Shown: positions 1 through 12,273 of the stretch, in pieces
Numbering within the stretch: the first letter of the stretch is position 1
How the letters are laid out: each line of letters begins with the position of its first letter
Made by a program: the position numbers and the translations under genes
Origin: Deltaproteobacteria bacterium
GTDB taxonomy: Bacteria; Myxococcota; B64-G9
Length of the DNA stretch: 12,273 nt
Direction: 5' to 3'
Assembly: GCA_019307065.1 (NCBI GenBank)
Contig: JAFDKH010000161.1
Span: forward strand, 1 to 12,273
The notes under the pieces: model-generated
Told to the model about the DNA's origin: nothing
What the model saw: the letters and a program-made list of their open reading frames with translations, nothing else
Database searches by the model: none

Positions 1-314
1 CCTCGGGCAAGGCCGTCATCCGGGCCGATAGCCTGCATATCCTCGACAGTGTGATCGACGTGCTGGTCAATAAACCGCGCATCAAAAAGATTCGCATCGA
101 GGGCCACACCGACAGCATGGGCTCGAACAGATCCAACATGTCCTTGAGCCAGAGACGGGCCGAAGCGGTGCGCGACTATATGTACCAGCAGGGAATATAC
201 GAAGGCCGCCTGACCGCTCAGGGCTTCGGCGAAGAAAAACCGATTGCGCCCAACAGTACCCGTCGGGGCCGGGCCCAGAATCGCCGAGTCGAATTTATTA
301 TCATCGAACAATAG
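1..314 (+). CDS. OmpA/MotB-family peptidoglycan-binding C-terminal domain protein; 5' end lies outside the window (reading frame begins at nt 3)
   Basis: In-frame translation from nt 3 gives SGKAVIRADSLHILDSVIDVLVNKPRIKKIRIEGHTDSMGSNRSNMSLSQRRAEAVRDYMYQQGIYEGRLTAQGFGEEKPIAPNSTRRGRAQNRRVEFIIIEQ*. The GHTD...G....N..LS.RRA..V...L.....R....G.GE..P......R..NRRVE pattern is the OmpA_C-like signature. There is no start codon before nt 51, so the M at 51 is internal. Confidence 0.8.
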   Translation, partial: SGKAVIRADSLHILDSVIDVLVNKPRIKKIRIEGHTDSMGSNRSNMSLSQRRAEAVRDYMYQQGIYEGRLTAQGFGEEKPIAPNSTRRGRAQNRRVEFIIIEQ

Positions 315-361
315 AGCCACAATTAGATTAGACGGGTGCACGTCGCGATCTTTTACGGCCC

Positions 362-3300
362 CTACTTGGCTTGCTCGACCGACATCCCCTTGACGCGCTT
401 CTGAAAGAAGTTCATCGACTCGTCGGTGGGCTTGAGTAGCTCTCCGTCGATCACATCGTCGTCGAAATCGATAACGGTTTTCTTTTTATACTTAGGCGCG
501 GGTTGGGGCGGCCGGTCCTTGCCATCCAGATCGTCTTCGGACCCTTCAGTACCGCGGTAAAGACCGAATGAGCCGTTGTGCTGGGCGATTACGGTTACGG
601 TTCCCATGATATTTTCTGCGATGAAGATTCCGCGCAGGTCGGTTTTTCCGGCGATGAAGCGATCGTCGTCCGAGCCCTTGAGCTGAACCCGGGCGCCGGA
701 GATCGGCTTGCCGCGGTTGGTGCGCACGGTTACGCGTACCCGGCCCTCGTCGTGATCCTCGGTGACGTCGGTGGCCAGCGAGCCGTTGAGTGCCAGTGAA
801 TACAGCAGCTGGTGGCCCCCGCGCACCAGCAGCAAATATGCGCCCTTGCCGGGCAGGCGCAGCTTGTGCTTGATTTCGCGGGTCACCCCGATTTGTTTTG
901 GATAGCGGATAGTCTGATTCAAGACCGGACGAATTCCGGCCAGATTGATTTCAGTCAGGTCGCTCAAAGAACCCTTGAGTTGATACAACCTCATCGGGTC
1001 GACTCGATAGGCGCGTAGATTGATTCGTTCGAGATTGCGCATGGTCATCGTAAGGATCGGGCGCTGCCCGGCCGCAACCGAGACAATCTCGGGCACTACA
1101 AGTAGCTGGCGTTCAGATTCACGGATTGTCTCCCAGGCGTCGCGGAATCGGTCTTGTACCTGGCGATAGAGAGCCAGGGCCTGACTCATCTGACCGCGCG
1201 AGTGATGAATCTGGGCCATTATGTAACGGGCCATTTCGCGGCTTTCCTCATCGGGTGAATCTTTGGCGACTTGCTGGCAAAGTTTCAAAGAAGGTCCGTA
1301 CTGTCCCAGCTTGAAATGAGCGAAGGCCTTGAGATATGCCATGGCCGGTGCCAAATCCGATTCGGGATGCCGTTTGAGGCCGGTGTCACACCACTCGGCC
1401 GCCTGGCCCGCCCGGCCGCGTTCCAGCAGGGCTGAAGCCAGAGAATATATTGCCGGCGGGCCCTGGGGGTCGGTCGGGAAATAGCCCAGGTAGCGCGCCA
1501 TCAACCAGATGACTTCCTCGAGCAGGCCGGGACGATCGAAACCTTCGGGCTTGTCTCCCTGGCGGGCCTGATCGGCGCGGGCGAAAACAACCTGGCTGAA
1601 GGCGTAGGTCGCCTGAGCGGCCGGGCGGTTGTCGGGATAAGAGTTGAGTTGTTCTTTTAGCATGGCGATTGCCTCGGCCATTTCGTCTTCGGTCTCGAGA
1701 ATGCCGACGTTATGTACCTCGGACATAAAGCGCGCCTCGGCTACTCCACGGGCCAGCAGCAGGCCGGCTTCGTAGGCCTTGACCGTTCGGTAGGCCGCCT
1801 GGACCGGGGCGATTTTTGCAAATGGAATGACAAGATCGGGGTTCTTTTCTTTGGCCAGTTCGAAATATTTGACGATTCTCTGCTGATCGTTTTTATCGAT
1901 TGACGCGAACAATAGTTTGGCCAGAACATTGCGGGCGATATTTTCGTTCAGTTTGTAGTGGTTGTTGAGCGACTCGAGTTTCAAGATGCACAGCTCGGCA
2001 TCTTTCTCTTCAGCCGCCGCCAGGCCGACTAAGTACAATTCGTCGGGAGTCGGACGAACGTCGTCCAGGGTAGCGCTAGCCCCGTCGATAGTGAAAGCAG
2101 TCGAATCGGAGACTACCCGGGTCTTGGGATTGGCCAGGGATACCAGCCTGAGTGGCGGAAACTGATAGACTCCCGGGTTGATTGCTTGAAGTTGATACTG
2201 AACCTGCTGGTGATAGCCGGCCGAGGCCATGAAGAAAACCAGTTGGCGGCCGGCCTGCTGCATATGCGAGTGGTTGCCGCTCAACGAGCCGGGTACCAGC
2301 TCGAAACCGGGTGGCAGCCGATCGGATAAAACACAGTGATCGATGCGTGGGGCGAAATCACGCTGGATCTTGAGAGTCACCTTGATGCGCCGGGTAGCCG
2401 GAATGTGATCGATCTTGTTGACCCAGGTCTCTTCACCGGGGGCCAGGACGCTGAATCCAGCATTAATGTCATGGCCCTTGTACGGCAGGGGTACCGGTTC
2501 GATGGTTCTGGAAAGCTTGATCGGATCGTTTTTTGTATTTTCTTTGGCTTTTTTCCGATAGCCGCTCAGGGTGGCAGTGAAGAAGCAGCTGCCGCTGCCC
2601 TCCAGACTCAGTTCGATTTTGTTCTCGCCCGGCCTCAGAACTTGCGCCGCGACGTTGACTTGTTCGGTAGGGTTGCCGGCCTGGCCGCTGATTTGAACAG
2701 TTTTTACTTGTTGGCCGTTGACCGCAACTTTGACCCGGTAGCGTTGGCCAGATTTTTCGGCACCCAAAAGCCTTCGCAAGGCGGCCGAGACTGCCTCGGC
2801 TTCACGCGGAAATCTGAACCCGACAGCTTCGCCCTGGTCGAGCAGCCACTTGGCGCCTTTTTTAACCAGGGGATCGTTGGGGCGGGTAAGCGCCAGCAGT
2901 TCGAGCGCACGCGCCAGGTCGGCCGGTTCGGCTCCCCAGGTTGGCAGCCAGGCATATGCCCTCGGGCAGGGCACGTTGAATCGAACCTTGGCCATCAGGC
3001 TTTTAGCGACTTCGGCGGCTTTCTCGGGTCGTTTGAGGGCGTGCCAGGTCAGCCCCAGAAGCGCCTGGGCCCCCAGCGGGAGTGTGTTTCTCAAACGATG
3101 CAGACGGTGCAGGTGAACTACCGGGACGTGCTCTTTACCTTCGTGGGCCAAAGCATAGAGAATTGCAGCCCGCTGCATGAAGTCGTCGGGAGGCAGACCG
3201 GGCAGGCCGTTCTTGACGATTGTCAAGGCGCGCCCGTAACTTGCTTGCGGGAAACTCCAACTCAACTGACCGGCCAAGGGTTTGGCCCTGGCCAGGGCCC

Positions 3301-6300
3301 TGATTGCCCGGGCGGTGATTATCAAGCTTGTCGAACTCGAGCCCTGGCCCCAGCCCCAGCCGCCGTCTGCTCTCTGTACTAGAAGCAGATGGACCAATGC
3401 GCGCCGCAAGCGAGCTCTAACCATGCTGAGCATGGCCTGGTCGGCTTTTGGGTCGAGTAACTCGAGAATGTTCAGGGCCGCCAGGGCTTCTTCCGGGCGA
3501 TCGTTGAATAAGACCGGATCGAGCCGGCCGGCCAGAAATAGATGGGTCATGCGGGGGTCGAGCCGGATCAAAAGTTCAAGATCGCCGATCTCTTTGTCAA
3601 GAGTCAAAATTCGCGTGGCACTCCTGGTCAGCCGGCCGGAGACCGATACGTCCTCGCGAATACCGCGTGGTCGGACCGGCAGTTTACGCAGCAGTCTGTC
3701 GGCCAGATCTCCTGCGTCGGCCGTCAGCAGCAGCTCGAGTTTGGCGCCCGGAGCACTGTCGGGAATTTCGAGCGAGTCGAAAAGAACTTCGGCCGTCTGG
3801 GCCGCGGCTACCTTGGCCTGGCGCGAGATCTTACGGCCGGCAACAGTCAGCTCGAGCTTGACGCTCAGATCTTTCTTGCTTTCGTTGAACAAACGCGCCA
3901 GGGGCTGCAGACGATCACCTTCTTCAAGTTCGGGCGGGACTACCAATTCGGCCCAGAATTCTTGGGTCGCGATCAGTTCGGTTGTTTCTTCGCCCAGTTG
4001 AGTGTCCCTGGTTACACCCCGGGCGGTTACCTTCCAACTGGTGATCGAATCCGGCAGGCGGAAAGTAACCGAAGCGACTCCGTCGGGGCCGGTCCGAACC
4101 TCGGGAAAGAAAGTCGAGGTTTGATCGAAAGTTTTCCTGAGCGGGGCCATGCCCAATCGGGATGCCTGGCCCATTCGTATACTGGCCCGGCCGCCGCCTC
4201 CGCGGCCGTAGCCGCGGGTGCCCAGTCCGCCGTAACCCATGCCCGAGCCGGCCCCGCCCATATGGATGCTGGGTACGTTGGCCAGCCTGGCGAATTGTTC
4301 GGAGGCTTCTTCGGTCATTTCCTTTCGCCTGGCACTCAAGGCGGTCATCGCGGCTGATCCTTCGGTCTGAAGAATTTCAGCTTTTTCAATCTGGCTGGCC
4401 ATGGCTTCGGGAAACCTGAATGTATTCGAAGAGGTGGTGTAAACATTTCCTTCCGGGCGCAAGTAATGGAAAGTCGAGATCAGATCCGGCAGGTTTTCGG
4501 GGAAGATCTTGAGCAGGGCCTTGTCGACAACCGTAACGATCAAACGCGCGTCGACCGGTTTGTCGTCGAAGTCTTTGGCGATCAATGTCAGACTGACTTC
4601 GTCGCCGGGCTGGTAACGCATTTTGTCCGGGCGAATGGTGATTTTCAGCTTGCGGGCTACGCGCACCGAGCGCGAGGCCGAGTGGAACTTGTCGCCGTCC
4701 ATGGCGGCCGCGGCCAGCGTGAAATTGGGTACCAGCTTTTCAGTCATCGGAATGTCGAGGGTGTTGATGCCTTTGACGACTTTCAAAGTTCGATAGTCGA
4801 TGATCTGGTCGGTTTCGAAGGTCAGCAGGATGAGGGCTTTTTCCATGCGCGAGTTGATCGTCAAGCGCGCAGGTGTTCCCAGAGTTTGTTGATTGCGTGC
4901 CAGATCGAGAAAGAACCCGGGTTCTTCGACGCCGATTGTGTTCAGCCCGAGCTCGGCTGTAATCGGATGTTGGTTGAGGTCGTGGCCAAAAATCCTGACG
5001 ATGTGGCTGCCGCCTTCGGGTAAAGTGATCGGGACTCGCAGAATACCGTCGGCCGGAACAGACAGTTCTTTTTCGACGACTCTGACTTCACCGGAGGTTC
5101 TACTCAGGCGGCGCAAAACGGTCAGTCTAAGCCGGGCCGAGCGGGGCTTGTTGTCCGGGCCGGAAACTTTAATTGTCAGGTCGAAGGGCTGGCCGGCGAA
5201 GAGGTTTTTCTGTTCGACTTGTAAATCGACCTCATAACCTTGAACGGCCACCAGGGCCTGGGCGCTATGGATCAGATTGTGCTTGGGCAAGTTGACATTG
5301 ACTACCGCTACCTGGGTGGATTCGAACCCGCGGGTCGGGAAAGAAAAAGCGACCTCGCCCTTTTTATTGCTGGTGGCCTCTTTCCAGACCGATGAACTGG
5401 ACAGCCGGTACCCGATTTTCATAAAAGGCGCCGCCGAACCGTTACGGTGACGTACACGGATTGTGCCCTTGAGCAGGTCGCCTCTGAAGACGACTGCCTG
5501 GTCGAAATCGACTATCAGATCGAAGGGATTCAAGCGATAGGCCGAGACATTAAAACTGCCGCTGAAGGTCGCGCCCTTGTGGCCCCGCAGCGTGAAGTAG
5601 TAGCGCCCGGGGGTAGCGGCTTTGTCGAGAGTGAACTTGTGATTGAAGACTCCAAACTCATCGAGGCTGACTTTGGTTTTGACCAGTTCTATGCGGGCTG
5701 GTGAAAAAACCGAAAGCTCGCATTGGCTCTTGGCTTCGAAAGTCGGGTAGCCGGCCGGGTTCCAGCGGTCGCGCACGATCCCGGCTATGCCAACCGGGTT
5801 GCCCGGCCTATAAGCCGGGCGGTCGGAAAGCAAAAAACCTCGGGCGGTCCCGGCGGTTTCCGGTTGTCCGGTCTGCGGGTCAATTTGGTTCCAGGCTATC
5901 TGGTCGCCGCTGATTGCCAGGGCGCGCAGTCCTTCAAGATCTTCATCGGCAGGTAGGGCGGCGCTGAAGACGCCATCAGAACCGGTTTTGCCCTCGACGA
6001 CTATTTTTTTACCTGAGCCGATTACCACTCGGACACCCGGGTAGGGTTTGGTCTCTTTCAGATTCTGGCTGAAGACGAACAACCGCCCCGGAGTAGTCTT
6101 CATGATCATTCCCAGATCTGAAACGATGACTGCCGTGGTGGCCTCCATCTCTTTAGTGCTCAAATGAACCAGGTAGAGCCCCGGGTTTTTGATCCTCAAG
6201 GGAACCTTCTGAGTAATGCGCTCATATTTTTGAAATTTCTCGACCGGGACAGTCCAGGTCTGATCGGGTGTGCAAAGCGCGATATCGACATTGGTGACCT

Positions 6301-7942
6301 GATCCATCTCCAGGCGATCGCGGAAGAAGTCCTCGGCCTCGATCCGGTACAGGCGCATTTCGATCGCTTCGAGATTGCGGACGTGCCAGGTAAGCTCAGG
6401 AGTCACACCGATTCTGAAGGTCGGCGGAGATTCGACTACCAGGCTGGGTTCGTCCAGGGCCGCCAGGCGAGCGGCGGCCTGATAGCTTCCGCCCGGAGAT
6501 TTTGTGGCTTGCTTGTAGGCTTCCCTGGCTTTTACAAAATCGCGACGTTTCTCTTCGAACAGCAGGCCGGTCTGATAAAAACCGGCCGCGGCCAGCTTGT
6601 CTTTGGGAAATTTGCCGGTCAGCGTTGAAAAGAGTGTCAGAGCTTCTTTTACACTACCCAATTCAGCCTGAGCCTGGCCGGCATTCAGCAGGGCCTGAGG
6701 AGTTCGTGTTGCAGTTGGGTAGGTATTAGAAAATCCGGAAAAGAGTTCAGCCGCTGGTTTCCATTTCTTGTCATTGTAGGCCAGCAAGGCTTCATTCCAG
6801 GCCATGTCTTCGATGCCTTTGAGGGCCTGCAGCCAGTGCCCGTCCGAGGGATGTTCTTTCAAATAGCTGCGCCAGGCTTCTCCTGCTGCGCTGAACTTTT
6901 CCTGGGCGGCCAGACAGACGCCCAGGTGGTACCTGGCAGTGGCCAGGTTTTCTTCGGGTCCGTTGGCTGCGATGTACTCGTTCAGCGACTCTATGGCTTC
7001 GGCATGTCGGCCGGCATGAAAAGCCGCCATGGCCAGTTCCAGGCGGGCTTGTTCGACGCGTTTGTTCTTGGGGTAAGTTTCGATGAACTTGCGCAAAGCC
7101 GCCTGTCCCCAGATCAGATCAAAACCGCTCTTGGGTTTGGGCATCGAGTAGGTCCTGGTCAGCCCGAAGGCCGCCCTGGCGGCGTAGACCGTGCGGGCAT
7201 GTTCAGCCAATAGATCGCGCAAGTAACGCCTCGCAGCGACGCCGTTTTTGGCCTCGATAAAAGCTTCGGCGGCCAAGTACCTGGCTTCGGCCAGCCGGGG
7301 AGAGTCTTTGTATTTGTCGCAAAAGGCGACCAGGTGATTGGCTGCCTCGCCAAAGCGTTTTTGCTTGGACAGACAACGGGCGATTTTGATCTCGGTCTCT
7401 TCGTCCAGCTTGCCGCTAATGCCGGTTTCTAAAGCGGCCATATAAAACTGTTGAGCCCGGGCAGGTTCGGCGGCGTTCTTGCCTTCGGGCGGCTCGAGAT
7501 GTTCATCGCCCAGCAGAATGAAGCGGGCGGCGATTCGCTCGAGGCGTTGATTCGAAGTGAGGTTTGTAAGCGCTTTGGAAAAAAGCTCTTCGGCCGATTT
7601 GAAACGACCGGTTGCGGCCTGGCATTCGGCCATGCCAAAGGTCGCTTTTTGGGCAAGGTAAGATCCCTTTGGTGCTTTTTTCTTGGCGGCCGCGTAGGCA
7701 TTTTCTGCGGCTTTATAGCTTTTGGCCAGGTACAGCGCACGCCCCTTGGTGAGCAATGCCAGGCTGGCATGCTTTTTGGGGCCCGAGCGCAAGCCGTTCA
7801 AGATCGAGGCGGCCTTTGAGGTATCACCGCGAGCCATGGCCCGAAAAGCATCCTGAATCGGTCCGGCCTGAGAGTGCGCCGGAAGCGCCAGCAGCGTAGC
7901 TGCGAAAACCACAGATACAACAACCCTAAGTCCGTGCCGCAT
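362..7942 (-). CDS. Giant secreted alpha-2-macroglobulin-family protein (thioester-less) with N- and C-terminal TPR-like arrays and a C-terminal carboxypeptidase-regulatory-like beta-sandwich; 2526 aa
   Basis: 7.6-kb uninterrupted ORF. The start ATG at 7940-7942 is preceded by AAGGAGAG 6 nt upstream, and the ORF's first ATG at 8029 has no SD. N-terminus MRHGLRVVVSVVFAATLLALPAHS-QAG is a Sec signal peptide with no Cys. A2M-family motifs are read directly: SDRPAYRPGNPV (nt 5792-5824, A2M_N), FNVSAYRLNPFDLIVDFDQ (A2M_N_2), RLPDSITSWKVTA (nt 4034-4054, A2M domain PDSITTW motif), QRADGGWGWGQG (nt 3344-3367, TED-like alpha/alpha toroid). A C-terminal RBD/MG8-like segment reads DHCVLSDRLPPGFELV. There is no C-x-E-Q anywhere in the protein. 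Confidence 0.85.
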   Translation of the reverse strand: MRHGLRVVVSVVFAATLLALPAHSQAGPIQDAFRAMARGDTSKAASILNGLRSGPKKHASLALLTKGRALYLAKSYKAAENAYAAAKKKAPKGSYLAQKATFGMAECQAATGRFKSAEELFSKALTNLTSNQRLERIAARFILLGDEHLEPPEGKNAAEPARAQQFYMAALETGISGKLDEETEIKIARCLSKQKRFGEAANHLVAFCDKYKDSPRLAEARYLAAEAFIEAKNGVAARRYLRDLLAEHARTVYAARAAFGLTRTYSMPKPKSGFDLIWGQAALRKFIETYPKNKRVEQARLELAMAAFHAGRHAEAIESLNEYIAANGPEENLATARYHLGVCLAAQEKFSAAGEAWRSYLKEHPSDGHWLQALKGIEDMAWNEALLAYNDKKWKPAAELFSGFSNTYPTATRTPQALLNAGQAQAELGSVKEALTLFSTLTGKFPKDKLAAAGFYQTGLLFEEKRRDFVKAREAYKQATKSPGGSYQAAARLAALDEPSLVVESPPTFRIGVTPELTWHVRNLEAIEMRLYRIEAEDFFRDRLEMDQVTNVDIALCTPDQTWTVPVEKFQKYERITQKVPLRIKNPGLYLVHLSTKEMEATTAVIVSDLGMIMKTTPGRLFVFSQNLKETKPYPGVRVVIGSGKKIVVEGKTGSDGVFSAALPADEDLEGLRALAISGDQIAWNQIDPQTGQPETAGTARGFLLSDRPAYRPGNPVGIAGIVRDRWNPAGYPTFEAKSQCELSVFSPARIELVKTKVSLDEFGVFNHKFTLDKAATPGRYYFTLRGHKGATFSGSFNVSAYRLNPFDLIVDFDQAVVFRGDLLKGTIRVRHRNGSAAPFMKIGYRLSSSSVWKEATSNKKGEVAFSFPTRGFESTQVAVVNVNLPKHNLIHSAQALVAVQGYEVDLQVEQKNLFAGQPFDLTIKVSGPDNKPRSARLRLTVLRRLSRTSGEVRVVEKELSVPADGILRVPITLPEGGSHIVRIFGHDLNQHPITAELGLNTIGVEEPGFFLDLARNQQTLGTPARLTINSRMEKALILLTFETDQIIDYRTLKVVKGINTLDIPMTEKLVPNFTLAAAAMDGDKFHSASRSVRVARKLKITIRPDKMRYQPGDEVSLTLIAKDFDDKPVDARLIVTVVDKALLKIFPENLPDLISTFHYLRPEGNVYTTSSNTFRFPEAMASQIEKAEILQTEGSAAMTALSARRKEMTEEASEQFARLANVPSIHMGGAGSGMGYGGLGTRGYGRGGGGRASIRMGQASRLGMAPLRKTFDQTSTFFPEVRTGPDGVASVTFRLPDSITSWKVTARGVTRDTQLGEETTELIATQEFWAELVVPPELEEGDRLQPLARLFNESKKDLSVKLELTVAGRKISRQAKVAAAQTAEVLFDSLEIPDSAPGAKLELLLTADAGDLADRLLRKLPVRPRGIREDVSVSGRLTRSATRILTLDKEIGDLELLIRLDPRMTHLFLAGRLDPVLFNDRPEEALAALNILELLDPKADQAMLSMVRARLRRALVHLLLVQRADGGWGWGQGSSSTSLIITARAIRALARAKPLAGQLSWSFPQASYGRALTIVKNGLPGLPPDDFMQRAAILYALAHEGKEHVPVVHLHRLHRLRNTLPLGAQALLGLTWHALKRPEKAAEVAKSLMAKVRFNVPCPRAYAWLPTWGAEPADLARALELLALTRPNDPLVKKGAKWLLDQGEAVGFRFPREAEAVSAALRRLLGAEKSGQRYRVKVAVNGQQVKTVQISGQAGNPTEQVNVAAQVLRPGENKIELSLEGSGSCFFTATLSGYRKKAKENTKNDPIKLSRTIEPVPLPYKGHDINAGFSVLAPGEETWVNKIDHIPATRRIKVTLKIQRDFAPRIDHCVLSDRLPPGFELVPGSLSGNHSHMQQAGRQLVFFMASAGYHQQVQYQLQAINPGVYQFPPLRLVSLANPKTRVVSDSTAFTIDGASATLDDVRPTPDELYLVGLAAAEEKDAELCILKLESLNNHYKLNENIARNVLAKLLFASIDKNDQQRIVKYFELAKEKNPDLVIPFAKIAPVQAAYRTVKAYEAGLLLARGVAEARFMSEVHNVGILETEDEMAEAIAMLKEQLNSYPDNRPAAQATYAFSQVVFARADQARQGDKPEGFDRPGLLEEVIWLMARYLGYFPTDPQGPPAIYSLASALLERGRAGQAAEWCDTGLKRHPESDLAPAMAYLKAFAHFKLGQYGPSLKLCQQVAKDSPDEESREMARYIMAQIHHSRGQMSQALALYRQVQDRFRDAWETIRESERQLLVVPEIVSVAAGQRPILTMTMRNLERINLRAYRVDPMRLYQLKGSLSDLTEINLAGIRPVLNQTIRYPKQIGVTREIKHKLRLPGKGAYLLLVRGGHQLLYSLALNGSLATDVTEDHDEGRVRVTVRTNRGKPISGARVQLKGSDDDRFIAGKTDLRGIFIAENIMGTVTVIAQHNGSFGLYRGTEGSEDDLDGKDRPPQPAPKYKKKTVIDFDDDVIDGELLKPTDESMNFFQKRVKGMSVEQAK
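545..1117 (-). other. C-terminal beta-sandwich module (MG-like plus carboxypeptidase-regulatory-like domain)
   Basis: RVRVTVRTNRGKPISGARVQLKGSDDDRFIAGKTDLRGIFIAENIMGTVTVIAQHNGSF has the CarbopepD_reg / Cna-B-like pattern (G.pi.gA.V.l......tdadG.f......G.y.l). It is followed by a charged tail (nt 362-544). Confidence 0.45.
1130..2032 (-). other. C-terminal TPR-like helical array following the A2M receptor-binding-like domain
   Basis: Helical repeats: NIARNVLAKLLFASIDKNDQQRIVKYFELAKEKNP, AQATYAFSQVVFARADQARQGD, AMAYLKAFAHFKLGQYGPSLKLCQQVAKDSP, ARYIMAQIHHSRGQMSQALALYRQVQDRF. Confidence 0.5.
2750..3712 (-). other. TED-like alpha/alpha-toroid domain lacking the thioester motif
   Basis: Contains LLLVQRADGGWGWGQGSSSTSLIITARAIRALA. 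No Cys-x-Glu-Gln is present in this region or elsewhere in the protein; the only x-E-Q tripeptides are VEQ, SEQ and TEQ, none preceded by Cys. Confidence 0.55.
4133..4258 (-). repeat. Gly/Arg-rich low-complexity insert at the position expected for an A2M bait region
   Basis: Translation is GGAGSGMGYGGLGTRGYGRGGGGRASIRMGQASRLGMAPL. It lies immediately N-terminal to the A2M-domain PDSITSW motif. The nucleotide sequence is GC/GCC-rich. Confidence 0.6.
6455..7864 (-). other. N-terminal TPR-like helical repeat array of the giant protein (~470 aa)
   Basis: Repeated Ala/Leu/Tyr-rich helical pairs with TPR-like spacing, for example YLAKSYKAAENAYAAAKK, ARYLAAEAFIEAKNGVAARRYLRDLL, ARYHLGVCLAAQEKFSAAGEAWRSYLKEHP, AGFYQTGLLFEEKRRDFVKAREAYKQA. 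Assignment is by pattern only. Confidence 0.55.
7871..7942 (-). other. Signal peptide (type I, Sec) of the giant protein
   Basis: MRHGLRVVVSVVFAATLLALPAHS: positively charged n-region, hydrophobic core, A-x-S/A-x-A-like cleavage region. No lipobox Cys. Confidence 0.7.
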
Positions 7943-7948
7943 GATTCT

Positions 7949-7954
7949 CTCCTT
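7949..7954 (-). promoter_or_regulatory. Shine-Dalgarno (AAGGAG) for the giant gene
   Basis: Minus-strand reading is AAGGAGAGAATCATG, with 6 nt between the GGAG core and the ATG. Confidence 0.7.
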
Positions 7955-7976
7955 AAATTGGTTGCAAAACCTTAAT

Positions 7977-7982
7977 ATTATA
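7977..7982 (-). promoter_or_regulatory. Candidate -10 hexamer (TATAAT) of the giant gene promoter inside a 197-bp AT-rich island
   Basis: Minus-strand reading is ...CATCGTTGATCCGTATAATATTAAGG..., a perfect TATAAT about 35 nt upstream of the ATG. The nearby TTGATC sits at the wrong spacing for a -35, and the best spaced -35 candidate (TACGAA) is weak. The 7943-8139 gap is about 40% GC against about 60% for the window. Confidence 0.35.
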
Positions 7983-8139
7983 CGGATCAACGATGCATGT
8001 TCGTATGTACGCCTTGAGATTACTGACATATTCCCTCAGACACCTCAAATTAGGGAAGGTTCTCGACGGTGACTGTAAACAAATACATGACCAAAGTCAC
8101 TTCGACGCAGTCTTCCGGAATAACAGGGTTTTGTGTTCA

Positions 8140-8901
8140 TCAGGCCCGGGCCACAATGATCTGGGTCAGGCTCGAACCATCGAAGGGGTCATTTTTAAAA
8201 GAGCCCAGTTTTTCGATGATTGTCATTTCCGCCAAACGCAACAGTCGGGCGATCTCGGCCGGAGTAAACATACGCAACCGCAGTCGGCAGCTAAAAGATG
8301 GTGAATCGATGTTTTGAGGCAGGTAGGTAAAGACAGTTTCGCTGATTCCGGTTTTTTGATCGTAGGTATGCCGCTCGCGTTGTTGGTAGGTGACTGAGCG
8401 GACTTTGATGTTTCGGACCGGCAAACCCTGTGGTTCACTGTATGCGGCCAGGACTTCTGCTTTGGGATTAGTGATATCGAAAATCAAACGGCCGTCTTCG
8501 GCCAGGTGTTCTCGAATGCACATCAGGCATGTCAGCACGTCATCTTCGGAATGCAAATGCATCAGGCCGTTGAGCGGGATAATAATCACCCGATAGCGGT
8601 GGGGCAGGGAAAAGCCGCGCATGTTGCCTTCGTAGAAATTGGCAAGCTCGCAAATAGGCTTGCCCAGGCTCATCGCCCGGCTACGCGCGAAATCGAGCAT
8701 GGCCGCCGAGCCGTCCAGACCGTCTACTGACAGACCGGCATCGGCCAGATGAAATAAAACCCGTCCGGTGCCGCAGCCGAGTACCAGGGCCGGGCCGCCC
8801 TGCTCTTTGGCTCGCTCGCGGTACCAGCCGGTATCGGCCGATAGAAATGCATACTCGGCATTGTAGCGTTCGGGATCTGAATAGTAATCGACTTCCTGCA
8901 T
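8140..8901 (-). CDS. Class I SAM-dependent methyltransferase (253 aa)
   Basis: Motif I PALVLGCGTGRVLFHLADAG is the GxGxG SAM-binding loop, followed by the acidic LDGS (motif II-like) and Rossmann-fold spacing. The ORF stops 8 nt after the preceding gene's end. Substrate cannot be assigned from sequence. Confidence 0.75.
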   Translation of the reverse strand: MQEVDYYSDPERYNAEYAFLSADTGWYRERAKEQGGPALVLGCGTGRVLFHLADAGLSVDGLDGSAAMLDFARSRAMSLGKPICELANFYEGNMRGFSLPHRYRVIIIPLNGLMHLHSEDDVLTCLMCIREHLAEDGRLIFDITNPKAEVLAAYSEPQGLPVRNIKVRSVTYQQRERHTYDQKTGISETVFTYLPQNIDSPSFSCRLRLRMFTPAEIARLLRLAEMTIIEKLGSFKNDPFDGSSLTQIIVARA

Positions 8902-8908
8902 TTGGTAC

Positions 8909-10060
8909 CTAAATCTCGGCGGTCATCAGATAAATGGCAAAAGACGCCAGCCAGTGCTCACCGCCGTAGCCGCTTTCGAACATCTGGCGCAAGGCTTCGT
9001 GACGGTGCAGCCGGGCAAGTTTTGTAAAAACCGCCCGGCGTAAATCTGTTTGCGGTAAAGCTATGGCAAGGCCCTCAAAGCACCAGGCCCGTTGCAGAGC
9101 CAGGCCGATCAAATGACCGATCTTGGGGTCTTCTAAGTCTTTTACTTCTACGGCTTTACGCAGCGGCGCGAACTGGTCCGAGTCTAGGGCCGGCAGGAAG
9201 TCGTCCAGCCATTTGATGAATTCGACCGGCGACAAAACCCGCCGCATCAGATCGGCCTCAGCCAGGCAGGGCGATATAAAATCTTCGCCGGATGGCTCGT
9301 ATGCGGTCGGACAGGCCCGATCGTCTTTGAAAAAATCCAGCGCGCGGCGCTCGATCGCGCGGCCGAGTTTTTGATTGCCGACGGCCCGGGCGTAATCCAG
9401 GGCATGCACCAGGGCGAAAGCCGTGTTCGAATGAGTGCCTTCCCGGACCGGGACACTCAGCTTGTCGAGATAGTCGGTGATACGGCCGGCTAAAAAATCG
9501 GCCAACGGTTTTAGGGCTGCGGCCCATTGCCTGGCGTCGGTGTCGTCGAAGGTGTGCAGTTCGCAGGCCAGGCGCAACAGCCAACCCCAGCCATAGGGCC
9601 TTTCGAAAGTACGATTGCGGTCGAGCTTGAAATAGGCCAGCTCGGCCTCGAGTTTTTCGGCAGTCAAGCGAGCGCCTAGTTTTTTACGAATGGCTTGGGC
9701 CTCGGGCAGATCGGGGAATGTTTTCAAGAGACGTATAAGCGCCCAGTGCCCGTGGACCGCCGAGTGCCAGTCGAAACAGCCATAAAAGGCCGGGCTCAGT
9801 TTTCTGGGGGGCAGCACGGTCTGATCGCCGTCCAATATATTCGAGGGCTTGTTGGGGTACTCGCGATCGATACAACCCAGTGACAGTCCGGCAAAGCGCG
9901 AGGCCAGTTTTTGATCGAGTTTCAATTCGCCTTTATCGGGCAAGCTATTTTGCAGCTGTTCGAGGCCGGCGGTTTTGGCGGCCGGTTTAGACGGCCTGCC
10001 CTGGCAAGCGCAGCCCAAGACCGTCAAAAACGATAAACCGAGCCAGGCGATTGATCTCAT
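8909..10060 (-). CDS. Conserved hypothetical lipoprotein, DUF2891-like (383 aa)
   Basis: N-terminus MRSIAWLGLSFLTVLGCAC has a lipobox (VLGC). The internal motif FYGCFDWHSAVHGHWALIRLL matches my memory of the DUF2891 (PF11199) signature, but I cannot verify that here. No convincing SD precedes the ATG. Confidence 0.6.
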   Translation of the reverse strand: MRSIAWLGLSFLTVLGCACQGRPSKPAAKTAGLEQLQNSLPDKGELKLDQKLASRFAGLSLGCIDREYPNKPSNILDGDQTVLPPRKLSPAFYGCFDWHSAVHGHWALIRLLKTFPDLPEAQAIRKKLGARLTAEKLEAELAYFKLDRNRTFERPYGWGWLLRLACELHTFDDTDARQWAAALKPLADFLAGRITDYLDKLSVPVREGTHSNTAFALVHALDYARAVGNQKLGRAIERRALDFFKDDRACPTAYEPSGEDFISPCLAEADLMRRVLSPVEFIKWLDDFLPALDSDQFAPLRKAVEVKDLEDPKIGHLIGLALQRAWCFEGLAIALPQTDLRRAVFTKLARLHRHEALRQMFESGYGGEHWLASFAIYLMTAEI

Positions 10061-10145
10061 ATTGCAATTGTTACTTGATCCTGTCGCGCTTGCAAGGCTT
10101 GCGTTTGTGGTGTTATTGTCTCCTTCGTTTCATAAAAATAAAACC

Positions 10146-10152
10146 AAGGAGG
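10146..10152 (+). promoter_or_regulatory. Shine-Dalgarno (AAGGAGG) for the SPFH gene
   Basis: AAACCAAGGAGGATAACCTCATG, with 8 nt to the ATG at 10161. Confidence 0.7.
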
Positions 10153-10160
10153 ATAACCTC

Positions 10161-10961
10161 ATGCAGACACGTACGAATAATATTTTGGCAATCGTGATTG
10201 TTGCAGCCGTGGCCCTTTCCTGGGCGAGCGGTTGTGCCAAGGTCGACGCCGGGACTGGCGGCGTTTTGTGGACGGCTTTTTCGGGCACCCAGGACGACAA
10301 CTTCGTCGAGGGCTGGTATTTCGTGGCTCCCTGGAACAAGATGTTTACTTACAACGTCCGTACCCAGGACAAGCCCGAGCAGCTGCACGTTCTGGCCAAC
10401 AACGGCCTGTCGATCGGCCTGGAAACTTCGGTGCGCTACCGGGCCGACCCGACGAAACTGTCCGAATTACACACAACCCTGGGGCCCGACTATTACAATG
10501 TGGTCATGGCCCCGGCCTTACGCTCGGAGGCCCGCAAAGTCGGCGGGCGCTACACGCCCGAAGAGATCTATTCGACCAAGCGGGCAGAGGTCGAAAAGGA
10601 GATCTTCGAAGAAGTCAAAAATTCGCTCGAGGGCCGGCCGATAATTCTAGAGGCTATCTTAGTGCGTAACGTGGATTTGCCCGACAAGCTCAAGCGCGCC
10701 ATCAACGACAAGCTCGAAGAAGAGCAGCGCGCCTTGAAAATGAGGTTCACTCTCAACCGGGCCACCGAGGAAGCCAAGCGCAAAGAGATCGAGGCCAAGG
10801 GTATCGCCGATAGAAACCGGATTATCACCGAGAGCATCACCGACAAGCTGCTGCGCTACGAGGGCATCCAGGCCACCGAGCGCCTGGCCATTTCGAATAA
10901 CGCAAAGATTGTAGTGATCGGCAGCGGCAAGGACGGCATGCCGTTGATTCTGGGTCAGTGA
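10161..10961 (+). CDS. SPFH/band-7 (prohibitin/HflK-C-like) domain lipoprotein (266 aa)
   Basis: Start chosen at ATG 10161 because of its perfect SD. The longer ORF from 9975 would overlap the divergent DUF2891 start and lacks an SD. N-terminus MQTRTNNILAIVIVAAVALSWASGC has a lipobox-like ASGC. The body has the band-7 pattern (...LEAILVRNVDLPDKLKRAINDKLEEEQRALKMRFTLNRATEEAKRKEIEAKGIADRNRIITESITDKLLRYEGIQATERLAISNNAKIVVIGSG...). Confidence 0.8.
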   Translation: MQTRTNNILAIVIVAAVALSWASGCAKVDAGTGGVLWTAFSGTQDDNFVEGWYFVAPWNKMFTYNVRTQDKPEQLHVLANNGLSIGLETSVRYRADPTKLSELHTTLGPDYYNVVMAPALRSEARKVGGRYTPEEIYSTKRAEVEKEIFEEVKNSLEGRPIILEAILVRNVDLPDKLKRAINDKLEEEQRALKMRFTLNRATEEAKRKEIEAKGIADRNRIITESITDKLLRYEGIQATERLAISNNAKIVVIGSGKDGMPLILGQ

Positions 10962-11362
10962 ACGGTTTCAGGGCACTAGCGCTTATTGTCAGCCTGATTG
11001 TTTTGGCCGGCTGCGGCGGCGAGACTGAGCCCGAGCCCGACACGACTGCGCCGGGCATCGAGTCTACTTCTCCGACCGACAACCAGACCGGCGTGGCCCC
11101 CGATTGCGATATGGTTATTCAGTTCGACGAGGCCATTGATCGCAACTCGATCAACTCGGACATATTCCACTTCAGCCTGGATGGCACGCCGCTTTACGGC
11201 AATGTCAGCTACGATCTCGAGAAGCACAAAGCTACCTTGTCAACCATGGCGGATCTGCAGGCCGGCCTGACTTACCAGGCCGTACTCGAGGCCGGCGTCA
11301 AGGACATGATCGGTAATCGCCGGACTGAAGTTTATCAGTGGTCTTTCACTGTGGCTGACTAG
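10958..11362 (+). CDS. Small Ig-like (Big_5/SbsA-type) lipoprotein, GTG start overlapping the SPFH stop (GTGA)
   Basis: VNGFRALALIVSLIVLAGCGG has the lipobox LAGC. The body (APDCDMVIQFDEAIDRNSINSDIFHFSLDGTPLYGNVSYDLEKHKATLSTMADLQAGLTYQAVLEAGVKDMIGNRRTEVYQWSFTVAD) matches the bacterial Ig-like Big_5 pattern (P..g...v....i.i.Fse.id..s......i.l...g..v.g.v.......t.tf.P...L..g..Y.v.v..g.kD..Gn......wsFtt). The 4-nt overlap implies translational coupling. Confidence 0.6.
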   Translation: MNGFRALALIVSLIVLAGCGGETEPEPDTTAPGIESTSPTDNQTGVAPDCDMVIQFDEAIDRNSINSDIFHFSLDGTPLYGNVSYDLEKHKATLSTMADLQAGLTYQAVLEAGVKDMIGNRRTEVYQWSFTVAD

Positions 11363-11364
11363 AG

Positions 11365-12273
11365 ATGAACCAGGTACGCAAATTTCGAATAGCAGTCTGT
11401 GGAGCCACCGGGGCCGTCGGGCGAGAGATGGTGAAAGTACTCGCCGAACGAGATTTCCCGGTGGCCAATCTGACCCTGTTGGCTTCCGAACGCTCGGCCG
11501 GCGAGCGGATGACTTTTGGCGGGCGCGAATTCTCAGTCGAGGTACTCAACAACCGGTCTTTCGCCGGCGTTGACCTGGCATTGTTTTCGGCCGGGGGCGC
11601 GGTCTCGAAAACCTATGCGCCTATAGCGGCCGAGGCCGGCTGCGTGGTGATCGACAACACCAGCGCCTTTAGAATGGACCCGGAAATTCCGTTGGTGGTT
11701 CCCGAGGTCAACCCGCAGGCGCTCGATGATTTTTCTAAAAAGAGCATCATAGCCAATCCCAACTGTTCGACGATCCAGCTGGTTGTGGTTCTCAAGCCAA
11801 TCGAAGATGCGGTCGGGCTCAAGCGGGTCGTGGTTTCGACTTATCAAGCGGTCAGCGGGGTCGGCAAGGCCGGGGTCAACGAGCTCGAGGCCCAGTGCCT
11901 GTCGCTTTTCAATATGCAGCCGCTGGTCTGCAACAAGTTTGAGCGCCAGATAGCTTTCAACTGCCTGCCGCATATCGGAGACTTCGCAGAAGACGGCTAC
12001 ACTTTTGAAGAACACAAGCTGATCGACGAAACCCGCAAAATTCTGGGCAAGCCCGGCTTGCGGGTCACGGCCACAACTGTCAGGGTGCCGGTCTTCTACA
12101 GTCACTCCGAGGCAGTCAATATTGAGACAGAAAAGAAGCTGAGCGCCGATCAGGCGCGTAAATTATTGGACAACGCTCCGGGTGTCAGGCTGATGGATTC
12201 GCCTGAAGAACTTGTCTATCCGACCGCCCTGGATGCGACCGGGGGCGACGACACCTTAGTCGGCCGGATCCGC
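11365..12273 (+). CDS. asd: Aspartate-semialdehyde dehydrogenase; 3' end lies outside the window
   Basis: Translation is MNQVRKFRIAVCGATGAVGREMVKVLAERDFPVANLTLLASERSAGE...SIIANPNCSTIQLVVVLKPI...VVVSTYQAVSGVGKAGVNELE...GGDDTLVGRIR. It shows the N-terminal NAD(P)-binding GxxGxxG, the active-site NPNCST Cys motif and the QAVSG and VGRIR motifs of Asd. It starts 2 nt after the upstream stop and is absent from the ORF track only because no stop falls in the window. Confidence 0.9.
   Translation, partial: MNQVRKFRIAVCGATGAVGREMVKVLAERDFPVANLTLLASERSAGERMTFGGREFSVEVLNNRSFAGVDLALFSAGGAVSKTYAPIAAEAGCVVIDNTSAFRMDPEIPLVVPEVNPQALDDFSKKSIIANPNCSTIQLVVVLKPIEDAVGLKRVVVSTYQAVSGVGKAGVNELEAQCLSLFNMQPLVCNKFERQIAFNCLPHIGDFAEDGYTFEEHKLIDETRKILGKPGLRVTATTVRVPVFYSHSEAVNIETEKKLSADQARKLLDNAPGVRLMDSPEELVYPTALDATGGDDTLVGRIR

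Follow-up and report, generated by a model that had tools for sequence, protein, structure and literature searches.

The locus analysed here, a window of 12,273 nucleotides from an uncultured Myxococcota bacterium, raises the question of whether an A2M-like protein of 2526 aa that has no thioester could still capture proteases by means of a Gly-rich segment lying just upstream of its A2M domain. The gene is read from an ATG at 7942 (M30), 7 nt downstream of a ribosome-binding site, AAGGAG, and its homologues have lengths of 2473-2527 aa. The preliminary description gave the length correctly, but its aa 1255-1300 were counted from the earliest in-frame ATG, at 8029; numbered from that codon, positions 2750-4267 (minus strand) correspond to aa 1255-1760 and extend from the Gly-rich run through the Pfam A2M domain and the first CUB half to the TED. 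The N-terminus, MRHGLRVVVSVVFAATLLALPAHS, is probably a Sec-type signal peptide, judging from its sequence. It is followed by a TPR array, six MG domains, the bait linker, MG7, CUB/TED and a C-terminal MG domain, after which come a second TPR array, two beta-sandwiches and a tail (Table 1). The N-terminal TPR array scored 121 bits over four stretches against NCBIfam TIGR02795 (tol_pal_ybgF; cut-off 90), and the C-terminal beta-sandwich pair and the first two MG domains are paralogues (BLASTP of the N-terminal against the C-terminal module, E = 3e-9).

Table 1. Features of the A2M gene and its surroundings, in order of position in the window.
Feature	Residues	Positions	Strand	Evidence
3' end of convergent CarboxypepD_reg/PEGA/OmpA-domain gene		1..314	+	Pfam OmpA
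A2M gene, whole	2526 aa from M30	362..7942	-	ORF list and translation
Charged C-terminal tail with TVIDFDDDVIDGELLKP		365..544	-	weak NCBIfam gliding_CglF match, 26.5 bits (cut-off 90)
Two C-terminal beta-sandwich domains	2331-2495	545..1039	-	weak Pfam CarboxypepD_reg match
C-terminal TPR array	1990-2330	1040..2062	-	Pfam TPR_14, ANAPC3; internal duplication with N-terminal module
Second CUB half and C-terminal MG domain	1763-1982	2084..2743	-	weak Pfam bMG10 match; AlphaFold strands
SLANP in place of ExMY		2126-2140	-	motif columns, C-terminal MG domain
QAGRQ in place of RDDR		2243-2257	-	motif columns, C-terminal MG domain
TED-like alpha/alpha toroid, including QRADGGWGWGQG	1494-1754	2768..3550	-	AlphaFold, Foldseek
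Degenerate thioester site FNDRPEE	1508-1514	3488..3508	-	HMM and MAFFT alignments
Beta domain before TED, probable first CUB half	1395-1491	3557..3847	-	AlphaFold strands
Second half of bait-bearing MG domain and MG7, LRKTF...PDSITSWKV	1298-1394	3848..4138	-	Pfam A2M, E = 1e-14; human A2M alignment
Gly-rich segment GGAGSGMGYGGLGTRGYGRGGGGRASIRMGQASRLGMAPL, predicted disordered	1258-1297	4139..4258	-	composition, pLDDT, conservation
Bait linker, inserted in sixth MG domain	1195-1297	4139..4447	-	between Pfam A2M_BRD and A2M
Conserved helix in bait linker, EKAEILQTEGSAAMTALSARRKEMTE...	1215-1251	4277..4387	-	AlphaFold, low to moderate confidence
Six MG beta-sandwich domains, the last carrying the bait	529-1194	4448..6445	-	Pfam bMG3, MG2, MG4, A2M_BRD
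N-terminal TPR array, CpoB/YbgF-like	55-527	6449..7867	-	Pfam TPR families, TIGR02795, PDB CpoB/YbgF matches
Putative Sec-type signal peptide, no lipobox Cys		7868..7942	-	read from sequence
SAM-dependent methyltransferase, directly upstream of A2M gene		8140..8901	-	Pfam Methyltransf_25

Two AlphaFold models (pLDDT 78 and 89, the latter for the six-MG region) were compared with known structures by Foldseek, and the modelled regions matched A2M/C3 structures at E = 1e-39 and 1e-26. The top matches were native SaA2M, ECAM and CD109 (E about 1e-39), with TM scores above those of the activated forms, while the six-MG region matched the C3/C5 beta chains (MG1-6) at TM about 0.55-0.60 as well as ECAM. 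A profile built from the family matched ECAM and SaA2M in the PDB at E about 1e-88. Pfam, the profile, AlphaFold and Foldseek together reveal the MG-domain ring, the CUB-inserted helical TED and the C-terminal MG domain of the A2M/C3 fold; within it, the domain before the TED would be the first CUB half, given its place in that architecture.

C-x-E-Q was absent from the protein, as the preliminary description had claimed, and from all six frames of the window, and no Cys was present between aa 771 and aa 1687. In the HMM alignment with human A2M, C-G-E-Q faced R1511-P-E-E1514, and in MAFFT alignments the CVEQ/CLEQ of relatives and ECAM faced the FNDRPEE stretch, with a deletion; the thioester position is substituted here by FNDRPEE and in YfaS by GGVIN. 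The TED itself was held to be retained, and it was indeed modelled as about 13 helices, mostly with pLDDT 85-95, the first of which begins at P1512; its Foldseek matches, with E about 1e-39, were again SaA2M, ECAM and CD109. On aa 1494-1754 the Pfam TED model gave no score. We also observed that the profile matched squalene-cyclase C-domains over the DGGW repeat of the TED. The thioester is truly absent, and RDDR and ExMY of the C-terminal MG domain are gone too. The "MY" of ExMY was invariant in the CxEQ-bearing relatives shown and missing from every thioester-less one, and CxEQ was missing in 26 of the 26 members of the thioester-less clade. The thioester Cys and Gln have been lost, as have the C-terminal MG motifs with which type I proteins bury the thioester, and covalent capture is therefore impossible.

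We examined the Gly-rich segment by composition, alignment and conservation. GGAGSGMGYGGLGTRGYGRGGGGRASIRMGQASRLGMAPL contains 16 Gly in 40 aa, compared with 7 in the richest other 40-aa window of the protein; when the protein was shuffled 2000 times, the richest such window averaged 8.3 Gly and reached a maximum of 12. The segment contains no acidic residue, has a net charge of +5, and is enriched in Arg (1.7-fold) and Met (4.2-fold) over the protein average. It is flanked by Pfam A2M_BRD (aa 1049-1174) and Pfam A2M (aa 1307-1394), and its end is separated by 28 aa from PDSITSWKV (aa 1326). Its consensus falls on the human A2M bait GLRVGFYESDVMGRGHARLVHVEEPHT, and the ECAM alignment picks up again right after the disordered ECAM bait R923-L942, where the Gly-rich run ends; the run sits at the bait position, as originally proposed. 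The protein thus has the flexible insert in the MG domain preceding MG7 that characterizes the bait region of the protease-inhibitor branch. In the AlphaFold model, pLDDT fell below 50 at aa 1189-1225 and 1246-1293 and was 22-24 in the Gly-rich segment, which is predicted to form an intrinsically disordered, exposed loop.

The segment has a conserved core, G-x-G-G-L-G-x-x-G-x-G-x-G-G-G-G. No tandem repeat was detected in the DNA of the run, and in 15 species the Gly residues stay in place while their codons change synonymously. Pairwise identity was 0.53-0.55 in the bait linker and averaged 0.55 in its helix, where EGSAAM[AT]AL is nearly invariant over 15 Myxococcota species, compared with 0.44 overall; the Gly core and the preceding helix are conserved as much as, or more than, the folded domains. 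The implied picture of a freely evolving, promiscuous bait does not fit a segment that is conserved across 15 Myxococcota species and is not hypervariable. Nor is the segment unlike typical bait sequences, as had been suggested, since in 119 of 177 relatives the window richest in Gly across the entire protein lies in the bait linker, as much in those with a thioester as in those without, and the ECAM bait is Gly-rich too.

We define here a TPR-A2M-TPR family by TPR arrays on both sides of the A2M core, a length of 2400-2900 aa and a Gly-rich bait linker, all of which the protein possesses. The family is large and uncharacterised, and Gly-rich baits are the norm in it with or without the thioester; the close subfamily with EGSAAM[AT]AL was seen in Myxococcota MAGs only. 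By a crude method, a neighbour-joining (NJ) tree of 1316 columns, the thioester-less clade was monophyletic in 100 of 100 bootstraps and adjoined CxEQ-bearing proteins of identical TPR-A2M-TPR architecture, forming an exact clade with CxEQ-bearing TPR-A2Ms in 47 of the 100 replicates. Membership in the YfaS/MagD lineage is not supported: YfaS was the sister in only 1 of 100 bootstraps, CxEQ-bearing relatives share the architecture, and mag and pbpC genes are not nearby, as tblastn with YfaA, YfaT, YfaQ and YfaP detected no MagA/B/E/F homologue, and no PbpC homologue was found, in the window or 16 related loci (306 kb in total for PbpC). The earlier placement in a YfaS/MagD-like class therefore stands with respect to the missing CxEQ and the retained bait and TED, but not with respect to lineage, operon, dead-site residues or bait type. 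From this crude NJ tree, the loss of the warhead here appears to be independent of that in the known bacterial class without a thioester.

Among known systems, type I A2Ms (ECAM/YfhM and SaA2M) gave the best sequence-profile and fold matches. They share the domain order (MG ring, bait within an MG domain, CUB/TED, C-terminal MG) and a periplasmic location, predicted for the myxococcal protein, and the ECAM bait is both disordered and the most Gly-rich stretch of that protein (8 Gly in 30, aa 929-958). Unlike type I, the protein lacks CxEQ and the RDDR/ExMY shielding motifs, has a signal peptide without Cys instead of a lipobox, has no pbpC neighbour, places about six MG domains before the bait (the ECAM bait is in MG8), and is about 900 aa longer, owing to its pair of TPR arrays and its additional C-terminal domains. 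Type II A2Ms (Pseudomonas aeruginosa MagD and Escherichia coli YfaS) likewise have no thioester or CxEQ, a bait region, a TED, and a signal peptide with no lipoprotein anchor; however, their bait is of the NRSER type and not Gly-rich, the dead site of YfaS differs, MagD and YfaS have no TPR arrays, and the six-gene mag/yfa operon (MagA, B, C, E, F; YfaA, T, Q, P) typical of type II is missing here. The eukaryotic A2M/C3 proteins (human A2M, A2ML1, CD109 and thioester-less C5) share the eight-MG core with the bait in MG6, and the N-terminal half superposes on the C3/C5 beta chains, but identity is about 12-16%, the thioester is absent here and the eukaryotic proteins have no TPR fusions; a receptor-binding function cannot be inferred. 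CpoB/YbgF, which the N-terminal TPR array matches by profile and among PDB entries, is a stand-alone 26-kDa protein of the tol-pal operon, whereas here the array is fused to an A2M.

We see about an even chance that the protein is a Sec-exported, envelope-associated, non-covalent, bait-triggered protease trap. In the bait linker, about 100 aa, a conserved charged helix leads into a loop that is basic, contains Met and is 40% Gly; this loop would be the target of cleavage. By analogy with MagD, a protease entering the periplasm would cut this loop, the MG ring and TED arm would rearrange, and the protease would then be retained, either non-covalently or by steric means. The TPR arrays, together with the conserved OmpA-domain neighbour as a candidate partner, may position the trap at the Tol-Pal/peptidoglycan layer. 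The complete domain set in a native-like arrangement, with a disordered loop at the canonical bait site, argues for a trap, and the signal peptide, the YbgF/CpoB-type TPR score and the conserved neighbour are consistent with export and anchoring. Thioester-less MagD, the sole experimental precedent for non-covalent trapping, is cleaved at its bait and keeps the protease non-covalently (PMC5764988). Against a trap, monomeric A2Ms studied to date mostly require the thioester: SaA2M with an inactive thioester did not trap protease (PMC5764988), and A2ML1 inhibition requires covalent binding (PMC9156758). In ECAM the cleaved bait docks on RDDR and ExMY of the C-terminal MG domain, leading to the conformational change (PMC4498604); as both motifs are lost here, a trigger of this type cannot be assumed. 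The conserved linker is also unlike what would be expected of a broad-spectrum, fast-evolving bait.

The gene neighbourhood bears on these readings. The window neighbours are the methyltransferase, a DUF2891 protein and the OmpA-domain protein. The OmpA-domain gene is also found downstream on L059, an identical contig, and in 11 of 14 related Myxococcota genomes; the methyltransferase is in the same position in 5 of 14, and its connection to the A2M gene is possible, though unproven. No protease gene is present in the window. Protease adjacency was checked in seven contig contexts (L001, L002/L003, L006, L007, L008, L059 and the window) and was found for two relatives only: a Peptidase_C1 gene directly upstream of P0005, the closest relative, and a Peptidase_C25 gene upstream of P0023, a thioester-bearing relative. 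Loci L009-L022, probed solely with these C1 and C25 sequences, gave two weak partial matches. This scarcity of protease neighbours counts against a trap.

It is possible, if rather doubtful, that the protein has no inhibitory action on proteases and that its A2M fold now serves the envelope as a scaffold, spacer or conformational switch. The TPR and MG domains would then build, with the OmpA-domain neighbour, a large assembly in the periplasm, and the helix and Gly-rich loop would be a hinge or specific binding element, not a substrate. The loss of the thioester and shielding motifs is consistent with such a role, as is the conservation of the linker at specific positions with synonymous Gly-codon changes; the two TPR arrays and the duplicated TPR-MG-MG module are suggestive of a platform for protein-protein interactions, and the peptidoglycan-binding neighbour is conserved. 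Weak similarity to gliding-motility CglF and GltE points in the same direction, but these matches are far below cut-offs. However, the full, native-like trap domain set with its disordered loop is difficult to reconcile with a scaffold, and MagD keeps trapping despite thioester loss. In addition, thioester-bearing relatives of the same architecture have similar Gly-rich loops, which suggests that the loop already had its role before the thioester was lost.

We consider it improbable that the protein is a dedicated decoy for one protease class rather than a broad trap, its loop mimicking the substrate of Gly-Gly/Gly-X enzymes (M23 lysostaphin/LasA/beta-lytic-type, or C1 glycyl endopeptidases) secreted by the bacterium itself or by competitors. 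M23 enzymes and glycyl endopeptidase prefer Gly, the Gly motif itself is strongly conserved beyond its composition, Gly-rich baits occur across the TPR-A2M-TPR family, and the C1 and C25 genes beside P0005 and P0023 would suit such a decoy. Nevertheless, those are the only adjacencies in the seven contexts, the further probing yielded just the weak partial matches, and the loop also holds Arg, Met, Tyr and Leu, which many proteases can use. That a sequencing or assembly error hid a CxEQ or created the Gly-rich run is scarcely credible (the preliminary description had called the former unlikely) and was rejected: the ORF is intact, no frame of the window contains CxEQ, and the run is not a tandem repeat. 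RDDR and ExMY were lost along with the thioester, 26 clade members and 14 genome species show the same state, and a fragment of 1303 aa with 100% identity is encoded on an independent contig from a metagenome.

The dominant feature of the window is a single A2M-family ORF on the minus strand. Residues are numbered from its first ATG, as in the preliminary description, whose interval 2750-4267 covers aa 1255-1760. Translation probably starts at M30 (ATG at 7942), with AAGGAG 7 nt upstream, and the resulting product of 2526 aa fits the lengths of the homologues (2473-2527 aa). The N-terminal sequence, MRHGLRVVVSVVFAATLLALPAHS, looks like a Sec signal peptide and has no lipobox cysteine. It is followed by a TPR array that scored 121 bits (cut-off 90) against the NCBIfam YbgF/CpoB model. 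BLASTP detected an internal duplication (E = 3e-9, 21% identity) between 5960-7100 (aa ~310-690) and 617-1665 (aa ~2122-2471), both on the minus strand. The duplicated module consists of the TPR array and the first two beta-sandwich domains, and RNLEAIEMRLYRIE...GKTGSDGVF is mirrored C-terminally by RNLERINLRAYRVD...GKTDLRGIF; the protein is therefore organized as [TPR-MG-MG]-A2M core-[TPR-MG-MG].

Features of the window and of related loci, with residues numbered from the first ATG of the A2M gene
Feature	Nucleotides	Residues	Strand	Basis or remark
End of convergent CarboxypepD_reg/PEGA/OmpA gene (~690 aa)	1-314		+	also L001 17601-19685; L059 3962-5878
A2M-family ORF	362..8029		-	2555 codons from first ATG
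N-terminal TPR array	6449-7867	55-527	-	TIGR02795 (Tol-Pal protein YbgF/CpoB), four stretches over curated cut-off
TPR repeats		60-520	-	Pfam
MG domains ahead of bait (~six)	4448-6445	529-1194	-	AlphaFold secondary-structure boundaries, count approximate
bMG3		636-710	-	Pfam
MG2		730-828	-	Pfam
MG4		855-927	-	Pfam
A2M_BRD		1049-1174	-	Pfam
Gly-rich run GGAGSG...GMAPL (40 residues)	4139-4258	1258-1297	-	16 Gly
A2M		1307-1394	-	Pfam
Helical domain (TED), ~13 helices		1494-1754	-	AlphaFold, mostly pLDDT 85-95
Beta region after TED		1763-1982	-	AlphaFold
bMG10, weak		1880-1964	-	Pfam
Second TPR stretch		2186-2300	-	Pfam
CarboxypepD_reg-type sandwich, weak		2431-2486	-	Pfam
Class I SAM methyltransferase	8140-8901		-	directly upstream of A2M gene, same strand
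DUF2891 protein	8909-10060		-	Pfam E = 1e-130; lipoprotein-like N-terminus LTVLGCACQG
Secreted cysteine-protease genes in relatives	L006 7871-9841; L002 8438-9922; L003 5771-7309			upstream of TPR-A2M gene

In its annotation CpoB is described as coordinating cell division within the Tol-Pal system, and the CpoB-like module is here fused directly to the A2M; pbpC, a peptidoglycan synthase gene, adjoins type I A2M genes. The C-terminal tail carries the motif TVIDFDDDVIDGELLKP (window 428-478, minus strand, aa 2518-2534), which weakly matches the NCBIfam model of the Myxococcus gliding protein CglF (26.5 bits, cut-off 90), and a similar D-F-E-D-D-x-I-E-G-x-L motif occurs in the consensus of close homologues.

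The preliminary description held that the protein lacks C-x-E-Q and retains a TED-like domain, and both points were borne out. C-x-E-Q was found neither in the protein nor in any frame of the window, and the TED was modeled as a largely confident helical domain. Independently of any alignment, the bait, MG7, the first half of CUB and two thirds of TED all fall in a cysteine-free part of the protein between aa 771 and aa 1687. When the protein was aligned by MAFFT with CxEQ-bearing relatives, ECAM (CLEQ at 1187) and YfaS, the thioester motif fell opposite FNDRPEE (aa 1508-1514), with a short deletion, and a profile of thioester-less members placed the C-G-E-Q of human A2M opposite R1511-P-E-E1514; the thioester position is substituted. 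In the model the first TED helix starts at P1512, the point where the alignments put the CxEQ of thioester-bearing proteins.

In ECAM and SaA2M, RDDR and ExMY of the C-terminal MG domain form the surface against which the thioester is buried (PMC4498604). An 'MY' and a DDR/DER-like motif are kept in every CxEQ-bearing relative shown in the alignment, and both shielding motifs are gone in every thioester-less protein aligned, including YfaS; QAGRQ and SLANP are found here. The lost RDDR/ExMY is a second signature of a dead thioester, independent of CxEQ. Since these motifs went along with CxEQ, loss of the thioester is old and real, and the shielding apparatus has relaxed with it. A local assembly error is excluded, since an independent metagenome contig encodes a fragment 100% identical to the protein.

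Two AlphaFold models were built from family alignments, one of aa 500-1200 and one of aa 1040-1990. The former (pLDDT 89) contains the last TPR helices followed by approximately six beta-sandwich domains, and superposes on MG1-MG6 of the C3/C5 beta chains (TM ~0.55-0.60) and on ECAM. The latter (pLDDT 78) contains, in order, the bait-bearing MG, the linker, two beta domains, the helical domain and the beta region. The best Foldseek matches for the core model were native SaA2M, native CD109 and native ECAM (E ~1e-39), and these gave higher TM than protease-activated forms. The family sequence profile matches ECAM and SaA2M with E ~1e-88, although phmmer with the single protein against PDB found human A2M alone, and weakly, ECAM being missed until the family profile was used. 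The domain order, the native-form matches and the profile matches together make it well supported that the core is a complete A2M with MG ring, bait, MG7, CUB/TED and C-terminal MG. The predicted number of MG domains before the bait, approximately six, resembles that of eukaryotic A2M/C3 (bait in MG6) and differs from ECAM (PMC4498604) and SaA2M, in which the bait lies in MG8; where type I proteins have two further MG domains at the N-terminus, this protein has its TPR array.

The Gly-rich run stands out from the rest of the protein. When the protein was shuffled 2000 times, the most Gly-rich 40-aa window held 8.3 Gly on average and never more than 12, compared with the 16 observed, and the next richest such window elsewhere in the real protein has 7. 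Its net charge is +5, with no acidic residues. An origin at the DNA level by repeat or slippage was rejected, given the lack of a tandem DNA repeat and the synonymous variation among the Gly codons. The run had been described as a flexible segment at the bait position, and we confirmed the position, with disorder predicted for the run. It lies between Pfam A2M_BRD and A2M, and in the profile alignment the Gly-rich consensus falls directly on the human bait GLRVGFYESDVMGRGHARLVHVEEPHT, after which R-x-x-F-x-E-T follows in both. The ECAM HMM alignment picks up again just past the disordered bait R923-L942, and the MAFFT counterpart of the run in ECAM is GQGRLAALRFGGDGDELKRGGKPP. Model confidence is low over the whole linker, with pLDDT under 50 for aa 1189-1225 and for aa 1246-1293 and 22-24 over the Gly-rich run itself; a single long helix spans aa 1215-1251. 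Homology of ECAM 'EGQGRLAAL' to 'EGSAAMTAL' of the helix was rejected as unsupported: a subfamily linker HMM gave no match to ECAM, and shuffled controls reached up to 4 bits.

The segment had also been called unlike typical bait sequences, a view that a survey of relatives did not support. An alignable bait interval was available in 177 relatives, 145 without and 32 with CxEQ, and the maximum per 30 aa had a median of 9 Gly in each group; 47% of the CxEQ-less and 44% of the CxEQ-bearing proteins reached 10 Gly or more per 30 aa. In 119 of the 177 relatives, the window richest in Gly anywhere in the protein is one in the linker. The relatives' bait windows are 42% Gly (5.7-fold enriched) and 2.4-fold enriched in Met, whereas Arg shows no enrichment and Asp/Glu drop to 0.3-0.4x. 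The most Gly-rich 30-aa window of ECAM is likewise its own bait (aa 929-958, 8 Gly), whereas the bait of MagD/YfaS is ANRSERG or ATNRSERR (PMC5764988; alignment), that of YfaS having 2 Gly; the bait therefore ties the protein to the ECAM-like side.

A2M baits are usually the most variable part of the protein, so the conservation of this linker is atypical and at odds with the freely evolving bait that had been implied. A search of genome contigs with an alignment-seeded profile found the close subfamily in 14 species-level MAGs and nowhere else, all of them carrying the label Myxococcota, Myxococcales or 'Deltaproteobacteria' (a single-fragment query found none); the window thus comes from an uncultured myxobacterium. 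Two elements are kept across these genomes and the window: a motif of the helix, E-x-A-E-V-x-E-x-E-G-S-A-A-M-A-A-L-x-x-R-R, and the Gly core, G-x-G-G-L-G-x-x-G-x-G-x-G-G-G-G. The conserved Gly positions are coded by GGC, GGA, GGT and GGG, a mark of selection acting at the protein level. When 12 sequences of 37-57% identity were aligned, the helix had a mean pairwise identity of 0.55 and the Gly core one of 0.53, compared with 0.44 for the whole core and 0.45 for TED.

Database searches uncovered a large family of TPR-A2M-TPR proteins of 2400-2900 aa. The representative search yielded 10,560 sequences at E <= 1e-3, of which 645 reach E <= 1e-30, the best 150 being mostly 2500-2900 aa long. CxEQ is absent in 26 of the 26 closest clade members, and six more distant proteins of the same architecture (P0023, P0024 and P0029-P0032) carry YPYGCVEQT. 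The recognized bacterial A2M types are the ECAM-like, with thioester, and the MagD/YfaS-like, without it and encoded in the mag operon (type II, as defined in PMC5764988). Assignment to the latter class, as first proposed, was not sustained. NJ analysis of 49 cores recovered the thioester-less proteins as a monophyletic clade in 100/100 replicates and this clade as sister to YfaS in 1/100, the exact clade with the six CxEQ-bearing TPR-A2Ms being recovered in 47/100. The residues at the dead site differ (FNDRPEE here, GGVIN in YfaS), and homologues of the mag operon partners YfaA, YfaT, YfaQ and YfaP, and of PbpC, were absent from the window and 16 related loci (306 kb in total). We conclude that the protein belongs to a previously undescribed family of TPR-fused A2Ms with a conserved Gly-rich bait, in which its lineage lost the thioester independently. 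Thioester-less A2Ms as such are already known; the finding is of value for the family-wide Gly-rich bait, for a second thioester loss, which occurred within the TPR-A2M-TPR architecture and took the shielding motifs with it, and for the thioester-bearing sisters that are at hand for comparison. Beside the two recognized types, the locus stands for a third architecture, large and unstudied. A literature search for Gly-rich bacterial baits, TPR-A2M fusions and myxobacterial A2Ms found nothing relevant, which, with incomplete coverage, is weak evidence of novelty.

The evidence best supports a macroglobulin of the periplasm, positioned at the envelope, that no longer captures covalently and would work as a bait-triggered, non-covalent trap. 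Cleavage of the exposed disordered loop by a protease would let the protein rearrange and either hold the enzyme or block it sterically. The structural statements behind this proposal are well supported, and we infer the functional steps. Holding or blocking without a covalent bond after bait cleavage has been shown experimentally only for MagD (PMC5764988). SaA2M (PMC5764988) and A2ML1 (PMC9156758) depend on their thioester, and the cleaved ECAM bait docks on the RDDR/ExMY surface (PMC4498604). Because of this dependence, the loss of that surface here and the conservation of the bait, we give non-covalent trapping an even chance. All three points speak against a simple transfer of the trap mechanism, and the missing surface and the conserved bait would suit a scaffold or switch repurposed to a non-inhibitory role, which we regard as rather unlikely.

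We consider it improbable that the protein is a decoy reserved for a single class of protease, perhaps enzymes specific for Gly. We put equally little weight on a third, undescribed class of bacterial A2M, an envelope-tethered TPR-A2M-TPR guard whose conserved Gly-rich loop would be a specific decoy or trigger and not a promiscuous bait; the loop could act, for example, against Gly-Gly/Gly-X specific bacteriolytic proteases of microbial predation. Within that class, a Myxococcota-centred lineage would have lost covalent capture entirely and come to be activated in another way, since it also lacks the RDDR/ExMY surface on which a cleaved bait docks. Sister proteins with and without CxEQ on one scaffold form a natural comparison set for the action of a monomeric macroglobulin without covalent capture, a question left by MagD and sharpened by the thioester-dependent A2ML1 and SaA2M, and the conserved Gly-rich bait is a concrete, easily testable handle.

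Terminator-like hairpins were about twice as frequent in the window as in shuffles (29 vs 15.4 +/- 4.4), an excess that is probably compositional because most of them fall within the large ORF. Sigma-70-like promoters numbered 0 in the window against 4.4 in shuffles, and promoter/terminator, tRNA and Rfam scans of it gave nothing informative. A DUF2891 gene beside the A2M gene was seen at none of the related loci searched. The methyltransferase gene occupies the same position in 5 of 14 relatives; its product scored 80 bits (cut-off 175) against a daptide-type RiPP methyltransferase and is otherwise a generic class I enzyme. Modification of the RG-rich loop by this generic protein, with its sub-threshold daptide match, would be pure speculation and was set aside. 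A Peptidase_C1 (papain-family) gene with a P_proprotein domain lies immediately upstream of the gene for P0005, the closest relative and thioester-less, and a Peptidase_C25 (gingipain-family) gene immediately upstream of that for the thioester-bearing P0023. Protease adjacency was rejected as a general rule, being confined to these two and absent from the window and from the loci of the related proteins P0001, P0002 and P0004. The convergent neighbor of ~690 aa has two CarboxypepD_reg domains, one PEGA and a C-terminal, peptidoglycan-binding OmpA domain. Of 14 related Myxococcota genomes, 11 have it at the equivalent position, as does the identical contig L059, and it is a candidate partner; this conserved peptidoglycan-binding neighbor and the CpoB/YbgF-type TPR fusion hint at how a trap of this kind would be positioned in the envelope.
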